DNA of 64,000 bases, taken from contig JAGBZD010000042.1 in assembly GCA_017628395.1 (NCBI GenBank), positions 6,386 to 70,385 of the forward strand, read 5' to 3'. A program made the position numbers and the translations under genes. The DNA is from Paludibacteraceae bacterium. Its GTDB lineage: Bacteria > Bacteroidota > Bacteroidia > Bacteroidales > Paludibacteraceae. Positions 1 to 64,000 of this stretch are shown piece by piece. The notes under the pieces are model-generated. The model was given only the letters and a program-made list of their open reading frames with translations, was not told the DNA's origin and made no database searches. How positions within the stretch are numbered: the first letter of the stretch is position 1; the number at the start of each line of letters is the position of its first letter.

Positions 1-209
1 TTTTCCAAGTATGCACGTGCTTCCTCAATGGATGTTATTCCATAATTCTCTGCCATCGGACTGCGTCCGAGTCCACGCATTTGTGGAAATATAAACCATA
101 TCCAATGGCTCTGTTTATACCCTTGTTTGATTTCTTCAAGGGCATCTGCATAATAACTCTCTTGTGCATCAAGAAAGCGGTTAAGGTGGAAGTGATTAGG
201 AGTGTTCAT
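1..209 (-). CDS. DUF1810-family protein, N-terminal part (gene runs off the left edge)
   Basis: Reverse translation from the ATG at 207-209 gives MNTPNHFHLNRFLDAQESYYADALEEIKQGYKQSHWIWFIFPQMRGLGRSPMAENYGITSIEEARAYLE. The SHWIWFIFPQ..GLG.S core matches my recollection of DUF1810. It is absent from the ORF track because it is truncated by the window edge. Confidence 0.6.
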   Translation of the reverse strand, partial: MNTPNHFHLNRFLDAQESYYADALEEIKQGYKQSHWIWFIFPQMRGLGRSPMAENYGITSIEEARAYLE

Positions 210-218
210 AATGATTCT

Positions 219-2171
219 CTATTTTTCCATACTATTTTTATTTACGGGAATTGCTATGCCTTTTATAATCCAAATAATAAAAAACACTAATATATACAGG
301 ACTATTGCTGGGATTAGATAAATTAGAGCAAATATACCACATGGTAGTGTGCATATATAAAATAGTGGAAAAATTACAAATACAAGCATTGCTCTCATGG
401 GAGACTCTGATGTAGCAAAATGATTTATCGTATTTTCTAGCCACTGTGGGAATAAACTATAAGAACCACTTTCGCATTTAATTTTTCTAAATGTATATAT
501 TATTAGAGGCAAACGGAATGATAATAAAAATATTGCATATATAATTGTATTTTCATATATAAAACCTACTCCAAATGTATATATTACATACATAAAACAT
601 TCTAATATTAAACAGATCAATTGGTACATTAATGCGCTAAACGCACGTTTGTTTTTAATTTGTAATCTTTGTTTAGTATAAATCATGTAGCTTAGTAAAG
701 TTATCAAAAACAAAATGGTACAAATTATGAATAACCATGTAATAGTTTTCCACATCTTTATATGCCACACTTTTTGGGGAGAATCTAACAAATAATAATC
801 AGACTCATAACTATCGTCATATATAGCTAAATCAGGAACATATGCAATGAATTCATACGCTTTTCCTCTGCGAACTTCTACAATGTGTTTTCTATACCAG
901 TATTCGGATTGCAGGATGAGACCATTATGCAAATATTCAAAATTATCCTTTATCCTATCATAAAATACAAGTTGCTGGTTTGTTTTGTTGTTTTTCATGG
1001 AAATATTGATTTCAAAACAGCATCCATCTTTTTCTAATCGTTTTATTTGATCTGATATATAACTAGTACTATCATCAATATTATAAGACAACAAACGATA
1101 ATATTGCGGAGGTGAGGCATTTGTCCAACCTGTATAATACCCATTTCTGTTTATTCTTCCATACCTTTCTAGATACAATGAGTAATCTTCTACTATAGGT
1201 TTGCCTAATTTGTGATCAACATCATAATACCTTTTCATTTCCCAATCGCAGTTGCGCAAATACCAAAGGTCATATTTGGAAGAATATAAATATCTATCAC
1301 AATGTTCTTTCGAGTAGCAATAAATAGATGTAAACACTATAGAAAGCAACATACATAAACTACTAAAAACAGACAATAGAAGAATTACTAATTTCGATTT
1401 ATCATAGCAACTTTTACGGTTGTTACTACACACATGTAATCGCTGCTCATTATCAGTTTGAGAGCCTTTATAGTTGTCTTCTACCGAAATTGCGATCTCT
1501 TCTTCAGGTTCTATCGGTGCAAAATCCTTATTTTCACTATGCTGTTTTGATTCTTCGGGTAATGTAGGGACGATGGCGTCTTTGCGATAAGTTCGTAGTA
1601 GAAGCCAAGCCATTAAAATTGCTACACCTGTAAAGAGGAATTCCTCCCAATCAAAAAAATGATGTGAAGCTAAAGTAGCTGGAACTAAAAATAATAAAAA
1701 TAGGTAGCCAAAAGCCTTTCTAACTTTGGCAACTGGTCTAGTAGAAGATTTCTTAAAGAATAAAAACATTATTCCAAACCCCATCCAAACAGAGAAACTT
1801 TTAATTTTAATGAGAATTAGCCACTGTTCAAAAGTTGGCAATGCAAATACTGCCTCTACTCCTGCTTCACGCATAGGAACGTTTGGTCCCATACCATATT
1901 GAATCATTGTTTCATTTGGAGTAAATGTGCCGAAAGTACTGAGATAGTAGTTAGGAAGTAATACATTTTTCTGATTGATAAACATTAAACCAATCGCGCC
2001 AAGGATACATAATACGCCCATTATGGTACGATATCTTTTTCGATAGTTAGTGTCGTAATCTGTAGGATTGCGTCTAATACAATAGAAAGTAATAAATAGT
2101 ATTACAATCCACATAATGATGTCAAAAGATAGTTTTCCCACAAATGCGGTTTCTGATAAATAGCCTGGCAT
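219..2171 (-). CDS. multi-pass membrane protein of unknown function (650 aa)
   Basis: Long ORF with hydrophobic helices at both ends (IIMWIVILFITFYCI; GIFALIYLIPAIVLYILVFFIIWII). These flank a Cys/Tyr/Asp-rich soluble middle. Composition is clearly more AT-rich than neighbouring genes. No family recognised. Confidence 0.7.
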   Translation of the reverse strand: MPGYLSETAFVGKLSFDIIMWIVILFITFYCIRRNPTDYDTNYRKRYRTIMGVLCILGAIGLMFINQKNVLLPNYYLSTFGTFTPNETMIQYGMGPNVPMREAGVEAVFALPTFEQWLILIKIKSFSVWMGFGIMFLFFKKSSTRPVAKVRKAFGYLFLLFLVPATLASHHFFDWEEFLFTGVAILMAWLLLRTYRKDAIVPTLPEESKQHSENKDFAPIEPEEEIAISVEDNYKGSQTDNEQRLHVCSNNRKSCYDKSKLVILLLSVFSSLCMLLSIVFTSIYCYSKEHCDRYLYSSKYDLWYLRNCDWEMKRYYDVDHKLGKPIVEDYSLYLERYGRINRNGYYTGWTNASPPQYYRLLSYNIDDSTSYISDQIKRLEKDGCCFEINISMKNNKTNQQLVFYDRIKDNFEYLHNGLILQSEYWYRKHIVEVRRGKAYEFIAYVPDLAIYDDSYESDYYLLDSPQKVWHIKMWKTITWLFIICTILFLITLLSYMIYTKQRLQIKNKRAFSALMYQLICLILECFMYVIYTFGVGFIYENTIIYAIFLLSFRLPLIIYTFRKIKCESGSYSLFPQWLENTINHFATSESPMRAMLVFVIFPLFYICTLPCGIFALIYLIPAIVLYILVFFIIWIIKGIAIPVNKNSMEK

Positions 2172-2204
2172 AGTATTTCGATTTTATTGTTTTCTATTTA
2201 TTAT

Positions 2205-3053
2205 TTATGAGTTTAATAGCCACTCATTATACAAACTTTCATCTCCTTCGAAAGCTTCTAGTGGACTAATATAGAAATTATCATCCTCTTTTAATCTCTC
2301 TTGTTCAAGAGCATATAGGTTTACCTTAATATCTATTCTTAATTCAGGATACGCATTTTGTTTGTATTTGTTATTCTTATAGTAACAAATACGATCATAT
2401 AAAGGATCTATTTCACGGCAAGCAGGTAAATTTATATAGAAGTCTTCTCCGTTATAGATTGCTCTTGTAGTTCGATATCCATTACGAAGTTTCCACATAT
2501 CTTCAAAGAGATTTTTTATAACAACTTCTCCATTTGCATTAATTATTCCCCAACGATTGTTTTTCTTAGTTCTTGCCAGTCCATCCACAAAGGTGTCTAT
2601 ATAATCAAACCTCCCAAAATCAACCAAAGTTCGACCTTCTTTATCAATAATTCCATATTGACCATTTAAGAGTACCACATATAAGGTGGAATCATAATAT
2701 AAAATCCTATCGTATTTGGGTTGTAATAAAATATCTCCTTTAAAATTTGCAACGCCTTCTTTTCTTTCTAGTTGTTTGTCCCAATGTCTCATTTCAAAAA
2801 CAAGAGTTCTATTCTTGTGATTATATGAAAGAATAGCATCAAATGATGGTTGAATTAGGATCTTACAATCACTATTCATTAGTCCTATTTTCCCGTTTTT
2901 TGAAATCTCAATATATTCTTGGCTTGTTTTGAAAGAGATTATATCTTTAGACTGGAGATGTATAGTGTAATCATGTTCTACTAGAGTTATAATGTCAGAA
3001 ATCTTTTCTTCATAATCCTCTAGAACTTTTAATTGTTGCTCGAGTGATTTCAT
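2205..3053 (-). CDS. WG-repeat-containing protein
   Basis: Repeated WG-type units are present: GKIGLMNSDCKILIQPSFDAI, QYGIIDKEGRTLVDFGRFDYI and RWGIINANGEVVIKNLFEDM. AT-rich. No signal peptide seen. Confidence 0.65.
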   Translation of the reverse strand: MKSLEQQLKVLEDYEEKISDIITLVEHDYTIHLQSKDIISFKTSQEYIEISKNGKIGLMNSDCKILIQPSFDAILSYNHKNRTLVFEMRHWDKQLERKEGVANFKGDILLQPKYDRILYYDSTLYVVLLNGQYGIIDKEGRTLVDFGRFDYIDTFVDGLARTKKNNRWGIINANGEVVIKNLFEDMWKLRNGYRTTRAIYNGEDFYINLPACREIDPLYDRICYYKNNKYKQNAYPELRIDIKVNLYALEQERLKEDDNFYISPLEAFEGDESLYNEWLLNS

Positions 3054-3065
3054 GATAGGAAGATA

Positions 3066-3326
3066 TTAAACTGTATGTGTTCTATTTTCAATATTATAAG
3101 AGTGTCTATATTCTGGTTCTCTATCATCAGTTGTTGCAATTGCATAAAAAATCGCTCCTATAATAAGAATTGCAATAATCCAACCGAACCATCCACTTTC
3201 ATCACCCACTGCATTATCAATTTTATTTTTTACTAATCCAGATAGCAGTACAAATAGTACAACAACGAATGGAAGAATAAAAATAATGCTCAATACTATA
3301 TACATTACCATTTCCGAAGTTTCCAT
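3066..3326 (-). CDS. small membrane protein (86 aa, two predicted helices)
   Basis: Two hydrophobic stretches (MYIVLSIIFILPFVVVLFVLLSGLV and WFGWIIAILIIGAIFYAIA). It lies 12 nt upstream of the WG-repeat gene on the same strand. Confidence 0.5.
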   Translation of the reverse strand: METSEMVMYIVLSIIFILPFVVVLFVLLSGLVKNKIDNAVGDESGWFGWIIAILIIGAIFYAIATTDDREPEYRHSYNIENRTHTV

Positions 3327-3384
3327 ATCTTAGATGCTAGTTTTATGGGGTTATAATTTGTTGAGTTTAACTTGTTACTGGCGA

Positions 3385-3747
3385 TTATTTGGCATTTTTA
3401 CAGAGTGAGCCGATGATGAAGCCGCGGAGGGTGGTGTAGGGTTTGGGATAGGAGTTGGGGTAGCGGTCGGCTTTCTTGCGGTAGGCGGCGAACTTATCTT
3501 CCCACTCGGTGCGGAGGTCGGGAGTATTCAAAATAACCGTGGCTTGATTGACGGCATCTGCAAATGCTGTGATAGTGCGTTGGCGTTCAGGGGCTACGGG
3601 ACCTTTATATGGATGCTTGATTGCATATGCATGAGTGCGGCCATTGCGAGTGCGCATGACAATCTTGTCCGTAGAAGCGAGTTTGCCTGACATGGAGTCG
3701 AAAGGGTGTGAGAGAGTAGTGCGTGCCATGGTGTTCGGCAATCTCAC
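3385..3747 (-). CDS. hypothetical protein (120 aa; alternative start MARTT at 3729)
   Basis: ORF with background-like GC. A TATCTTTG -7 box lies on this strand at 3885-3892. No family recognised. Confidence 0.55.
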   Translation of the reverse strand: MRLPNTMARTTLSHPFDSMSGKLASTDKIVMRTRNGRTHAYAIKHPYKGPVAPERQRTITAFADAVNQATVILNTPDLRTEWEDKFAAYRKKADRYPNSYPKPYTTLRGFIIGSLCKNAK

Positions 3748-4019
3748 GCATTGACCAACGATTTTTTCATTGTTAGGGCGTGAGATGCCTCCACTCGATC
3801 CTCGATGCCACTAACTTCTCGGATGTTTCTCGAGGGAGACTCCTCCTTGCCGTCGGAGGGGATAGTGATTGTTAATTATGGGTGCAAAGATACGGAATAT
3901 TTGCGAGATTTGCAAGTGTTATGTAAAAAAAATGTGTAATATTATGTCGTCTGGTGTAGCATAGTGTCTAATATTTGGGGTACACTTCAAGGTGTTTCTA
4001 CGGTGTGCATATACTAATA

Positions 4020-4092
4020 TACCGTTTATCTACCGTGTATGTACCGTATATCAACCGTATATCTACCGTAGTTGATAGCGAATTGATAGCGG
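4020..4092. repeat. 11-bp phased tandem array: 5 x TACCGTnTATn, then 2 x (G/A)TTGATAGCG(A/G)
   Basis: TACCGT or AACCGT starts at 4020, 4031, 4042, 4053 and 4064. GTTGATAGCGA lies at 4071 and ATTGATAGCGG at 4082. Confidence 0.85.
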
Positions 4093-4111
4093 AGGAACAG
4101 GTACTTTTTAC

Positions 4112-4708
4112 TTACCTTCTCGGGTCGGGGAGGAGCCAGGCAATATAGTCGGCATCGTAATGGTTGATGCCAGAGGCGGAGGTGTCGAAATAGTAATTGG
4201 CTGCTGCCTCGGCACCAAACACACCATCGCCCATTTCAATCATATTCAAATATACCTCCATGATGCGCTCCTTGCCCCAAAGGAACTCTATCAAGACCGT
4301 GAAATATGCCTCTACCGCCTTGCGCAGATAGGTGCGGGAGTGGAAAGTGAAGATGTTCTTTGCCGTTTGCTGGGAGATTGTGCTGCCTCCGCAGACAATA
4401 CGACCATAGCGCTGATTCTGCTCATACGCATAGGAAATAGCGTCCCAATCGAAGCCGCGATGGTCGTAGAACTTGGCATCCTCATGGTCGATGACAGCGG
4501 CGATGAGGTTGGGGGAGATATCCTCGAGGGGGATCCACTGGTGCTGTATGTCCAGTTGGCGTCCCTCCTGACGCGCCTCGATATGACGGAGCAGCATGAG
4601 AGGCGTGAAAGGAATAGGAACGAACTTAAAGAGGACAACAAGGGCGATAGTGCTAAGGAAGAAGCATAATAGAATATTAGTAAGGCATTTACTGATATTA
4701 CGAAGCAT
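4112..4708 (-). CDS. mtgA: monofunctional peptidoglycan glycosyltransferase (GT51)
   Basis: N-terminal TM anchor followed by GT51 motifs: EDAKFYDHRGFDWDAI and GGSTISQQTAKN. Confidence 0.85.
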   Translation of the reverse strand: MLRNISKCLTNILLCFFLSTIALVVLFKFVPIPFTPLMLLRHIEARQEGRQLDIQHQWIPLEDISPNLIAAVIDHEDAKFYDHRGFDWDAISYAYEQNQRYGRIVCGGSTISQQTAKNIFTFHSRTYLRKAVEAYFTVLIEFLWGKERIMEVYLNMIEMGDGVFGAEAAANYYFDTSASGINHYDADYIAWLLPDPRR

Positions 4709-4767
4709 AACATTAGAGTTTAGTGGACGGCGCTTTGCGCCTACTGTTTATAGGTTACAGGTGGGAG

Positions 4768-5805
4768 CTAGCGAATTGGTTTGCCATGTTCGTCAATGAG
4801 AGTGCCGAAGCGATTGGACCACTTGCCAAAAGAGGCAAAGAAAGTGTGCTTAGTCTGAGCTTTGATGTCATAAAACAGCGGAGGAGTCAACACGCGATAG
4901 CGTTTATCCATCAGACCTTTCTTATTATTATAATCCACATAGACATAGCAGTTGGTTTCTTCCCAAATCTCATTGCCATGAGCATCTTTTCTGCCTGTGT
5001 TATATGCCAGTTCCTCAATAGACTTGAAGATAACCTCATAGATCAGTTTGCCTTCGTAAGAGAAAAGATGCTGAATACCATTGTATTCGGTAGCAATCAA
5101 TCCCTCCGACCAATCGACATCAATGGCCTTGTAATTGCCCATAAGAACCGTATCGAGAGCATAGTTATAAACGACACATTCGTCGTTGATTTTGGTGTTA
5201 TAGAGGCGATGGCTATGCTCGTTTTCAATCATGCTATAGAGCGGAGGCAGTACCCATTGGGCTGCGGTATCGATGAGTCCAACCTTATCATTGTCCACAT
5301 TGACAACAAGTTTATCGTTGTGGTAAAGCATCTCGTATTGCTTTTTATACTTGAAGCCATTGGGATTGACAATAGAACCATCGCGACGGAAGATGTAAAT
5401 AGTGTCACTCTTTACCATAATGCCACGGTCGCAGGAGAACTCCCAAGCCTTTTCGTAGACGAGTGGTGTGATGAGCTCTGCCGTATTGAGATTGATATAT
5501 GCACGGCGGTTGTTTTTGGCAAGAATGGCGATAGTGTCGCTATAACTGACATGCAGCCAATCAATGCTATCTACGAGGATCTTGCCCGTTTCGGGATCGT
5601 AGATATGGCAACCATGTTTGTAGCGGAGATGGTTATCGCCAATCTCCTCACCATAGAGTTTCTTTTCGACTTTCTTGGAAGCCGAGGAGATAGAACCACT
5701 GAGCGCAACGATGGTTGTAATGAGAATAACCAATCCGCTAACGAGAAGCAGAATCGATTTAACGGATAGCGACTTGAGCCACTGAAGAAATGAAGTTAGT
5801 TTCAT
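4768..5805 (-). CDS. membrane-anchored protein with WG-like repeats
   Basis: N-terminal helix ILLLVSGLVILITTIVAL. Repeat-like units KVGLIDTAAQWVLPPLYSMI and KKGLMDKRYRVLTPPLFYDI. Own promoter at 5878-5909. Confidence 0.65.
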   Translation of the reverse strand: MKLTSFLQWLKSLSVKSILLLVSGLVILITTIVALSGSISSASKKVEKKLYGEEIGDNHLRYKHGCHIYDPETGKILVDSIDWLHVSYSDTIAILAKNNRRAYINLNTAELITPLVYEKAWEFSCDRGIMVKSDTIYIFRRDGSIVNPNGFKYKKQYEMLYHNDKLVVNVDNDKVGLIDTAAQWVLPPLYSMIENEHSHRLYNTKINDECVVYNYALDTVLMGNYKAIDVDWSEGLIATEYNGIQHLFSYEGKLIYEVIFKSIEELAYNTGRKDAHGNEIWEETNCYVYVDYNNKKGLMDKRYRVLTPPLFYDIKAQTKHTFFASFGKWSNRFGTLIDEHGKPIR

Positions 5806-5877
5806 AGAGATAAATAGTTTAGTTGGTTTGTAAATTGGTTAGGTGGTTTAATGACAACGGGGTGTTGTTTTCGAGTG

Positions 5878-5909
5878 CAAAGGTAGATATTCTATGGAAT
5901 ATAGGCAAG
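5878..5909 (-). promoter_or_regulatory. Bacteroidetes-type promoter (-7 TACCTTTG, -33 CTTG, 20-nt spacer)
   Basis: The reverse complement of 5878-5885 is TACCTTTG. CTTG lies at 5906-5909. Confidence 0.55.
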
Positions 5910-5928
5910 GATTTTTTGCAAGATTGTA

Positions 5929-5973
5929 CGAAATAAAAAATGGTGTGTATGAATTTATATCACACACACCATT
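5929..5973 (-). terminator. rho-independent terminator downstream of the 5994-6857 gene
   Basis: 10-bp stem (AATGGTGTGT at 5939-5948 pairs with ACACACCATT at 5964-5973). On the minus strand it is followed by TTTTTTATTT. Confidence 0.7.
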
Positions 5974-5993
5974 TGGTACAAGATGTTTAGTGC

Positions 5994-6857
5994 CTATCTA
6001 GACCAAACGATAAAACTAACATTCTTAAACACACGGGGTTCCCATTGACCAGAGGCAACACCTACGCCATCAAGGGTTCGGTGCCAACCGATAGCCGAAC
6101 TGCCAACAAGATAAATAGCGTTGGTTGTACCTATATCCACCAATGCTTGAGAGAAATCGTGCAAGGACTCTGGAGTAAAGGTCTCAACTACGACCACTTT
6201 TCCTTCTAGTTCACACAGACCGCGACGGGTGGATTGACTCTTGAGCTCATTCTCTACTAGCACGCCATTAGACACCAGCGGATATTGGCGGAAGAAATAT
6301 CCTCCTACCTCAGTGGCCTGCTCGAAGAGTGGCGAATTGTCCGCCACACCAATAGTGACTTGATCGCCAATAATACCACAATATCCCTTCTTGCTAAGTC
6401 CCCAACTGAGAGGTTTACCACGCAACACAAAAGCACCTACAATCTTCTTATTATCAGCACGAACATCTGCTGCCTGGAAGAGGAGCATATTATGAGTTGT
6501 ATCGTCGATACACTTATATCCTACCTCAAGACGGGGCGTCATATTGAGCGGAACATAAAGGCGCATAGGGATGTCGTTGACGGTAGTGTCTTTGGTGACA
6601 ACATAGATATCCGTAATGCTATCCAATGAGTGAATCCATCCACGGAGAGGATGAGGAATCGCTTGGCGAACAGATCTCTCGAAAATGCCCTCCTCTTCTT
6701 GCGATATAGCACACGAGAAGGCAATGATGCCAGCAATAACGCCTATCACCAATACAGCAGCGAGAATCATCCAACCCCACTTGCGTTTTGAGGAAGAAGA
6801 GGATTCACCTATGACACGGATCTCGGTGTCCTGTATGTCGTACTTATTTGATTTCAT
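5994..6857 (-). CDS. single-pass membrane protein with extracytoplasmic domain (weak phosphodiester-glycosidase/DUF2233-like resemblance)
   Basis: Short cytoplasmic N-terminus, then TM helix WMILAAVLVIGVIAGIIAFSCAI, then a domain of about 230 aa ending TNAIYLVGSSAIGW. Its start overlaps the LytTR gene stop by 14 nt. Confidence 0.5.
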   Translation of the reverse strand: MKSNKYDIQDTEIRVIGESSSSSKRKWGWMILAAVLVIGVIAGIIAFSCAISQEEEGIFERSVRQAIPHPLRGWIHSLDSITDIYVVTKDTTVNDIPMRLYVPLNMTPRLEVGYKCIDDTTHNMLLFQAADVRADNKKIVGAFVLRGKPLSWGLSKKGYCGIIGDQVTIGVADNSPLFEQATEVGGYFFRQYPLVSNGVLVENELKSQSTRRGLCELEGKVVVVETFTPESLHDFSQALVDIGTTNAIYLVGSSAIGWHRTLDGVGVASGQWEPRVFKNVSFIVWSR

Positions 6858-7209
6858 ATTTCTTTTCTATAAATTCTTTTAGTGATTTGAGAGCTTCTTT
6901 GGATGCTGAGAGTGTGTAGGTATTATCACGATCCTTAAGGAGCAATTGTTGGCGGGCCACATTGATATGATAGATATGGTTGATATTAATAATCAAGCTT
7001 CTACCTATGCGAATAAACATGCTACGCATATCTGGCAACTGCTTATTAATCATTTCTTCGAGTTGCCCCAATTGAAAAGTTACCATACGAATCTCACCAC
7101 CAGACATGAGCAAATTGCTATAATTGCCGTCCGACGATATGTATATAATATGTGCCGCCGCTACACGCAGCAGTTCGTTGGAGGTAGATATGATGAGATG
7201 TGTGTTCAT
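6844..7209 (-). CDS. stand-alone LytTR DNA-binding domain protein
   Basis: LytTR pattern AAHIIYISSDGNYSNLLMSGGEIRMVTFQLGQLEE...FIRIGRSLIININHI. A TACTTTTG -7 box lies at 7218-7225, only 8 nt upstream of the ATG. Confidence 0.8.
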   Translation of the reverse strand: MNTHLIISTSNELLRVAAAHIIYISSDGNYSNLLMSGGEIRMVTFQLGQLEEMINKQLPDMRSMFIRIGRSLIININHIYHINVARQQLLLKDRDNTYTLSASKEALKSLKEFIEKKYEIK

Positions 7210-7342
7210 TTCGATTGCAAAAGTACTGCTTTTTTATTAGATACGCAAATATGGAGGGTGGTTTTTGTACGAAATAGGCGGATTTCTGTATGAACTATCT
7301 TCAGTAAGACGCGACACTATTAAACATGGAAAGTCTAATATT

Positions 7343-7377
7343 GAAAGTCGAAAGTCGAAAGTCAAAAGTTGAAAGAC
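7343..7377. repeat. heptamer tandem array: GAAAGTC x3, AAAAGTT, GAAAGAC (plus an isolated GAAAGTC at 7329)
   Basis: Read directly from the sequence. Period is 7 bp. Confidence 0.85.
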
Positions 7378-7405
7378 GAGAGGCGGTTTAAGCCCCTACA
7401 TCTTG

Positions 7406-8293
7406 TCAGATAATCAACTGGTATTGTGCAGAGAGAAGCAGTGGGTAATTGGAATCAATATGCCCTGCGGGATAGTCAAACAGCACAGGAAAAGCATATG
7501 GTTCTACCACTTGGCGAATAGACTCCATCAGCGTACAACCCATCGAAGAATCATCGGCACAATCGGTGAACTGACCAACCAACAATCCGCTGATTCGTTC
7601 GAAAACGCCACTCATACGAAGATTATGCAACATGCGATCAATATGATAGTGGCGTTCGCAGATGTCTTCTATAAACAGAATAGGCGGTTCGCTACATTGA
7701 TTGATGATGTTATTCAGTCCGTATGGAGTCCCCTGCAAGCCGTATAGTACACTCAGATTACCGCCAATCAATGGCCCTTTAGCTTCACCAGAGCGATTGA
7801 GAGGGGAAAGCGGCATGGTGAAAGGCGAAAGGGAAAAGGGGAGGAGACTATGAGGCGATAAGGTGAGGAGCTTGCGTTCCTCCAACAAGGAGGTATCATC
7901 ATCAGGCAACAGCGAAATATCCTTACACATATTGGCATGTAACGATGGTACACCATGCAAACTCAACAAAGCATGCAAAGCCGTGACATCCGAGAAACCA
8001 ACCAGCAATGGCCATTGCTCTTTCGGACAATTAGGCAACACAATGCGGTCTAATATACGCTGCAAACCATACCCCCCACGACTGCACAAGATAATATCTA
8101 TCGCTGGATCAGCAAAAGCGGCATTGAGATCAGACAAGCGCTCCTCATCCGTAGCCGAAAAACGCCCCAAATGACCATAAGCATGCGCTGCTACCGACAC
8201 ACAAAAACCCCACTGCTCTAAACGAACTTTGGCTTGATTGATCCATTGCAAATCAATCGCACTGGCAGGAGAAAGAATACGAATATGCTTCAT
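7406..8293 (-). CDS. LD-carboxypeptidase (peptidase S66, muramoyltetrapeptide carboxypeptidase-like)
   Basis: MKHIRILSPASAID, GFSDVTALH and the C-terminal GHIDSNYPL are typical of S66. I prefer the ATG at 8293 over the ORF-track start at 8329. Confidence 0.8.
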   Translation of the reverse strand: MKHIRILSPASAIDLQWINQAKVRLEQWGFCVSVAAHAYGHLGRFSATDEERLSDLNAAFADPAIDIILCSRGGYGLQRILDRIVLPNCPKEQWPLLVGFSDVTALHALLSLHGVPSLHANMCKDISLLPDDDTSLLEERKLLTLSPHSLLPFSLSPFTMPLSPLNRSGEAKGPLIGGNLSVLYGLQGTPYGLNNIINQCSEPPILFIEDICERHYHIDRMLHNLRMSGVFERISGLLVGQFTDCADDSSMGCTLMESIRQVVEPYAFPVLFDYPAGHIDSNYPLLLSAQYQLII

Positions 8294-8339
8294 CGTGTGC
8301 AAAATTACATTTTTTTTTTCATATATCAAAAAAAAGTTG

Positions 8340-8347
8340 TAACTTTG
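8340..8347 (+). promoter_or_regulatory. -7 promoter box TAACTTTG for the 8357 gene
   Basis: Exact TAnnTTTG match 10 nt upstream of the ATG. Confidence 0.5.
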
Positions 8348-8356
8348 CAGCGATTT

Positions 8357-9733
8357 ATGCGAAAATTATGTATATTCATATTACTTTTGCTCGCTTCTAT
8401 CCCTCTTTCTGCGCAAAATGAAGCGAAAGCCAATGACCTCTTTCAATCGGCAGATTACTCAGGTGCGATGAAAGAATACGGTTTGCTGTTGAAGCGCTAT
8501 CCCTCATCCGCACTATTCGCATACCGCTATGCTCGCTGCGCTCAAGAATTAGGCGATTACACTACTGCAATACAATACTTTAAGAAATCGGGTAATCGCT
8601 ACGACTTGAAGCACTTTAACTTGGGTGAGAGTTACCTCGCCCTCTTCTATCCAGAGGAAGCAATCGCTTCCTACGAAGCCTATTTAGCAACATTGGCTGC
8701 CGATTCGGAACGCATACCGTATGTGCGCACACAAATACAAAAGGCAGAAAAACTGCAACGCTACTTGCGACGCGTCGAGAAAGTGAATATTATTGATTCC
8801 GTTGAAACCACCGTAGATAGTATTCTGGCATATTGCCCCCTATCCGCAGAAGTAGGCAGTATGACCTACACACCCGATAGCAATATTATCTACACCAATC
8901 AACGCGCAGACCGCCAATTGTGGGCAACGATACACGACTCGCTTTCTGTGATTGTATCCAGTCATAGTCTAATGGGACAGTGGTCGCAGCCAGACACCTT
9001 GCCACAAGAAGTGAACATAGCCGACAAACAGGCATACCCATATGTACTGAGCGACGGTGTGACCATATACTTTGCAGCATGCGACAGCAATGGATTAGGA
9101 GGGTATGACATCTATGTAACACGATACAACACATACACCGACTCCTATACCACTCCTGAAAACTTAGGAATGCCATTCAACTCCACAGCCAACGACTACT
9201 TGATGCTAATAGATGAGCATAACAACATTGGCTATTTTGCTACTGACCGCTTCTCCCCTGCGGGCAAAGTACGCATCTATTCGTTTGTTCCTGCATGGCA
9301 AAAAAACTATTGGCGCGGTCTATCGCAAGATTCATTGGTGGCATACGCACAACTGCGCTATACATGGTCAGTAGAACGCTCCACAACAACGCATAGCAAT
9401 ACAACAGCAATAGCAAATACACATACGGCTGACGACGACGAGAAAAAGATTTTCTTCGTGCTGAACGACTCGGTAGTCTATACCTCAGTGAATGATTTTC
9501 GCAATCCCAATGCGCTAAAAAAATACTACGAATGGGAAGAACTCCAAAAGCAAATCACCAATAATACCAAACGCTTGGAGCAACTACGCCATCAATACAG
9601 CGAAGCAGACCATGCAGGACAAAAAAAATTGACCCCAGCAATTCTCCGTCTGGAGCAATTGCAGAGTCAATATTCTACACAGAGCAACGACTTGATTAAC
9701 CAAAGTCGCGCATTAGAGAATTCGAATCCTTAG
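8357..9733 (+). CDS. secreted TPR plus PD40/TolB-like repeat protein
   Basis: Signal peptide MRKLCIFILLLLASIPLSAQ. TPR-like region (ANDLFQSADYSGAMKEYGLLLKRYP). PD40-like units (YPYVLSDGVTIYFA, GGYDIYVT). Start moved to 8357 from the ORF-track 8234. Confidence 0.7.
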   Translation: MRKLCIFILLLLASIPLSAQNEAKANDLFQSADYSGAMKEYGLLLKRYPSSALFAYRYARCAQELGDYTTAIQYFKKSGNRYDLKHFNLGESYLALFYPEEAIASYEAYLATLAADSERIPYVRTQIQKAEKLQRYLRRVEKVNIIDSVETTVDSILAYCPLSAEVGSMTYTPDSNIIYTNQRADRQLWATIHDSLSVIVSSHSLMGQWSQPDTLPQEVNIADKQAYPYVLSDGVTIYFAACDSNGLGGYDIYVTRYNTYTDSYTTPENLGMPFNSTANDYLMLIDEHNNIGYFATDRFSPAGKVRIYSFVPAWQKNYWRGLSQDSLVAYAQLRYTWSVERSTTTHSNTTAIANTHTADDDEKKIFFVLNDSVVYTSVNDFRNPNALKKYYEWEELQKQITNNTKRLEQLRHQYSEADHAGQKKLTPAILRLEQLQSQYSTQSNDLINQSRALENSNP

Positions 9734-10512
9734 CAATACAATTTTCCAACAATGGCATTCACCAAACGCTTGGGCAATAACCTATTGAGCAAGCAGAAAA
9801 TGCCATATATCGTTCCGCCTACATACATCGGCTTCAAACAACGACAAGTAGCCATTCGATAAAGACACTTAGCCATATGCATGGGTGTCATACCAGCTTG
9901 TTCGTCCCGCTCCATAGCAGCCACCGCCGACAGCACATTAGGATAAACATCCGCTCCCGCAATACTCTTCTCCCGCGCAGCAGTGAATCCCGTAGCCACA
10001 TCGCCCGGCATCAGCACACTCACGCCAATACCAAAAGCCCTTACCTCATTGGCTAACGCCAAAGCCATCGCATTAAGCGCAGATTTACTCGCGCTATAAA
10101 AACTCTGATATGGTATGCTCAAATCCGCAGCAACCGAAGAGGTAAAGAGAATACGACCATTATGCTGCTTGCGCAGGATTGGCAACACAGCCTTCACCAG
10201 CCGCATAGCACCGAAGAAATTGACATCAAACTGCTTTTTTGCTTCTTCTACAGAAGTAAATTCAATGGGTCCTGATATACCAAATCCCGCATTGCTCACC
10301 ACGACATCAATGCGGTCGGTATGGGTCATTGCCTCCTCAAGAGCAGCGTACACCGAAGCTTCATCCGTGACATCACAATGTATATGCACCACCGAAGCAG
10401 AGGATTGACCACTACGGCTCAACTCTATGACACGCCATCCCTTGGACACAAAGAGCTGAACCGCAGCCAAACCAATACCCGAAGAACCACCCGTAAGGAG
10501 AACTGTACGCAT
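9730..10512 (-). CDS. short-chain dehydrogenase/reductase (SDR) family oxidoreductase
   Basis: TGGSSGIG cofactor motif, NAG, and the YSASK catalytic motif. Confidence 0.85.
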   Translation of the reverse strand: MRTVLLTGGSSGIGLAAVQLFVSKGWRVIELSRSGQSSASVVHIHCDVTDEASVYAALEEAMTHTDRIDVVVSNAGFGISGPIEFTSVEEAKKQFDVNFFGAMRLVKAVLPILRKQHNGRILFTSSVAADLSIPYQSFYSASKSALNAMALALANEVRAFGIGVSVLMPGDVATGFTAAREKSIAGADVYPNVLSAVAAMERDEQAGMTPMHMAKCLYRMATCRCLKPMYVGGTIYGIFCLLNRLLPKRLVNAIVGKLYC

Positions 10513-10533
10513 ACTAAATAGTAAATCGCTATA

Positions 10534-11715
10534 TTAATAAATAGGTGTTTGGCGAAGCACACGAGCAATAATCTCCACTGCTTCATCAATCACAGGTTCT
10601 GTATGCGTAGCCATCAGTGTGGTGCGCAACAAACATTCACCCTCTACACACGCAGGAGCAATCACAGGATTAACATATACGCCCGCATCAAACAATGCCT
10701 TGCCATACCACAAAGTATCTAAGGTCTTATAGGTAAAGATAGGCACAATAGGCGTAGGTGCCTCAATAATCTTCACTCCCGCATCAATCAACTTTGTACG
10801 GAAATACTGGGCTATATTCATCAAACGCTCAGGACGCTCAGGATCTTTCTCCAATTGCTGCAAAGCCGCTAAAGCAGTAGCCGCACTACATGGTGTAATG
10901 GATGCAGAGAAAATAAATGGACGAGAAGAGTGTGCAACATAGTCATAAATCTTCTTGCTGGACAACATACATCCACCAATACTTGCCAACGACTTAGAGA
11001 AAGTGAGCATCGTAATATCCACTTTGTCTTGCAAGCCAAAATGTGCAGCCGTACCACGACCGCCAGGACCCAACACACCAAAACCATGCGCGTCATCCAC
11101 CAATATGCGTGCCTCGTATTTCTCTGCCAACGCCACAATCTCTGGCAAACGACAAATATCACCACGCATAGAGAACACACCGTCCGTCACAATGAGTTTG
11201 CCTGCTTGCTCAGGAATGGATTGAAGTTTCTTCTCCAAATCTTCCATGTCAGAGTGCTTGTAACGCAATACTGTTGCATTAGACAAGCGACATGCATCAT
11301 AAATACTGGCATGGTTCTCACGGTCGTTGAGGATATAGTCGTTTCGACCGCAGATAGCAGAAATAATCGCCAAATTAGTTTGGAAACCAGTACTACAAGT
11401 CATCGCAGCCTCGTAGCCTGTGAAGCGCGCTAAGGCGTCTTCCAATTCGAGGTGCAAATCGAGCGTACCATTCAAGAAACGACTGCCCGATACACCTGTG
11501 CCATACTTATCCAACGCTTTGTGTCCCGCTTCAATCACAATAGGATCTTCCGTGAAACCGAGGTAATTATTGCTTCCCAGCATGATACGACGCTGACCTT
11601 CCATCTCCACCACTGGAGCCTGACGCGACTCCAGTGTATGGAAATATGGATAGATTCCACGGCGTTTTACCTCTTCCAAAAGGTCGTGATGGCACTTTTG
11701 AAATAAATCAGCCAT
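10534..11715 (-). CDS. spt: alpha-oxoamine synthase family enzyme, serine palmitoyltransferase-like
   Basis: GIYPYF...VEMEG...LGSNNYLG, GSRFLNGTLDLH, DDAHGFG and TFSKSLASIGG (PLP lysine). By recollection the overall pattern resembles Bacteroides/Porphyromonas Spt more than BioF or Kbl. Confidence 0.65.
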   Translation of the reverse strand: MADLFQKCHHDLLEEVKRRGIYPYFHTLESRQAPVVEMEGQRRIMLGSNNYLGFTEDPIVIEAGHKALDKYGTGVSGSRFLNGTLDLHLELEDALARFTGYEAAMTCSTGFQTNLAIISAICGRNDYILNDRENHASIYDACRLSNATVLRYKHSDMEDLEKKLQSIPEQAGKLIVTDGVFSMRGDICRLPEIVALAEKYEARILVDDAHGFGVLGPGGRGTAAHFGLQDKVDITMLTFSKSLASIGGCMLSSKKIYDYVAHSSRPFIFSASITPCSAATALAALQQLEKDPERPERLMNIAQYFRTKLIDAGVKIIEAPTPIVPIFTYKTLDTLWYGKALFDAGVYVNPVIAPACVEGECLLRTTLMATHTEPVIDEAVEIIARVLRQTPIY

Positions 11716-11726
11716 GCAAATAACGA

Positions 11727-12668
11727 TTAGAGTACATTAATCTCTTTGAGCACAGCTGTTGTTTTAGCTACAGCCTCTTCGCTTGCAGCGAACAATGCTT
11801 TCTCAGCCTCATTGAGTTCGATTTCAACAATCTTCTCAATACCGTTCTTACCAATGATACATGGTACACCGATTGTAATATCGTTGTATCCATACTCGCC
11901 CTCAAGGTAAGCAGAGCAAGGAATCATCTTCTTTTGGTCGTTGATAATGCTATCTGCTACTGCCGCAGCCGCAGCACCTGGAGCCATCCAAGCACTTGTG
12001 CCGAGCAGACCAGTCAGCGTAGCACCACCTACCATAGTGTCCTTTGCTACTTGCTCCAATTCCTCTGCACTCATCATATCGCTCACTGGCATACCCTTGT
12101 AGGTAGCATAGCGAGTCATAGGAATCATAGTAGTATCACCATGACCACCGATAACGAAACCTTCTACTTCGTTTGCGTTGCATCCGAGCTTTTGGCTGAG
12201 GAAATATTTGAAACGGCTGCTATCCAATGCACCACCCATACCAATGACACGGTTGCGTGGCAAACCAAGTGCCTTGTAAGTAAGGTAAGCCATCGTATCC
12301 ATAGGGTTAGAAACCACTACAAGGATAGCGTTAGGAGAATAAGTAAGGATTTGGTTAGCAACGCTCTTCACAATACCCGCGTTTACACCAATCAACTCCT
12401 CACGAGTCATACCCGGTTTGCGTGGCAGACCTGAAGTAATGACTACCACATCAGAACCAGCTGTTTGGCTGTAGTCGTTGGTAACACCTTTCACAACTGT
12501 GTCAAAGCCCAAGAGTTGAGCTGTTTGCATGATATCCATGGCTTTGCCCTCAGCAACGCCTTCTTTAATGTCGATCAAAACGACTTCGCTGGCAACCTTC
12601 TTAACTGCCAACACATTTGCGCATGTAGCACCTACATTGCCTGCGCCTACTACGGTAACTTTTGACAT
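11727..12668 (-). CDS. mdh: malate dehydrogenase (LDH-like MDH)
   Basis: KVTVVGAGNVGATCA Rossmann motif, GLPRKPGMTR, and the GGHGDTM active-site region. Confidence 0.9.
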   Translation of the reverse strand: MSKVTVVGAGNVGATCANVLAVKKVASEVVLIDIKEGVAEGKAMDIMQTAQLLGFDTVVKGVTNDYSQTAGSDVVVITSGLPRKPGMTREELIGVNAGIVKSVANQILTYSPNAILVVVSNPMDTMAYLTYKALGLPRNRVIGMGGALDSSRFKYFLSQKLGCNANEVEGFVIGGHGDTTMIPMTRYATYKGMPVSDMMSAEELEQVAKDTMVGGATLTGLLGTSAWMAPGAAAAAVADSIINDQKKMIPCSAYLEGEYGYNDITIGVPCIIGKNGIEKIVEIELNEAEKALFAASEEAVAKTTAVLKEINVL

Positions 12669-12722
12669 AATTTTATAAAATTAGTATTTATTTAAAGTTA
12701 TAACTATATTCCTAATTTCGCG

Positions 12723-12754
12723 CAAAGGTAGTGTTTTTTTTCTACATACGCAAA
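12723..12754 (-). promoter_or_regulatory. mdh promoter (-7 TACCTTTG, -33 TTTG, 20-nt spacer)
   Basis: The reverse complement of 12723-12730 is TACCTTTG. The reverse complement of 12751-12754 is TTTG. Confidence 0.65.
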
Positions 12755-12836
12755 TTTTAATAGAAATTTAGAATACAAAATCTTAAAAAGAAGCTCCAAC
12801 GATGGGCTACAGATGTGACAGCGAGGGTAGCCTATG

Positions 12837-12869
12837 AACCCGTCAAAAACCCGTCAAGAACCCGTAATA
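12837..12869. repeat. 11-bp tandem array AACCCGTCAAA / AACCCGTCAAG / AACCCGTAATA
   Basis: Three contiguous units read directly from the sequence. They lie just downstream of the trmD stop. Confidence 0.8.
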
Positions 12870-12900
12870 CACTCTTTGGAACCCCGTTAGAAGCGGCATA

Positions 12901-13581
12901 CTACTCCTGCTCTAACAAGTCTGGTCGGCGTTCTTGGGTATGGCGGATGGATTCTTCATACAACCACTCTTCAATCTTTGCTTGATGCCCAGATAGGAGA
13001 ATATCAGGCACCCTCCAACCTTTATACTCCGCAGGGCGCGTATAAACACCCGGTTCAAGCAATCCATCTTGAAAACTATCACTCAACGCACTCGTCTCGT
13101 CCCCTATCGCTCCTGGCAACAAACGCACAATAGCATCCGTCATAATAGCCGCAGGCATCTCTCCACCCGTGAGTACAAAATCGCCAATCGTATATTCCTT
13201 CGTAATCAAATGGTCTCTCACTCGCTGATCTACACCCTTGTAATGACCACAAAGAATAATAATATTCTCTTTGAGCGACAACGCATTTGCTTCGCGCTGC
13301 GTAAAGCGTTCGCCATCTGGAGCAGTGAAAATAATCTCATCGTAATGACGCTGAGAAGTCAAGTACGAAATAGCACGGTCAATGGGCTCTACCTGCAAGA
13401 CCATACCCGCACCAAAACCAAAAGCATAGTCATCAATCTTGCGGTGCTTGTCCAATGTAAAATCACGCAAGTTATGCACATAAATCTCAGCCAAGCCTTT
13501 GTCTTTGGCACGCTGGACAATAGAATGATTGAGTGGCGACTCTAATAATTCAGGACAAGCTGTAAGAATATCTATTCGCAT
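12901..13581 (-). CDS. trmD: tRNA (guanine37-N1)-methyltransferase
   Basis: [13 protein letters not shown], the HYKGVDQRV region and the [11 protein letters not shown]-type motif ([14 protein letters not shown]). The 23 codons upstream in the ORF track are heptamer-repeat sequence, so I place the start at 13581. Confidence 0.9.
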
Positions 13582-13582
13582 G

Positions 13583-13634
13583 GTGAAAAGTGAAAAGTGA
13601 AAACTGAAAACTGAAAGGTGAAAAGTGAAAGGTG
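13583..13634. repeat. heptamer tandem array: GTGAAAA x3, CTGAAAA, CTGAAAG, GTGAAAA, GTGAAAG
   Basis: Seven contiguous 7-bp units between the yidD stop and the trmD start. Confidence 0.9.
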
Positions 13635-13653
13635 TACATGTATAATGCAAGCG

Positions 13654-13881
13654 TTAGGGAACAGGGTCATAGCCACTTCCTCCCCATGGATGGCAACGCA
13701 TAATGCGCTTGATGCCCATCCAACCACCCTTAAAAATGCCATGTTTCATAACCGCCTCTACCATGTATTGGCTACATGTGGGCGTATAGCGACAAGAGGG
13801 AGGCGTCAAAGGAGAAATACAATACCTATAGAAATATACAGGCAGTAGAAAAAACTTCCTAATCATCGTTTTTATGCTCAT
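13654..13881 (-). CDS. yidD: membrane protein insertion efficiency factor YidD
   Basis: [31 protein letters not shown] is the YidD signature. Confidence 0.9.
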
Positions 13882-13885
13882 CGCG

Positions 13886-14266
13886 CTACCCTCCCACTGG
13901 ATTAATCGTATCTGCAGTAGCCATATTCGCCAATCGCAGCAAGGCTTTACGCATAGCTTTCTCTATGACGGGATATGGTTGTTTGCTTTTGTCTATATAG
14001 TTGAACGCCACCTGATAGCATACTTCCGCAGGCAATAGTTCCTGATTCAGTCGGTACGCCTCACGCATGAGTCGGCGCAAACGATTGCGGTCCACAGCAT
14101 GCTTGAAAAGGGATTTAGGCGCCCATACAAGCACTTGTGTAGCATCATTGGCGGGCAAAAATGTCACACGCAATGGCCAAACCACAAAACGCTTTCCGTT
14201 CGCATACAAGTGATTAATGTGGGTTTGACCACACAGTTTCGCCGATTTAGAGAAAGTATGCTTCAC
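13886..14266 (-). CDS. rnpA: ribonuclease P protein component
   Basis: Basic 126-aa protein with the RNR motif region ([16 protein letters not shown]). It lies immediately upstream of yidD. Confidence 0.8.
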
Positions 14267-14274
14267 ACGAACTC

Positions 14275-15027
14275 CTATTGCTGCGAATCAAGGTACTTCT
14301 TAATCGCTGTTGTAATGCTTGGGAACTCAGGCGTAGGCGCTTGAATATCCGCCCTCCAACCATTCTCCTCAATGGCAGCTAAGGTATTGGCACCAAAACA
14401 TGCAATAATAGTATCACCTTGCTCCCAATCAGGGAAATTCTTCTTCAATGCCGCCACACCCGAAGGAGTGAAAAGCACAATCATATCGTAGTTGAAAGAC
14501 TTATCTTTAGGCCATTCAGAAGCTACGGTACGATACATGATTGCAGGCTTTACAACGATATTATGCTCTGCAAACATATTAATGTCATCATCGTTATGCA
14601 CATCCGACATAACCATCAGATACTTTTCGTTAGGACGGCGCAACATCGCAGGCAACAAGTCTTCAAAACGATTGTTTTCGGCAGCAAAAACCTTGCGTTT
14701 GCGATACTGAATGTACTTTTGCAAGTAGTTACCTACCGCTTCGGATATGCAATAGTAATGCATGTTCTGAGGAACAGTGAAACGCGACTCTTCGCACAAA
14801 CGAAAGAAATGATCAATGCCCAAACGCGAACTAACAATCACCGCTGTATAGTCCTCCAAATAAATGTGCTGGTCGCGGAACTCACGCACATTCACCCCTT
14901 CTACACGAATCAATTGTTGAAAATCGCATTGCACACCAAAAGTAGCCTCCAAATCCGAGTACGGATTACGATCCGACAAGGGACGAGGCTGGGAAATCAG
15001 GATATTTTTAATCTTTTTCATATTCAT
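14275..15027 (-). CDS. hemD: uroporphyrinogen-III synthase family protein (HemD-like)
   Basis: Size and pattern (ILISQPRP, VIVSSRLGIDHFF, VLFTPSGV) match the Bacteroidetes HEM4-family gene that sits next to rnpA. Confidence 0.65.
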   Translation of the reverse strand: MNMKKIKNILISQPRPLSDRNPYSDLEATFGVQCDFQQLIRVEGVNVREFRDQHIYLEDYTAVIVSSRLGIDHFFRLCEESRFTVPQNMHYYCISEAVGNYLQKYIQYRKRKVFAAENNRFEDLLPAMLRRPNEKYLMVMSDVHNDDDINMFAEHNIVVKPAIMYRTVASEWPKDKSFNYDMIVLFTPSGVAALKKNFPDWEQGDTIIACFGANTLAAIEENGWRADIQAPTPEFPSITTAIKKYLDSQQ

Positions 15028-15662
15028 ACAAAATATTGTATCGCCGAGATACTAACCATCAAAGGCAGCAACTCCAAAAAAATAATATATAGCAATATAT
15101 AAAGAATAGACATTGGCGTTGTATAAAACAATTGAATACATTTACCCAGTATCACCACAATAAACAAAATCAGCACTATCGCACACGCCACCTGTATGAA
15201 GATCGGCGATGGAATATTGGTCAATAGCAATAGTATCGGATACAGTCCCACACACATCAATGTCCGAATATTGCTATACTGCTCCATGGCTGCCGCCATT
15301 CGTTTCGCGGGCACAAACACATACCCCACTCCATGGAGAAGTAGCAATTGTAGTGTATATATTGCCGCAACAATCCCCAACACTTTCATAAACACGATGA
15401 CTTGCGCCGTCTTTGTCGGAATCACTAACAAGAACAATGCCATAGCCATAACGCCCAATCGAAAGATGCGCAATGAGATTTCGTTGCTCCAGTCGCGGGC
15501 ACGCACCGAATAAGCTCGCTCCGAGTGGCTGAACACGCCATGCCATGTCACACCCACAAGTCGCGCCTGCGGATTAAACAATGCCACCACCAGCAACACA
15601 AACATAACCCAAGCGACCCAAGGATTAGCATACAGAGAAGATATGTGCGGAATATTCACCAT
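15024..15662 (-). CDS. multi-pass membrane protein (DUF4271-like by context)
   Basis: Five or six hydrophobic helices. Overlaps the hemD-like start by 4 nt. Family assignment is from recollection of synteny only. Confidence 0.5.
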   Translation of the reverse strand: MVNIPHISSLYANPWVAWVMFVLLVVALFNPQARLVGVTWHGVFSHSERAYSVRARDWSNEISLRIFRLGVMAMALFLLVIPTKTAQVIVFMKVLGIVAAIYTLQLLLLHGVGYVFVPAKRMAAAMEQYSNIRTLMCVGLYPILLLLTNIPSPIFIQVACAIVLILFIVVILGKCIQLFYTTPMSILYILLYIIFLELLPLMVSISAIQYFV

Positions 15663-15666
15663 TGAT

Positions 15667-16266
15667 TTAGATAGCCGCTAATCGACGGGTTGAAGAATCC
15701 CATTCAGGCGCGGACAAGATAGCAGGTATTACCTCTTCTGGCGTAGCTACCACGATAAACATATCACGATGAATAGGACGCATCATCTGCTCCTCAATCA
15801 TATAGTCCAGACAAGCCAGCAAACGATCGTAATAACCATCGGTATTAAGAATCACCACAGGACAAGTGTGCAATCCCAACTGCTTCCATGTAAGGCACTC
15901 TAAGAGTTCTTCAAAAGTACCTATTCCCCCAGGCAAGGCAACCATCGCATCAGCATGCTGACAAATAGTAGCCTTACGCTCATGCATGGTTTGCGTAACA
16001 ATCGTACGGGTACTGCGCGGGTTGTTCCACCCAGCATCCACCATGAACTGCGGAATAACGCCAAGCACCTCTCCATTAGCATCCAATGCACCTGCAGCAG
16101 CAGAAGCCATAAGACCAATACCGCCATCACCATAAATCATACAAATACCCGACTGCGCAAACAACTCACCCAAACGGTAAGCCGCATCCATATAAGAAGA
16201 ACGAACTTTATTTGAACTTGAACAATAGATTGCTACATGTGACAATTTTCTCATTTTCAACAGCAT
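15667..16266 (-). CDS. LOG family protein (TIGR00730; nucleotide 5'-monophosphate nucleosidase)
   Basis: GGGIGLM and PGGIGTFEEL motifs. Confidence 0.85.
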   Translation of the reverse strand: MLLKMRKLSHVAIYCSSSNKVRSSYMDAAYRLGELFAQSGICMIYGDGGIGLMASAAAGALDANGEVLGVIPQFMVDAGWNNPRSTRTIVTQTMHERKATICQHADAMVALPGGIGTFEELLECLTWKQLGLHTCPVVILNTDGYYDRLLACLDYMIEEQMMRPIHRDMFIVVATPEEVIPAILSAPEWDSSTRRLAAI

Positions 16267-16495
16267 TTAGAATACTCAACTCACGAAATCGGCTGCAAAA
16301 TTACTGCTTTTTTTGCAATTACGCAAGTTTTTTCGTGGTTTTCGCATGATATGATAGATAAATCTATCAAAAATAGGCACTTTTAAGGTACTTTCATTGG
16401 AAAAACACGAATATTTTTACTTTTTTTATCATTTAATTTGCAAGTTCCGCCGAAAATGTGTACCTTTGTCGCCAATTTGTGTATAAATTTATATT

Positions 16496-17626
16496 ATGGC
16501 AGTAGAGATTAAGCAAATCACGACTCGTCGTGAATTAAAGAAATTCATTCAGTTTGGTAATGAATTTTACAAAGATTGTGAGTATTTTTGTCCTCAATTG
16601 ATTAGCGATGAGTTAAATGTCTTTGACGCAAAAATCAATCCCGCGCACGAGGTATGTGAGCACATACTATTCATGGCATATCGCGACAATCGTCCAGTAG
16701 GACGAATAGCAGGCATTATTAACCATGCGGCCAACAAAAAATGGGGTGTTAAGCATGTGCGTTTTGGTTGGATGGATTTCATTGACGATCAAGAGGTTAG
16801 TTTTTCACTCTTGGATGCCGTAGCAGCATGGGGAAAATCCAAAGGCATGGAGAAAATAAATGGTCCTGTAGGATTTACCGATTTTGATCATCAAGGATTG
16901 CTCTTGGAAGGATACGATGAATTAGCCCCTATGGCTTCACTCTACAACTATCCTTACTATGTACGCCATATGGATGACTATGGATTGGTCAAAGAGGCCG
17001 ATTGGATTGAGTACCAAATCTACCCTCCAACCGAATTGCCAGAGCGATTTGCAAGAATGGACAAAATCGTAAGAGAGCGTAGCCATGTGCGCGTGGATAA
17101 AGTGCAAAGTTGCAAGGAGTTGGTGAAGAAATACGGCATGCAATATATGGACATTATTGATGTAGCCTATCAAAAATTGTATAACTTCCAACCACTCACT
17201 GAGCGTCAGAAGAAATACTATTGCGATTCTTATTTTCCACTGCTTAACTTTGATTTTGTGACATTAGTCGTAAATGAAAACGATGAAGTCGTTGGCGTAG
17301 GTGTAGGCATGCCTGATATTTCCGATGCGTTGCGCAAATGCAAGGGTAAGTTATTCCCATTGGGTTGGTACCACATGCTAAAAGCATTGCGCGCCAAACA
17401 GATGGAAGCCTTTGACTTGCTCATTATTGCAGTTCGCCCTGACTATCAAGACAAAGGTTTGAATGCAGTGATTATTGCCGATCAGCACCCATACTTCGTT
17501 AAATATGGCATTAAGCGCGTAGAGACTACTTCTATCTTAGAAACCAACAGCAAGAATCAATCGCACTGGGAAATGTTCCCTCATAAGATACACAAGCGCC
17601 GTCGCGCATATATCAAGACGATTTAA
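16496..17626 (+). CDS. GNAT-family N-acetyltransferase-like protein
   Basis: C-terminal acetyl-CoA-binding-like segment LLIIAVRPDYQDKGLNAVIIAD. No closer assignment possible. Confidence 0.55.
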   Translation: MAVEIKQITTRRELKKFIQFGNEFYKDCEYFCPQLISDELNVFDAKINPAHEVCEHILFMAYRDNRPVGRIAGIINHAANKKWGVKHVRFGWMDFIDDQEVSFSLLDAVAAWGKSKGMEKINGPVGFTDFDHQGLLLEGYDELAPMASLYNYPYYVRHMDDYGLVKEADWIEYQIYPPTELPERFARMDKIVRERSHVRVDKVQSCKELVKKYGMQYMDIIDVAYQKLYNFQPLTERQKKYYCDSYFPLLNFDFVTLVVNENDEVVGVGVGMPDISDALRKCKGKLFPLGWYHMLKALRAKQMEAFDLLIIAVRPDYQDKGLNAVIIADQHPYFVKYGIKRVETTSILETNSKNQSHWEMFPHKIHKRRRAYIKTI

Positions 17627-18090
17627 TGCCAAACAAGAAGGAAGATATACTCCAACACACACGCGAACAACTTTGTGCTTACTTAGACGAGCATCAATTG
17701 AGGCATACCCCAGAGCGTTTTACCATATTGGCTACCATATGTCAATTGCAACGATTCAACATAGAAGAGTTGCGCGGAGCACTTACCGAATTGACCATTA
17801 GCCGAGCAACTGTATATAATACGCTTACTCTCTTGGAAGATGCCAATTTGATACAGAAATTGGATAAAGAATTTGGCGTGCGTGCTACGCAGTATGAATT
17901 GGTAGGCGCCACCGATTCATGCGTACAAGTCGTGTGTCAGCGATGCGGCAGGGTTAGCGTGGTTAAAGACTCTACAATCAGTCGTATGTTGGCAGACAAA
18001 CGCTGGTCAAATTTTGTACCACACCACTTCTCGTTGTATATGTTTGGCAACTGCAAAGTATGCAGAAGAAAAATGTACAAAAACAAATAA
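17626..18090 (+). CDS. Fur-family transcriptional repressor
   Basis: Winged-helix region (TPERFTILATI...ISRATVYNTLTLLEDANLI) and CxxC pairs (CQRCG, CKVC). The ATG overlaps the upstream stop (TAATG). Confidence 0.7.
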   Translation: MPNKKEDILQHTREQLCAYLDEHQLRHTPERFTILATICQLQRFNIEELRGALTELTISRATVYNTLTLLEDANLIQKLDKEFGVRATQYELVGATDSCVQVVCQRCGRVSVVKDSTISRMLADKRWSNFVPHHFSLYMFGNCKVCRRKMYKNK

Positions 18091-18123
18091 CATAAACAAT
18101 AAACTTTTAACTATCTACAATTT

Positions 18124-18792
18124 ATGTATTTTATTTTATTCATCACCATTGCATTGGCCAGTTGGGGTGTCAGCGCCCTGCTCAACCGCCGTTTCAAAGA
18201 GTATTCGCAAGTATTCTTGCCCTTAACAGGTTGCCAAGTGGCAGAAAAAATGCTACGCGACAACGGCATTACAGATGTGCGAGTGACATGCACACCAGGT
18301 CATTTAACGGATCATTATGATCCACGAACCAAAACGGTAAACCTATCGGAGTCGGTATATAACTCGGCTAATGTGGCAGCCGCAGCAGTGGCAGCCCACG
18401 AGTGTGGTCACGCTTTGCAGCACGCTTTTGCCTACGGTCCATTGCGTATGCGTACAGCATTGGTGCCCGTGGTGAGTTTTGCTTCGCAATGGGTAACATG
18501 GGTGCTATTAGGAGGAATATTAATGATTGAGGTGTTCCCACAATTATTGCTCGCGGGAGTCATTCTTTATGGTTTGACCACCCTGTTTTCTTTCATTACC
18601 CTACCTGTGGAAATCAACGCGAGTATGCGTGCTGTAGCATGGTTGGAGCAAGCAGGCATCACCGATCGCCAAACCACGCCGATGGCATCAACGGCACTCC
18701 GTAGTGCTGCTTACACATATGTAGTAGCAGCATTGGCTTCCTTAGGAACACTCATGTACTACATACTTATATTGGTGGGTCGGCGAGACTAA
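18124..18792 (+). CDS. membrane zinc metallopeptidase (Zn_peptidase_2-like)
   Basis: HECGHALQH zinc motif plus N- and C-terminal helices. Confidence 0.8.
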   Translation: MYFILFITIALASWGVSALLNRRFKEYSQVFLPLTGCQVAEKMLRDNGITDVRVTCTPGHLTDHYDPRTKTVNLSESVYNSANVAAAAVAAHECGHALQHAFAYGPLRMRTALVPVVSFASQWVTWVLLGGILMIEVFPQLLLAGVILYGLTTLFSFITLPVEINASMRAVAWLEQAGITDRQTTPMASTALRSAAYTYVVAALASLGTLMYYILILVGRRD

Positions 18793-18808
18793 AAATTGCC
18801 GAACACAG

Positions 18809-18882
18809 GGCTCCGTAGCTTAGCTGAATAGAGCGTCAGATTCCGGTTCTGAAGGTCCTGGGTTTGAATCCCAGCGGGGTCA
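18809..18882 (+). tRNA. tRNA-Arg (anticodon CCG)
   Basis: Manual cloverleaf: acceptor GGCTCCG/CGGGGTC, D arm GCTT-AGCTGAATA-GAGC, and anticodon arm TCAGA-TTCCGGT-TCTGA (U33, CCG, G37). Variable loop AGGTC, T arm CTGGG-TTTGAAT-CCCAG, discriminator A. No encoded CCA. Confidence 0.9.
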
Positions 18883-18898
18883 CAAAACAACGGTTGAT

Positions 18899-19636
18899 AT
18901 GCAGAAACGATTGCTATACCTATGGATTCTATTGACCATTTGCATTACCTCTACACAGGCAGAGGTGGTTGTGCTGCGTTCTGGTCAACAGATTAAGGGT
19001 GAAATGCTACTCAATAATGACGAAGTTGTTATTTTACGGCAAAAAAACGGACTGCGTTATCAATACCCAAAGACGGAGGTGGTGGCCATAAAAGAAGATA
19101 CGGAAGAGGTCACAACAGAAGAAAACACCCATATTACACCCCAGAAGAGTGTAGCTATTCGCGCAACGGCCGCTGGTGGGGCTGCCTATATACCTCATGT
19201 TGGTTGGGGTGGAACAATGGAGGCACACTTAATGGTGGGCACGCAAAGACTATTTGGACAACCATTTTTTCTGGGTGGTAGCATTGGCTATCGCGGCGTA
19301 TTCAATGGTGATAACACCTACTCATGGATTCCATTGCAATTAGCACTGCAATACCCTATCGCCTATCAGCCTACTACGCGACATCGCCCTCTTTTAGGTG
19401 CTTCATTTGGTTATTCATTCGCCACCAACAAACAATGGGGAGGCGGATTGTGCGCAGGAGTAGATTTCGGTTGGTGGTATCAAATCAACACCAATAGCAA
19501 CCTCTCTATTGCACTCACCGCGCAATGGCAACAAACACAAATAAACATAAAAGAAACTATCAATAATATCGAATACACTAATCATATCGGTTGCAATATA
19601 TTGGGTATCGGTATCAAAGTGGGAATACAATTTTAG
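18899..19636 (+). CDS. secreted protein, probable outer-membrane beta-barrel
   Basis: Signal peptide LLYLWILLTICITSTQA. The C-terminal half has alternating aromatic/Gly-rich strands and ends in F. Confidence 0.55.
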   Translation: MQKRLLYLWILLTICITSTQAEVVVLRSGQQIKGEMLLNNDEVVILRQKNGLRYQYPKTEVVAIKEDTEEVTTEENTHITPQKSVAIRATAAGGAAYIPHVGWGGTMEAHLMVGTQRLFGQPFFLGGSIGYRGVFNGDNTYSWIPLQLALQYPIAYQPTTRHRPLLGASFGYSFATNKQWGGGLCAGVDFGWWYQINTNSNLSIALTAQWQQTQINIKETINNIEYTNHIGCNILGIGIKVGIQF

Positions 19637-19641
19637 GGCAT

Positions 19642-19866
19642 ATGATTCACAAGAAGACGCCAACCGTTCATTCGCTCAATCGTCCCCGCCAACGCGCTGC
19701 TCGCACTCACCATGTGGGCATGTTGCTCAATGATAGTGAAATGCGCGCATTGAATCGTTATTGCGAAAAATATGGCGTCAAGAATCGCTCACGCTTTGTC
19801 CGAGAGATTGTCATGCGAACTGTACTCAAGCAGTTCGAAAAGGATACTCCTACCCTATTCGACTAA
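19642..19866 (+). CDS. small basic protein, possibly ribbon-helix-helix-like
   Basis: 74 aa. The segment VGMLLNDSEMRALNRYCEKYGVKNRSRFVREIVM resembles an RHH fold. Start chosen at the ATG at 19642. Confidence 0.45.
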   Translation: MIHKKTPTVHSLNRPRQRAARTHHVGMLLNDSEMRALNRYCEKYGVKNRSRFVREIVMRTVLKQFEKDTPTLFD

Positions 19867-19867
19867 C

Positions 19868-21460
19868 TCACTCTTCTATCAAGACAAAATCTATCTTTTT
19901 TCGTTCTACATCCACCCTCTCCACGCGTACGCGCACATTATCTGATAGGGTGTATGTCTTTCCACTGCGTGCTGCAATCAAGCAAAAGTTGTCCTCATCG
20001 TATTGCATATAGTCATGCGGTTGAATCGTGCGAATAGGCACAAGTCCTTCGGTGAGTGTATCCGACAGTTGAACAAACAAACCAAAGTCTGTCACACCAC
20101 TTATCACGCCATCAAACTCTTCCCCTATGCGGCTACTCATCCAGCGCGCTTGCATTTCCTTTACTGAATCGCGTTCTGCCATTTGAGCCACCTGTTCCAT
20201 ATCCGAACAATGTACGCAAGCCTCCTCCAGCAGCTCTTTTTCGTGGCGACACGAAGCTTTCGACTGAAGCAAATAACGCGACAGCAAACGATGAACCATC
20301 ATATCTGGATAACGACGAATAGGAGAAGTGAAATGGGTGTAATAAGGGAAAGCCAATCCATAATGCCCAATATTCGATGTCGAATATACCGCTTTTGCCA
20401 TTGTACGAATCGTTAGCGTCTCAATGAGCGATTGGCTATTGGTACCCTGACAACTATCCAAGAGGGAGTTGATATGCTTATTCTGTACACTTCGCTTGGA
20501 AGAAGTGCGCAAATGAAAGCCAAACTGACGAATAAAGTTACCCAGTTTTTGCAACTTTTCTGGGTCGGGCACATCGTGAACGCGATAAACAAAAGGAGGA
20601 GCAGATTCGCGCTTACCGATTTCCGCAGCTACAATGCGATTGGCGAGCAACATAAACTCTTCTATCAAATGATTACTATCCGCCAATTTGTGGAAATGGA
20701 TGGCTATTGGTTCGCCCGCGTCATCCAACTCAAACCGCACCTCTGGTGTTTCAAAATTGATAGCCCCATGGCGAAAACGATTTGCGCGCAATTGTTTAGC
20801 AAGCCTGTCCAATGCATGTAGCGCTGCCGTTAGAGCATCCGTTTGACTGCCGACTGCGGCACTTTTTTCTTCTAATATCTCCTGTGCTTGCTCATAAGTC
20901 AATCGATAATCAGAGCGTATAATTGTTCGACACACTTTGTGCTTAATCACTTTGGCTTGATTATCCATTTCTATGATCACAGACATACAGAGCTTATCTT
21001 CATTGGGTCGCAGACTACACAATTCGTTACATAGGCGTTCTGGAAGCATTGGTATGACTTTATCGACCAAGTAGATGCTGGTTCCGCGTTGATAAGCCTC
21101 TTCATCTATTACATTACCTTCTGGCACATAGTGTGTTACATCTGCAATGTGGATACCTATTTGGTAGTTTCCTGTGTCCAACACCTTGAACGACAGGGCA
21201 TCATCAAAATCTTTGGCATCGGAAGGATCAATGGTAAAAGTAAGTGTATCGCGCATATCGCGACGACGCATGATTTCCTCATTGGAAATGTCGGTTGGCA
21301 TTTTTTTTACAAACGCCAACACTTTATCGGGAAAATCACATGGTAGCACAAAGGATTCCTTGGAAGGACTTTCATATACCTGCTGTTCTATATTGCGTTG
21401 CTCGCGCATGCGGGCTCTATCACGGCGTTCTCGTTTGGCTATTAAATCTTTTGTTCGCAT
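19868..21460 (-). CDS. rnr: RNB-family 3'-5' exoribonuclease (RNase R/II-like) lacking N-terminal cold-shock domains
   Basis: RNB motifs DPSDAKDFDDALS and HYGLAFPYYTHFTSPIRRYPD. C-terminal S1 domain (GVISGVTDFGLFVQL). Confidence 0.8.
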   Translation of the reverse strand: MRTKDLIAKRERRDRARMREQRNIEQQVYESPSKESFVLPCDFPDKVLAFVKKMPTDISNEEIMRRRDMRDTLTFTIDPSDAKDFDDALSFKVLDTGNYQIGIHIADVTHYVPEGNVIDEEAYQRGTSIYLVDKVIPMLPERLCNELCSLRPNEDKLCMSVIIEMDNQAKVIKHKVCRTIIRSDYRLTYEQAQEILEEKSAAVGSQTDALTAALHALDRLAKQLRANRFRHGAINFETPEVRFELDDAGEPIAIHFHKLADSNHLIEEFMLLANRIVAAEIGKRESAPPFVYRVHDVPDPEKLQKLGNFIRQFGFHLRTSSKRSVQNKHINSLLDSCQGTNSQSLIETLTIRTMAKAVYSTSNIGHYGLAFPYYTHFTSPIRRYPDMMVHRLLSRYLLQSKASCRHEKELLEEACVHCSDMEQVAQMAERDSVKEMQARWMSSRIGEEFDGVISGVTDFGLFVQLSDTLTEGLVPIRTIQPHDYMQYDEDNFCLIAARSGKTYTLSDNVRVRVERVDVERKKIDFVLIEE

Positions 21461-21506
21461 AATCCGTATGTTTTATTGTTTTAACACATGTTTTACAAAA
21501 AACATG

Positions 21507-21514
21507 CAAAGGTA
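21507..21514 (-). promoter_or_regulatory. -7 box TACCTTTG for the RNase R-like gene
   Basis: The reverse complement of 21507-21514 is TACCTTTG. Confidence 0.5.
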
Positions 21515-21662
21515 CTGCTTTTTTTTCTAATTTCTGCAAAAATTGAAGCGAAAAATACATTATTTACATATTTTCTGCGCATACATATCATTATGTAATA
21601 AATAGAAGTTATCATTTTTTGAAAAATTACTCATTATGCTTGCGTGTTTGCATTTTTTGTAG

Positions 21663-21670
21663 TACCTTTG
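21663..21670 (+). promoter_or_regulatory. -7 box TACCTTTG for the 21686 gene
   Basis: Exact TAnnTTTG match. This argues the ORF-track start at 21644 is inside the promoter. Confidence 0.5.
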
Positions 21671-21685
21671 CAGGAAAATTTGATT

Positions 21686-22210
21686 ATGACCGAAGCTTCT
21701 ACACATTATGTTTATCAAGAGCCAGCCATTGAGTTCGTAACAGTGGCGGTGCAGTTATGCTTATACTTGGAGCAAGTAGCAGAGCAAGAGAAAGCCGATT
21801 TTATTGAGAAAATGCTATGCCTTTTACCACTGCTCTACCTCAAAGCGCGTTTGGTACCCAAAGCCTCCGAAGAAATGGACGGCTACTTAGAGCGTTTTGT
21901 GACAGAACAAGAATACGAGGACTTGCGCGCATTGCTTGCTCACAAATTAGGTTCAGATGATGCTTACTTGGAAGTATTTGTTGAGGATATGCGCTATTCC
22001 GATGAACCAATCACAGCGTTTATATCGGAAAATATTGCCGATATATATCAAGAACTCAAAGACTTGGCGTGCAACTACCAAACCCGCGAAGAGTCTGTGA
22101 TGAATGATGCGCTTGTGAATTGTATTGAAGCTTTTTATCAGCATTGGGGACAAAAACTATTGAATGTTCTTCGCCCCTTGCATGCTTTATCTCTTGTATG
22201 TGATGAATAA
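21686..22210 (+). CDS. DUF5063-like protein
   Basis: 174-aa acidic helical protein. By recollection it has conserved placement upstream of a 3'-5' exonuclease and RlmI in Bacteroidales. Confidence 0.5.
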   Translation: MTEASTHYVYQEPAIEFVTVAVQLCLYLEQVAEQEKADFIEKMLCLLPLLYLKARLVPKASEEMDGYLERFVTEQEYEDLRALLAHKLGSDDAYLEVFVEDMRYSDEPITAFISENIADIYQELKDLACNYQTREESVMNDALVNCIEAFYQHWGQKLLNVLRPLHALSLVCDE

Positions 22211-22901
22211 CCTTCTGCCAAATACTTTTAGCCACCATATTACCAAAACGGCAATACAAGAACTCCCACTCACGCACTTTGAGGGGGAGGTGATTGTAGT
22301 GGATAAGCCCGAGATGATTGCTGACGCAGCGGCATACTTGCGTCAGCAAACAATTTTGGGAGTAGATACAGAAGCGCGCCCCTCTTTCCAACGAGGCATT
22401 CATTATCCTACGGCATTGGTGCAAATATCCACCGAAGAACGCTGTTATCTTTTTCGGTTAACACATGTTGGATTTCCCGTTGAAATCGCTGAAATATTCG
22501 CCAATCCTGCTATTTGCAAGGTAGGATTAGCATTTAAAGACGACCTCACTGGACTAAGAAGACGACGCGACTTCAAGCCCGCCAACTGCATTGATTTGCA
22601 ATCCATCGTATGCAAATACGGTATCATGGAATTGGGATTACAAAAGATTTTTGCCATTATTTTTGGTAAGAAGATTAGTAAAGCCCAACAGCTCACCAAT
22701 TGGGAAAACTCGCACCTCACAACAGAACAAGCACGCTATGCTTCTACAGACGCATGGGCTACATTATGCATTTATCTCGCATTAAAGGCCACTAAGCCAC
22801 TATCGAAGAAAGAAGTCGATGCACTCAAGCAAGCAGAAAAAGAAGCACAAATCCTACGCCAACAAGCTGCAATAGCAAAAAAGCAAGAAGAAAAATCATG
22901 A
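22203..22901 (+). CDS. 3'-5' exonuclease (DnaQ/RNase D-like)
   Basis: DEDD-type motifs: ILGVDTEARP, CKVGLAFKDDL and YASTDAWA. Overlaps the upstream gene by 8 nt. Confidence 0.75.
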   Translation: MNNLLPNTFSHHITKTAIQELPLTHFEGEVIVVDKPEMIADAAAYLRQQTILGVDTEARPSFQRGIHYPTALVQISTEERCYLFRLTHVGFPVEIAEIFANPAICKVGLAFKDDLTGLRRRRDFKPANCIDLQSIVCKYGIMELGLQKIFAIIFGKKISKAQQLTNWENSHLTTEQARYASTDAWATLCIYLALKATKPLSKKEVDALKQAEKEAQILRQQAAIAKKQEEKS

Positions 22902-24109
22902 TTACTGTCCATCTCAAACCGCATAAAGAAGAGTCATTGTTGCGTTTCCACCCTTGGGTGTTCTCGGGTGCCATACGCAGTATTCAATTGGATAAGGATT
23001 ATCCCTATAATCAGCCACAAGAAGGAGAAGTGGTACAAGTGGTCGATTCCAACGGCACAATCTTGGGCGTTGGTCACTATCAGATTGGGTCCATAGCAGT
23101 GCGCATGTTGGCATTTGGTGTGGACACGCTACCTCCGACATTTTGGCAAGAGCGCATTGCTGCTGCTTATCAATTGCGACAGCATTTATCTTTGATTCGC
23201 CCAGACAATAACACCTATCGCCTTATTCATGGCGAGGGAGATGGCCTTCCGGGGTTGATTGTGGATGTTTATGCAGATACAGCCGTAGTGCAAGCACACT
23301 CGGTGGGTATGCATTGCAGTCGGGAAACCATTGCACAAGCCATTGTCGAAAATGTGCCACAAGTGACTAAAGTGTATTATAAATCCGATGATACATTACC
23401 ACACAAGGCACCCATCAGCGGGGAGCGCGTGGGCTACTTAATTGGCGAAGAAAACGCCGATTTCAACGGAGATTTCTGGGCGAAAGAAAACGGATTGGAG
23501 TTTCGTATTGATTGGTTGCGCGGACAGAAAACGGGTTTCTTTATTGACCAACGCGACAATCGTGCGCTGCTCGAACACTACGCTCAAGGACGCGATGTCC
23601 TCAATATGTTCTGCTATACGGGCGGATTCTCGGTTTATGCGCTACGCGGCGGAGCCAATAAAGTACATTCGGTGGATGTAAGCCAAAAAGCCATAGACTT
23701 AGTGAAAAGCAATGTAGAGAAAAATTTCGGCAAAACGCCGCAACACGAAGCATTCGCACAAGAAGCATTTGCATATATGGCGAATATGCAAGATAAATAC
23801 GACCTCATTGTATTGGATCCTCCTGCTTTTGCCAAGCACCGCGATGCCATTAAGAATGCACTACGAGGCTATCAACGGCTCAATGCGCGAGGCATACAGT
23901 GCATTCGCCCTGGTGGAATACTATTCACTTTCTCTTGTTCGCAAGCTATTGATAAAGAAATGTTTCGTTTAGCAGTATTTTCAGCAGCAGCACAAGTGGG
24001 AAGGCGTGTGAGAATCTTGCACCAGCTTCATCAACCCGCCGACCATCCTATCAATATTTATCACCCCGAAGGCGAGTATCTCAAAGGATTGGTATTGCAA
24101 GTAGAGTAA
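22898..24109 (+). CDS. rlmI: class I SAM-dependent 23S rRNA m5C methyltransferase (RlmI-like, PUA plus MTase)
   Basis: HPWVFSGAI PUA-like N-terminus. Also GQKTGFFIDQRDNR, VLNMFCYTGGFSV and VLDPPAF motifs. Confidence 0.75.
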   Translation: MITVHLKPHKEESLLRFHPWVFSGAIRSIQLDKDYPYNQPQEGEVVQVVDSNGTILGVGHYQIGSIAVRMLAFGVDTLPPTFWQERIAAAYQLRQHLSLIRPDNNTYRLIHGEGDGLPGLIVDVYADTAVVQAHSVGMHCSRETIAQAIVENVPQVTKVYYKSDDTLPHKAPISGERVGYLIGEENADFNGDFWAKENGLEFRIDWLRGQKTGFFIDQRDNRALLEHYAQGRDVLNMFCYTGGFSVYALRGGANKVHSVDVSQKAIDLVKSNVEKNFGKTPQHEAFAQEAFAYMANMQDKYDLIVLDPPAFAKHRDAIKNALRGYQRLNARGIQCIRPGGILFTFSCSQAIDKEMFRLAVFSAAAQVGRRVRILHQLHQPADHPINIYHPEGEYLKGLVLQVE

Positions 24110-24172
24110 TCAAGTCCTGCTTAACGCTTTGTAATTTAACATTTTGCACAACATATTAACACAAAACCATCC

Positions 24173-24835
24173 ATGAAAGTCATTCATTTATCAGAGCAAC
24201 CATCGCTGCTCAATCAGTATCTCAAAGAATTGCGCAATATACATGTGCAAAAAGACAGTATGCGTTTTCGCAGAAATATTGAACGCATCGGCGAAATCAT
24301 GGCTGTAGAAATCAGCAAGGAACTAACTTACGCCACAGAGCAAATCCAAACGCCGCTTGCTATTGCTGAAATGCAAGTGCCACAAGACCAAGTCGTGTTG
24401 GGTACTGTATTGCGCGCAGGATTGCCTATGCATCAAGGTTTTCTCAACATGTTTGACCATGCTGAAAATGCGTTCATCAGCGCCTATCGCCGCGAAACGA
24501 TAGGCAGAAGAGGCGAAACCAATTTAGAAATTGTTTCGGAATATCTGGCAGCTCCAAGCATAGAGGGCAAGACACTCATATTGGTAGATCCTATGCTGGC
24601 AACAGGATTGTCTATGGAAGTGGCATACAAGGCATTATTGAGCCACGGAACACCTAAGCATGTGCATATCGCGTGCATATTCGCGACTCCTCAATCCATT
24701 CAGCATTTACAAGAAAACATGCCAGAGCATGCTACGCTTTGGTGTGCTGTCATTGACCCCGAATTAAACGCGCAGAAATACATCGTTCCTGGTTTGGGCG
24801 ATGCAGGCGACCTGTGTTTTGGCACGAAACTCTAA
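24173..24835 (+). CDS. upp: uracil phosphoribosyltransferase
   Basis: PRPP-binding LILVDPMLATG, and the C-terminal YIVPGLGDAGD. Confidence 0.9.
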   Translation: MKVIHLSEQPSLLNQYLKELRNIHVQKDSMRFRRNIERIGEIMAVEISKELTYATEQIQTPLAIAEMQVPQDQVVLGTVLRAGLPMHQGFLNMFDHAENAFISAYRRETIGRRGETNLEIVSEYLAAPSIEGKTLILVDPMLATGLSMEVAYKALLSHGTPKHVHIACIFATPQSIQHLQENMPEHATLWCAVIDPELNAQKYIVPGLGDAGDLCFGTKL

Positions 24836-24853
24836 CGGGTACTCTGCACGCTC

Positions 24854-25228
24854 ATGGCAATACTTCGAGGATTTTGGAAAACACTTCTGGTGGCGGCTAT
24901 TATTCTGTATGCCAGTTTGCTGCGTGTCCCCCATTTCACCCTGCCTCCTGTAGATTATGGCGACAAATGGGTGCACTTGTTGGCATATGCTCTGTTGAGT
25001 TTCACCGCCTGTTGGGAGGGCAAGCAAAGCGGATTATGCGGCTGGCGCATCATACTGATTGCCATAGGCATACCTATTATCTATGGCGGTATAATAGAAG
25101 TGCTACAAGCATATTGGTTTTATCCTCGAACAGGTAGTTGGTTGGATTGGATAGCAGACTGTGCGGGCGTATTGGTAGGCAGTGGTATATTGCTTGCCTA
25201 CCACACTATAAGAAAAAACAAAGCATGA
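24854..25228 (+). CDS. VanZ-family membrane protein
   Basis: DKWVHLLAYALLSF motif and four helices. Confidence 0.7.
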   Translation: MAILRGFWKTLLVAAIILYASLLRVPHFTLPPVDYGDKWVHLLAYALLSFTACWEGKQSGLCGWRIILIAIGIPIIYGGIIEVLQAYWFYPRTGSWLDWIADCAGVLVGSGILLAYHTIRKNKA

Positions 25229-26298
25229 CACAGGAGTGGCTAAATAGAATAGCGTTGGTATGGGCTTTGCGTTACCGCCAGAAGTATGCTCGGCAGTTGC
25301 TGGACATGTATGGCTCTGCCAGTGAGGTTCTTATTCATCATCCCGACATCATCGGAAAAGAGGCATTCCTGCGTGCCGAACAAGAGGCTACATTCATTGA
25401 GCAACACGGTATTCAGACTTTTTTCTACAAGGATGCTAACTACCCCTATCGTTTGATGCAGTGTGTCGATGCTCCCATTGTACTCTATAGCAAGGGTAAT
25501 ACCAATATCAACCCCAAGCATGCCGTCAGTATTGTGGGAACAAGAGCGCCATCCGAACGCGGAAAAGAGTGGTGCAGGAATTTTGTACTATCATTAGCAG
25601 AGCAATTGTCGGATGTGACCATCATTAGCGGTCTTGCCTATGGAATTGATGTTGTAGCGCATAAGGCGGCATTAGAGGCAGGTATCCCTACCCTCATTAT
25701 TCCAGCTCATGGATTGGACCGTATCTATCCTACCATACACCGCAGTGTGGCGGTTTCGGCATTAGCACAGGGTGGAATCGTGACGGAATACATGCACGGT
25801 GTAGAACCCGAACGCCATCATTTTGTGGCACGCAATCGCATTGTAGCGGGCATGGCAGATGCTGTGGTGGTAGTGGAGTCGAAAGCCAGAGGCGGGTCGC
25901 TCATCACGGCACAAATGGCACAAGACTATAATCGCGATGTGTTTGCGCTGCCGGGCAGATATAACGACATCGCTTCCGAAGGCTGCAATCGTCTCATTCA
26001 ATCCCAACGCGCACAACTCATCACCCGCGCCGAGGACCTCATAGCCGCTATGCGCTGGGAGACGACAGCCAAACAACCTGCTCAAACCAGCATGGCGGAA
26101 TTGCTTTACGATTTGACTGCCACTCAGAAAATCCTCTTAGACAAATTATGCGAAGCGGAGGATGGGTGGCATGTAAATCAACTGGTAATGGAAACACAAC
26201 TACCCTATAACGAGGTGGCTGCCGAACTCATGATGATGGAGTTGAATGGTGTTGTAAAAGGATTACCCGGAGGCATGTGGCGAGTAGCAAAAAAGTGA
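25225..26298 (+). CDS. dprA: DNA-processing protein DprA
   Basis: IVGTRAPS, GLAYGIDVVAHKAAL and GSLITA motifs. ATGA overlap with the VanZ stop. Start moved from the ORF-track 25138. Confidence 0.85.
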   Translation: MTQEWLNRIALVWALRYRQKYARQLLDMYGSASEVLIHHPDIIGKEAFLRAEQEATFIEQHGIQTFFYKDANYPYRLMQCVDAPIVLYSKGNTNINPKHAVSIVGTRAPSERGKEWCRNFVLSLAEQLSDVTIISGLAYGIDVVAHKAALEAGIPTLIIPAHGLDRIYPTIHRSVAVSALAQGGIVTEYMHGVEPERHHFVARNRIVAGMADAVVVVESKARGGSLITAQMAQDYNRDVFALPGRYNDIASEGCNRLIQSQRAQLITRAEDLIAAMRWETTAKQPAQTSMAELLYDLTATQKILLDKLCEAEDGWHVNQLVMETQLPYNEVAAELMMMELNGVVKGLPGGMWRVAKK

Positions 26299-26322
26299 AA
26301 AACACGAAAAAACACACTAAAA

Positions 26323-26354
26323 CTTGCATAATTGCAAAGTTTTTAGTACCTTTG
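26323..26354 (+). promoter_or_regulatory. promoter (-33 CTTG, -7 TACCTTTG, 20-nt spacer)
   Basis: TACCTTTG lies at 26347-26354. Confidence 0.55.
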
Positions 26355-26391
26355 CAGCGTATTCTTGCGAAATTTAAAAAACAAATAATAT

Positions 26392-26559
26392 ATGGAAACT
26401 CTTTTGAAGAATTTAGGTGCAATCCTCGTCTTATTGGGCGTAGTTTGCTTGGCAGTGTACTTTTTCGGTGTACAAAAGAACGGATTGCTGGTTGCAGGTT
26501 TGGTTCTTGAAGTAGCAGGTGTGTTCGCACATATCTTTTTGAACAAGCGCTTATCATAA
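26392..26559 (+). CDS. small two-helix membrane protein (55 aa)
   Basis: METLLKNLGAILVLLGVVCLAVYFFGVQKNGLLVAGLVLEVAGVFAHIFLNKRLS. Below the ORF-track size cut-off. It has its own promoter and sits upstream of folB. Confidence 0.5.
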   Translation: METLLKNLGAILVLLGVVCLAVYFFGVQKNGLLVAGLVLEVAGVFAHIFLNKRLS

Positions 26560-26563
26560 ACTT

Positions 26564-26905
26564 GTGGTTATTCGTCTTCGTGACATCCAGTGTTACGCCT
26601 ATCATGGCGTACTGGAAGAAGAAAAGCAGCAAGGCAATACCTTTCGCGTGAATGTTGCCATTACCATTGACTCGCCCAAGGGTGTGGAGTCGGATTGTAT
26701 CCAAGACACATTGGATTATCGTGGTGTATGCGATATTGTGCGTGCAGAGATGTCCGTGCCATCTGAGTTAATAGAGCATGTAGCATGGCGCATCAAGCAA
26801 GCCTTGAGCAATGCTTTTCCAGCAGCGCAAGACATATGTGTAACCGTAGCCAAGAAGTCACCGGCAATGAGTTTGCCCATGGAATGGGTAGAAGTAGAAT
26901 TGTGA
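26564..26905 (+). CDS. folB: dihydroneopterin aldolase
   Basis: GTG start. YHGVLEEEKQQGNTFRVNV and DTLDYRGV are typical of FolB. Confidence 0.8.
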   Translation: MVIRLRDIQCYAYHGVLEEEKQQGNTFRVNVAITIDSPKGVESDCIQDTLDYRGVCDIVRAEMSVPSELIEHVAWRIKQALSNAFPAAQDICVTVAKKSPAMSLPMEWVEVEL

Positions 26906-26918
26906 TCATATTACCACT

Positions 26919-29555
26919 ATGGCAGAACACACAGATGAAGTAAAACAACATTTGACAGGCATGTACCAAGACTGGTTCTTGGACTATGCTTCGTATGTCA
27001 TTTTGGAGCGTGCAGTCCCCTCTATTGAGGATGGTCTGAAGCCCGTTCAACGCCGCATCTTACATGCCATGAAGGGAGTAGATGATGGCAAGTATAACAA
27101 AGTGGCTAACATCGTTGGTCAAACCATGCAATACCACCCCCACGGCGATGCCAGCATTGGCGATGCATTGGTGCAATTGGGACAAAAGAACTTGCTCATT
27201 GATTGCCAAGGTAACTGGGGAAATATTCTGACGGGCGATGGCGCAGCAGCACCTCGTTATATCGAGGCACGGTTGAGTAAATTTGCATTAGACACCGTAT
27301 TCAATCCTAAGACCACGCAATGGATGATGTCCTATGATGGGCGAAAGAAAGAGCCTATCCATTTGCCTATTAAGTTCCCATTGCTTTTGGCACAAGGTGT
27401 AGAGGGTATTGCAGTGGGTCTTAACTCCAAAATCTTGCCACATAATTTCTGCGAGATTTGCGATGCAGCGCTCAGTTACTTGCGCGGCGAGGCGTTTGTA
27501 TTGTATCCAGACTTCCCAACGGGTGGTGAGATTGATGTGAGTCGCTATAATGATGGCGAAAGAGGTGGTGCAGTTCGCATACGCGCCAAGATACAAAAAT
27601 CGGACGACAACCGCACGCTCATCATCACCGAGATTCCATTTGGCACTACCACGACGAAGATCATCGAAACAATCACGCGCGCTGTGCAAAAAGGCAAGAT
27701 TAAGGTGCGCAAGGTGGATGACTTCACGGCTGAAGATGCACGCATTGAGGTGCAATTGGCGCCTGGAAGTTCATCGGACAAAACCATTGATGCACTCTAT
27801 GCTTTTACCGATTGCGAAATCAACATTTCCCCCAACTGCTGCGTGATACAAGATAAGAAACCTATCTTCACCACCATCAGCGAGCTGTTGCGCCTATCGG
27901 TAGAGCATACCAAGTCGCTACTCAAATGGGAATTGGAAATCGCTAAGGCAGAATTAGAGGAGCAGTATTTCTTCACATCGTTGGAGAAAATCTTTATCGA
28001 GAACCGCATATATAAAGAAGAGGGCTACGAGAATGCGCCTGACAAAGAGAAACTGATTGCCTTTGTGGACCAAGCTCTCGAACCTTGGAAAGAAAAACTA
28101 ATTCGTGAAGTACGCCGCGAAGACATCGAACGACTCTTTGAGATTCGCATGATTCGTATCACTCGCTTCGACTCTAAGAAAGCAGACGAACTAATGCGCG
28201 ACTTGGACAAGAAGATAAAAGCGACTATCAAGAACCTGAAAAACCTCAATGATTATACCATTGCATGGTTTGATATGCTCAGAACCAAGTATGGTCAGTT
28301 ATATCCACGCCATACTGAGGTTCGCAACTTTGCCAATATAAATATTAAAACAGTCGTAGAGGCCAACGAAAAACTATATATCAACCGCACAGAAGGATTC
28401 ATTGGTACGGCATTGAAGAAAGATGAATTCCTATGCAATTGTTCGGATATTGATGATGTGATTATCTTCCACAAGGATGGTAAATACAAGATTGTCAAAG
28501 TGGCAGACAAGGTGTTTGTAGGTACGGATATTATCCATATTGATATCTATCGCAAGAACGATCATCGCACCATTTATAATGCTATTTATCGCGATGGTAA
28601 AGGTGGTATCTACTATATGAAACGCTTTGCGGTGACAGGTGTTGCTCGTGACAAGGAATACGATTTGACACAAGGCACCAAGGGTTCGCGTGTGATGTAT
28701 TTCACAGCCAATCCGAATGGCGAGGCAGAGGTTATTCGTGTGACACTCAAACCCGCATTACACCTCAAGAAATTAGAAGTCATCAAGGACCTCAGCGAAC
28801 TGGCTATTAAGAGTCGTACAGCACGGGGTAATGTGCTAACGAAGTACGATGTAAAATCCATTACGCTCAAGCAGAAGGGTCACTCCACCTTGGGCGGTCG
28901 TCAGGTATGGTTTGACCCAGATGTATTGCGCTTGAACTACGATGGACAAGGTATGTATTTGGGCGAGTTTGCGGAAGAAGACCGCATATTGGTCATCACC
29001 AATAATGGTGGTTATTATCTGACCAACTTTGATTTGACAGCCCACTTCGACCATAACATCTGGCGCATTGAGAAGTTCAATAGCGAAAAGATATGGTCGC
29101 TTGCTATGTGGAACGCCGATTTGGGTTATTACTACGGCAAGCGCTTCCTCTTGGACGCGCAGGCGAAACTGCAAAGCATGTTGGGCGAGAATAGCGACAG
29201 CAAGATGACAATCCTTACCGACCGCGAAGAAGCCATGTTCCGTATCACTTTTGTGGACGAGACCAAACCTGCAATTGAGGTGCAGATGTCCGAGTTCATT
29301 GAGGCAAAATCGCCCAAAGCGAAGGGAAAACGCTTCTCTACATTGGATATTGCTAAGATAGAAGACATCACGCCTGAACCAGAGCCAGAGCCAGAACCAG
29401 AGATGGAACCAAACGAAGGTGACGAGCTGATTGAACCTGTAGGTGATGAAGCGCAAACAACGACCGAAACGAATGTAGTAGATGTGCCATTCACCATCAC
29501 CAACGAAGTGCCTGAAGACAGCAAACCCATAGAAGAACAACTGAGCTTATTCTAA
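26919..29555 (+). CDS. parC: DNA topoisomerase IV subunit A (ParC-type GyrA/ParC family)
   Basis: WFLDYASYVILERAVPSIEDGLKPVQRRILHAM, the QTMQYHPHGD motif and AAPRYIEARL (catalytic Tyr). Acidic PEPEPEPEPEMEP tail. Confidence 0.85.
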   Translation: MAEHTDEVKQHLTGMYQDWFLDYASYVILERAVPSIEDGLKPVQRRILHAMKGVDDGKYNKVANIVGQTMQYHPHGDASIGDALVQLGQKNLLIDCQGNWGNILTGDGAAAPRYIEARLSKFALDTVFNPKTTQWMMSYDGRKKEPIHLPIKFPLLLAQGVEGIAVGLNSKILPHNFCEICDAALSYLRGEAFVLYPDFPTGGEIDVSRYNDGERGGAVRIRAKIQKSDDNRTLIITEIPFGTTTTKIIETITRAVQKGKIKVRKVDDFTAEDARIEVQLAPGSSSDKTIDALYAFTDCEINISPNCCVIQDKKPIFTTISELLRLSVEHTKSLLKWELEIAKAELEEQYFFTSLEKIFIENRIYKEEGYENAPDKEKLIAFVDQALEPWKEKLIREVRREDIERLFEIRMIRITRFDSKKADELMRDLDKKIKATIKNLKNLNDYTIAWFDMLRTKYGQLYPRHTEVRNFANINIKTVVEANEKLYINRTEGFIGTALKKDEFLCNCSDIDDVIIFHKDGKYKIVKVADKVFVGTDIIHIDIYRKNDHRTIYNAIYRDGKGGIYYMKRFAVTGVARDKEYDLTQGTKGSRVMYFTANPNGEAEVIRVTLKPALHLKKLEVIKDLSELAIKSRTARGNVLTKYDVKSITLKQKGHSTLGGRQVWFDPDVLRLNYDGQGMYLGEFAEEDRILVITNNGGYYLTNFDLTAHFDHNIWRIEKFNSEKIWSLAMWNADLGYYYGKRFLLDAQAKLQSMLGENSDSKMTILTDREEAMFRITFVDETKPAIEVQMSEFIEAKSPKAKGKRFSTLDIAKIEDITPEPEPEPEPEMEPNEGDELIEPVGDEAQTTTETNVVDVPFTITNEVPEDSKPIEEQLSLF

Positions 29556-29559
29556 CAAC

Positions 29560-29606
29560 AAATACTCGCCCTGTCCATACCGAACTGGGCGAGTATTTAT
29601 TTTATT
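29560..29606 (+). terminator. rho-independent terminator after parC (possibly bidirectional)
   Basis: 12-bp stem (AAATACTCGCCC at 29560-29571 pairs with GGGCGAGTATTT at 29587-29598), then a T-rich run. Confidence 0.75.
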
Positions 29607-29645
29607 GTTTAATTATTTTCTTGTAAAATTCTGCTCTATCTTTCG

Positions 29646-30650
29646 TTACATTTTTATCACCACCTGTTGTACCAATTGATCATCGGCATGGATATAGAGG
29701 GTGTATTCACCTTGCATCCATCCGCCCATATTGATTTGCACCATGTGTTCGCCTGCGGCTTCTGTGTGTGCGGATGTGGAGTACATAGGCATACCCAATG
29801 CATTGTGCAGGTGCATATATACCGTAGCATCTTGTACCAATGTATAGCGCACTTGCAAATCCGTTTGTACAGGGTTGGGCAGATACGATAAGTCCGTTAA
29901 TAGTACTGGGGCTGTATCTCCTACGGTTTCATCTACTACGGGTGCCAACTCCTCAGGTGTGGAGTCGGTAGTGTCTTCTATATGGTAGTAGAACGATGTT
30001 TGGAACGCCAACTGTATGCTGTCTTCTACCATCTCGTAGGCGGTTACACTCTCGAAAACAGGGATATAGGATTCCGCAGCAAACCATTGGTATTTATCCA
30101 CCAACATAGCGGTACTATCCAAACCACTTTCCACATATTGGCGTTGGCTATGCACACGCAGCACTTGCTCGTAGGTCTTATCGGGTAGAATGAGTTTGCC
30201 TTGTGCATCCACCTCTATGGTGTTCGTACCTGATAGGGTCATTGGTATGCGATGACCGTACTCGCCTTTGGCTGCAAAGGTAGTGGTGAGGGTATCACCA
30301 TAGCGCAATGGCAGGCGCAAGACCGCTTCGGGCTGGGTGTATTGCACAAAGGAGGTTGGGTTCTCATACCCTGTGCGCCAAATGGTATCGGCGGTGAGGG
30401 TGTAGTAGTAGCGTGTACGATGCTCGGTAGCGCACCATTGGTACATATAGTTGCTATCGGGTATGGAATACGCTACGGTGTACTCTTCGTTGATTGGACT
30501 CAGCATATCAAAATCCCATGTCAGTTCCTTGCCACTAGCACCTGGGTCTTTGTATGCAACTTGCTGTTTGATATAGGTGTTTTCTTCTGCGTAAAGCATG
30601 GATGCGCAGAAGGTAACTGCTAAAGCTAAAAATAATTTTATTGGGTTCAT
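29646..30650 (-). CDS. secreted protein with T9SS C-terminal sorting domain
   Basis: Signal peptide MNPIKLFLALAVTFCASMLYA. C-terminus LPNPVQTDLQVRY...VYMHLHNALGMPMY...GEYTLYIHADDQLVQQVVIKM matches the type-A CTD pattern. Confidence 0.75.
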   Translation of the reverse strand: MNPIKLFLALAVTFCASMLYAEENTYIKQQVAYKDPGASGKELTWDFDMLSPINEEYTVAYSIPDSNYMYQWCATEHRTRYYYTLTADTIWRTGYENPTSFVQYTQPEAVLRLPLRYGDTLTTTFAAKGEYGHRIPMTLSGTNTIEVDAQGKLILPDKTYEQVLRVHSQRQYVESGLDSTAMLVDKYQWFAAESYIPVFESVTAYEMVEDSIQLAFQTSFYYHIEDTTDSTPEELAPVVDETVGDTAPVLLTDLSYLPNPVQTDLQVRYTLVQDATVYMHLHNALGMPMYSTSAHTEAAGEHMVQINMGGWMQGEYTLYIHADDQLVQQVVIKM

Positions 30651-30693
30651 GATGACAGTTATTTCGCTATTCTCAAATAGAAAAGGTTTGCAA

Positions 30694-31350
30694 TTATTTT
30701 TTTTGTTCTTCATAAAACCAAATATCATATTTTTGCATTTTGTTCTGATATTTTTGTTTTATATCATCTGCTAAAGGATATGGTACTTTTATTATACCTA
30801 AACTATAGCTACTCTCCATCATACAATTGAAATTACGTTTAAAAATGTGTCCCACATAATTATCTGAATATTTATTTGGATTGCGATATTGGATGTGTAC
30901 AATTTGGTATTTTTGATTTAAATAAATAGCAAAATAGCAGATATCTAGTAGATGCTTATAATATTCATCAGGAGACATATTCAGTCGTTGCATCATTAAC
31001 GTGTCTTTTGAAGAATATTTATGCTTCTCTTCAAAACGTAAATCATCGCAACCTTTATGAAATAAATAATTGCAAGATAGTGAATCTATTCCAAAATCAA
31101 TACTAATATTGTATTTATAATCTCTGTAATCATTAATCTTAATATGATAATAGTTTACATCATGACTTCCCTCCCAATCAAAATCATGATACTCATCAAC
31201 AAAGGCTTCTGATGGCAAAGGATAGCGCTTTTCTTCTTCAGGTTGGCTGTAGCTCCATCTGATGAATATTGCGACAGCCAGTACCAATAATAATACTATG
31301 AGATTAATACATCCCATAATAATGTTAATCCATTTAAATATTGTTTTCAT
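30694..31350 (-). CDS. membrane-anchored protein, candidate immunity partner of the upstream RHS toxin tip
   Basis: N-terminal helix IIMGCINLIVLLLVLAVAIFI. Starts 2 nt after the toxin ORF stop. AT-rich. No family recognised. Confidence 0.5.
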   Translation of the reverse strand: MKTIFKWINIIMGCINLIVLLLVLAVAIFIRWSYSQPEEEKRYPLPSEAFVDEYHDFDWEGSHDVNYYHIKINDYRDYKYNISIDFGIDSLSCNYLFHKGCDDLRFEEKHKYSSKDTLMMQRLNMSPDEYYKHLLDICYFAIYLNQKYQIVHIQYRNPNKYSDNYVGHIFKRNFNCMMESSYSLGIIKVPYPLADDIKQKYQNKMQKYDIWFYEEQKK

Positions 31351-31352
31351 AA

Positions 31353-32240
31353 CTATTTATTATTCTTTTTGTAATAGTATCCCATACGAATAGATAATTG
31401 ATCATCCTTCGAATCAAACTTTCTTTTACCTGTTTTTATATCTTTATGCAACCAAGCATCAACATGCGCGCCAAGAACTGCCACCTTATATGGTATATTC
31501 ATTGCTCTCATAGCTGTTCCCCATAAGAAATTTCCAAAGTTTTGAGGATTCTGAGCAACTAAACTTCCATTATGCTCTATAATAGGCATAGCTAACAGGT
31601 GGTTTACAACATACAAGTACTGCGTCGTATTCACAAAGTCAAGTTCCCCACCTCTACTCTGATTGTAAGCATAAATATATTTTTCTAAGAGATTGCCCTC
31701 TTCAGAAAATAATAACACTTTAGTCGAATCAATAATGTTTTGTATTTCTTCATCGGTTACAAAACGTACTCCATAATAGAGTGGATCACCATCTATAAAT
31801 TCCTTTGGGTCTGTTACAACTGGAAAACTGAAGGTTTTAGAATAAGTTCCATCTTGATTTAATATTACCCCAATATCATCTCCATCTGCAACAATTGTCT
31901 TTTGATAAAGTCCATGTACATTAAAGATAAGCGTATCCATTCCATCAGGATCCACAAACCTCACTGGATTATTCCCACACCATGCATAAGGTGACGTTGA
32001 ATAATACTTCTCCGCTAACGGATCCATCGTCGTTGTGCGACAGATGGCAGGATAGTACCAACGCGCTTCGCTGTCATACTCATCCAGCCCATGCATCTCA
32101 ACAAATTCTTTGCTGTTGTATTTGTATGGCTGTTCAGATGCACCTGCTGTCTCTGCCCATGGTAATCCAGAGGGATAGTACTGCATGCGTTGCACGCACT
32201 CCTTCGTGCCTGCATTGGGAATCTTATATGTCTCACGCAC
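31353..32240 (-). CDS. 5'-truncated RHS-repeat-associated core tip plus C-terminal toxin-like domain (orphan module)
   Basis: YYPSGLPWAE...QPYKYNSKEFVEMHGLDEYDSEARWYYPAICRTTTMDPLAEKYYSTSPYAWCGNNPVRFVDPDGMD is the canonical end of an RHS core. About 200 unrelated aa follow. The ORF opens with GTG, an in-frame TAG lies 5 codons upstream, and there is no RHS shell upstream. Confidence 0.7.
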   Translation of the reverse strand: MRETYKIPNAGTKECVQRMQYYPSGLPWAETAGASEQPYKYNSKEFVEMHGLDEYDSEARWYYPAICRTTTMDPLAEKYYSTSPYAWCGNNPVRFVDPDGMDTLIFNVHGLYQKTIVADGDDIGVILNQDGTYSKTFSFPVVTDPKEFIDGDPLYYGVRFVTDEEIQNIIDSTKVLLFSEEGNLLEKYIYAYNQSRGGELDFVNTTQYLYVVNHLLAMPIIEHNGSLVAQNPQNFGNFLWGTAMRAMNIPYKVAVLGAHVDAWLHKDIKTGKRKFDSKDDQLSIRMGYYYKKNNK

Positions 32241-32308
32241 ATGGTTGGTAGTATACTAATAATCAGCATATTACAAACATGATTGTTAACACAGGCAAAA
32301 AATGAGAA

Positions 32309-33772
32309 TTACTTACAATTCGATAGATTATGTAAGAACTTAGAGAATTCTGAAGAGGATACGCCTATTTTTTTCAAGATGCGATTCTTCAAAACACGGA
32401 TGCTGCCTTTAGTATAGCACATATAATCGGCAATTTCTACATCACTTAAATTAGGATAAATAAGACTTATCGTACAGAAGATTTTGTCTTGCTCAGATAA
32501 TGGTAGTGCGTCTAATTGAGTTGTCCAATCATGAAGCCACGGAGCGAGATCTTTTTTCAACACAGAATAGTTCCTCCAACGCTTATGTGGAGTATGATAT
32601 CTATCTACGATATTAGATAATTTCTCTCCAAATTGGCGATAATACAACTCTTGAGATAAACGAGCTTCTTGATTTTCTATGTGTGTAGATAATTGATCTA
32701 TCTGCTCACATGCTATGCGGTTGCGTTGGCGATACACGACTGCACCTATAGCTAAAATGATGCAAATAACTACTATAAGACTCAATATAATCCATACCCA
32801 ACGCAATGGGTGTGGATTCGATAAATATGTTTTTAGGCATTGATGAGCAAGAGAATAGCATTCATTCTGTTGTTCCAATAGGCGATTTATGTCTTCTCTT
32901 TGATGGGAATAGGTTGCCAATAACTCTATGTTATTATTCGACTTGGCATTTTCTATCAAAATATAATAAGCATTTGAACAATAGTTCGGATTATTTGAAT
33001 TAGCGACTATCCATTCTGCGTAAGGAACGGCACTTCCAATTTGATTAATCCGATAATATATCTGTAAAATCCTCAACCAACTAAAGCATTTGTCTTTTTT
33101 AGTTTGCCAATAATCTAATGCTTCTTGAAAATATACCAATGCAGAATCGTATTGATGCAATTCGTAGAAATAAAGTCCATTGGTTTCATAATAGCGCGCC
33201 ATATATGCACTATCCAATTGATATGTTTGGGCGACATTCAGCAAACTATCTGCATTTCCAAAGCGATGCAGATAAACATGGCATTGGCTTACATTCAACA
33301 AACTCTGAGCATAATACCACTCATTGCCACTCTCCTTGAAGGCGTTATTGGATCGTTCATAGAATATCAATGCTAAACTATCATTATCATTTTGCGCGCA
33401 GATATAGCCCATGCACGAGTTTACGCGTCCACGATAGATAGGGTCGTCTATCTGCAAGCGGTCTGCCTCAATATAACATTCTGCTGCTTCTACAATTTGA
33501 TCAGATAGACTATAGTTTCGCCCCATGTAATAATACGCCTTGCCCAGGGTATTGCTCATCAATAACCTGCCCACAGGATTATCTAAGCAGCGTATCGTTC
33601 TGCCTAATACTGCTGTATCATCATAAATCACATGCTCCGTTTGATCCAAACTATCTGCCAGAGCAATCACTTGTCTTGCTTCTTGCCAGTGACAAGCTGA
33701 CAGAACACAACACAAAACAAATATACAAACCATCCTGACAGGATGTAGAATATTTGATACCCTGGACAACAT
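32309..33772 (-). CDS. one-component membrane regulator: lipoprotein-type signal, TPR ectodomain, TM helix, LuxR/GerE-type HTH
   Basis: CVLSAC lipobox. TPR-like repeats. TM helix WVWIILSLIVVICIILAIGAVVY. C-terminal LSEQDKIF...LSDVEIADYMCYTKGSIRVLKNRILKKIGVS. Confidence 0.65.
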   Translation of the reverse strand: MLSRVSNILHPVRMVCIFVLCCVLSACHWQEARQVIALADSLDQTEHVIYDDTAVLGRTIRCLDNPVGRLLMSNTLGKAYYYMGRNYSLSDQIVEAAECYIEADRLQIDDPIYRGRVNSCMGYICAQNDNDSLALIFYERSNNAFKESGNEWYYAQSLLNVSQCHVYLHRFGNADSLLNVAQTYQLDSAYMARYYETNGLYFYELHQYDSALVYFQEALDYWQTKKDKCFSWLRILQIYYRINQIGSAVPYAEWIVANSNNPNYCSNAYYILIENAKSNNNIELLATYSHQREDINRLLEQQNECYSLAHQCLKTYLSNPHPLRWVWIILSLIVVICIILAIGAVVYRQRNRIACEQIDQLSTHIENQEARLSQELYYRQFGEKLSNIVDRYHTPHKRWRNYSVLKKDLAPWLHDWTTQLDALPLSEQDKIFCTISLIYPNLSDVEIADYMCYTKGSIRVLKNRILKKIGVSSSEFSKFLHNLSNCK

Positions 33773-33793
33773 GATAAGCAGAAAATATTGCGT

Positions 33794-34870
33794 TTAATGC
33801 TTGATAATCTTCTCCGCAATCTGCACCGCATTGAGCGCAGCACCTTTTCGAATTTGGTCACCGACGCACCAGAAAGTAATACCATTCTCGTTGGCTAAAT
33901 CTTTACGAATACGACCCACATACACATCATCCGTACCACTCAAATACAAAGGCATTGGGTATGGAAATTTTGAATGTTGAATGTTGAATTTTGAATTATC
34001 TTCTTCAGAAATCTCCAAAAATGGTTTGCCGAGGTTGGCAGGATTGTCGATTACTTGTACACCTTCGGCATTGGCAAGTGCATTGCGAACTTGCTCTGGA
34101 GTGAGTGGCTCGGTAGTCTCTACCCATACCGCCTCTGAGTGTGCACGCAAAGAAGGCACACGCACACATGTAGCCGAAACAGCAATGTCAGAGTGCATGA
34201 TCTTGCGCGTCTCGTGGTACATCTTTAACTCTTCTTTGGTGTAGTCATCATCACCAAAGACATCTATCTGCGGAATGAGGTTATAAGCCAATTGATAAGC
34301 AAACTTTTGGTGCTTTACTTCCTCTCCATTTATGGCTTGACGGTATTGCTCCTCCAACTCTGCCATTGCACTGGCGCCAGCGCCCGAAGCCGACTGATAA
34401 GAAGAAACATGCACACGCTTGATATGCGAGAGTTCCTCGATCGCCTTCAAGCAGACTGCCATGATGATGGTAGTACAGTTGGGATTGGCAATGATGCGCT
34501 TGCCACCCTCTTGGAGAGCTTGCGCGATGTCATCCGCATTGAGTTCGGGAACCACCAAAGGTACATGCTCGTCCATGCGGAAAGCAGAAGAGTTGTCAAT
34601 CATGATTGCTCCATAGCGAGTGATGTCCTCTGCGTATTCCTTAGATACAGAGCCACCTGCTGATACAAAAGCTATATCTACGCCTTTGAACAAGTCGCCA
34701 TGACAAAGTTCTTCTACGGTGTATTCCTTGCCGCAGAAAGTATATGTAGTGCCTGCACTGCGTGCAGAGCCGAAAAGTCGAAGTTGAGTAATGGGGAACT
34801 GGCGTTGAGCCAAAATAGTAAGGAGCTCTTGTCCTACTGCGCCTGATGCGCCTACGATAGCTATTGTCAT
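33794..34870 (-). CDS. asd: aspartate-semialdehyde dehydrogenase (with an in-frame insertion at 33965-34033)
   Basis: [13 protein letters not shown], the NPNCTTI active-site Cys, SYQSASGAG and [18 protein letters not shown]. Confidence 0.9.
33969..33997. repeat. heptamer tandem array (T/G)TTGAAT x4 inside asd
   Basis: TTGAAT starts at 33970, 33977, 33984 and 33991. Confidence 0.85.
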
Positions 34871-34872
34871 TG

Positions 34873-34907
34873 TTTATAGTTGAAAGTTTATAGTTGAAAG
34901 TTTAAGG
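34873..34907. repeat. 14-bp tandem repeat GTTTATAGTTGAAA x2 plus a partial unit
   Basis: Begins 3 nt upstream of the asd ATG. Confidence 0.85.
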
Positions 34908-34910
34908 GTA

Positions 34911-34952
34911 GGGAAAAATAAGGATGTCCGACCACTAAGTCAAACATCCTTA
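34911..34952 (-). terminator. rho-independent terminator after the 34961-35155 gene
   Basis: 9-bp stem (TAAGGATGT at 34919-34927 pairs with ACATCCTTA at 34944-34952). TTTTTCCC follows on the minus strand. Confidence 0.65.
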
Positions 34953-34960
34953 AAATGTAA

Positions 34961-35155
34961 TTAAAGAAGAGTGATTGTCAATTCCTCTGCCTCCTCAAAA
35001 GCAACTTTACCTTCGCGAGCCAACCAGCCCAAAGCGAGGTTCAAGTCGTCGTTTTTCAATTTTGTAGCTTTCTTCAAAGCTTTGAGTGTGAGAGCACCAC
35101 CTTGTAATGCATTCCAGATCAAACCTGCGTTCTCACCAATTTTAGTTGTAATCAT
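34961..35155 (-). CDS. small winged-helix protein (DUF2582-like)
   Basis: The 64-aa sequence IGENAGLIWNALQGGALTLKALKKATKLKNDDLNLALGWLAREGKV matches my recollection of this wHTH family. Confidence 0.6.
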   Translation of the reverse strand: MITTKIGENAGLIWNALQGGALTLKALKKATKLKNDDLNLALGWLAREGKVAFEEAEELTITLL

Positions 35156-35212
35156 AATACCTTAAAAAATAAAACAGTTAATATTATAGTGCGGGCTATG
35201 CCCGTTTTTTTC

Positions 35213-35261
35213 GGTTATTGGTTATTGGTTATTGGATATTGGATATTGGGTATTGGATATG
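35213..35261. repeat. heptamer tandem array GGTTATT x3, GGATATT x2, GGGTATT, GGATATG
   Basis: Seven contiguous units spanning the fabF stop codon. Confidence 0.9.
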
Positions 35262-36508
35262 GGGTTTTTGAAGAGCAAACATGCATTGTGTCCGCCAAAC
35301 CCGAAGTTATTGCTCATCGCATAGCGAATATCGCGCGATTGGGCTTGGTTGAATGTGAAATTTAGGTTGTAGTCAATGTTTGGATCCTCATCTCCTTGCT
35401 CATGATTGATGGTTGGCGTAACGATACCGTGCTGCATAGAGAGAATCGAAATAATCGCCTCTACCGCCCCCGTTCCACCAAGCAGGTGTCCCGTCATGGA
35501 CTTGGAAGATGTGATATTCATACGGTATGCATGTTCGCCAAACAAAGTCTTAATGGCTTTTACCTCAGCCACATCGCCAACAGGCGTAGAAGTACCATGT
35601 GTGTTGATGTAATCCACTTGCTCAGGAGATATACCCGCTTCGTTGATTGCCAATTGCATTGCGTTTACTGCTCCATTGCCCTCTGGGTCGGAAGCGGTGA
35701 GGTGGTAGGCATCAGCAGTGAGTCCTACACCTACAAGCTCAGCATATATGTGTGCTCCACGCGCCTTGGCATGCTCGTACTCCTCTAAGACAAGCGTTCC
35801 AGCACCCTCTCCAAGCACAAATCCATCGCGCGAAGCAGAGAATGGACGAGAAGCAGTCTGCGGTGCATCGTTGCGGGTAGAGAGCGCATGAAGTGCGTTA
35901 AATCCACCTATACCCGACCACTCAACAGCCGCTTCGCTACCGCCAGAGAGCATCACATCAGCCAACCCCATACGGATTTGGTAGTATGCATTGGCTATCG
36001 CATGCGAAGAAGATGCACAAGCCGAAGTAGTAGCATAGTTAGCGCCCTTGAATCCATAGCGCATTGCCAACATACCCGCAGCCATATTGGTGATAATCAT
36101 AGGAATGAAGAATGGGCTATAACGAGGCGTACCATCGCCTGCGCCAAAAGCCGAAATATTCTCATCCAACATATGCACGCCACCCATACCGCTACCATAA
36201 ATGACACCACAACGGCGGGCATTTTCTTGCGTCATATCTATGCGTGCATCGCGCATGGCTTCTTCGGCAGAATACACGGCAAAATGAATATAGCGATCAT
36301 ACCTGCGTGCTTCCTTGCGATCAAAGATAGACTCTACATCCAATCCTTTCACTTCGCAAGCAAACTGCGTCTTGAACTTGGAGGCATCAAACCGAGTAAT
36401 AGGACCAGCACCACTTTGTCCCTTCACCAGATTATCCCAATTGGTAGGCACATCCTGACCAAGAGCGGTCACCATTCCTATACCCGTAACTACTACCCGT
36501 TTCATCAT
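35222..36508 (-). CDS. fabF: beta-ketoacyl-ACP synthase II
   Basis: VVVTGIGMVT, ACASSSHAI (active Cys), the HGTSTPVGD motif and NNFGFGGHNACLLF. Confidence 0.9.
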   Translation of the reverse strand: MMKRVVVTGIGMVTALGQDVPTNWDNLVKGQSGAGPITRFDASKFKTQFACEVKGLDVESIFDRKEARRYDRYIHFAVYSAEEAMRDARIDMTQENARRCGVIYGSGMGGVHMLDENISAFGAGDGTPRYSPFFIPMIITNMAAGMLAMRYGFKGANYATTSACASSSHAIANAYYQIRMGLADVMLSGGSEAAVEWSGIGGFNALHALSTRNDAPQTASRPFSASRDGFVLGEGAGTLVLEEYEHAKARGAHIYAELVGVGLTADAYHLTASDPEGNGAVNAMQLAINEAGISPEQVDYINTHGTSTPVGDVAEVKAIKTLFGEHAYRMNITSSKSMTGHLLGGTGAVEAIISILSMQHGIVTPTINHEQGDEDPNIDYNLNFTFNQAQSRDIRYAMSNNFGFGGHNACLLFKNPISNTQYPISNNQ

Positions 36509-36578
36509 CTTATTTACAACACAACAGCGAGTCTATGGTTTTCCATAAACTCGCTAAGGTTAAAATCAAAGTAGCGTA

Positions 36579-36812
36579 TTATTGAAGTTTCTCAATGTAG
36601 CTAATAACATCTTGTACTGTGTTGATCTTTTGAGTATCCTCATCTGGAATTTGTACACCAAATTCTTTCTCAAATTCCATAATCAACTCTACAGTGTCAA
36701 GAGAGTCTGCGTTGAGGTCAGCGGTGAAGCTTGCCTCTGGAGTTACTTGTGATTCTTCTACGCCCAATTTATCAACGATAATTGCTTTTACTTTTGATTC
36801 AATTGCTGACAT
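36579..36812 (-). CDS. acpP: acyl carrier protein
   Basis: [21 protein letters not shown] phosphopantetheine-attachment motif. Confidence 0.95.
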
Positions 36813-36937
36813 AATTACAATGTTTTTAATTTGTTAATTATACTATTTTTATTATTTCCCTTTTAATAATTGCGAAATCGGGTGCAAAGTAACGACTTTT
36901 TTTTGGAATATGCAAATTTTTTGGACAAAATGTGCAT

Positions 36938-37786
36938 TTATTCCCCCATTTCGAGCAAAATTTTGCCCATTCTGGCACCAGATTTGCCCATTTGCGCCAA
37001 TAAAACAGGATTTCCATCCAAATTCTCGACATATCGATTGGTGACTATTTTATGCGTATGAGCACCCACTATCACATCGATATTTCGAGTCGCTTTTGCC
37101 AGTACGGCATCCGACACTTGTGCTGGATTTGCGCTATCCGTTCCCAGATGGCTAAGGCACAGTACCACATCGCACTGGTGCTTCTCTTTGAGTTCATTGG
37201 CAGCCTTCTGCGCAGCAGCTATTGGTTCCAAATAGCGCACGGGAGCGAAGTTCTTCTCTGCAATCAGTCCTTGTGGGTTGATGCCCACACCTAATATACC
37301 TATGCGCACGCCCGCACGCGTGAGTACCACATATGGGCGCACAATGTTTTCCAGCGGCGTGCCTGCCACATCGTAATTGGCTGAAACCACTGCAAACATG
37401 GCGTCTTTTAGCATTTGTGCCAGTATATCAACGCCATAATCAAACTCATGATTGCCCAGCGTAATGGCATCGTAGCCCATTTTATTGAGCGCATCTACCT
37501 CCATGCGACCATGATAGAAATTGAAGTAAGGCGTTCCTTGACAAAAGTCACCTGCGTCCACCAGTATCAGGGCAGGATGGGCTTTTCGCTCCTGTTCGAT
37601 CAATCCCATTCGGCGTGCATAGCCCGCATGATTGCCATCGCGTTTACCCGAAGCGATTGGCTCGATCTGCGAGTGAGTATCATTCGTGTGCAAAATAACA
37701 AGGGTGGTAGAATCGGGCGAACAAGCCACTACCATACAAGCACACACAAGAAACAAACAAAAATTAAAAACGCTTCTGTACTTCAT
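36938..37786 (-). CDS. lipoprotein metallophosphatase (N-terminal half of the 5'-nucleotidase/UDP-sugar hydrolase family)
   Basis: Lipobox VVACS. Motifs ILHTNDTHS, DAGDFCQGTPYFN and GNHEFD. No C-terminal nucleotidase domain. Confidence 0.75.
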   Translation of the reverse strand: MKYRSVFNFCLFLVCACMVVACSPDSTTLVILHTNDTHSQIEPIASGKRDGNHAGYARRMGLIEQERKAHPALILVDAGDFCQGTPYFNFYHGRMEVDALNKMGYDAITLGNHEFDYGVDILAQMLKDAMFAVVSANYDVAGTPLENIVRPYVVLTRAGVRIGILGVGINPQGLIAEKNFAPVRYLEPIAAAQKAANELKEKHQCDVVLCLSHLGTDSANPAQVSDAVLAKATRNIDVIVGAHTHKIVTNRYVENLDGNPVLLAQMGKSGARMGKILLEMGE

Positions 37787-39563
37787 CGGATGTTAGAATT
37801 GTGAATATAGTTTGACCATTATTGAGATATTGCGCCGAATGTTTTTCGTTCAATCGCGTCATCAAATCGCGCATCTCCACATCGCTCAGGCTTTTCCCCA
37901 CAGGTATTGCCATGCGGTCTGCCAATGCCAGCGCCATAGCTTCTTGCCATTGTTGGGCAGCGCTTGCGCCCGTGTCTTGCACTTGGTGAATCACCTGCAA
38001 GAGGGTGTCGCATGGATTAGTTTGTCCCAACTGAATAGGAACAGCCGAAATGGTATAAGCATTGGGCGACAACTGGTCTAAAGCAAATCCTATGGTCTGC
38101 AAATCCTGTTGCAAGGATTGCAGCGTCAAAACATCTTCGTTGGACAATTCAATCACCTCTGGAAACAACAACGACTGCGATATACCCTTTTGCTCTCGCA
38201 GTTGCTCCAATAGTTCTTGATACAAGATGGCCATATGCGCACGATGCTGATGAACCAACATCAACCCTTTGTCGGACGGCAGAACAATATACTTGTGTTG
38301 CCATTGCATCAACGCTATGTTTTCCGTTATTTCGGGCAATGCAAACAGCTGTTGGTCAGCCTGCACCGCCGTAGGTTCGGGCGTTGGCATCGCATATAGC
38401 TTCTCCCAATCCATTGCTGCTGAACGCGCTTGCGGATTGGCTTTTTGCTTAAAGGGATTATACGACGGATCCACCTGCAAACGCGGCATAGCAATCGTAG
38501 TAGGTTGCTTTACGGGCTGAGGCATCTCAATATGCGTTTCGGAGGTGAAGTCCAACGAAGGCGTGATATTAAACTTGCCCAATGCCTCTCGTACCGCAGC
38601 CAGCAATATCTGGAAAATCACTTGCTCATCGGCAAACTTGATTTCTGTTTTCGTAGGATGGATATTGACATCAATAGCGTCAGGTTGAATGTCAAAATAG
38701 ATAAAATACGATGGATTGTGGTCGGCAGTCAGCAAGCCCGAATAGGCAGTCTGAATGGCTTTGTGAAAATAGGGATGACGCATATATCGCCCATTCACGA
38801 AGAAGTACTGCTGACTATTCTTGGCTGCCATTTCTGGTTTGCCTACGAAGCCCGAGATATTAACGACTTCTGTATTTGCCAGCACATCCACCAAATGGCT
38901 TGTGAAAGGTTTAGAACTGTGTCCAAAGATGGCTTCTATCCGCTGCTTTGTGGAGCTGATAGGCAACTCGGAGAGTATTTCGTCGTTGTTTACAAGTGTG
39001 AATTGCACTTGTGGATTGACCAAGGCAATGCGATAGTACTCGGTGGTGATGTTTCGCATTTCCGTTTGGTCTGTTTTGAGGAATTTTCGTCGTGCAGGCA
39101 CATTGTAGAAGAGGTTTTTCACGCGGATATTTGTCCCCACAGGACACTGCACCACTTCCTGCTTTATGACCTCAGAGCCAGCTATCTCAATGTGTGTTCC
39201 CACCTCATCTTCGGGTCGTCGCGTAGCGACTTCCACATGTGCCACTGCACAAATACTTGCCAACGCCTCGCCTCGAAAACCCATCGTGCGCAACTGAAAC
39301 AAGTCAGCCGCCTGCGTAATCTTAGAGGTAGCATGGCGTTCGAATGCCATACGGGCATCCGTAGGGCTCATACCCTTGCCGTTATCAATCACCTGCAAGA
39401 GGGTTCTTCCCCCATCCCGCACCAAGATTCGGATATGCGTAGCCCCTGCATCCAGGGAGTTCTCCACCAACTCTTTCAGACAAGAGGCTGGACGCTGAAT
39501 CACCTCACCAGCAGCAATCTGGTTGGCTACATTATCGGGAAGCAGATGAATAATATCGCTCAT
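37764..39563 (-). CDS. mutL: DNA mismatch repair protein MutL
   Basis: IHLLPDNVANQIAAGEVIQRPASCLKELVENSLDAG and GFRGEAL motifs. Start at 39563 (ATGA overlap with the upstream small ORF). Confidence 0.9.
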   Translation of the reverse strand: MSDIIHLLPDNVANQIAAGEVIQRPASCLKELVENSLDAGATHIRILVRDGGRTLLQVIDNGKGMSPTDARMAFERHATSKITQAADLFQLRTMGFRGEALASICAVAHVEVATRRPEDEVGTHIEIAGSEVIKQEVVQCPVGTNIRVKNLFYNVPARRKFLKTDQTEMRNITTEYYRIALVNPQVQFTLVNNDEILSELPISSTKQRIEAIFGHSSKPFTSHLVDVLANTEVVNISGFVGKPEMAAKNSQQYFFVNGRYMRHPYFHKAIQTAYSGLLTADHNPSYFIYFDIQPDAIDVNIHPTKTEIKFADEQVIFQILLAAVREALGKFNITPSLDFTSETHIEMPQPVKQPTTIAMPRLQVDPSYNPFKQKANPQARSAAMDWEKLYAMPTPEPTAVQADQQLFALPEITENIALMQWQHKYIVLPSDKGLMLVHQHRAHMAILYQELLEQLREQKGISQSLLFPEVIELSNEDVLTLQSLQQDLQTIGFALDQLSPNAYTISAVPIQLGQTNPCDTLLQVIHQVQDTGASAAQQWQEAMALALADRMAIPVGKSLSDVEMRDLMTRLNEKHSAQYLNNGQTIFTILTSDEVQKRF

Positions 39564-39799
39564 AGGAAATAGTAGAAGACCACCAACAATAGTCCCAGCA
39601 GTGCAATCCAAAACATGAGTTTGGATTTCCGCTGATTTTGGTTGGTGCGTTTGTGTGTATTGGCTTCGTGTGCCTCACGGAAGGAGCCACGATGAAGACG
39701 CGCAAGTTTATCCTTGCGCGCCTCCTTCTCTTTATCGTAGTAGATGGGGCGATAATCCCACCCACGAGGTTTGGGTACTTTTGGAAAAAGAACCGACAT
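39560..39799 (-). CDS. small basic protein with C-terminal TM helix
   Basis: 79 aa ending MFWIALLGLLLVVFYYFL. Start and stop are coupled to the flanking genes. Confidence 0.45.
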   Translation of the reverse strand: MSVLFPKVPKPRGWDYRPIYYDKEKEARKDKLARLHRGSFREAHEANTHKRTNQNQRKSKLMFWIALLGLLLVVFYYFL

Positions 39800-41490
39800 T
39801 ACTTAACAATAGCTTGGAATTGCTCGTCGTATTGATACTTAGCAAACTCAATATCGTTTTGTGCTTTTGTCTTCATTTGTGCGCTGCGTTGTACTGCCAC
39901 TTTCAAGTTCTCGTACACAGCCTCACGGTCGTTGGTGCGTGCACCCACTACAGCAGCCAAATAAGCGGTAGTAGCATTTGGTTTAGCCACGCGTGCCAAT
40001 GTTTGGCGAGCAGCAGCGTAGTCCTCGTTCAAGATTTGTTGAACAGCAGCGTTGTTAGTTGCCTCTTTGCCATAAGCAGTTTTTGCTGCGCTGTAGTCAC
40101 CCTTCATGGTGTAGAGTGTACCCATAGCTGCTTTCAAGTCGCCTTGTGTGCCTGCTGCCTTACCCAAGTATTGCTCTGCTTGTGCCAAGTCGTTCTCAGC
40201 CAAAGCGGCGATACCTGCGTTGTAGTTCACATCAGGATTTGCTGGCGCCAATTGCAATGCCTTAGCAAAGCTTCTGCGTGCATTAGCCACCTCGCCTTTG
40301 AGGAAGTAAAGCATACCGATGTTGTTGTATGAACGATAGTCTGCTGGATACACCTCAGATACGGTAGTGTAGATAGCCATCTTCTCTGCATTGTCGTGGG
40401 TCAATGTAGCTGCGTAGAGCAACTCATCTACACTCAATGCGCGAGGATCGTTCTTTGCCAAAGCGGCAATCTCATCGTCTGACTTACCAATCAAGTCTGT
40501 GGTCAAAATCAAACGGCTACGACGCAATGCTGGCAAAATCTCATCAGCGATAGTCTTATATACAGCGCTGAGGTTTTTGATTTGCGCCTCACGCTCCTCT
40601 GGATCGGTGTACATACTGAGCACACGGAGAACCAACTCTTTGTCTTGGATGTTGCTTGCTTCCATTGCTTTTTGGAAACCAGCCCAGTCCTCTGCGGTCA
40701 CATTAGACTCGATCTCAGCATTCACTTTAGCGCGTTTGAGTTGTTTTTGCAAGTATTTTTGCGATTTTGTTTGACGCTCGTCAGCCAACTTGGTATTCAA
40801 GTCCATGTTGCCATCAGGAGAAGCATAACCAGCCACTTCCAGTTTGTTGATTGCTTTGTTTGATGCGGTATCAGCATCTTTGATAGCAGCGTGGAGGTCC
40901 TTCATCTCTTGGCTCTTCAATTCAGAATTGCGCAAGGTAGATTGTTGGATAAGGAAGCGAATATCTGCCTCTTGTACCTCTTGAATGATGCGTTGGAACT
41001 TGTCCGCAGTAATTTGTGGTTTCACTTCCTCAGCAGTAGCTACTACCAATTTAGCGGTTGAGATCACACCGTCAGCAACCTTTACATCAGGCAAAGCAAC
41101 CTCTTTGTTACCCGTGCGAGCCACAAAGCGCAAATAGAGTTCTGACTTAGCCATAGCTGGCACATAGTCAAAGGTAGCCACTTGTGTATATTTGCCACCC
41201 TCTTTGTAAGACACAGTTTGACCATTCTCTTTAGCATTCTCGCCTACATATACTACAGACTGAGCCAAAGCCTCTCCACCTTCGTATTTGAGGACAGGAG
41301 TGATAGTTAGAACGGCATTCTTAGCGAATTTCTTCACAGGGAAAGTTCCTGTGATTTCTGCTTCTACTTGATTACCAACCACTGCGAGTGGACTTGGGTT
41401 TACGGACACTTGCTCTGGTTGAACAGCAGTTCCGCAAGATGTCAGGATTGCTGCTGCAATAACCGACACAATGAATAACGATTTTCTCAT
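39799..41490 (-). CDS. TPR-repeat lipoprotein
   Basis: Lipobox AILTSCG. C-terminal TPR units (YNNIGMLYFLKGEVANARRSFAKALQLAPANPDVNYNAGIA). Confidence 0.7.
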   Translation of the reverse strand: MRKSLFIVSVIAAAILTSCGTAVQPEQVSVNPSPLAVVGNQVEAEITGTFPVKKFAKNAVLTITPVLKYEGGEALAQSVVYVGENAKENGQTVSYKEGGKYTQVATFDYVPAMAKSELYLRFVARTGNKEVALPDVKVADGVISTAKLVVATAEEVKPQITADKFQRIIQEVQEADIRFLIQQSTLRNSELKSQEMKDLHAAIKDADTASNKAINKLEVAGYASPDGNMDLNTKLADERQTKSQKYLQKQLKRAKVNAEIESNVTAEDWAGFQKAMEASNIQDKELVLRVLSMYTDPEEREAQIKNLSAVYKTIADEILPALRRSRLILTTDLIGKSDDEIAALAKNDPRALSVDELLYAATLTHDNAEKMAIYTTVSEVYPADYRSYNNIGMLYFLKGEVANARRSFAKALQLAPANPDVNYNAGIAALAENDLAQAEQYLGKAAGTQGDLKAAMGTLYTMKGDYSAAKTAYGKEATNNAAVQQILNEDYAAARQTLARVAKPNATTAYLAAVVGARTNDREAVYENLKVAVQRSAQMKTKAQNDIEFAKYQYDEQFQAIVK

Positions 41491-41585
41491 ATAATTATAA
41501 AATTTTTGTTTGTTTCACACCAAATTATCTTCGTGCTTGCATCTATCTCTACAAAAACTGTGCAACAAGCACACTTTATCGCCTG

Positions 41586-41593
41586 CAAAGGTA
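41586..41593 (-). promoter_or_regulatory. -7 box TACCTTTG for the TPR lipoprotein gene
   Basis: The reverse complement of 41586-41593 is TACCTTTG. Confidence 0.5.
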
Positions 41594-41682
41594 CAAAAAT
41601 ATTTACAAACCACCAAATATCTGTGCTTTTTTTGTTAAAATTTCATGATTTTTTATTAGAAAAACTGATCAATGTGATGCTG

Positions 41683-41815
41683 TATCTTTGCAGTATGAGT
41701 AGCCAAATGAAGAATAATTTAGCACACTATGTGGAAAGTCGGAGTGGTAACTATGTGGTTTCGATAGATCCTCGGTAACTATGGGAAAGAAAATGCATTT
41801 TCTTCTTCCTTTTTG
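41683..41815 (+). ncRNA. candidate stand-alone small transcript (sRNA or leaderless 27-codon micro-ORF)
   Basis: -7 box TATCTTTG at 41683-41690. ATG at 41695 and TAA at 41776. Direct 10-mer GGTAACTATG at 41745 and 41774. Imperfect hairpin at 41784-41809 followed by TTTTT. The next gene has its own promoter at 41879. Confidence 0.35.
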
Positions 41816-41878
41816 AAAAAACGACATTATTATTCCGCTGTATTTTTGAAAAAAATTGCGTTATTGATTTATTTTTAG

Positions 41879-41886
41879 TACCTTTG
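41879..41886 (+). promoter_or_regulatory. -7 box TACCTTTG for the 41923 gene
   Basis: Exact motif match. Confidence 0.5.
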
Positions 41887-41922
41887 CAGCGGAAATTAGC
41901 AAAACCAACAACTATCGTCAGT

Positions 41923-42735
41923 ATGAAAGCAAAATATCTATTTCTTCTCCTATGCTCCCTATTCACCGCATGCGGTGTGTCAGACACAGAATGTGCACAA
42001 ACATTAATCAACAACGCACAAATATTAGTCACCCGTGGACAATGGCGACAAGCACTCATCGTACTGGACTCCGTACACGCCTATTACCCAAAAGAAATAG
42101 CACAACGCCGCATAGCCAACGCCTTGGCAGACAGCATCACCTATCTGGAGGCGCAAGCCAACATAGCCTACACCGACTCCATCCTCCCTCCCCTACTCCA
42201 ACAGGCAGACAAACTACTCAAACTATTCCGCTACGAGAAAAACGACAAATACGAAACATACGGACGGTATGTTCACCACCTACTGACCACCAGTAGCAAT
42301 ACCTCGCGGAACTTTCTGCAAGCATATGTGCAAGACAATCGAACAACCATCGTCAAAAGCTACTACTATGGTTCCAGCCCCACTCACCACCAAGGCATTA
42401 CCCTATCATCCAACGGCGAAGAAATACATAGAAAAGGACAGAACCACCATTTTGAAGCAAATGGTTGGCATGACATAATGACCATGGAGAATACTTACGC
42501 TTTGGAAGTACTCAACTTCATCAGCGCACACATCAACGACCGTATTCGCATTACAGGTCAAGGTACCAAACCCGCCAATACATGGGTGTATTACCTAACA
42601 GACAAAGAGAAACAAGCCCTCTCAGACACCTATCAATTGGGTTGGCTGATGAAAGACATCAAACGCGCAGAAGAAATACAAAACACCGCACAAAAACAAA
42701 TAGAACGCTTCCTGCGTAATCGTCCCGTTCAGTGA
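41923..42735 (+). CDS. lipoprotein of unknown function
   Basis: MKAKYLFLLLCSLFTACG lipobox. Start moved from the ORF-track 41884. Confidence 0.6.
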   Translation: MKAKYLFLLLCSLFTACGVSDTECAQTLINNAQILVTRGQWRQALIVLDSVHAYYPKEIAQRRIANALADSITYLEAQANIAYTDSILPPLLQQADKLLKLFRYEKNDKYETYGRYVHHLLTTSSNTSRNFLQAYVQDNRTTIVKSYYYGSSPTHHQGITLSSNGEEIHRKGQNHHFEANGWHDIMTMENTYALEVLNFISAHINDRIRITGQGTKPANTWVYYLTDKEKQALSDTYQLGWLMKDIKRAEEIQNTAQKQIERFLRNRPVQ

Positions 42736-43739
42736 TTACACGATTGGCAGATAGCAATACGATTGCCTTTTTTTAGCACACTACCACGGAAGTCATCCGC
42801 TTTTTTTCCAAACCAAATATCTGCAAAAGTAGATTGCGCTAATGTTCCCAACGCATGTTGTGCAGCTTTGTCGTAGCAACACGGCAACACTTGTCCTGTG
42901 GTAGTCACCACACAGCCCGACCATAAGCGATAGCAGGGCGTATTCACCCAATGACGGCGCAACCACGATGCATGCAAACGATAGGTGCCATCCTTGGTCA
43001 AACGATAGCGCGAATACTTCGCTTGAGAAGGCATCAAGGCATGTCCGTGTTCATAATCATACAGCTGCGCTGTCTTGAATACCAAGTGCGTTGCCCCCAG
43101 TTGCTTATAGTGTTTGCGTATCCATTGCCACTCGTGTTCATTGGTTTTCAGACGCAGCACCTGCAATTCGATACGAATACGACTATCGTATTTCGCTTTG
43201 GCATTCGACAATTGGCGCAAGCCCTCCAACGCGCGCTGTAAACTCCCTCCCACGCGATACGCTGCATACGACTCCTCTGAAAAACCATCTATCGAAACAA
43301 TGATACGACTCAGTCCGCTCTTCACCAACGCCTCTGCTGTACTGCATGTGAGCGACTGAGCATTGGTGGAAACGATGGTATAAAGTCCCACTTGGTGCGC
43401 TTTGGCAATCATCTCTGGCAATTGGCGATTGAGTAGTGGCTCGCCCTGGAAATAAAACTGCATGGTGTGCACCGCAGTCTGAAGCTCCGAGAGAACCCGC
43501 TCAAAGAGCGGCATTGGCATGAATGATGAGGCAAGAGAGGAAGCGCGCTCACGCTTTCCTACAGGACATTCAGGGCAGCGGAGTTGGCAAAAATTGGCGG
43601 GTTCAACGCTCACAAATGTAGGCAAATGACGCACACGCACCACCCCACAAAGAGATAGTGCGTAACTGGTCCAACAACGCAATTGGTTGAACGCTCTACT
43701 TGCAAGCAATCTTATTGACACGACGCTCGTGACGACCAC
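42729..43739 (-). CDS. radical SAM / SPASM-domain protein
   Basis: CQLRCPECP (CX3CX2C) cluster. C-terminal Cys-rich region CYRLWSGC...LPCCYD...CQSC. Start uncertain because it overlaps rpiB by 44 nt. Confidence 0.7.
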   Translation of the reverse strand: MVVTSVVSIRLLASRAFNQLRCWTSYALSLCGVVRVRHLPTFVSVEPANFCQLRCPECPVGKRERASSLASSFMPMPLFERVLSELQTAVHTMQFYFQGEPLLNRQLPEMIAKAHQVGLYTIVSTNAQSLTCSTAEALVKSGLSRIIVSIDGFSEESYAAYRVGGSLQRALEGLRQLSNAKAKYDSRIRIELQVLRLKTNEHEWQWIRKHYKQLGATHLVFKTAQLYDYEHGHALMPSQAKYSRYRLTKDGTYRLHASWLRRHWVNTPCYRLWSGCVVTTTGQVLPCCYDKAAQHALGTLAQSTFADIWFGKKADDFRGSVLKKGNRIAICQSCNH

Positions 43740-44136
43740 CCTCGAAATCGGTGGATAGGAAGATTTTTACCAATTCAAGGGCTTTCTCGGCGGAGATATA
43801 GTTGGCTGGAAGTCCCAACACATTGGCATTGTTATGCTGGCGCGCCAATGCTGCCAAAGGTGCATCCCAACACAATGCTGCACGAATACCTTGGTGGTGG
43901 TTGCAAGTCATGGTAATACCATTGCCCGTAGAACAAATGGCAATACCAAAATCATTGGTTCCGTCCTCTACAGACGCCGCCATAGGGTGTGCAAAATCAG
44001 GATAGTCGCAACTATCCGTGGATGGACAACCATAATCGGTGACCTGTACGCCTTGCTCCTTGAGCCAAGCCATCACCGTTTGTTTGAGCGCGAAACCTGC
44101 ATGGTCAGACGCAATACCAAGTTTGAGATTCTTCAT
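43696..44136 (-). CDS. rpiB: ribose-5-phosphate isomerase B
   Basis: IASDHAGFALK, ICSTGNGITM and NANVLGLPA motifs. Confidence 0.9.
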   Translation of the reverse strand: MKNLKLGIASDHAGFALKQTVMAWLKEQGVQVTDYGCPSTDSCDYPDFAHPMAASVEDGTNDFGIAICSTGNGITMTCNHHQGIRAALCWDAPLAALARQHNNANVLGLPANYISAEKALELVKIFLSTDFEGGRHERRVNKIACK

Positions 44137-44145
44137 ATTGTAATG

Positions 44146-44853
44146 CTAAATTTTTAGTTCTTTTTTCCTATTGTACGGGCAAACGATTTGACATTCAAGA
44201 CAATGGTGCGTGGTGTATGCTATGCACGCTCGCGCGTCCCACACGCTGCTGCGCAACGCTCCCGTTGGACAAGCATCCTGACATAACTTGCAATCTCCAC
44301 ACCCATTCCCAATATCCGCTATCCGATACCCATCAACCGCCCTATTCAGCACAATCTCCCCCGGATGCACCATGCTGCCCAAGACGGGATGAATAAACTG
44401 GTGGTTCTTGCCTATAAAACCCAATCCTGCCTCCACGCACCAACGGCGTTCAAGCATAGGAGCCGAGTCGCAAAATATATGCTGGTGCGTCTGCGACACG
44501 ATGTCGTCCCCAAACGCTTCTCGCAGCTTGCCTTCCAACGCATACAGCATGGATTTAACACGCCGATGATAGTCCCGACCCGAATGGTCGAAATGGAGCA
44601 AGCAGACTACCACCGTTTGTGCATTAGGTACAAGCACAGCAGGGTCGTAACGCTTCTCGCAGTTGCGTTCCAAATAATCCATCTCGCCATGCAATCCCTG
44701 CGCAATCCAATGATCCATAAACTGCGCATCCTCCTCCAAACGGCGAACAGGAGCCACACCGCAGGCATCAAAACCCACCTCGCGTGCCAGATTACAGATA
44801 TTTTCTAATGTCAGCTTCAAGCGCGTCGAAATCGGTATATCGCCCTTGCACAT
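44146..44853 (-). CDS. queG: epoxyqueuosine reductase (short form; start uncertain, alternative TTG at 44820)
   Basis: FDACGVAP, GEMDYLERN, GLGFIGKNHQFIHP and CGDCKLCQDACPTGAL motifs. Confidence 0.65.
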   Translation of the reverse strand: MCKGDIPISTRLKLTLENICNLAREVGFDACGVAPVRRLEEDAQFMDHWIAQGLHGEMDYLERNCEKRYDPAVLVPNAQTVVVCLLHFDHSGRDYHRRVKSMLYALEGKLREAFGDDIVSQTHQHIFCDSAPMLERRWCVEAGLGFIGKNHQFIHPVLGSMVHPGEIVLNRAVDGYRIADIGNGCGDCKLCQDACPTGALRSSVWDARACIAYTTHHCLECQIVCPYNRKKELKI

Positions 44854-45859
44854 TGCCCTTTCGATCAAGCAAAAAGAGCGTTGGCAGCGATTGTACATTA
44901 TAGCGCAACAATACATCCATGGCTTGTTCGCCCGCATAGACATTGGTCCATGGCAGATTCACCACGCCATCTTCCCAAAGCAACTTGTTGCGATCCAGCG
45001 ATACGGAATAGATAGCCAAGCCCTGTTTATTGTACTGATTGTATAGGTCGCGCAGTTCGAAGATATACCCCTTGCTTTGCTCCATATCAATCGCCGAGAA
45101 GTCCAGCACAATCACCCTGCCGCGTAAGTCAGAAAGCGATTGCTCTATACCATTATCATCGGGCAACACAATATCCAAGAAGGCGTTCTCTGCATTATCA
45201 ATAATCTGCTGCACAGCCACTTGTTTTCTCAACTCACGCTCCGCTTCCAACACCCCATTCACTTGTGCATAGAGTGCTTTGGTGCGCTCGTAGTCGGGCA
45301 ACCATGTGCGAAACGAAGTAGCCACCGCCTGATACATACGCCTGTCGGCTGCATTTGCAATATTCCATAGGTACTCCCCCTTGTGCTTAAAGAACACCGC
45401 ATAGTACGCTGCCAACGAAAGAGGATTGGCTGCTATCAAACGCTTTGCCTCTTCGCGCAACACTTCGTAGGAAGCCGTGCGAGCAGTGGCACGCAAGTGC
45501 GCGATGGCCAACGACTGCTCGCTACCCTCAATCGCCAAGGTGTATGGCAAACTGTCGCGCGTGGTGGTCACAACAATGGTTTCGGTGGAGTCAACAGCCA
45601 ATGGCAACGACACACTACCCACACGCAAACGATAGAAGTCAGGATACGCAGGTGCTGGCGCCTGCAACGAGAACGCTCCGTCCTCACCCAATACACACGA
45701 ATCCACTACCGATGTCGCAACCAGAGCAGTATGCTCCAAATAGAGCATTTGGTCTCCTGCTCCCGCTATACAACCTGTCACAGAGAACATAGGCTGGCGT
45801 TGGCAACCCGCCAAAAGAATCAGTGCTGAAAACAGCAATATCGTCACCCGCTTCATCAT
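44792..45859 (-). CDS. TlpA/thioredoxin-fold lipoprotein lacking the CXXC motif
   Basis: Lipobox LLAGCQ. The Trx-fold region reads VIVLDFSAIDMEQSKG where WCGPC is expected. Confidence 0.65.
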   Translation of the reverse strand: MMKRVTILLFSALILLAGCQRQPMFSVTGCIAGAGDQMLYLEHTALVATSVVDSCVLGEDGAFSLQAPAPAYPDFYRLRVGSVSLPLAVDSTETIVVTTTRDSLPYTLAIEGSEQSLAIAHLRATARTASYEVLREEAKRLIAANPLSLAAYYAVFFKHKGEYLWNIANAADRRMYQAVATSFRTWLPDYERTKALYAQVNGVLEAERELRKQVAVQQIIDNAENAFLDIVLPDDNGIEQSLSDLRGRVIVLDFSAIDMEQSKGYIFELRDLYNQYNKQGLAIYSVSLDRNKLLWEDGVVNLPWTNVYAGEQAMDVLLRYNVQSLPTLFLLDRKGNVQGRYTDFDALEADIRKYL

Positions 45860-46452
45860 CCCGCAAAGACCATTGCCAAGTTAGCAAACATCAACTTACA
45901 TGCAATAGCCAACACAATGATACCAAAGAACTTGCGCAAAATGTAGAGCGATGTTTGTCCAAGGTATTTGGTGAGCCATTGGGTACCAGAGAGAACGCCA
46001 AAAAGCACTACTGTATTGAGCGCAATAGATACCACGAGGTTGATAATATCGTATTCCGCAGTAATGGACAACACCGCGGTGAAAGCACCCGGTCCTGCAT
46101 ACATAGGAAACGCCAAAGGCACAATACTACCCGTACCTTCCAGTCCCTCGTTCTTGAAAATAGTGATGTCCAACACCATCTCCAACGCCATTAAGAAAAT
46201 AACAAAGCCACCAGCAATAGCAAAATACTCAATCTTCACACCAAAGAGTTTCAACACCCATTCTCCCGCAAAAAGGAAGGTAATGAGAATGATAATGGTA
46301 GCCAATGATACTTGCCATGGAGAAATCTTAACACCCTTTCGCTCCATATTGAGGGTAACAGGAATATTACCCAATGGATCAACAATTGCAAAAAGGAAAA
46401 TAAACGATGACAATACCTGCCAAATGTCAAATGTTCCAAAAAATGTACTCAT
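45856..46452 (-). CDS. MarC-family (UPF0056) membrane protein
   Basis: Six helices. N-terminal FAIVDPLGNIPV motif. Confidence 0.8.
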   Translation of the reverse strand: MSTFFGTFDIWQVLSSFIFLFAIVDPLGNIPVTLNMERKGVKISPWQVSLATIIILITFLFAGEWVLKLFGVKIEYFAIAGGFVIFLMALEMVLDITIFKNEGLEGTGSIVPLAFPMYAGPGAFTAVLSITAEYDIINLVVSIALNTVVLFGVLSGTQWLTKYLGQTSLYILRKFFGIIVLAIACKLMFANLAMVFAG

Positions 46453-46576
46453 ATTACGATTGATTTATTTGTCGATTATGCCTGCAAAGGTACTACTTTT
46501 TTTGCATTTATGCAACCTTTTTGAGAGAAAGTTGCTTTTTGCTCTTGTTTTGTTTGCGTATATGCGATTTTTGTTG

Positions 46577-46584
46577 TACTTTTG
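46577..46584 (+). promoter_or_regulatory. -7 box TACTTTTG for the HD-domain gene
   Basis: Exact TAnnTTTG match. It covers the ORF-track start at 46582, so I use the ATG at 46621. Confidence 0.5.
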
Positions 46585-46620
46585 CATGAATTTTATATCC
46601 ATTTAACAAGTTTGCAGTTT

Positions 46621-47865
46621 ATGACTCCCACGCGCAAAATCATCAATGACCCCGTATTTGGTTTTCTCAACATTCCCGATGGAGTATTGTATCATGTATT
46701 GCAGCACCCCTATTTACAACGCCTGACCCGTATCCGTCAGCTCGGATTGAGTTTCTTTGTCTATCCCGGCGCCATGCACACGCGCCTGCTGCACTCGTTG
46801 GGAGCGATGCACCTCATGCACGAAGCCATCACGGTTCTCCAACAAAAAGACATTGATATCACCGATGCAGAGACCACCGCAGCCATGTTGGCTATCCTCT
46901 TGCACGATGTGGGACACGGACCATTCTCGCATGTCATGGAGCACACCTTAGTCAGCGGTATTACGCACGAAGACATCAGTCTTATGATGATGATGCAAAT
47001 CAAAGATGAAATGCTGCAAAACCAACAACACGAATATGCACAGCTGCTGAACTTGGCAATCACCATTTTCAAAGATGAATACCACAAGCATTTTCTCCAT
47101 CAACTCATCTCATCGCAGTTGGATGTGGATCGCCTTGACTACTTGTGCCGCGACTCGTTCTTCTGTGGCGTCACCGAAGGCAGCGTAGCCAGCGCACGCA
47201 TACTCAAAATGATAAATGTGGTAAACAACCACCTCGTGGTGGAAGCCAAAGGCATCTACTCGGTGGAGAAATTCTTGGTAGCCCGCCGACTTATGTATTG
47301 GCAAGTGTACCTCCATCACACCAGCGTAGCTGCCGAGCAACTACTCATTAAGATTCTCGACCGCGCCAAGACATTGGCCACCAACGGAGTGCAACTCTTT
47401 GGCTCACCCGCCTTGCGTTTCTTCCTCTACAACCAAATATCCCAAACTGAGTTCACTGCCAACCCAGAAGCACTCACGCAATACGCCTTGCTCGACGACT
47501 CGGACCTGCTCTCCGCCATCAAGGTGTGGATGCAAAGCGAAGACCGTGTGTTGGCACTGCTATGCCAGCACTTCACCAATCGACAACTCTTCAAGGGGCA
47601 TCGCATAGACCACCCCCTGACCGAGCAGGAACACCAGGCGCTCTGCGCACATTATGCCGCACAATTTGGTATTACCCACGAAGAAGCACAATATTGCTTT
47701 GTGGAGCATATATCCACCTCCAATACCTATAGCGAAAAAGGCGAGTCCATTGGCATTTATTTCAAAGACGGTTCCGTGCGCGACATCGCAGAAGCATCGG
47801 ATATGCTGAATCTGGAAACCCTCACCTTCAAACCACAAAAAAGGTATTTATTTCGGATAGATTAA
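46621..47865 (+). CDS. HD-domain phosphohydrolase
   Basis: RLLHSLGAMH, LLHDVGHGPFSH and DVDRLDYLCRD motifs. Confidence 0.8.
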   Translation: MTPTRKIINDPVFGFLNIPDGVLYHVLQHPYLQRLTRIRQLGLSFFVYPGAMHTRLLHSLGAMHLMHEAITVLQQKDIDITDAETTAAMLAILLHDVGHGPFSHVMEHTLVSGITHEDISLMMMMQIKDEMLQNQQHEYAQLLNLAITIFKDEYHKHFLHQLISSQLDVDRLDYLCRDSFFCGVTEGSVASARILKMINVVNNHLVVEAKGIYSVEKFLVARRLMYWQVYLHHTSVAAEQLLIKILDRAKTLATNGVQLFGSPALRFFLYNQISQTEFTANPEALTQYALLDDSDLLSAIKVWMQSEDRVLALLCQHFTNRQLFKGHRIDHPLTEQEHQALCAHYAAQFGITHEEAQYCFVEHISTSNTYSEKGESIGIYFKDGSVRDIAEASDMLNLETLTFKPQKRYLFRID

Positions 47866-48009
47866 TCCAACAAACAAAAAAATAATATAGCGTGTCATAC
47901 TTTGGCACGCTATTTGCACATCCCCCCTTGCAAAGGCAAAATGGCAAGCTGCCTACCAAGAGGATGTTGCCATCTAACCTAAACCTAACTATAAAAATTT
48001 ATTGTTATT

Positions 48010-48450
48010 ATGTTACCTACCTTAAAAAAACAAAACAATTGGTTACCAACCATTTTCAACGATTTCTTCAACGACGATTGGTTTCCTATGCGTACCGTAG
48101 CCGCTGCTACTGCTCCTGCTATCAATGTGAAAGAGAACGACAAGGCGTTCACTGTAGAGATTGCTGCTCCGGGCATGACCAAGGACGACTTCAAAGTGCA
48201 TGTCAATGAGTTGGACCAATTAGTGGTTTCTCTCGAGAAGAAACACGAGAACAAAGAAGAGGACAAGTCCTCTAAGTACCTCCGCCGCGAGTTCAACTAC
48301 ACCCGCTTCGAGCAAGCACTGCTCCTGCCTGATAATGTGGACAAAGAAGGCATCACAGCCAAGGCTTGCAGTGGTGTGCTATGCATTCATCTGCCTAAAC
48401 TCGCCTCTGTTCCAGAAAAACAACCTACTCGAATGATTGACATCCAATAA
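48010..48450 (+). CDS. Hsp20/alpha-crystallin small heat-shock protein
   Basis: PAINVKENDKAFTVEIAAPGMTKDDFKV and GVLCIHLPK motifs. Confidence 0.9.
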   Translation: MLPTLKKQNNWLPTIFNDFFNDDWFPMRTVAAATAPAINVKENDKAFTVEIAAPGMTKDDFKVHVNELDQLVVSLEKKHENKEEDKSSKYLRREFNYTRFEQALLLPDNVDKEGITAKACSGVLCIHLPKLASVPEKQPTRMIDIQ

Positions 48451-48531
48451 TCACCCATCTGCGTGCATACCAAAGCACAAAGGTGTCTATTATATATCGA
48501 TTGTTTTTTATTGTTTTTAGATTGTTTTTGG

Positions 48532-48560
48532 GGGTTGTACCTGCGGGTACAGCCCTTTTT
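48532..48560 (+). terminator. rho-independent terminator after hsp20
   Basis: GGGTTGTACC-TGCG-GGTACAGCCC followed by TTTTT. Confidence 0.7.
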
Positions 48561-48593
48561 GCTGGTTGTATGATGCAAAAAATCATAAATATA

Positions 48594-48625
48594 TTTGCAC
48601 ACTTGAAATAATTATAGTACCTTTG
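48594..48625 (+). promoter_or_regulatory. promoter (-33 TTTG, -7 TACCTTTG, 20-nt spacer)
   Basis: TTTG at 48594-48597 and TACCTTTG at 48618-48625. Confidence 0.65.
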
Positions 48626-48652
48626 CGCATTGATTTCAAAATCCACACGACA

Positions 48653-50581
48653 ATGACAAAGCGTTTATTATCATTCTTTCTCATGTGCTGCTCCGTCTCC
48701 TTTCTTTGGGCAGAGCAACCCAAATATGAGTTTCGTGCCACATGGCTAACGGGCAACGGTATCGACTGGCCCAAATCCCACAATGTGCAACAGCAAAAAG
48801 AGAGTCTTTGCAACATTTTGGATGTGATGGTCAAGGGCAATATGAATGCTGCTTGTTTGCAAGTACGCTCGTTCTGCGACGCGCTCTATCGGTCGTCCTA
48901 CGAGCCTTGGTCATATGCCCTGACTGGCACGCGCGGTGGCGACCCGGGATACGACCCGCTCGCTTTTGCCATAGAGGAAGCCCACAAACGCGGTATCGAA
49001 TTGCATGTATGGGTAAACCCATTCCGCGCCACCTCTTCTGGCACACTGGACACCACCGACCTCGTTTGGAAAAACGCAGGACAATGGATTATCAAGTACA
49101 ACAACAGCTCCTTCAATGGGCAAATCATCGACCCTGGCTATCCTGAAGCACGCGAATATGTGCACAAAGTGATGATGGAGATTGTCAATAACTACGATAT
49201 TGATGGCATCATCATGGACGACTATTTCTATGCGTATGGTGGCACATACAACGAAGATGCAGCGTCCAAAAAACTACATAAGCCCTCCAATATGAAGGAC
49301 ATGGACCAAGACGGAAGCACCGACGACGACTGGCGAAGAGCCAATGTGGACTCGGTGATTCACCACCTATACCGAGATATCCAGCGCGTGAAACCTTGGG
49401 TTCGTTTTGGCATGGGCGTCCCTGGCAACTGGAGCCAGAAATCCAAAGCAGCGGCTGCCTATGGCATCTCGTTGCCCACTGGCATTAGTGCCATGGAGTC
49501 ATACGACTACCTCTATTGCAACGCCGTAGAATGGGCTAAACAGGGCTGGGTGGATTACCTTGCCCCACAAATGTATTGGTCCACCAAAGCCACCCGACAA
49601 AGCTACAAGACCCTCTGCAAATGGTGGTCGCAACAGGTGTGCGAACACTTCTCCAACCAGCTCGCCAACGGACAACGCGTACACCTATTCGCATCGCAAG
49701 CCGCATACGGTGTTACCGACCCCAACGCTGGCTTGTCGGGCTACGACGATGGCGTGCTGGAGATACAACGCCAATTAGACTGCAATCGTTCCAACCTATC
49801 TTCGGGTTATACGGGTTCGGTGTTCTTTCACACCTCGGCATACATGCAACTCTTCCGCGACCTCAAAGCGTCGCACTTCCAAAAGAAGACCCTTCCCCCA
49901 CCGATGGACTGGAAGGCTTCCGAGCCTCTGTCTGCCCCTACCGACCTCGTACTCACGGAATCCATCCTGTCGTGGTCACACCCTACTGCAGAGCGTTTCA
50001 CTGTGTATGCCTACCCTCGTGGCATGCGTCTTGAAGAGGCGATGCAGAACCCCGAATACCTGCTGCAAATAGCATACAACAAGCAAGTGGATATCTTCGG
50101 CATTGGCGACATCAGCCAGCTCACCTTTGCTGTATGCAGCTACGACCGATATGGTATCGAACACGAGGCTGCCACTTTCGAGGGCGAAGGGGTGTTTGAT
50201 CATCCACAAGTAATCTTCTGGGAACTCAATGGCGGCACCGTGGATGTAGAACTGCCGAAATATGTTACTGAAACATATATTCTCCCTATACCTACCAAAA
50301 GAGGACATATCTTCAAAGGTTGGTATAAAATCAAAACATGGCGCGGACAAGTATTGACTGAAATTCCCGAAGGCTGGAGTGGCACTTTGTATGCAAGATG
50401 GGAGGAGGATCCTAATTACGACCCAAGCAACGACCCTACCGATGTGCCATCGGTTGCTGCGCCACATAGCATGCAAGTGTACGACCTCATGGGACGCTTT
50501 GTTGGCAACCAACTGCCCGCCAATGGACATGGTGCTTTTGTGATCATACAAGGCGAAGAACGATACACGATTATTTTGTAA
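48653..50581 (+). CDS. secreted GHL10-type (family-10-like) glycosyl hydrolase with a Listeria-Bacteroides repeat and a short CTD-like tail
   Basis: Signal peptide. EFRATWLTGNGIDWPK, GIELHVWVNPF and GIIMDDYFY. FKGWYKIKT...GTLYARWEE repeat. Tail VYDLMGRFVGN...GAFVIIQGEERYTIIL. Confidence 0.65.
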   Translation: MTKRLLSFFLMCCSVSFLWAEQPKYEFRATWLTGNGIDWPKSHNVQQQKESLCNILDVMVKGNMNAACLQVRSFCDALYRSSYEPWSYALTGTRGGDPGYDPLAFAIEEAHKRGIELHVWVNPFRATSSGTLDTTDLVWKNAGQWIIKYNNSSFNGQIIDPGYPEAREYVHKVMMEIVNNYDIDGIIMDDYFYAYGGTYNEDAASKKLHKPSNMKDMDQDGSTDDDWRRANVDSVIHHLYRDIQRVKPWVRFGMGVPGNWSQKSKAAAAYGISLPTGISAMESYDYLYCNAVEWAKQGWVDYLAPQMYWSTKATRQSYKTLCKWWSQQVCEHFSNQLANGQRVHLFASQAAYGVTDPNAGLSGYDDGVLEIQRQLDCNRSNLSSGYTGSVFFHTSAYMQLFRDLKASHFQKKTLPPPMDWKASEPLSAPTDLVLTESILSWSHPTAERFTVYAYPRGMRLEEAMQNPEYLLQIAYNKQVDIFGIGDISQLTFAVCSYDRYGIEHEAATFEGEGVFDHPQVIFWELNGGTVDVELPKYVTETYILPIPTKRGHIFKGWYKIKTWRGQVLTEIPEGWSGTLYARWEEDPNYDPSNDPTDVPSVAAPHSMQVYDLMGRFVGNQLPANGHGAFVIIQGEERYTIIL

Positions 50582-51506
50582 TTCTCAGTACAATAGGCAG
50601 GTGGTCGGAATAGCCATCGTGATACCTATATCCTTTATAGGTGCGCTTGGGTTGTTTATCCAAGTATTTGCTATCTTCCTCCAGCAACCATTCGGGCGCA
50701 AAGATATGCACATGGGCTTGCTCCGCTAATGGAGCGGAAACATAGAACTGGTCCAGACACGACCAAATACCTTGATACTTGTGTGTTCCTTTTCCCGATT
50801 GCTGCAACGGAAGCATCAGGTTGCGCATGCCCGTTATATCATCCGCAGGGTCGGTGTTCATATCTCCCATGACCACAATAGTAGCAGCGGGCTGAATAGC
50901 ACGAATACTATCCACTTGATATTGCAGCAATCGTTTGGCAATCAGTCGCTTTTCTTTGGTGTTGGCACTGCCGCCTAATTGCGATGGCAAGTGGCAAAGC
51001 AGGATATGTATGGTGTCGCGTTGCTGAATTAGGCAACAGGCATACAAGATGTCGCGCGTTTTATCTCCTTGCAAGTCCACATGCACGGGTCGGCTACTGA
51101 GTATTTGCACTCTCGTGCTATCGTAGAGCAACGCCACATCTACGCCCCGTTCATCGGGACTATCGTAATGCACAAAACGATAATGAAAACGCCTCAAGCG
51201 GTAACACAAGTCGCGCAGACAGCGTTCGTTCTCTACCTCGCACAAACCCACTAAGGGAACACTCTCCCATCCCGAAATGTTTACCAACACTTGGGCTATG
51301 CGGTCCAGTTTGGTTTGATAGCGATAGTAAGTCCAATGGTGCATACCATCGGGCAGAAAAGAAGAATCGTTTTTCAGGGAATCGTGTTGGCAGTCAAAGA
51401 GGTTTTCTACATTGTAGGAGATGATTGTTAGAGAGTCTTGCCCAAAAAGAAATCCACACGCAATACTAAATAACACGATCAATATCAAGCGCGGAAACCT
51501 CATCAT
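50571..51506 (-). CDS. endonuclease/exonuclease/phosphatase (EEP) family protein
   Basis: SYNVENLFD, GDMNTDP and SDHLPI motifs. Signal peptide present. Confidence 0.8.
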   Translation of the reverse strand: MMRFPRLILIVLFSIACGFLFGQDSLTIISYNVENLFDCQHDSLKNDSSFLPDGMHHWTYYRYQTKLDRIAQVLVNISGWESVPLVGLCEVENERCLRDLCYRLRRFHYRFVHYDSPDERGVDVALLYDSTRVQILSSRPVHVDLQGDKTRDILYACCLIQQRDTIHILLCHLPSQLGGSANTKEKRLIAKRLLQYQVDSIRAIQPAATIVVMGDMNTDPADDITGMRNLMLPLQQSGKGTHKYQGIWSCLDQFYVSAPLAEQAHVHIFAPEWLLEEDSKYLDKQPKRTYKGYRYHDGYSDHLPIVLRITK

Positions 51507-51526
51507 TCAATTTATTCACTTTCCCC

Positions 51527-52744
51527 TCACGCCAACATCATTATTGCTTTTTTGAGTGCAGCAATGAAGGTGTCTATATCTTCTTGGGTATTATAGAGTG
51601 CCACTGAAGCCCGCACTGTTCCGGGTACTTGCAAGTGGTCTATCAGCGGCTCGGCACAATGGTGACCCGTGCGCACTGCCACACCCTGTCGGTCCAACAA
51701 TACGCCCACATCAAACGGGTGAATCAGCCCGCCATCTTCGCGATACACATTAAACGACACGGCGCCTGCTTTGCGCAACCCCGCAGCATACACATGCACA
51801 TGAGGCAATGCGGCAAGTTGGGCTTCAAGGTATAGCGTGAGTTGATGCTCATGCGCAGCTATCGTGTCCAAGCCTACCGACTCCATGTAGTCTATCGCTT
51901 TGCCAAAAGCATAACTACCCACAAAATTAGGCGTACCTGCCTCAAACTTATAGGGTAGCACATTGTAGGTCGTTTGCTCAAAGCGCACATGCTCTATCAT
52001 CTCTCCCCCACCCTCTGCTGGTGGCAATTGGTTAAGCCATTCTTTTTTGCCATACAATACGCCCAAGCCCGTAGGACCATACATCTTGTGCGCACTGAAA
52101 ACCAAGAAATCGCAATCCAATTGCTGCACATCTACTGCCAAATGCGGTACGCTCTGTGCGCCGTCCACACATACAGGCACACCTTTCTCATGCGCAATGG
52201 CGATTATCTCCTCTATGGGGTTTACGATACCCAATAGATTGCTCACATGCGCCACCGACACTAATCTTGTCCGTTCGCTCAAAAGCGCCTTAAACGCCTC
52301 TATATCGAGCGATAGGTCATCGCGCAGGGGAATTACTTTCAGCACGGCTTTCTTGCGCTCACAGAGCATTTGCCAAGGTACAATGTTTGAGTGGTGTTCC
52401 AGTTGGCTGATTACGATTTCATCGCCTTCGTGCAGCATGGCTTCGCCGAAACTGAAAGCGAGCATATTGATGCTATCGGTAGTGCCTTTGGTGAAGATGA
52501 TTTCCTCTTCGGATTGTGCATGAATGAACGCGGCTACTGTTTTGCGTGCTTCCTCGTGCTTTTGCGTTGCCACTTGGCTAAGGTGATGTACACCGCGGTG
52601 CACATTGGCATTCCATTTGCTGTATGCCTCCACGATGGCATTGAGTACAGCGTGTGGTTTTTGCGTAGTGGCAGCGTTGTCGAGATAGACAAGCGGACGC
52701 CCGTTCACTTGTTCGGTCAGTATAGGAAAATCAGATTGTCGCAT
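51527..52744 (-). CDS. sufS: cysteine desulfurase, SufS type
   Basis: YLDNAATTQKP, FSAHKMYGPTGLGVLYG (PLP Lys) and RTGHHCAEP (active Cys). Start at 52744. Confidence 0.9.
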   Translation of the reverse strand: MRQSDFPILTEQVNGRPLVYLDNAATTQKPHAVLNAIVEAYSKWNANVHRGVHHLSQVATQKHEEARKTVAAFIHAQSEEEIIFTKGTTDSINMLAFSFGEAMLHEGDEIVISQLEHHSNIVPWQMLCERKKAVLKVIPLRDDLSLDIEAFKALLSERTRLVSVAHVSNLLGIVNPIEEIIAIAHEKGVPVCVDGAQSVPHLAVDVQQLDCDFLVFSAHKMYGPTGLGVLYGKKEWLNQLPPAEGGGEMIEHVRFEQTTYNVLPYKFEAGTPNFVGSYAFGKAIDYMESVGLDTIAAHEHQLTLYLEAQLAALPHVHVYAAGLRKAGAVSFNVYREDGGLIHPFDVGVLLDRQGVAVRTGHHCAEPLIDHLQVPGTVRASVALYNTQEDIDTFIAALKKAIMMLA

Positions 52745-52766
52745 ATGTATTATTCTTATTTTGTTG

Positions 52767-52798
52767 CAAAGGTAATACCTTTTATTGACATTTGCAAA
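52767..52798 (-). promoter_or_regulatory. sufS promoter (-7 TACCTTTG, -33 TTTG, 20-nt spacer)
   Basis: The reverse complement of 52767-52774 is TACCTTTG. The reverse complement of 52795-52798 is TTTG. Confidence 0.65.
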
Positions 52799-52855
52799 TT
52801 TCTGGTAATAATTCCATTCCGATATAATCACTTTTACGCACTTCTCTCATATCAT

Positions 52856-52910
52856 ACGCACTATTCACGCACAATACACGCACAATAAACGCACAATAAA
52901 CGCACTATTC
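52856..52910. repeat. 11-bp phased tandem array, 5 x ACGCAC(A/T)(A/T)T(A/T)(A/C)
   Basis: ACGCAC starts at 52856, 52867, 52878, 52889 and 52900. An extra unit lies at 52836. Confidence 0.85.
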
Positions 52911-53064
52911 CTAACACTTCCTCGGAGGATCGCTGTAACTTGATTAAGCCGCCTATGCAACATCTCCCTATTTGTGTTAAACCACACCAACCACCCTTGC
53001 CATACGCAAAGGTGGTTGATGGTGGAATGTGTATGATAGTTAATAATGCACTTAGCGGCACGGA

Positions 53065-53211
53065 TTAACCACCACCAAAGCTTGATTTTTCTCCACCATA
53101 GAGCAAGTCTCCTAATGGATTTGTTCCTGGTGCTGGACTGCCTATCATAATTGAACTCTCACCGAGCAGTTGCAGTGCCTCTGTTCGAGGCGTGATATAG
53201 GATTTTTTCAT
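53065..53211 (-). CDS. candidate 48-aa ORF immediately downstream of the giant gene
   Basis: MKKSYITPRTEALQLLGESSIMIGSPAPGTNPLGDLLYGGEKSSFGGG. It lies 44 nt after the giant-gene stop on the same strand. Below the ORF-track size cut-off. Confidence 0.3.
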   Translation of the reverse strand: MKKSYITPRTEALQLLGESSIMIGSPAPGTNPLGDLLYGGEKSSFGGG

Positions 53212-53255
53212 AACTTCAAAAATAGTTTTAAACATTCTAAAAGTTTTCTTTTACC

Positions 53256-56200
53256 TTAAAGGCGAACGCCTTGTACATTATACTTCACACCATCACGGAT
53301 AATGATGAGTTGTCCGTTAACCACCATCTTCGTTGCTTGGTTGGTAGATACTACACCATCTTCAGTGAGGTTATCCACGCCTGTAGTGGTATTCTCACCT
53401 GCGGCACCCATCATCACACGACGACGACCAGGTATTGCTGCTACAGGTGTGGTATTGTTGTGAAGGGTATTTTTGTCGATGTATGCGCGATTAGCGTCCA
53501 ACCAGCAGCCTGCACCGCAGAGCCAGAACCTATTATCCGCAATCATGTAATTGCCTTGCAATACAGTTTCGTCTGTAATGCCATCGAATGTTCCTGTCAA
53601 GCCAGCTTTGCCTTCAATCGGGCTAAGAACCTCATCGCCTTCGTAATTTACAACGAGCTGATTGCTTGTTGCCTTGAAGATATATGGTTTACCAGCCACA
53701 AGTTCAGTCACTTCGTCTAACCAAATACCCATAGGAGTTACGCCATCGTCTTTCAATTGCAAGTATGAAATCTCATAGAACTCAGCACCGCTGTAGTTGT
53801 TTGAGCCATATGGCAAGCAGATTGTACCGAAGTAGCCGTTGGTCACAATGCGGGTGTATCTATGTTCGAGCCATTTAGCATAGAGCGTACCATTGGTATT
53901 TTCATCTACCGTAATAACTTCAGCACCAGAGAAATCAGGAGCTGCATACCAACCCTCAAAGAGATAGCCTTCTTTGTAAGGAGCGTTGAGTACGATTTCC
54001 TCAGTAGGCTGAGTTGGCATAGGGAATGTTTGACCCCAGTATGGTGCAAAGGCAGTAAGATGTGCTTCTACACCAGTAAAGTCAACGGCGTCAATATAGT
54101 CAGTTGAGTGCGCATTATCCTCACCAAAGAAGTTACCAATAGTGAATGTAAATACTCCCGCAGCAGATGTAGGTTGTGTCTTTACACCTTGAGCAACATC
54201 CATCTTCTTGTATTGGGTAGAAGCTACTGCATCAACATAAGTCGCCAACCATCCCCATTTAAGAGCATAGGTTGCATCAGCAAAAAGATTCCAGAATGCA
54301 ACTCGATCATCTACGCTGGTAATCGTTGTAGGAATACCTTTTGAAGAGTTGCCTATACCGAGTTGAGTTTCATAAGTAACATTTGTACGAGCAGAACCAG
54401 AGTATGCTCTCCAATCATCAAGAAGGGCGTTATACATATCCTTCTTGCTTGTCCAGCCGTACTTATTCCATACACCGTCATTGAGTTCGTAGGTGATTGC
54501 AGGAAGAGGTGCGAAGTTAGCTGTGAGAGTTACATCTTCTGCAGGAACAGTATATTCGAAACTTGCAGATATAGAAACCTCCTCTGCATCCTTAGTCCAA
54601 TTTACAAAGCGATAGCCAGTATTAGCAGTTGCTGTCAGAGTAACTTTTTCGCCAGCTTTGTATTCGCCGCCTTCGGTCACAGTACCCATCTCAGCAGGAT
54701 CTGCAACAACAGTTACTGTATATCTTGCTTCTTTCATGATTATTTGTGACTCAGGAGCAGGAACGGTGCAAATGTTATCCGTAGTAGGAACTACGAATTT
54801 ATACAAGCGTTCAGCACTTGCAGATGCCACATACAAGTCGCCTGCATAGTCAAATGCCACGCCGTCGATATTACCACCACCAAGCAGAGGTGTTGACATT
54901 AATTTGTTGATAGTTGGTTTGCCATTTCCGTCATATGCTACGATAAACAGAGTAACCATCTTATTACCAGCAAATGCCAAGATATTCTCATTCAGGTTAT
55001 AAGCCAATTGACCACGGTATGAAGAACCCGTATTGTTATTAGGGAACCAACCATTTAGATTTTCTTTAACAGCGAAATCTACCTCTCCATTCTTGTTTAC
55101 ATGAGAAAGAATAGGATAATCGTATCCGTAACGATTTTGCGCAATCCAAAGACCACCACGACCATCAGAAGCCATTGCATTATCATAAACAGCCCATTGG
55201 TTGTTCTTATCATGCGCAGCAAACAAGGTTACTTCGTCATCTTGTATTTTATAAATTTGTCCACCTGTCAAACCTGTATTTGCATTATCCATTACATACA
55301 ATGTACCCTCCGAATCAAAGCAGAGTGAATTGGCATATGTAATGCTACTACCCTTAATTAGGTTTTGTGCATTGCCTGCTAAATCATCTGGATTCATTGA
55401 ATAAATTGCCGTTGCAGGATCCTTGTAATAAGCAAATGCTACTTCACCTGTAACAGGGTCAACTGCTACACGGTGCATTTGTTGGCGAGTGATATTAATT
55501 TCATCAGTAGATGTAGGCTTGTTGGTGTTAAATGTTACATTTTGAGGAATGATACCTGTATATCCTGTAGCAGGTTGTACTTTCTCCAATGCTTGATTAT
55601 ACACAAACAATCCTGCGGTCATTTGTTTTGCCATTTCAGTAAGTCCGTCGTTACCACCTGTAGTACCTTCTGCCACATAGATGCGTCCGAAGTACATAGA
55701 GTTAGGGCTATTATCAACTGCCACACCTTGAGGAACATAGAAGTTGTATATACCCTTGTTTGGATCGGTGAGTTCAGCCATTTTAGCAATTGCTTCGCCT
55801 TCTACTTTCACAGACCAATAAATATCTTTATCACCTGTGAATGCTGACTTAGCGATAGTTACAGTCTTCGTTTCGCCTGCAGCAACAGTACCTACAACTT
55901 CTTGGGTTGGTGCAACTGAAGTACCCTCCTCATCGGTGAAGAAGATAGTAGCATTTCCAGCAGAAGTAGCAGTAAAGGTGAATGTATAATTAGCAGGATC
56001 AGCAACTGAATCTAACCTTAAATCATACGCCCACGCGCGAGGAGAAGCTTTCGCAAAAATAGCTTCTAAATTAACATTTTCTGTTGCAGTAAATGTACGA
56101 GTTTCCTCAGTTACGCCATCGCTCCATTGAACAAATACATAACCCGCATTAGCCGTAGCAGTCAATGTTACTTTTGTATCCTCGTAGTAAGTACCACCTG

Positions 56201-59200
56201 CTGTAACGGTACCCATATCGCTGTCATTAACGCTTGTATTGATAGTGTATGTAGGTATTGCTTCGAAGTTTGCTGTAAGATTAACATCACCCTCTATGGT
56301 AAACTTCAATGGGTTGTCAGTAGAGGTCTTATCGCCTGTCCAATTAACGAATCGGTAATGTTCTACAGCATTAGCGCTAAGTGTAACCTCAGTACCCTTT
56401 TCGTAAGTGCCATCACCTTCTACAGAACCCATAGCAGGGTCATTTACGATTACTGTCACTTCGCATTGTGTTCCTAACACCAGTTTTTGTGAAGCTGGAG
56501 CAGGAACGATGCAAATGTTATCAGCCGTTGGGATAGTATATTTATAGAATTTTTTAGTTCCAGTATTCACTACATACAAGTCACCTGCATAGTCAAATGC
56601 AAGTCCATCAATATTATTTGCTATTAACGGCGTTGTTGCTATATTGATCAAGGTTGGAACACCCGTCGTAGCATCAAATGCCACCGAATAGAGTTCCACT
56701 TTGCCATTACGACCTTGAGCCAAAATTTGACGCTCTGCATCGTATGCCAATGCCCCACGGTTACAACCTCCCTCAAAGCCATTGGTATTGTCTTTCCAAA
56801 CGGTATAATCCAACTCACCTGCTTTAGTTACATGTACAAGTTGATAGTAGGTATCCATTTGACCACGGTTGTGGCTTACCCAAAGACCACCATTGCCATC
56901 AGCAGCCAAACTGATTGAAGCATTTACCCATTTAGCATTTGGCTCTGTCAATTGAATTGCTTGACCATCAACAATCTTGTAGATTGTACCTTTACTTGCA
57001 GCAATATCCATCACATACAATGTACCTTCTGCATCGTAGCAGTGGGCTGCGGTACGAGTAAGACCAGCAACACCTTCCAATATGTTGGTAGCATTGCCTG
57101 CCATGTTTTCGCGGTCAATAACAAAGATTGCAGGATCATCTGCTACATTGTAGCAATATGTCAAATTACCAGTCTTTGGATCAATCTCCAAACGATGGAA
57201 CTTATTGCGATTATCACCCATTGTATATTCCGAAGGAAGAATAGGTTGAATGCCCGCATTTGCATCGGTATTCTTAATGGCTAATGTTTGATCAAAGATA
57301 AACAAACCAGCTGTTTGTGTTTTCGAACCTACTGTTCCATCTAATGCCATCTGAACATACACTTCACCAAAATATTTAGAGTCAGGATTGTTATCCACTA
57401 ATACACCCGTCATATCTACGAAGTCATAGATACCTTTGGCTTGATCGGTGATTTCAGCAACAGCAGTAATTTCTTCGCCATCCATCTTTACAGACCAATA
57501 TACATCTTTGGTAACACCTTCAAATGTTGTTTTAGCCAAAGTAACGGTATTTGAACCCGCAGCCACAGTACCTACTGCGTAAGGAGCCACCAATTCGTTA
57601 CCGTCTTTATCTGCAAAGAGCAATGTAGCCTCGCCCGCTGTGGTAGCCACGAACGAGAACTTGTAGTTATCACCGTCTGCCACTTGCGACAAATCATATG
57701 CCCACGCACGGTTAGGCACTTTCTCGAAGATTGCTTGCAGTGTTAACTCCGCAGCAGGGAATGTGCGAGTTGCGTCAGTCACATCGTCGCTCCATTTCAC
57801 GAAGCGATAGGTAGCTTTTGGAGTTGCTGCAATCGTAACCTCTTGACCCTCATCATATGTGCCACCACCAGTAACGGTACCCATATCCTCATCGTTAGAT
57901 GTTACAGTGATTGTTACTTGAGGAATAGCCTCGAAGGTTGCTATAAGATTAACATCACCCTCTATAGTAAACTTCAATGGGTTGTCGGTAGAGGTCATAT
58001 CGCCTGTCCAGTTAACGAATCGGTGATGTGCTACAGGATTAGGTGTAAGTGTAACCTCTGCACCCTTTTCATATTGACCAGCACCTTCCACAGAACCCAT
58101 AGCTTGGTCATTGACAGTTACTGTCACCTCGCATTGTGTTCCTAATACCAGTTTCTGTGAAGATGGAGCAGGTACAGTGCAGATATTCTCATCGGTTGGC
58201 AAGGTGAACTTTTGGAATTTTTCTTTCGAAGAGTTTACCACATACAAGTCACCAGCATAGTCAAATGCAAGACCATCGATATTGGTTCCAATATTAGCAT
58301 CTGCAATAGTATGCAATGGAGTCAAAGTGATAGTAGGCTCATAGCTTACAGTATAAAGTTCTACCTTACCATTTCTACCTTGTGCTAATATCTGACGCTC
58401 TACATCGTATGCTAATGCGCCACGCGCAGAACTTCCATCAAAACCTTGTGGGTTACTTGAATTAACATACCAATCAATCGTACCTCCACTGGTAACATGA
58501 GTTAGTTGATAATAGGTATCCATTTGACCACGGTTTTGACTTACCCAAAGACCACCACGACCATCAGACGCCATCGTGATTGAGGCGTTAGCCCAATTTG
58601 CATTAGCTACAAATTGTTTAGCAACACCATCTACAATTTTATAAATAGCACCCGTGTTAGGATATGAAGCATTGTCCATCACATACAGCGTACCGTTCTC
58701 ATCAAAGCAATGTGCATTAGTATGAGTAAGTCCAGTGACACCTTCAACTAAGTTGGTAACATTGCCTGCCATATTTTCGCGGTCAATAGCAAAGACAGCA
58801 GGACTACTTGCAATATTATAACTATATACAAGATCACCTGTGTTAGGATTAATATTCAAACGATGGAACTTGTTGCGATCACCACCTATGGTATATCCCG
58901 CAGGAAGAGATGGTTGAATACCTACATTAGGGTTGCTATTTAATCCATCTAATTTTTGGTCAAACAAGAATAGACCTGGTGTTTGCGCCTTACCTTGGGT
59001 TGTTCCCCCAAGGGACATTTGTACATAAATTTTACCAAAGTCTTTTGAGTCGGTATTATTGTCCACAACCACACCCATCATATTGTAGAAGTCATAGATG
59101 CCGCGAGATTGGTCAGTTATCTCAGAGATGGCAGGAATAGCCTCGCCGTCCATCTTTACAGACCAATATACATCTTTGTTTTCGGTAAAGGCTGCTTTTG

Positions 59201-61163
59201 CTACTAGTACGGTGTTAGCACCAACTGCTACTGGACCTACATCATGAGATGTAGGAGCTACTGGATTGCCGTCTATGTCTGCAAACAACAAGGTAGCAGT
59301 ACCTGCAGCAGTAGTATTGAATGTAAACTTATAGTTGTCGCCATCCTCTACTACCTTTAAATCATACGCCCATGCGCGAGGAGCGATGGCTTGGAAGTTG
59401 GCAGTATAAGTTGCATCACCTGACACGGTAACAGTGCGGGTAGCGTTCTCCTCGCCATCTGCCCAACCCGCAAACACATAACCTGATTTAGCAGTAGCTT
59501 TCAGTGTAGCAGATTCGTTAGCATAATAGGTATCACCACCAGTAACAGTACCCATATTCTCATCATTTGGAACGGCAGTGATGGTATATTTGGTATGCTC
59601 TTGGAAGTTAGCAGTAATAGTCATGTCGCTATTTACCGTTACAGTCAATGGGTTTTCGGTAGAGCTTACATCACCTGTCCAACCAGTAAACTCATAGTGG
59701 TCATTAGCTACAGCAGTAAGTTCTGCGGAAGCTCCATCTTCATATGTACCCAAATTACCTGACACGCTACCCATGGTAGGGTCGTTAACATTGGTTGTTA
59801 TCGTGTATAATGCAACAGTTGGCTCAACTTTTGTAACCACATCTGCTTTCTTTGCAGGAACTTCACAAGTGTTGTTGGTGGTAGGTAGTGTGTATTGTAC
59901 AAGAAGCATTACATTGGAGTCTGTAGAACCATATGAAGCGCCTACACATGCAATAAGATTGCCCGCATAATCAAGCGATAAGGTACTAACTTGCGCATAA
60001 GAAATAGAATGAGTCTCAGATAATTCAAGTGTTGGTTTGTTTCCATTCCATGTTATATTATACTCTACTATGTTATTTGAGCCACTTATATACAACTTAC
60101 TATTATCTGCATTCACAGCCAAACCAGCACCTTTACACATCTGCTTATCTTGTTGAAATTGAAGTGTACCATTTTTATCAATAAATACCAATTCCGTACG
60201 CGAACCTACAGCAACAGCATCATTTTGACTAATCCACACTCCTTTTTCTGTAGCAGCAAACGCGTTATTGGTTGATACATTGATGCTTGCAAATCCTTTA
60301 CAAATCCATGTTGGTACATTGCTCCATGATTTCAAGATACTACCATCAGGTTGTCCAATATGATAGCTCACAGCAGCCGAAGGGTTTGAACCATCTTCCA
60401 TCATAGTGTAAAGAACCATATTTGCTCCCGAACCAAAGACACCTACACCTGATGTAGAACTACCGATTTCTTCACCGTTGGTATTGGTAAATAAACCATT
60501 GCTAGCACGAGTTCCATCATAAAATTGTGTACATGTTGTAAGGTCAGAAGGGTCTACTACATAAATTCCTGATCTCTCAGCATCTGTATAGTCAGCTAAA
60601 AATAGCGTACCATCTGCCGCTACAGCAGGACGAGAATATCCATTACGACTTCTACCTAACTTATACACATCGTTACCAACCAATTGAAGTGATGGAGTAT
60701 AAACATATAAACCACCATTGCTATCAGTTTTTCGTCTATCTGTAACATAAACTCGTCCAAAATAGTTGGACTCTGGGCTATTATCAATCGCCGCATGTCC
60801 TCGACCGTATTTTTTGGCACCAGTGTACACTGCTTCGAATGCAGTAACTTCTGCAGCTGATAACTCTACTGACCAATTGAGTTGCTGACCATCATTGCCT
60901 GGCAAACTATACTCAGCAATTTCAACTTCGTTTTTGCCCAATACAGGATTTGTCAATGCTATCTCTCCTACCAACTCACTGGAGGTTGCATCATAAAATA
61001 TGATCTTACCAGATGTAGGAGTTTCATTTGCTGTGAAAGAAAAGGTATAAACCTTATCCACCAGCGCAGACGAAAGATCATAAGCGTATATTCGCTTAGG
61101 TTGTGCTGCAAACGAGAACAAACTCATCGTTATCGCAACTAAAAATAGAGTAAGTTTTTTCAT
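53256..61163 (-). CDS. giant secreted surface protein (2635 aa): signal peptide, four supermodules of about 555 aa, C-terminal region with a CTD-like tail
   Basis: Signal peptide MKKLTLFLVAITMSLFSFAA. Each module contains an AYDL-initiated Ig-like segment, a beta-propeller/NHL-like segment (IDGLAFDYAGDLYVVN) and two InlB-B-repeat-like units (MGTVTGGG.Y..G..V.L.A....GY.F..W). The protein ends KMVVNGQLIIIRDGVKYNVQGVRL. Confidence 0.85.
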   Translation of the reverse strand: MKKLTLFLVAITMSLFSFAAQPKRIYAYDLSSALVDKVYTFSFTANETPTSGKIIFYDATSSELVGEIALTNPVLGKNEVEIAEYSLPGNDGQQLNWSVELSAAEVTAFEAVYTGAKKYGRGHAAIDNSPESNYFGRVYVTDRRKTDSNGGLYVYTPSLQLVGNDVYKLGRSRNGYSRPAVAADGTLFLADYTDAERSGIYVVDPSDLTTCTQFYDGTRASNGLFTNTNGEEIGSSTSGVGVFGSGANMVLYTMMEDGSNPSAAVSYHIGQPDGSILKSWSNVPTWICKGFASINVSTNNAFAATEKGVWISQNDAVAVGSRTELVFIDKNGTLQFQQDKQMCKGAGLAVNADNSKLYISGSNNIVEYNITWNGNKPTLELSETHSISYAQVSTLSLDYAGNLIACVGASYGSTDSNVMLLVQYTLPTTNNTCEVPAKKADVVTKVEPTVALYTITTNVNDPTMGSVSGNLGTYEDGASAELTAVANDHYEFTGWTGDVSSTENPLTVTVNSDMTITANFQEHTKYTITAVPNDENMGTVTGGDTYYANESATLKATAKSGYVFAGWADGEENATRTVTVSGDATYTANFQAIAPRAWAYDLKVVEDGDNYKFTFNTTAAGTATLLFADIDGNPVAPTSHDVGPVAVGANTVLVAKAAFTENKDVYWSVKMDGEAIPAISEITDQSRGIYDFYNMMGVVVDNNTDSKDFGKIYVQMSLGGTTQGKAQTPGLFLFDQKLDGLNSNPNVGIQPSLPAGYTIGGDRNKFHRLNINPNTGDLVYSYNIASSPAVFAIDRENMAGNVTNLVEGVTGLTHTNAHCFDENGTLYVMDNASYPNTGAIYKIVDGVAKQFVANANWANASITMASDGRGGLWVSQNRGQMDTYYQLTHVTSGGTIDWYVNSSNPQGFDGSSARGALAYDVERQILAQGRNGKVELYTVSYEPTITLTPLHTIADANIGTNIDGLAFDYAGDLYVVNSSKEKFQKFTLPTDENICTVPAPSSQKLVLGTQCEVTVTVNDQAMGSVEGAGQYEKGAEVTLTPNPVAHHRFVNWTGDMTSTDNPLKFTIEGDVNLIATFEAIPQVTITVTSNDEDMGTVTGGGTYDEGQEVTIAATPKATYRFVKWSDDVTDATRTFPAAELTLQAIFEKVPNRAWAYDLSQVADGDNYKFSFVATTAGEATLLFADKDGNELVAPYAVGTVAAGSNTVTLAKTTFEGVTKDVYWSVKMDGEEITAVAEITDQAKGIYDFVDMTGVLVDNNPDSKYFGEVYVQMALDGTVGSKTQTAGLFIFDQTLAIKNTDANAGIQPILPSEYTMGDNRNKFHRLEIDPKTGNLTYCYNVADDPAIFVIDRENMAGNATNILEGVAGLTRTAAHCYDAEGTLYVMDIAASKGTIYKIVDGQAIQLTEPNAKWVNASISLAADGNGGLWVSHNRGQMDTYYQLVHVTKAGELDYTVWKDNTNGFEGGCNRGALAYDAERQILAQGRNGKVELYSVAFDATTGVPTLINIATTPLIANNIDGLAFDYAGDLYVVNTGTKKFYKYTIPTADNICIVPAPASQKLVLGTQCEVTVIVNDPAMGSVEGDGTYEKGTEVTLSANAVEHYRFVNWTGDKTSTDNPLKFTIEGDVNLTANFEAIPTYTINTSVNDSDMGTVTAGGTYYEDTKVTLTATANAGYVFVQWSDGVTEETRTFTATENVNLEAIFAKASPRAWAYDLRLDSVADPANYTFTFTATSAGNATIFFTDEEGTSVAPTQEVVGTVAAGETKTVTIAKSAFTGDKDIYWSVKVEGEAIAKMAELTDPNKGIYNFYVPQGVAVDNSPNSMYFGRIYVAEGTTGGNDGLTEMAKQMTAGLFVYNQALEKVQPATGYTGIIPQNVTFNTNKPTSTDEINITRQQMHRVAVDPVTGEVAFAYYKDPATAIYSMNPDDLAGNAQNLIKGSSITYANSLCFDSEGTLYVMDNANTGLTGGQIYKIQDDEVTLFAAHDKNNQWAVYDNAMASDGRGGLWIAQNRYGYDYPILSHVNKNGEVDFAVKENLNGWFPNNNTGSSYRGQLAYNLNENILAFAGNKMVTLFIVAYDGNGKPTINKLMSTPLLGGGNIDGVAFDYAGDLYVASASAERLYKFVVPTTDNICTVPAPESQIIMKEARYTVTVVADPAEMGTVTEGGEYKAGEKVTLTATANTGYRFVNWTKDAEEVSISASFEYTVPAEDVTLTANFAPLPAITYELNDGVWNKYGWTSKKDMYNALLDDWRAYSGSARTNVTYETQLGIGNSSKGIPTTITSVDDRVAFWNLFADATYALKWGWLATYVDAVASTQYKKMDVAQGVKTQPTSAAGVFTFTIGNFFGEDNAHSTDYIDAVDFTGVEAHLTAFAPYWGQTFPMPTQPTEEIVLNAPYKEGYLFEGWYAAPDFSGAEVITVDENTNGTLYAKWLEHRYTRIVTNGYFGTICLPYGSNNYSGAEFYEISYLQLKDDGVTPMGIWLDEVTELVAGKPYIFKATSNQLVVNYEGDEVLSPIEGKAGLTGTFDGITDETVLQGNYMIADNRFWLCGAGCWLDANRAYIDKNTLHNNTTPVAAIPGRRRVMMGAAGENTTTGVDNLTEDGVVSTNQATKMVVNGQLIIIRDGVKYNVQGVRL

Positions 61164-61228
61164 AAATATTTGGTATTTGATTATTTACGGTTATGTGTTT
61201 ATTTTGGAATACTTTTCCCAAAACCGCG

Positions 61229-61260
61229 CAAAGTTAGTGAAAATAAACAATATATGCAAA
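61229..61260 (-). promoter_or_regulatory. promoter of the giant gene (-7 TAACTTTG, -33 TTTG, 20-nt spacer)
   Basis: The reverse complement of 61229-61236 is TAACTTTG. The reverse complement of 61257-61260 is TTTG. Confidence 0.65.
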
Positions 61261-61339
61261 TAAATTGCAAAAAAAGTTAATTTTTCACTAAAAAAGGCTT
61301 ATTTTTGGGGAATTTATATACCAGTTGACACTATGCGTT

Positions 61340-61580
61340 GTTTTCCTTGTCGCGCCAGGAAGTTGATTGGCGCGAAAGTTGTTTGTGTTGTTTTTTAATA
61401 AATAATTCTTGTTGTTTTCGTTGTAGTGTCCGCTCGTATATAGTTCCCTTTTTTTCTATCCCTTCTCAATTTTTGTTTTGAGTTGCCAATGCGCCAAGCG
61501 CATTCTTCCAACTCAAACAAAATATACTCCTTGAATTGACGATAATTGACAACTCTATTGACGACAATTGTCTTTAACAA
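61340..61580 (-). repeat. structured non-coding cassette, copy 1 (241 bp)
   Basis: Near-identical to 61703-61943, offset by 363 bp. Contains hairpins at 61350-61375 and 61471-61522, and four AATTG(A/T)C sites at 61534-61572. Confidence 0.9.
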
Positions 61581-61702
61581 ATCCCTGAGCGCCCAATGTG
61601 TTGTTTTGGGCGCAATGTTGTTGGAATAAGTTGTTGGTGTTGTTGATTAAAGTAATCCTTGTTGTCTTTCGTTATAGTGTCAAGTCTGTTGCACCATACA
61701 TA

Positions 61703-61943
61703 GTTTTCCTTGTCGCGCCAGGAAGTTGATTGGCGCGAAAGTTGTTTATGTTGTTTTTTAATAAATAATTCTTGTTGTTTTCGTTGTAGTGTCCGCTTGT
61801 ATATAGTTCCCTTTTTTTCTATCCCTTCTCAATTTTTGTTTTGAGTTGCCAATGCGCCAAGCGCATTCTTCCAACTCAAACAAAATATATTCCTTGAATT
61901 GACAATAATTGACAACCCAATTGACATGAATTGTCTTCAATAA
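61703..61943 (-). repeat. structured non-coding cassette, copy 2 (241 bp)
   Basis: By eye it differs from copy 1 at only a handful of positions. Hairpins at 61713-61738 and 61834-61885. Confidence 0.9.
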
Positions 61944-61964
61944 TTCTGGCAACAGAGATAATAA

Positions 61965-62978
61965 TTACGGTCTATAAAAACTCTGCTCCAACAGCGCTTG
62001 CGCATTCGATTCGTTCAGCAGATCATAAATAGAAACATCTTTATTGTGGCGCATATAGCTATCCACAATACGCCACCCTACCCACTGACCCAAACGACCG
62101 GGGGAGTCTTGTGTCACCTCTGCCGTGAAAGGACCTTCGTTCAGATAAGAACTAAGAACCGTTGACTCGGTCTTAAATAAGTCGCGCTTCTGCATTATGC
62201 GATTCCAAATAGCTTGCTCGTAATGCACACACCATTCCCACTGCGCTTGCGTATAGCCCATCACATTCCATACGGGCTCATCTGGAAGCAACTGAGAAAG
62301 CAAAAACAATTGCTTTCCGCGGAAAATCATCTGATCCAACAACCTATTGGTCGTGCTGTTATACGCCATATGATACGACAAATACAACTTCAGCACATCC
62401 ACCACTACACACTCCTTGCGCATCGTCGGTTTCTGATAGTCGTACACCACCTGATTGTAATACGGATAGTCGCTACCCAAATACATATCCACTCCCACAC
62501 CAATCATATCATCGTAGTACATCACCGATGAATTAAAACCCGATACAAACAGATACACCGTAGGAACCACCCATTCTGGATAGAGATAATGCAATCGCGA
62601 AAAAGCAGTATTCAGTGCCGTTTGCAATGTATCAATATTGGCAAACATTGTTTGAGCAAGCGCATTCGTTTGCGCAAAACCCATCGCTGTATCCGTCAGA
62701 AAGTCCACATAGAGCTGACTAAAATACGCAGTATCCTCAGACGGAACACCCAATATACCCTCCACAAAAACAGGCATAAACGCCTCGTAATCAGCATACA
62801 GCTGGCTAATATCCGAATAGGCACTATCCGCTCTAACCGCCAACTGCGCACTATCAAAGCGCACTACTTCCACCGCTATAGGCTCAATATCCTTGGGGAT
62901 ATATTCATACTTATTCCCGCACCCGCAGAGCAACCCCACGAGCATAGCAATACAAAGTATGTTATTCCGTTTTCTCAT
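61965..62978 (-). CDS. GldB-like lipoprotein (DUF2268-like)
   Basis: Lipobox LLCGCG. The VEVVRFDSAQL opening resembles the GldB ERFDK motif by recollection. Start moved to 62978. Confidence 0.5.
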   Translation of the reverse strand: MRKRNNILCIAMLVGLLCGCGNKYEYIPKDIEPIAVEVVRFDSAQLAVRADSAYSDISQLYADYEAFMPVFVEGILGVPSEDTAYFSQLYVDFLTDTAMGFAQTNALAQTMFANIDTLQTALNTAFSRLHYLYPEWVVPTVYLFVSGFNSSVMYYDDMIGVGVDMYLGSDYPYYNQVVYDYQKPTMRKECVVVDVLKLYLSYHMAYNSTTNRLLDQMIFRGKQLFLLSQLLPDEPVWNVMGYTQAQWEWCVHYEQAIWNRIMQKRDLFKTESTVLSSYLNEGPFTAEVTQDSPGRLGQWVGWRIVDSYMRHNKDVSIYDLLNESNAQALLEQSFYRP

Positions 62979-63012
62979 CACCTTGACTTTCAACTGTAGG
63001 CAAAGCCGTTCT

Positions 63013-63675
63013 CTAAACTGCGCCCTTAGCGCAAATTCCATCCTTCATCTCTATCACCCGATCACTAATCTCTGCCAATTCCTTGTCATGGGTCACGATA
63101 ATGATTGTCTGTCCATACTGCTCACGCATCTGCAATAGCAACTTGTGCAGTTCTTTCTTATTGCTCTCGTCCAGACTACCACTGGGTTCATCTGCCAATA
63201 TCACATCGGGCGACATCATCATCGCTCGCGCTGCTGCCACACGCTGTTTCTCGCCACCCGACAACTGATTGGGCTTATGCGCAAGGCGCTCTGCCATACC
63301 TAATTCCGTCAGCAGTTGCATAGCGCGTTGCTCCGCGTCTTTCTCACTCATACGAGCAATCAGAGCGGGCATCATCACATTCTCTAACGCTGTAAACTCA
63401 GGCAACAACTGATGAAACTGAAAAATAAAACCTATATGCCGATTGCGAAAATCTGCCAACTCCTTCTCCTTCAGCGCAAATACATCCACTCCGTCAATCA
63501 CCACACTACCCGAATCGGGCATATCAAGCGTACCAATAATCTGAAGCAGGGTCGTCTTTCCTGCCCCACTCTTACCGATAATACTAACAATCTCGCCTTT
63601 CTCTACAGTCAAATCCACTCCTTTCAATACTTGCAAAGAGTCAAAAGACTTGTGTATGTTTCTAACTTCTATCAT
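63013..63675 (-). CDS. ABC transporter ATP-binding protein (LolD/MacB-type)
   Basis: Walker [10 protein letters not shown], signature [14 protein letters not shown], Walker [12 protein letters not shown]. Confidence 0.85.
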
Positions 63676-63743
63676 CGTTTGTTAATTCGCAGTTTGACAT
63701 TTTGTTATTCTCACTCGTGTCCACTAAAAATCATCTATCTCTT

Positions 63744-63850
63744 TATTTTGTTTTGAGTTGCCAATGCGCCAAGCGCATTCTTCCAACTCAAACAAAATAT
63801 GCTCCTTGAATTGACGATAATTGACAATAAAATTGACCTTAATTGTTGTC
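63744..63850 (-). repeat. structured cassette core, copy 3 (compound hairpin plus four phased sites)
   Basis: Hairpin at 63746-63797 is identical in stem sequence to copies 1 and 2. TTGAC starts at 63811, 63821 and 63833, and TTGTT at 63843. Confidence 0.85.
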
Positions 63851-64000
63851 TAAAATAAAATCACTGTCAACTCGTATATAGTTCCTTTTAGTTGAATTGG
63901 TTTAATTCGCTCAATTCGCCGTTTCAAGTAAATTCCGTTTTCACCTTTCAGTTTCCCCTCAACGCATCATACAACGGTATTGTATCCAGAAAACAATGTT

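Follow-up and report, generated by a model that had tools for sequence, protein, structure and literature searches.

Long simple sequence repeats are tandem arrays built from units of 5 to 11 nt. They are limited to particular bacterial lineages, heptanucleotides are their commonest class, and polymerase slippage has been proposed for them (Mrazek, Guo and Shah 2007, via PMC4679880). As that survey is relayed in PMC4679880, units whose length is a multiple of three are the likeliest to be found in coding regions.

Heptamer arrays are represented by the cyanobacterial STRR and by the TAACTGA heptamers of Beggiatoaceae, cyanobacteria, and a few Bacteroidetes, in both of which a limited number of unit families recurs at many loci (PMC4679880). 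Strains differ in these arrays mostly by 7-nt increments (PMC4679880). The arrays are overwhelmingly intergenic, and the cases that fall in open reading frames (ORFs) mostly concern hypothetical proteins. Some TAACTGA arrays nevertheless occur within ORFs, oriented so as to avoid stop codons, and give 7-residue LSVISYQ repeats on translation; one of these is part of a surface loop of the beta-prime subunit of RNA polymerase (PMC4679880).

A heptanucleotide repeat with a regulatory consequence is found in neuO of the E. coli K1 phage CUS-3, where an AAGACTC coding repeat allows full-length protein to be made only if the number of units is divisible by three (PMC13001214). The repeat lies at the 5' end of this dispensable, capsule-modifying gene and comprises 3 to 53 units, most commonly 20; 42 of 64 complete genomes carry the gene out of frame (PMC13001214).

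Here, we describe a translated heptanucleotide array within asd, the gene for aspartate-semialdehyde dehydrogenase (Asd), from a member of the Paludibacteraceae. Asd is an essential enzyme that is needed for the synthesis of diaminopimelate, lysine, threonine, and methionine, and its loss would block all of these. The window, by which we mean the whole stretch of 64,000 nt that was analyzed, belongs to a 2.41-Mb draft assembly (G000) of 129 contigs that is 81% complete. A scan of the genome collection placed "Paludibacteraceae bacterium" metagenome-assembled genomes in the cecum, colon, rectum, and feces of cattle, buffalo, deer, and sheep. In window coordinates, the features of the gene are as follows.

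33794-34870, minus strand: asd, aspartate-semialdehyde dehydrogenase, 358 aa, an ORF with a TIGR01296 match.
33965-34033, minus strand: lineage-specific loop insertion L280-F302, 23 codons, without a counterpart in any solved Asd.
33998-34033, minus strand: nonrepetitive half of the insertion, a diverged form of which is common to relatives with AATTCAA arrays.
33965-33997, minus strand: heptamer array of 4.6 to 4.7 AATTCAA units, two of them CATTCAA, encoding residues N292-F302.

The product is a member of NCBIfam family TIGR01296 (asd_B), with a score of 424.9 bits for a cutoff of 324.2. Both Semialdhyde_dh domains (PF01118 and PF02774) are recorded for it, the match being interrupted solely at the insert. 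C132 of the NPNC motif and H244 of the RAHSE motif, whose catalytic roles are established for the family, are invariant in an alignment of 46 Asd sequences. The gene closes an acpP-fabF-DUF2582-asd run as its last enzyme gene, is present in a single copy in G000, and was detected in all 23 of the high-quality relatives searched.

The first-pass annotation of the window, which was made from the sequence alone, had proposed that asd contains an in-frame insertion of about 23 codons, and comparison with orthologues bears this out. The closest solved structure, that of Porphyromonas gingivalis Asd (8juo; E value, 1e-132), aligns to residues 1 to 278 and 300 to 356 with no aligned residues between them, and HMMER alignments to every solved Asd break at this one identical place. 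All solved Asd structures read D-x-P, two to four residues, and then YPMPL, and outgroup Bacteroidales read D-E-P-E-N-K-I-YPMPL at the same site; neither group holds a segment of equivalent length. The invariant residues D275 and Y304 are separated by 28 residues in the window Asd versus six in 8juo and the outgroup Bacteroidales, which amounts to a net gain of 22 residues counted from D275 to Y304. The insert is not an assembly artifact, a concern raised in the first-pass annotation, because dozens of metagenome proteins from independent assemblies contain it, as does a 99%-identical protein (P0002) that was assembled three separate times.

Part of the insert is, as had been claimed, a heptamer array like the intergenic arrays of the window. 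Tandem Repeats Finder (TRF) reports it at 33966-33997 with a period of 7, 4.6 copies, and 92% matches, and the units run AATTCAA, AATTCAA, CATTCAA, CATTCAA, AATT on the gene strand. The last 11 residues of the insert are this array translated through all three frames: three 7-nt units make 21 nt and hence a 7-residue peptide repeat, (AATTCAA)3 yielding NSKFKIQ. The reverse orientation contains TGA once per three units, and therefore the sense orientation alone can persist and be translated. The array is longer than chance would produce and is a heptanucleotide long simple sequence repeat; two 2.4-Mb genomes simulated with a second-order Markov model of this genome contained no period-7 arrays under the same TRF settings.

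Array sequence differs even between close strains. The 99%-identical P0002, represented by three assemblies, carries a perfect 4.7-unit array, from which the window departs by an identical A-to-C change at the equivalent position of two adjacent units. These paired variants, seen in this assembly alone, fit a single point mutation followed by unit-level turnover. The AATTCAA family is also found at about six other loci of this genome. Assembler contigs from public runs end inside the asd array, where contigs from other loci with the AATTCAA unit pile up; in run X4, a depth spike and loose ends occur at 33966 and 33998.

The asd loop was compared at the DNA level in 43 species representatives and at 29 metagenome loci. 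Species with Asd flanks that are 84 to 94% identical carry at least six unit types at this one site.

AATTCAA arrays: 3 to 4 units, in L034 and L038.
CCAATAC, CCAATAG, or CCAATCA arrays: 4 to 7 units, in L031, L035, L046, L044, and L063.
CAACTGY arrays: 6 and 9 units, in L040 and L047.
CTCAACT or CAACACT arrays: about 3 units, in L033, L115, and L122.
GAAAAGT-like arrays: units not counted, in NGKVKSENGKV forms.
AAATGGT-like arrays: units not counted, in KMVNGTLSNGKY forms.

Clade members with an expanded loop mostly carry heptamer arrays, and others retain a short form such as TKSNGTF. Among distinct inserts of at least 36 nt, 27 of 44 have their best self-similarity at a lag of 7. The best 120 protein clusters, which are 85 to 100% identical to the query and 340 to 384 aa in length, owe most of their length spread to the loop, where the insert that separates the DxP motif from PYPMPL comprises about 4 to 24 residues; in the 381- and 384-aa forms, the loop is as in shorter clusters (P0047 versus P0058), and the extra length lies elsewhere. 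An Asd tree was built with the loop columns removed (63 tips; a single gene; 26 of 60 inner branches open). It places at least 13 changes between short and expanded loops and at least 19 changes of unit family across the 63 tips, counts that are rough minima and that recombination could contribute to or inflate. Long-array species are intermixed with short-form TKSNGTF species on this tree. The array is thus not frozen by selection, one of the options initially offered for it, as relatives differ in the number of units, in unit sequence, and in unit family.

A comparison of unit number in close alleles revealed three-unit steps among the assembled sequences. Four pairs of alleles, of which three were aligned as DNA, are exactly three units (21 nt, 7 aa) apart. 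L040 and L047 have 6 versus 9 units, and L035 and L046 have 4 versus 7. The TLNSQY and TLNTKLSTLNSQY forms show a 7-aa difference, the short TLNSQY form already holding about 1.7 units. Finally, the P0045 allele equals the P0025 allele less exactly three AATTCAA units, which appears as a clean 21-nt gap; P0045 was assembled in two separate samples, and P0025 is found on 14 contigs.

The gain or loss of a single unit would shift the reading frame, as was correctly noted at the outset, because 7 nt is not a multiple of three. When 29 metagenome loci were read with frame-independent anchors, none was out of frame, in consensus assemblies in which rare variants are hidden. Similarly, no out-of-frame allele occurred among the 43 species representatives or any other allele recovered, all of which are in frame.

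We consider it likely that a permissive loop of Asd has been colonized by a tolerated heptanucleotide long simple sequence repeat, with frame-breaking changes in length being purged by selection. In a ruminant-hindgut clade of Paludibacteraceae, the short turn that leads from the end of the D275 strand to PYPMPL would have become a site at which 7-bp arrays arise, alter, and get replaced. Replication slippage or related processes, which we infer from assembled alleles, would alter the number of units. In an essential, single-copy gene, the surviving changes would be those that keep the frame, that is, three-unit steps or compensated changes. The genome carries about 150 heptamer arrays, that of asd among them, and some 40% of these would sit in linkers and loops of ordinary genes.

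Analysis of the whole assembly evidences the excess of heptamers. Counting arrays of at least 3.5 copies, TRF detected 136 with period 7, compared with 9 for period 6 and 31 for period 8. Arrays with longer units of 10 nt (66 arrays) and 11 nt (70 arrays) are also strongly over-represented. Period 7 is the leading class genome-wide, at an abundance that marks these arrays as long simple sequence repeats. Heptamer arrays with 3 or more copies number 149; 64 of them are located well within open frames of 150 aa or longer, and the ten array-bearing frames checked out of these 64 are all genuine conserved genes. They encode Tex, an S9 peptidase, a MiaB/RimO-like radical-SAM enzyme, an M20 peptidase, a pyridine-nucleotide oxidoreductase, a DUF5686 protein, a subtilase, a THUMP-like protein, an RluA-type pseudouridine synthase, and a GntP permease. 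Judged by array position relative to Pfam bounds, at least four of the ten (Tex, the MiaB/RimO-like enzyme, the M20 peptidase, and the oxidoreductase) have the array in a linker or interdomain gap, and in the RluA-type enzyme it forms an insert within the domain. For the MiaB/RimO-like gene (G000:C41:33614-34978), the linker between UPF0004 and the radical-SAM domain is hypervariable in 30 genus members (L208-L237) and holds heptamer and 8-mer arrays of many unit families, with turnover as in the asd loop. Heptamer arrays occur at a similar density, 6 to 9 per 100 kb, in 4-kb asd neighborhoods of other Paludibacteraceae, and none was present in 29 kb belonging to other families.

Like the repeats of the Mrazek survey, these are short-unit tandem arrays beyond chance that are abundant in some lineages only. 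They depart from that survey, as far as it is conveyed in PMC4679880, in that about 40% of the heptamer arrays here lie in open frames, including that of an essential enzyme, and ruminant-gut Paludibacteraceae are not among the lineages it describes there. Among the papers searched, none dealt with in-frame heptanucleotide arrays in Bacteroidales. What sets these arrays apart from the known repeats is the share of arrays in housekeeping genes and the replacement of one family by another at a single orthologous site in an essential enzyme.

Unit sequences provide a second perspective, since the arrays of G000 fall into few families. The 147 arrays with a 7-nt consensus unit reduce to 52 canonical units, compared with about 136 expected from random heptamers of this genome, and the largest family has 14 members, compared with a null maximum of 5. 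The limited number of heptamer families at many loci resembles STRR, a likeness rather than membership, as both units and taxon differ; unlike STRR, the arrays here comprise many unit families, occupy many housekeeping genes, and include one orthologous site with different families in different species. Moreover, three unrelated loci (G000:C41:34554-34584, C42:8866-8896, and C121:17915-17945) hold exactly the same 31-nt array, in which the order of the variant units is fixed; within one mismatch, the array is found at five loci, and the sister genomes G062 and G012 contain more exact copies. This array encodes EVKGERLEVKG in both the MiaB/RimO-like enzyme and the S9 peptidase. The idea that sister genomes each fixed their own variant of it was rejected; both variants coexist in G062 and G012, and the difference at the orthologous site is therefore a mere point change.

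Unit types known from the asd genes of other species recur in other genes of G000, and CTCAACT, AACGGAA, and GCCAATC arrays elsewhere in this genome yield the same peptides. TCAACTG arrays were found only in the two genomes that have them in asd, except for one match with two mismatches to a CTCAACT-type array (G047). AATTCAA reaches its highest abundance in the two genomes whose asd arrays of this unit are perfect, and CCAATAN shows only a weak trend toward genome abundance matching the asd family. These distributions are suggestive of a tendency for the asd unit family to be one that is abundant in its own genome, related genomes not being independent samples. Local slippage alone does not explain the small number of families, the identical 31-nt arrays, and the match between asd family and genome abundance. 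We tentatively raise the possibility, which we hold to be less probable than its negation, that arrays are propagated between loci by family-specific copying (ectopic conversion or templated insertion) and thereby re-seed permissive sites such as the Asd loop.

The same evidence, namely the shortage of canonical units with its oversized largest family, the 31-nt array shared among loci, and the way TCAACTG and AATTCAA track the asd arrays of their genomes, would also be expected of an in-frame selfish or mobile mini-element. Here the array, or the whole insert, would have arrived ready-made by copy-and-paste or ectopic conversion. We regard this as unlikely. The first-pass annotation had mentioned the footprint of a small insertion element, and that description suits the array half to the extent that it belongs to a multilocus family; it fails for the nonrepeat half: a blastn-short search of the entire genome with the insert recovered further copies of the array but no second copy of this half. 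No terminal repeats, target duplications, palindromes, or shared motif were seen at array borders, and the short forms (TLNSQY, 1.7 units) resemble local seeds that have grown by 21 nt. In the MiaB/RimO-like gene, no clean empty site to set against a filled one was found for the 31-nt array in 30 genus members, the linker being variable throughout. The genomes whose unit families agree with their asd arrays are, again, related to one another.

A known case of repeated DNA within proteins offers a further comparison. Rickettsia palindromic elements, the subject of work by Ogata et al. in 2000, are reportedly 100 to 150 bp long, of fixed sequence, and located in frame in protein-coding genes. 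Like these elements, which are tolerated in surface-exposed parts of essential proteins, the asd insert contains repeated DNA that is tolerated in frame in an essential protein and adds a peptide with no evident function. Unlike them, its repeat is a tandem array, neither a palindrome nor fixed borders were seen, and it does not belong to that class.

Turning to the protein, an AlphaFold2 (AF2) model made from the 46-sequence alignment has a mean pLDDT of 85 and a pTM of 0.84 and compares with 8juo_A at TM scores of 0.86/0.92. According to the secondary structure of the model, the insert sits between strand 271-273 and the PYPMPL motif. Residues 286-299 have pLDDT values below 50; the loop is predicted to be disordered and is presumably surface exposed. 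Natural alleles have 2 to 32 residues at the loop, a range that is stronger evidence than the model and indicates that the site is permissive. Because the loop is predicted to be disordered and 2 to 32 residues are tolerated, the peptide most likely has no function of its own, i.e., it is neutral.

The loop could instead be adaptive, with its peptide selected for regulation, interaction, or solubility and its variability reflecting diversifying selection. Such selection would accommodate the LGKP start of the insert, which is conserved over many alleles with differing arrays, including those of relatives carrying CCAATNN arrays, as well as the persistence of the insert in lineages with Asd proteins that are about 85% identical (L001 and L038). 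Nevertheless, the sequence, length, and composition of the peptide vary freely, and its variable part is the exact translation of a heptamer array whose units also occur in noncoding DNA and, elsewhere, in both orientations. Species with the short form are neighbors of long-form species on the tree, and the predicted structure is disordered at this very place. An adaptive role is, in our judgment, decidedly improbable.

The first-pass annotation had also offered a contingency-type (phase-variation) switch, in which the gain or loss of one 7-bp unit would toggle asd reversibly in a subpopulation. A coding unit that is not a multiple of three is indeed the architecture of the heptanucleotide switch in neuO (PMC13001214), and unit number does vary among relatives. 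However, contingency loci have both ON and OFF alleles in nature and a dispensable product, the loss of which is advantageous under some conditions, and asd displays neither property in the assembled alleles and genomes. neuO is out of frame in most complete genomes, whereas asd, a core gene, was never out of frame among the recovered alleles, and its tract comprises only 4.6 units, two of them variant. Similar arrays are found in many unrelated cytosolic enzymes. Since asd is single copy and its product is needed for diaminopimelate, the OFF state would be lethal rather than adaptive, as knowledge of the pathway implies; with every allele in frame and an OFF state that blocks the pathway, a switch is very unlikely and the least credible of the explanations considered.

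A permissive loop colonized by tolerated repeats makes asd a natural experiment in how far junk can accumulate in an essential, highly conserved enzyme, with the Asd loop accepting 2 to 32 near-arbitrary residues. The 7-nt unit renders the filter of selection readable from the alleles, in which three-unit steps alone are seen, and asd alleles thus offer a clean separation of mutation from selection at bacterial microsatellites. In these gut lineages, length differences between housekeeping proteins would mostly be repeat noise and should not be mistaken for domain gain, frameshift, or assembly error. If copying between loci is real, then a repeat-spreading mechanism acts within coding DNA, and the Asd loop samples whichever family is expanding in the genome. 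Spread of this kind would also open the mechanism behind bacterial heptamers, for which an explanation has been lacking since the cyanobacterial STRR were described, to testing in a gut bacterium.

Loss of mismatch repair was considered as a cause of the arrays and rejected, as MutS, MutS2, and MutL are present. A mutL homologue, a 636-aa open frame, lies on the minus strand of the window at about 38580-38912 (G000:C28:44965-45297), and MutS and MutS2 are encoded at other sites of the genome, which thus has mismatch repair in spite of its repeat load. The period-10 and period-11 arrays also form recurring unit families, of which 4020-4070 and 52856-52910 are examples in the window.

Two further arrays lie close to asd.

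34872-34905, minus strand: 14-nt array in which two heptamers alternate, 2.4 copies, directly next to the asd start codon.
35216-35260, minus strand: CCAATAN heptamer array detected by TRF, encoding the fabF tail and stop codon.

The fabF-tail array lies 1.2 kb upstream of the asd array, and CCAATNN arrays are found within asd itself in the sister species L031, L035, L044, and L046. It is identical in the near-identical strain L111 and absent in L112 (1140-1300), where the 3' end of fabF is altogether different and the Asd protein is identical. These sequences suggest a recombination breakpoint between fabF and the DUF2582 gene. The latter encodes 64 aa, is located between fabF and asd on the minus strand (34961-35155), and is conserved in L111, L204, and L206. 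In run X4, one contig links the asd loop border at 33961 to the fabF-tail array at 35230; this join likely arises from a relative whose asd CCAATA array resembles the fabF tail of the window, and it illustrates how such arrays can mislead mapping and assembly.

The array at 34872-34905 ends two bases before the asd ATG and thus occupies the position of any translation-initiation signal. It is unchanged in the near-identical strains L111 and L112. At the corresponding position upstream of asd, the relative L206 carries a ACGCACAATAC-type 11-mer array instead.

Follow-up and report, generated by a model that had tools for sequence, protein, structure and literature searches.

A mosaic, MITE-like repeat family as the probable origin of the duplicated non-coding cassette between gldB and a giant surface-protein gene of a ruminant-gut Paludibacteraceae bacterium

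The region separating gldB from the giant surface-protein gene in the investigated window (the whole 64-kb stretch of DNA that was analysed) is probably occupied by an array, nested or tandem, of a MITE-like mosaic repeat which is non-coding, lineage-specific and distributed among the Paludibacteraceae of ruminant guts. The cassette found there represents a previously undescribed repeat family, albeit one of a known kind, namely a MITE. The elementary mobile unit comprises 180–270 nt, has a 23-nt terminal inverted repeat (M1) at its ends, is accompanied by an 8-bp AT-rich target duplication, and carries as its cargo a module (M3) made of phased heptads and a compound hairpin, with leader modules (M2) often being attached to it.

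The flanking genes are encoded on the minus strand, and on this strand a direct repeat of 255 nt (61329-61583 and 61692-61946) with 94% identity and a start-to-start offset of 363 nt is present. It contains the tandemly duplicated 241-bp cassette which the initial annotation had reported with this very offset, the 241-nt cores of copies A and B differing at 11 positions. In minus-strand order each cassette consists of four heptads, a TATATTTTG box running into a 52-nt compound hairpin, a GGGAACTATATAC(G/A)AGCGGACAC motif, a CA-rich tract and the hairpin CGCGCCA-N10-TGGCGCG. The four phased AATTGAC-type sites claimed for each copy are clearly recovered. In copy A the sites start at 61534, 61544, 61556 and 61566, the third being a TATTGAC variant of the AATTGWC heptad, while those of copy B start at 61897, 61907, 61919 and 61929, which corresponds in both copies to a minus-strand spacing of 10/12/10 nt. 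Equally reproducible are the compound hairpin (61471-61522 and, once more, 61834-61885), the GC hairpin (61350-61375 and 61713-61738) and the separate hairpin GCGCCCAA-N9-TTGGGCGC (61589-61613) of the 122-nt spacer between the copies, which also possesses a CA tract of its own. For the cassette motifs, shuffled sequence predicts 0 chance matches, and 10 of the 25 GWCAATT heptads of the 64-kb window fall in its three M3 modules. The two ORFs of 61 and 64 codons, which had been regarded as spurious, do exist, but they traverse the hairpins and are not kept in variant copies. While the structures listed in this earlier inventory hold, it had overlooked a third, partial copy (C) at 63746-63886 upstream of lolD, an inverted GGAACTATATAC...GACAC (GGGAAC...GACAC) motif at 61309-61331, just beyond the coordinates it covered, and the nature of this motif as a terminal inverted repeat. 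A tRNA/tmRNA scan of the window returned a tRNA-Arg only, which is unrelated to the cassette.

The array is composed of three modules. M1, a 23-nt motif of the consensus GGGAAyTATATACnnGTTGACAC, occurs in both orientations and, within the window, only beside M3. M2 consists of a CA-rich tract and a GC hairpin, of which there are two types, and M3 of four phased GWCAATT heptads, the TATATTTTG box and the 52-nt compound hairpin. On the right the array ends in M1' (61309-61331, plus strand), an inverted copy of the terminal repeat which reads GGAATTTATATACCAGTTGACAC, was detected as a fuzzy match to the M1 consensus and abuts the ancestral sequence AAAAATAAGCC, as revealed by comparing this junction with the empty site of two related contigs (L027 and L028, see below). 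All further modules lie on the minus strand. M2a of copy A (61332-61425) combines an unstructured CA-rich tract with the GC hairpin at 61350-61375, whose loop is AUCAACUUCC, and is documented by nhmmer copies elsewhere, by folding and by stem covariation. Next to it are an internal M1 (61426-61448, GGGAACTATATACGAGCGGACAC), assigned by motif match, and a short tail ATTGAGAAGGGATAGAAAAAAA (61449-61470) joining the compound hairpin to M1, the identical junction being present in L005 and L026. M3 of copy A (61471-61574; nhmmer E=9e-32, covariance-model score 90.8 bits, covariation) holds its heptads at 61534-61572, the box at 61526-61518 and the hairpin at 61471-61522. The spacer (61578-61690) is an M2b module with counterparts in L005, L008, L013, L015 and L026, and at its 5' end a remnant M1'/M1 junction, GTGCAACAGACTTGACAC, can be read. 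Copy B (61692-61946) is a composite of M2a (61697-61790, GC hairpin 61713-61738), M1 (61789-61811) and M3 (61834-61937). Copy C, recognised by its M1 (63864-63886) and M3 (63746-63848) matches and by comparison with L028, resides in an insertion of about 260 nt (63676-63935) between the remnant of the ancestral lolD promoter and the lolD start codon. The neighbouring genes, all on the minus strand, encode a giant Flg_new_2 repeat protein of 2635 amino acids (53256-61163), the GldB lipoprotein (61965-63041), for which an exact look-up yielded no identical protein on record, and an ABC ATPase of the LolD type (63013-63675). The canonical Bacteroidetes promoter of the giant gene, TTTG-N20-TAACTTTG (61229-61260, minus strand), is present as the initial annotation had stated; it is located outside the repeat and is kept in the empty-site relatives.

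The search of relatives with the hairpin which had been proposed in the initial annotation was performed with the core pattern GAATGCGCNNNGCGCATTGGCAAC in one genome per species and disclosed 23 loci, at unrelated places, in 17 MAGs. With the exception of one labelled Bacteroidaceae bacterium these MAGs bear the label Paludibacteraceae, and those of their titles which name a host indicate ruminant guts. One MAG contains seven exact hairpin-core matches on six contigs, and the total number of M3 copies in the DNA of the fetched loci amounts to about 40 (nhmmer profile plus covariance model). Alignment of the copies reveals that order and number of the modules vary from locus to locus, that foreign small repeats have been inserted within modules and that M2 and M3 are found independently of one another at other loci. 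In one M3 subfamily all four heptads change jointly to GACAATT. A model in which the two alternative tails following M3 arise by inversion was rejected, as the tails are not reverse complements of each other. That the initial annotation did not recognise the element as a named RNA family is in line with Rfam. In a permissive scan of the region the best matches reached 12–18 bits compared to thresholds of 39–376, and a scan of L005, L008, L013 and L015 at gathering thresholds detected solely a tmRNA in L005. Since neither the hairpin nor the 661-nt array matches anything in viral contigs, phage records or plasmid records, an origin from phage or plasmid is unsupported.

Indication of mobility comes from simple units of the architecture M1-M3-M1' which measure 182, 240 and 272 nt, are non-coding, carry inverted M1 at both ends (L004, L005 and L014) and are flanked by 8-bp AT-rich direct target-site duplications. 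In L004 the duplication reads TAAAAAAA on the left and TAAAAAAA on the right (8/8), in L014 TATTTTTA and TATTTTTA (8/8), and in L005 TAAAAATA and TAAAAAGA (7/8); it has to be considered that duplications are readable in these three simple units only and that the flanks of all three are A/T-rich. Some other units (L015 and L016) harbour M1 in direct orientation, and the array of the window, whose left end is devoid of M1, has no clean target duplication.

To compare the locus itself, contigs encoding GldB homologues were looked up. In L027 and L028, whose GldB is 88% identical, the gene order lolD-gldB-giant gene is the same as in the window. The spacer between gldB and the giant gene, however, measures merely 158 nt there and, while sharing the promoter TTTTCACTAACTTTGCGCGG, contains neither M1 nor M3. 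In the window, the array of about 640 nt follows the stop codon of gldB and precedes AAAAATAAGCC; at the empty site the sequence is ...GAATAAAAAATAAGCC. A metagenome scan with the promoter pattern of the giant gene provided one useful locus (L026) besides two chance matches (L024 and L025). L026, with gldB DNA 97% identical to that of the window, has three M3 modules and arranges them differently, and a further arrangement is seen at the orthologous locus L013, which belongs to another MAG. Relatives with GldB identities of at most 79% lack the giant gene. In these, gldB is followed by an aminotransferase gene which in the window lies beyond the giant gene.

A comparable situation is observed upstream of lolD, where three relatives possess three versions of the region. 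In L028 a canonical promoter, TACCTTTG, is located about 30 nt from the ATG. In the window the promoter box has decayed to TACCGTTG (63979-63972) and is followed by the insertion of about 260 nt with M1 and M3, and in L027 and L029 an M2a module immediately precedes the lolD ATG. As copy C is situated between promoter remnant and ATG of lolD, the array must tolerate read-through.

Taken together, the small size (182–272 nt) and non-coding nature of the simple units, the terminal inverted repeats, the target-site duplication and the dispersed copies with presence/absence polymorphism are the attributes of a MITE. The MITE-like reading, one of three offered by the initial annotation, is borne out by dispersal, 23-nt inverted ends, 8-bp duplications, the empty site and the difference in copy number at the same locus. 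Neither a transposase nor a longer M1-ended element was found in the available sequence (ORFs of the fetched loci, 8-kb flanks), and an all-against-all blastp comparison of the locus ORFs disclosed no recurrent transposase or recombinase, as only the Flg_new_2 giants and the genes of a cryptic island recur. For this reason, we infer mobility only from target duplications, empty site and dispersal. The array entered an ancestral 158-nt spacer which already bore the canonical promoter of the giant gene, and later insertion together with unequal recombination would have enlarged or shrunk it, resulting in two M3 modules here and three in the 97%-identical allele.

This history bears on whether the cassettes constitute a selected, dedicated control region of the giant gene, i.e. 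domesticated repeats providing stacked factor-dependent promoters with long leaders. We consider such a role unlikely, even though all M3 modules at this place face the giant gene in three alleles, elements neighbour Flg_new_2 giant genes at 5–6 independent loci, transcription units of the cryptic island described below have the heptad block and box ahead of them, and the hairpin structure is conserved. The relatives at 88% identity own the giant gene and its canonical promoter without any cassette, near-identical alleles differ in number and order of the modules, no canonical promoter is found within the cassettes, and modules are also present at unrelated housekeeping genes and at convergent gene ends. 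Since close relatives do without the array it is not part of the giant gene's own control region, and since the empty-site relatives keep the identical promoter it is dispensable for this gene.

Invertible promoters ahead of surface-protein genes are common in gut Bacteroidales. At the present locus M1 occurs in both orientations (61426-61448 versus 61309-61331), so that a site-specific recombinase acting at the inverted M1 copies could flip the 95-nt M2a segment 61332-61425 in the manner of an invertible switch or shufflon, thereby placing a terminator-like hairpin between upstream transcription and the giant gene; the flipped M2a would read as a GC stem with a T-rich tail. Nevertheless, we regard this as extremely unlikely. 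A single orientation is seen in the window, in L013, in L026 and in other loci, none of the 12 scanned ORFs between 35.2 and 63.7 kb encodes a recombinase, and the canonical promoter sits downstream of the putative switch. Moreover, M1-bounded units are flanked by target duplications, which inversion does not make.

The hairpins turned out to be real structures, as judged from compensatory changes in the stems of both M3 and M2a. In a model-fitted alignment of 35 distinct M3 hairpin sequences 93.9% of the cells are paired and 11 of the 21 pairs show double changes. None of 500 shuffles performed as well, and slid partners were paired at 39–48%. In an unfitted MAFFT alignment 91.3% of the cells remain paired with double changes in seven pairs. 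There are four sequence types. They differ in the upper outer stem and the inner stem, where all replacements are compensated, and have in common the lower stem (UUUUGUUU/AAACAAAA) and the internal loop (GAAG.../...GG). For the GC hairpin of M2a 91.7% of the cells are paired with double changes in four of eight pairs, and its loop, AAUCAAC(U/A)UyC, is conserved. Both strands fold equally well (z about -3.5), and the wobble cells of M3 comprise five G·U versus three A·C, a count for which poorly aligned type-2 rows were discounted by hand and which separates neither the two strands nor RNA from DNA as the acting form. Action as RNA would be likely. Among the results which the initial annotation itself had named as refuting a cassette with a dedicated regulatory role, scattered copies with target duplications are present, whereas hairpin arms varying without compensation are not. 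A coding reading of the hairpin (AAGGAG followed by TTG, opening a 42-codon frame) was tried as well and discarded, for changes in the stems compensate one another instead of being synonymous, and stops occur in variant hairpins; type-2 copies read TTG TTT TTG CTC TAA across this ORF.

The genes beside the copies are unrelated in function, including lolD, truA, a gene for an FGE-sulfatase-domain protein, a Vut_1 transporter gene, a 2-hydroxyacid dehydrogenase gene and the Flg_new_2 giants. They form no regulon. At about five of roughly 13 distinct loci, according to a reading of the locus table, M3 points at the 3' end of a convergent gene. A recurrent neighbour is a cryptic island with VapE, DUF5675 or related genes, which a reading of the ORF clusters places in about 10 of the 23 loci. 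It encodes a Cro/C1 HTH protein, a VapE-like helicase, a DUF5675 protein and several small paralogous basic proteins. In NCBIfam one of the island proteins has weak HTH matches below threshold and the remaining nine have none; PHROGs contributed helicase/primase and repressor labels only. Immediately upstream of island genes, M3-like and M2a-like modules are found, the heptad block plus box occurring in both orientations ahead of genes or short units. One island copy shows a perfect TATATTTG which is followed, by eye, after about 85 nt by a stem and T-run terminator. In another one heptads and box are kept while the hairpin is unrelated, and one island hairpin copy comes without heptads. M3 of the island occurs without M1. 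M3 may have originated in the island and been taken up by the MITE later, or the other way round.

Four phased direct repeats beside a long palindrome, equal folding of both strands and the frequent company of a VapE-like helicase could alternatively point to a DNA site, with heptads and palindrome serving as replication iterons and cruciform or as a recombination site for the VapE-like helicase/primase, of which the chromosomal copies would be decayed relics. We deem this barely conceivable, given that islands hold several heptad blocks in both orientations, each before a gene or short transcript, that one hairpin copy of the island is devoid of heptads and that many near-identical copies reside in the core chromosome far from island genes.

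The arrangement in the island is of importance for the suggestion of the initial annotation that the cassettes are stacked extra promoters. This suggestion gains from the heptad block and box preceding transcription units in the island, and loses from the cassettes themselves. The canonical pattern TTTG-N17-23-TAnnTTTG has 14 matches in the window as opposed to 2.6 expected (about 5-fold), among them the one at 61229-61260, but none inside the cassettes. The TATATTTTG box deviates from a canonical -7 element at one position, its spacing is wrong in most copies and its TA is lost in several of them. A scan for promoters of the sigma-70 type, which is not relevant to this phylum, did not exceed shuffled sequence. 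The heptads stop about 10 bp upstream of the box. From this spacing, the placement in the island and the joint switch of all four heptads, M3 would appear to be a portable factor-dependent promoter/operator with a structured leader. As to M2a, it is located 10–20 nt before real start codons in four cases, namely lolD in two species and the DUF5675 gene of the island at two loci, and therefore a leader role in translation or mRNA stability is suggested for it.

That the cassettes are tandem sRNA genes, a further reading of the initial annotation, is very unlikely. Such a gene would produce a stable RNA starting at TATATTTTG with a 5' hairpin, a sponge-like CA-rich tract of about 100 nt and a 3' GC hairpin, and the predicted sense RNA does show two stable hairpins around a single-stranded CA-rich tract of about 100 nt (z = -3.5). 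In addition, the CA-rich sRNA CrcZ is matched weakly, below its threshold, and the terminator read by eye behind one island copy would suit a short transcript. Yet, no terminator was found on the sense strand of the cassettes. The GC hairpins at 61350-61375 and 61713-61738, lacking a U tract on this strand, are terminator-like on the plus (antisense) strand only. Besides, the matches to CrcZ and IsrM score 15 bits compared to gathering scores of 95 and 376, and the independence of M2 and M3 from each other elsewhere speaks against one joint RNA gene.

Coming back to the MITE-like array, its cargo could function as follows. M3 and M2 would be control-region modules common to the VapE-helicase island, where they stand before each small gene. 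The heptads, direct repeats set about one helical turn apart, would replace the upstream promoter element in the manner of a Pho box, making transcription factor-dependent, and the transcript would begin with a hairpin that is protective or binds protein. In the window, the cassettes would add conditional transcription, or transcription coming from lolD-gldB would simply pass through them into the giant gene, whose expression presumably does not require them. A more far-reaching scenario, which appears possible although rather doubtful, is the spreading of a regulon. A factor encoded by the island or a response regulator of the host would bind the heptads, candidates being the Cro/C1 HTH protein of the island, its 206-aa protein with a C-terminal HTH and OmpR/PhoB-type regulators of the host. 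MITE transposition would disperse operator-promoter and protein-binding leader hairpin, thereby wiring scattered genes, among them several giant Flg_new_2 adhesin genes and the lolD-gldB operon, into the regulon of island or factor. Separately, M2a, the conserved loop of which (AAUCAACUUCC) is similar to the 16S 3' end, would serve as a mobile module for initiation or regulation of translation in a phylum without Shine-Dalgarno pairing.

Several known repeat families resemble the one described here. The Correia elements (CREE) of Neisseria are non-coding, have terminal inverted repeats of about 25 nt and a TA target duplication, are promoter-like and form hairpins when co-transcribed (PMC10969869). 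Small non-coding size, terminal inverted repeats with target duplications, many copies concentrated upstream of genes and internal protein-binding sites are common to both, the sites in our case being putative. In contrast, the two are not similar in sequence, the present family has an AT-rich target duplication of 8 bp instead of TA, and its cargo unites a block of four phased heptads with a compound hairpin that covaries on its own, while Correia elements form a single long hairpin between their terminal inverted repeats. Closer in taxonomic terms is the BrickBuilt MITE of Porphyromonas gingivalis, for which promoter elements have been shown by reporter assay (PMC4596501). Likewise from Bacteroidota, it is, as here, restricted to a species or clade, invariably intergenic, modular (leader, internal repeats and tail) and ends in small inverted repeats (PMC4596501). 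Its core, however, is a spacer-less 23-nt minisatellite rather than a set of 7-nt heptads at 10–12-bp phase beside a structured hairpin, and it is unrelated in sequence and comes from another host family. BrickBuilt of P. gingivalis was the only example of a MITE-like repeat in Bacteroidota found by literature search. The BOX, RUP and SPRITE repeats of Streptococcus pneumoniae share modularity (boxA-B-C versus M1/M2/M3), variable number and order of modules, clustering, mutual insertion and stable structures (PMC10969869). BOX belongs to another phylum, though, bears no sequence relation and has no phased heptad block. With regard to the heptads, promoters of the Pho-box type which depend on PhoB/OmpR-family regulators contain 7-bp direct repeats with a period of about 10–11 bp which end about 10 bp upstream of the downstream element and replace the upstream one. 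The period of the direct repeats and their distance to the box in M3 correspond to this arrangement, a functional analogy only, as no response regulator has been identified here, the neighbouring genes are no phosphate regulon and binding to the heptads is putative.

MITE-like repeats are poorly catalogued in Bacteroidota, and the present family is abundant in uncultured Paludibacteraceae of ruminant guts. Assemblies break at this repeat, as several loci which end within it show. Furthermore, it remodels the 5' regions of core genes such as lolD and clusters beside genes of giant surface proteins, which are typical strain-variable loci. For annotation this means that the cassettes are to be treated as repeats, neither as genes nor as gene-specific riboswitch-like leaders. 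Their cargo modules combine conserved covarying structures with phased heptads and recur between the genes of a cryptic helicase island, as its putative control regions. Should a regulator bind the heptads, one would have here a clear example of transposition spreading a regulon, and this in a phylum whose promoters and translation initiation are unusual.

The M2a type of module M2 (a CA-rich tract followed by a GC hairpin) combines AAAAACAACATAAACAACTT with a GC stem around the loop AAUCAACwUyC and with a tail rich in purines. It is located 10–20 nt upstream of the real start codons of both lolD and the DUF5675 gene of the cryptic island, a VapE-helicase gene cluster which itself carries M3-like and M2-like modules. 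Copies near start codons are present in the related loci L027 (185-262), L029 (3301-3378), L002 (3409-3486) and L009 (~1415-1340). The conserved M2a loop matches the 3' end of 16S rRNA (GAUCACCUCCUU) at 8 of 13 positions, a likeness which may be coincidental. In the window, a ~260-nt insertion with repeats (63676-63935) lies between the lolD promoter box and the lolD ATG. The ancestral form of this box, TACCTTTG, is intact in L028, an empty-site relative, while the window version reads TACCGTTG (63972-63979). Short repeats of the GCGAATT type are also observed within this insertion and, in L006, L012 and L023, 3' of M3, the module formed by four phased heptads, a -7-like box and a 52-nt compound hairpin.

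The cryptic island is conserved in L001 (2710-7673) and L015 (457-4615) and is also found in L002, L003, L009, L011, L017, L018, L020 and L022. Its gene products comprise a Cro/C1 HTH protein, a VapE-like helicase, a DUF5675 protein, a 143-aa membrane protein and at least four small paralogous basic proteins of ~90–110 aa, the latter matching no family in Pfam, PHROG or NCBIfam. Hairpin or heptad modules are present upstream of each island gene. The island itself may represent an integrative element, a satellite or a defective phage. On the minus strand of L015 (3079-2960), a heptad block with a perfect TATATTTG box is followed, after ~85 nt, by a GC stem and a T run which, read by eye, constitute a candidate intrinsic terminator; the entire unit is a candidate island sRNA. 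The 487-aa TPR-containing protein encoded at window 32309-33772 has homologues in the ORFs flanking the island in L001 and L011, with 71% DNA identity between L011 7268-7839 and window 33125-33702.

Within the giant Flg_new_2 gene, tandem repeats of ~1668 bp (window 54827-59178) share 61–87% identity. Relatives whose GldB is at most 79% identical harbour no giant gene between gldB and the aminotransferase gene. Furthermore, a promoter-like family of ~50 nt with the 3' end TTTTTAGTACCTTTGC(AG) recurs in the window (21623-21688, 26307-26372, 41839-41904 and 48578-48626) and represents the canonical -7 box within an extended conserved context.

The tmRNA gene of L005 (2247-2638; 151.5 bits) lies at a contig end amid no fewer than four M3 copies, together with three units led by M1, the 23-nt terminal inverted repeat, all within 3.4 kb. 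The ssrA neighbourhood is therefore a repeat hot spot. L005 also contains, read on the minus strand, two copies (~1700-1745 and ~2125-2165) of a recurrent small repeat, the palindrome CCCCAAAAA-N-TTTTTCGGGGACCCC, whose variants include CCCCACAAATTGCAAATTTGCGGGGACCCC. Further copies occur in L022, L013 (10-45) and L001 (6830-6875), the last placed within the loop of an M2a hairpin.

Another small repeat, unrelated to the M1/M2/M3 family, has the ends CTTATCTCGCC...GGCGAGATAAG and the internal sequence GATCGTTCGAGCCG. It is inserted both into M3 heptad blocks (L003 842-896; L006 ~3750-3805) and into M2, where it occupies the loop of the GC hairpin (L020 ~640-720; L013 1-87). Since this repeat is nested within modules of both types, these genomes carry several MITE-like families which interact with one another.
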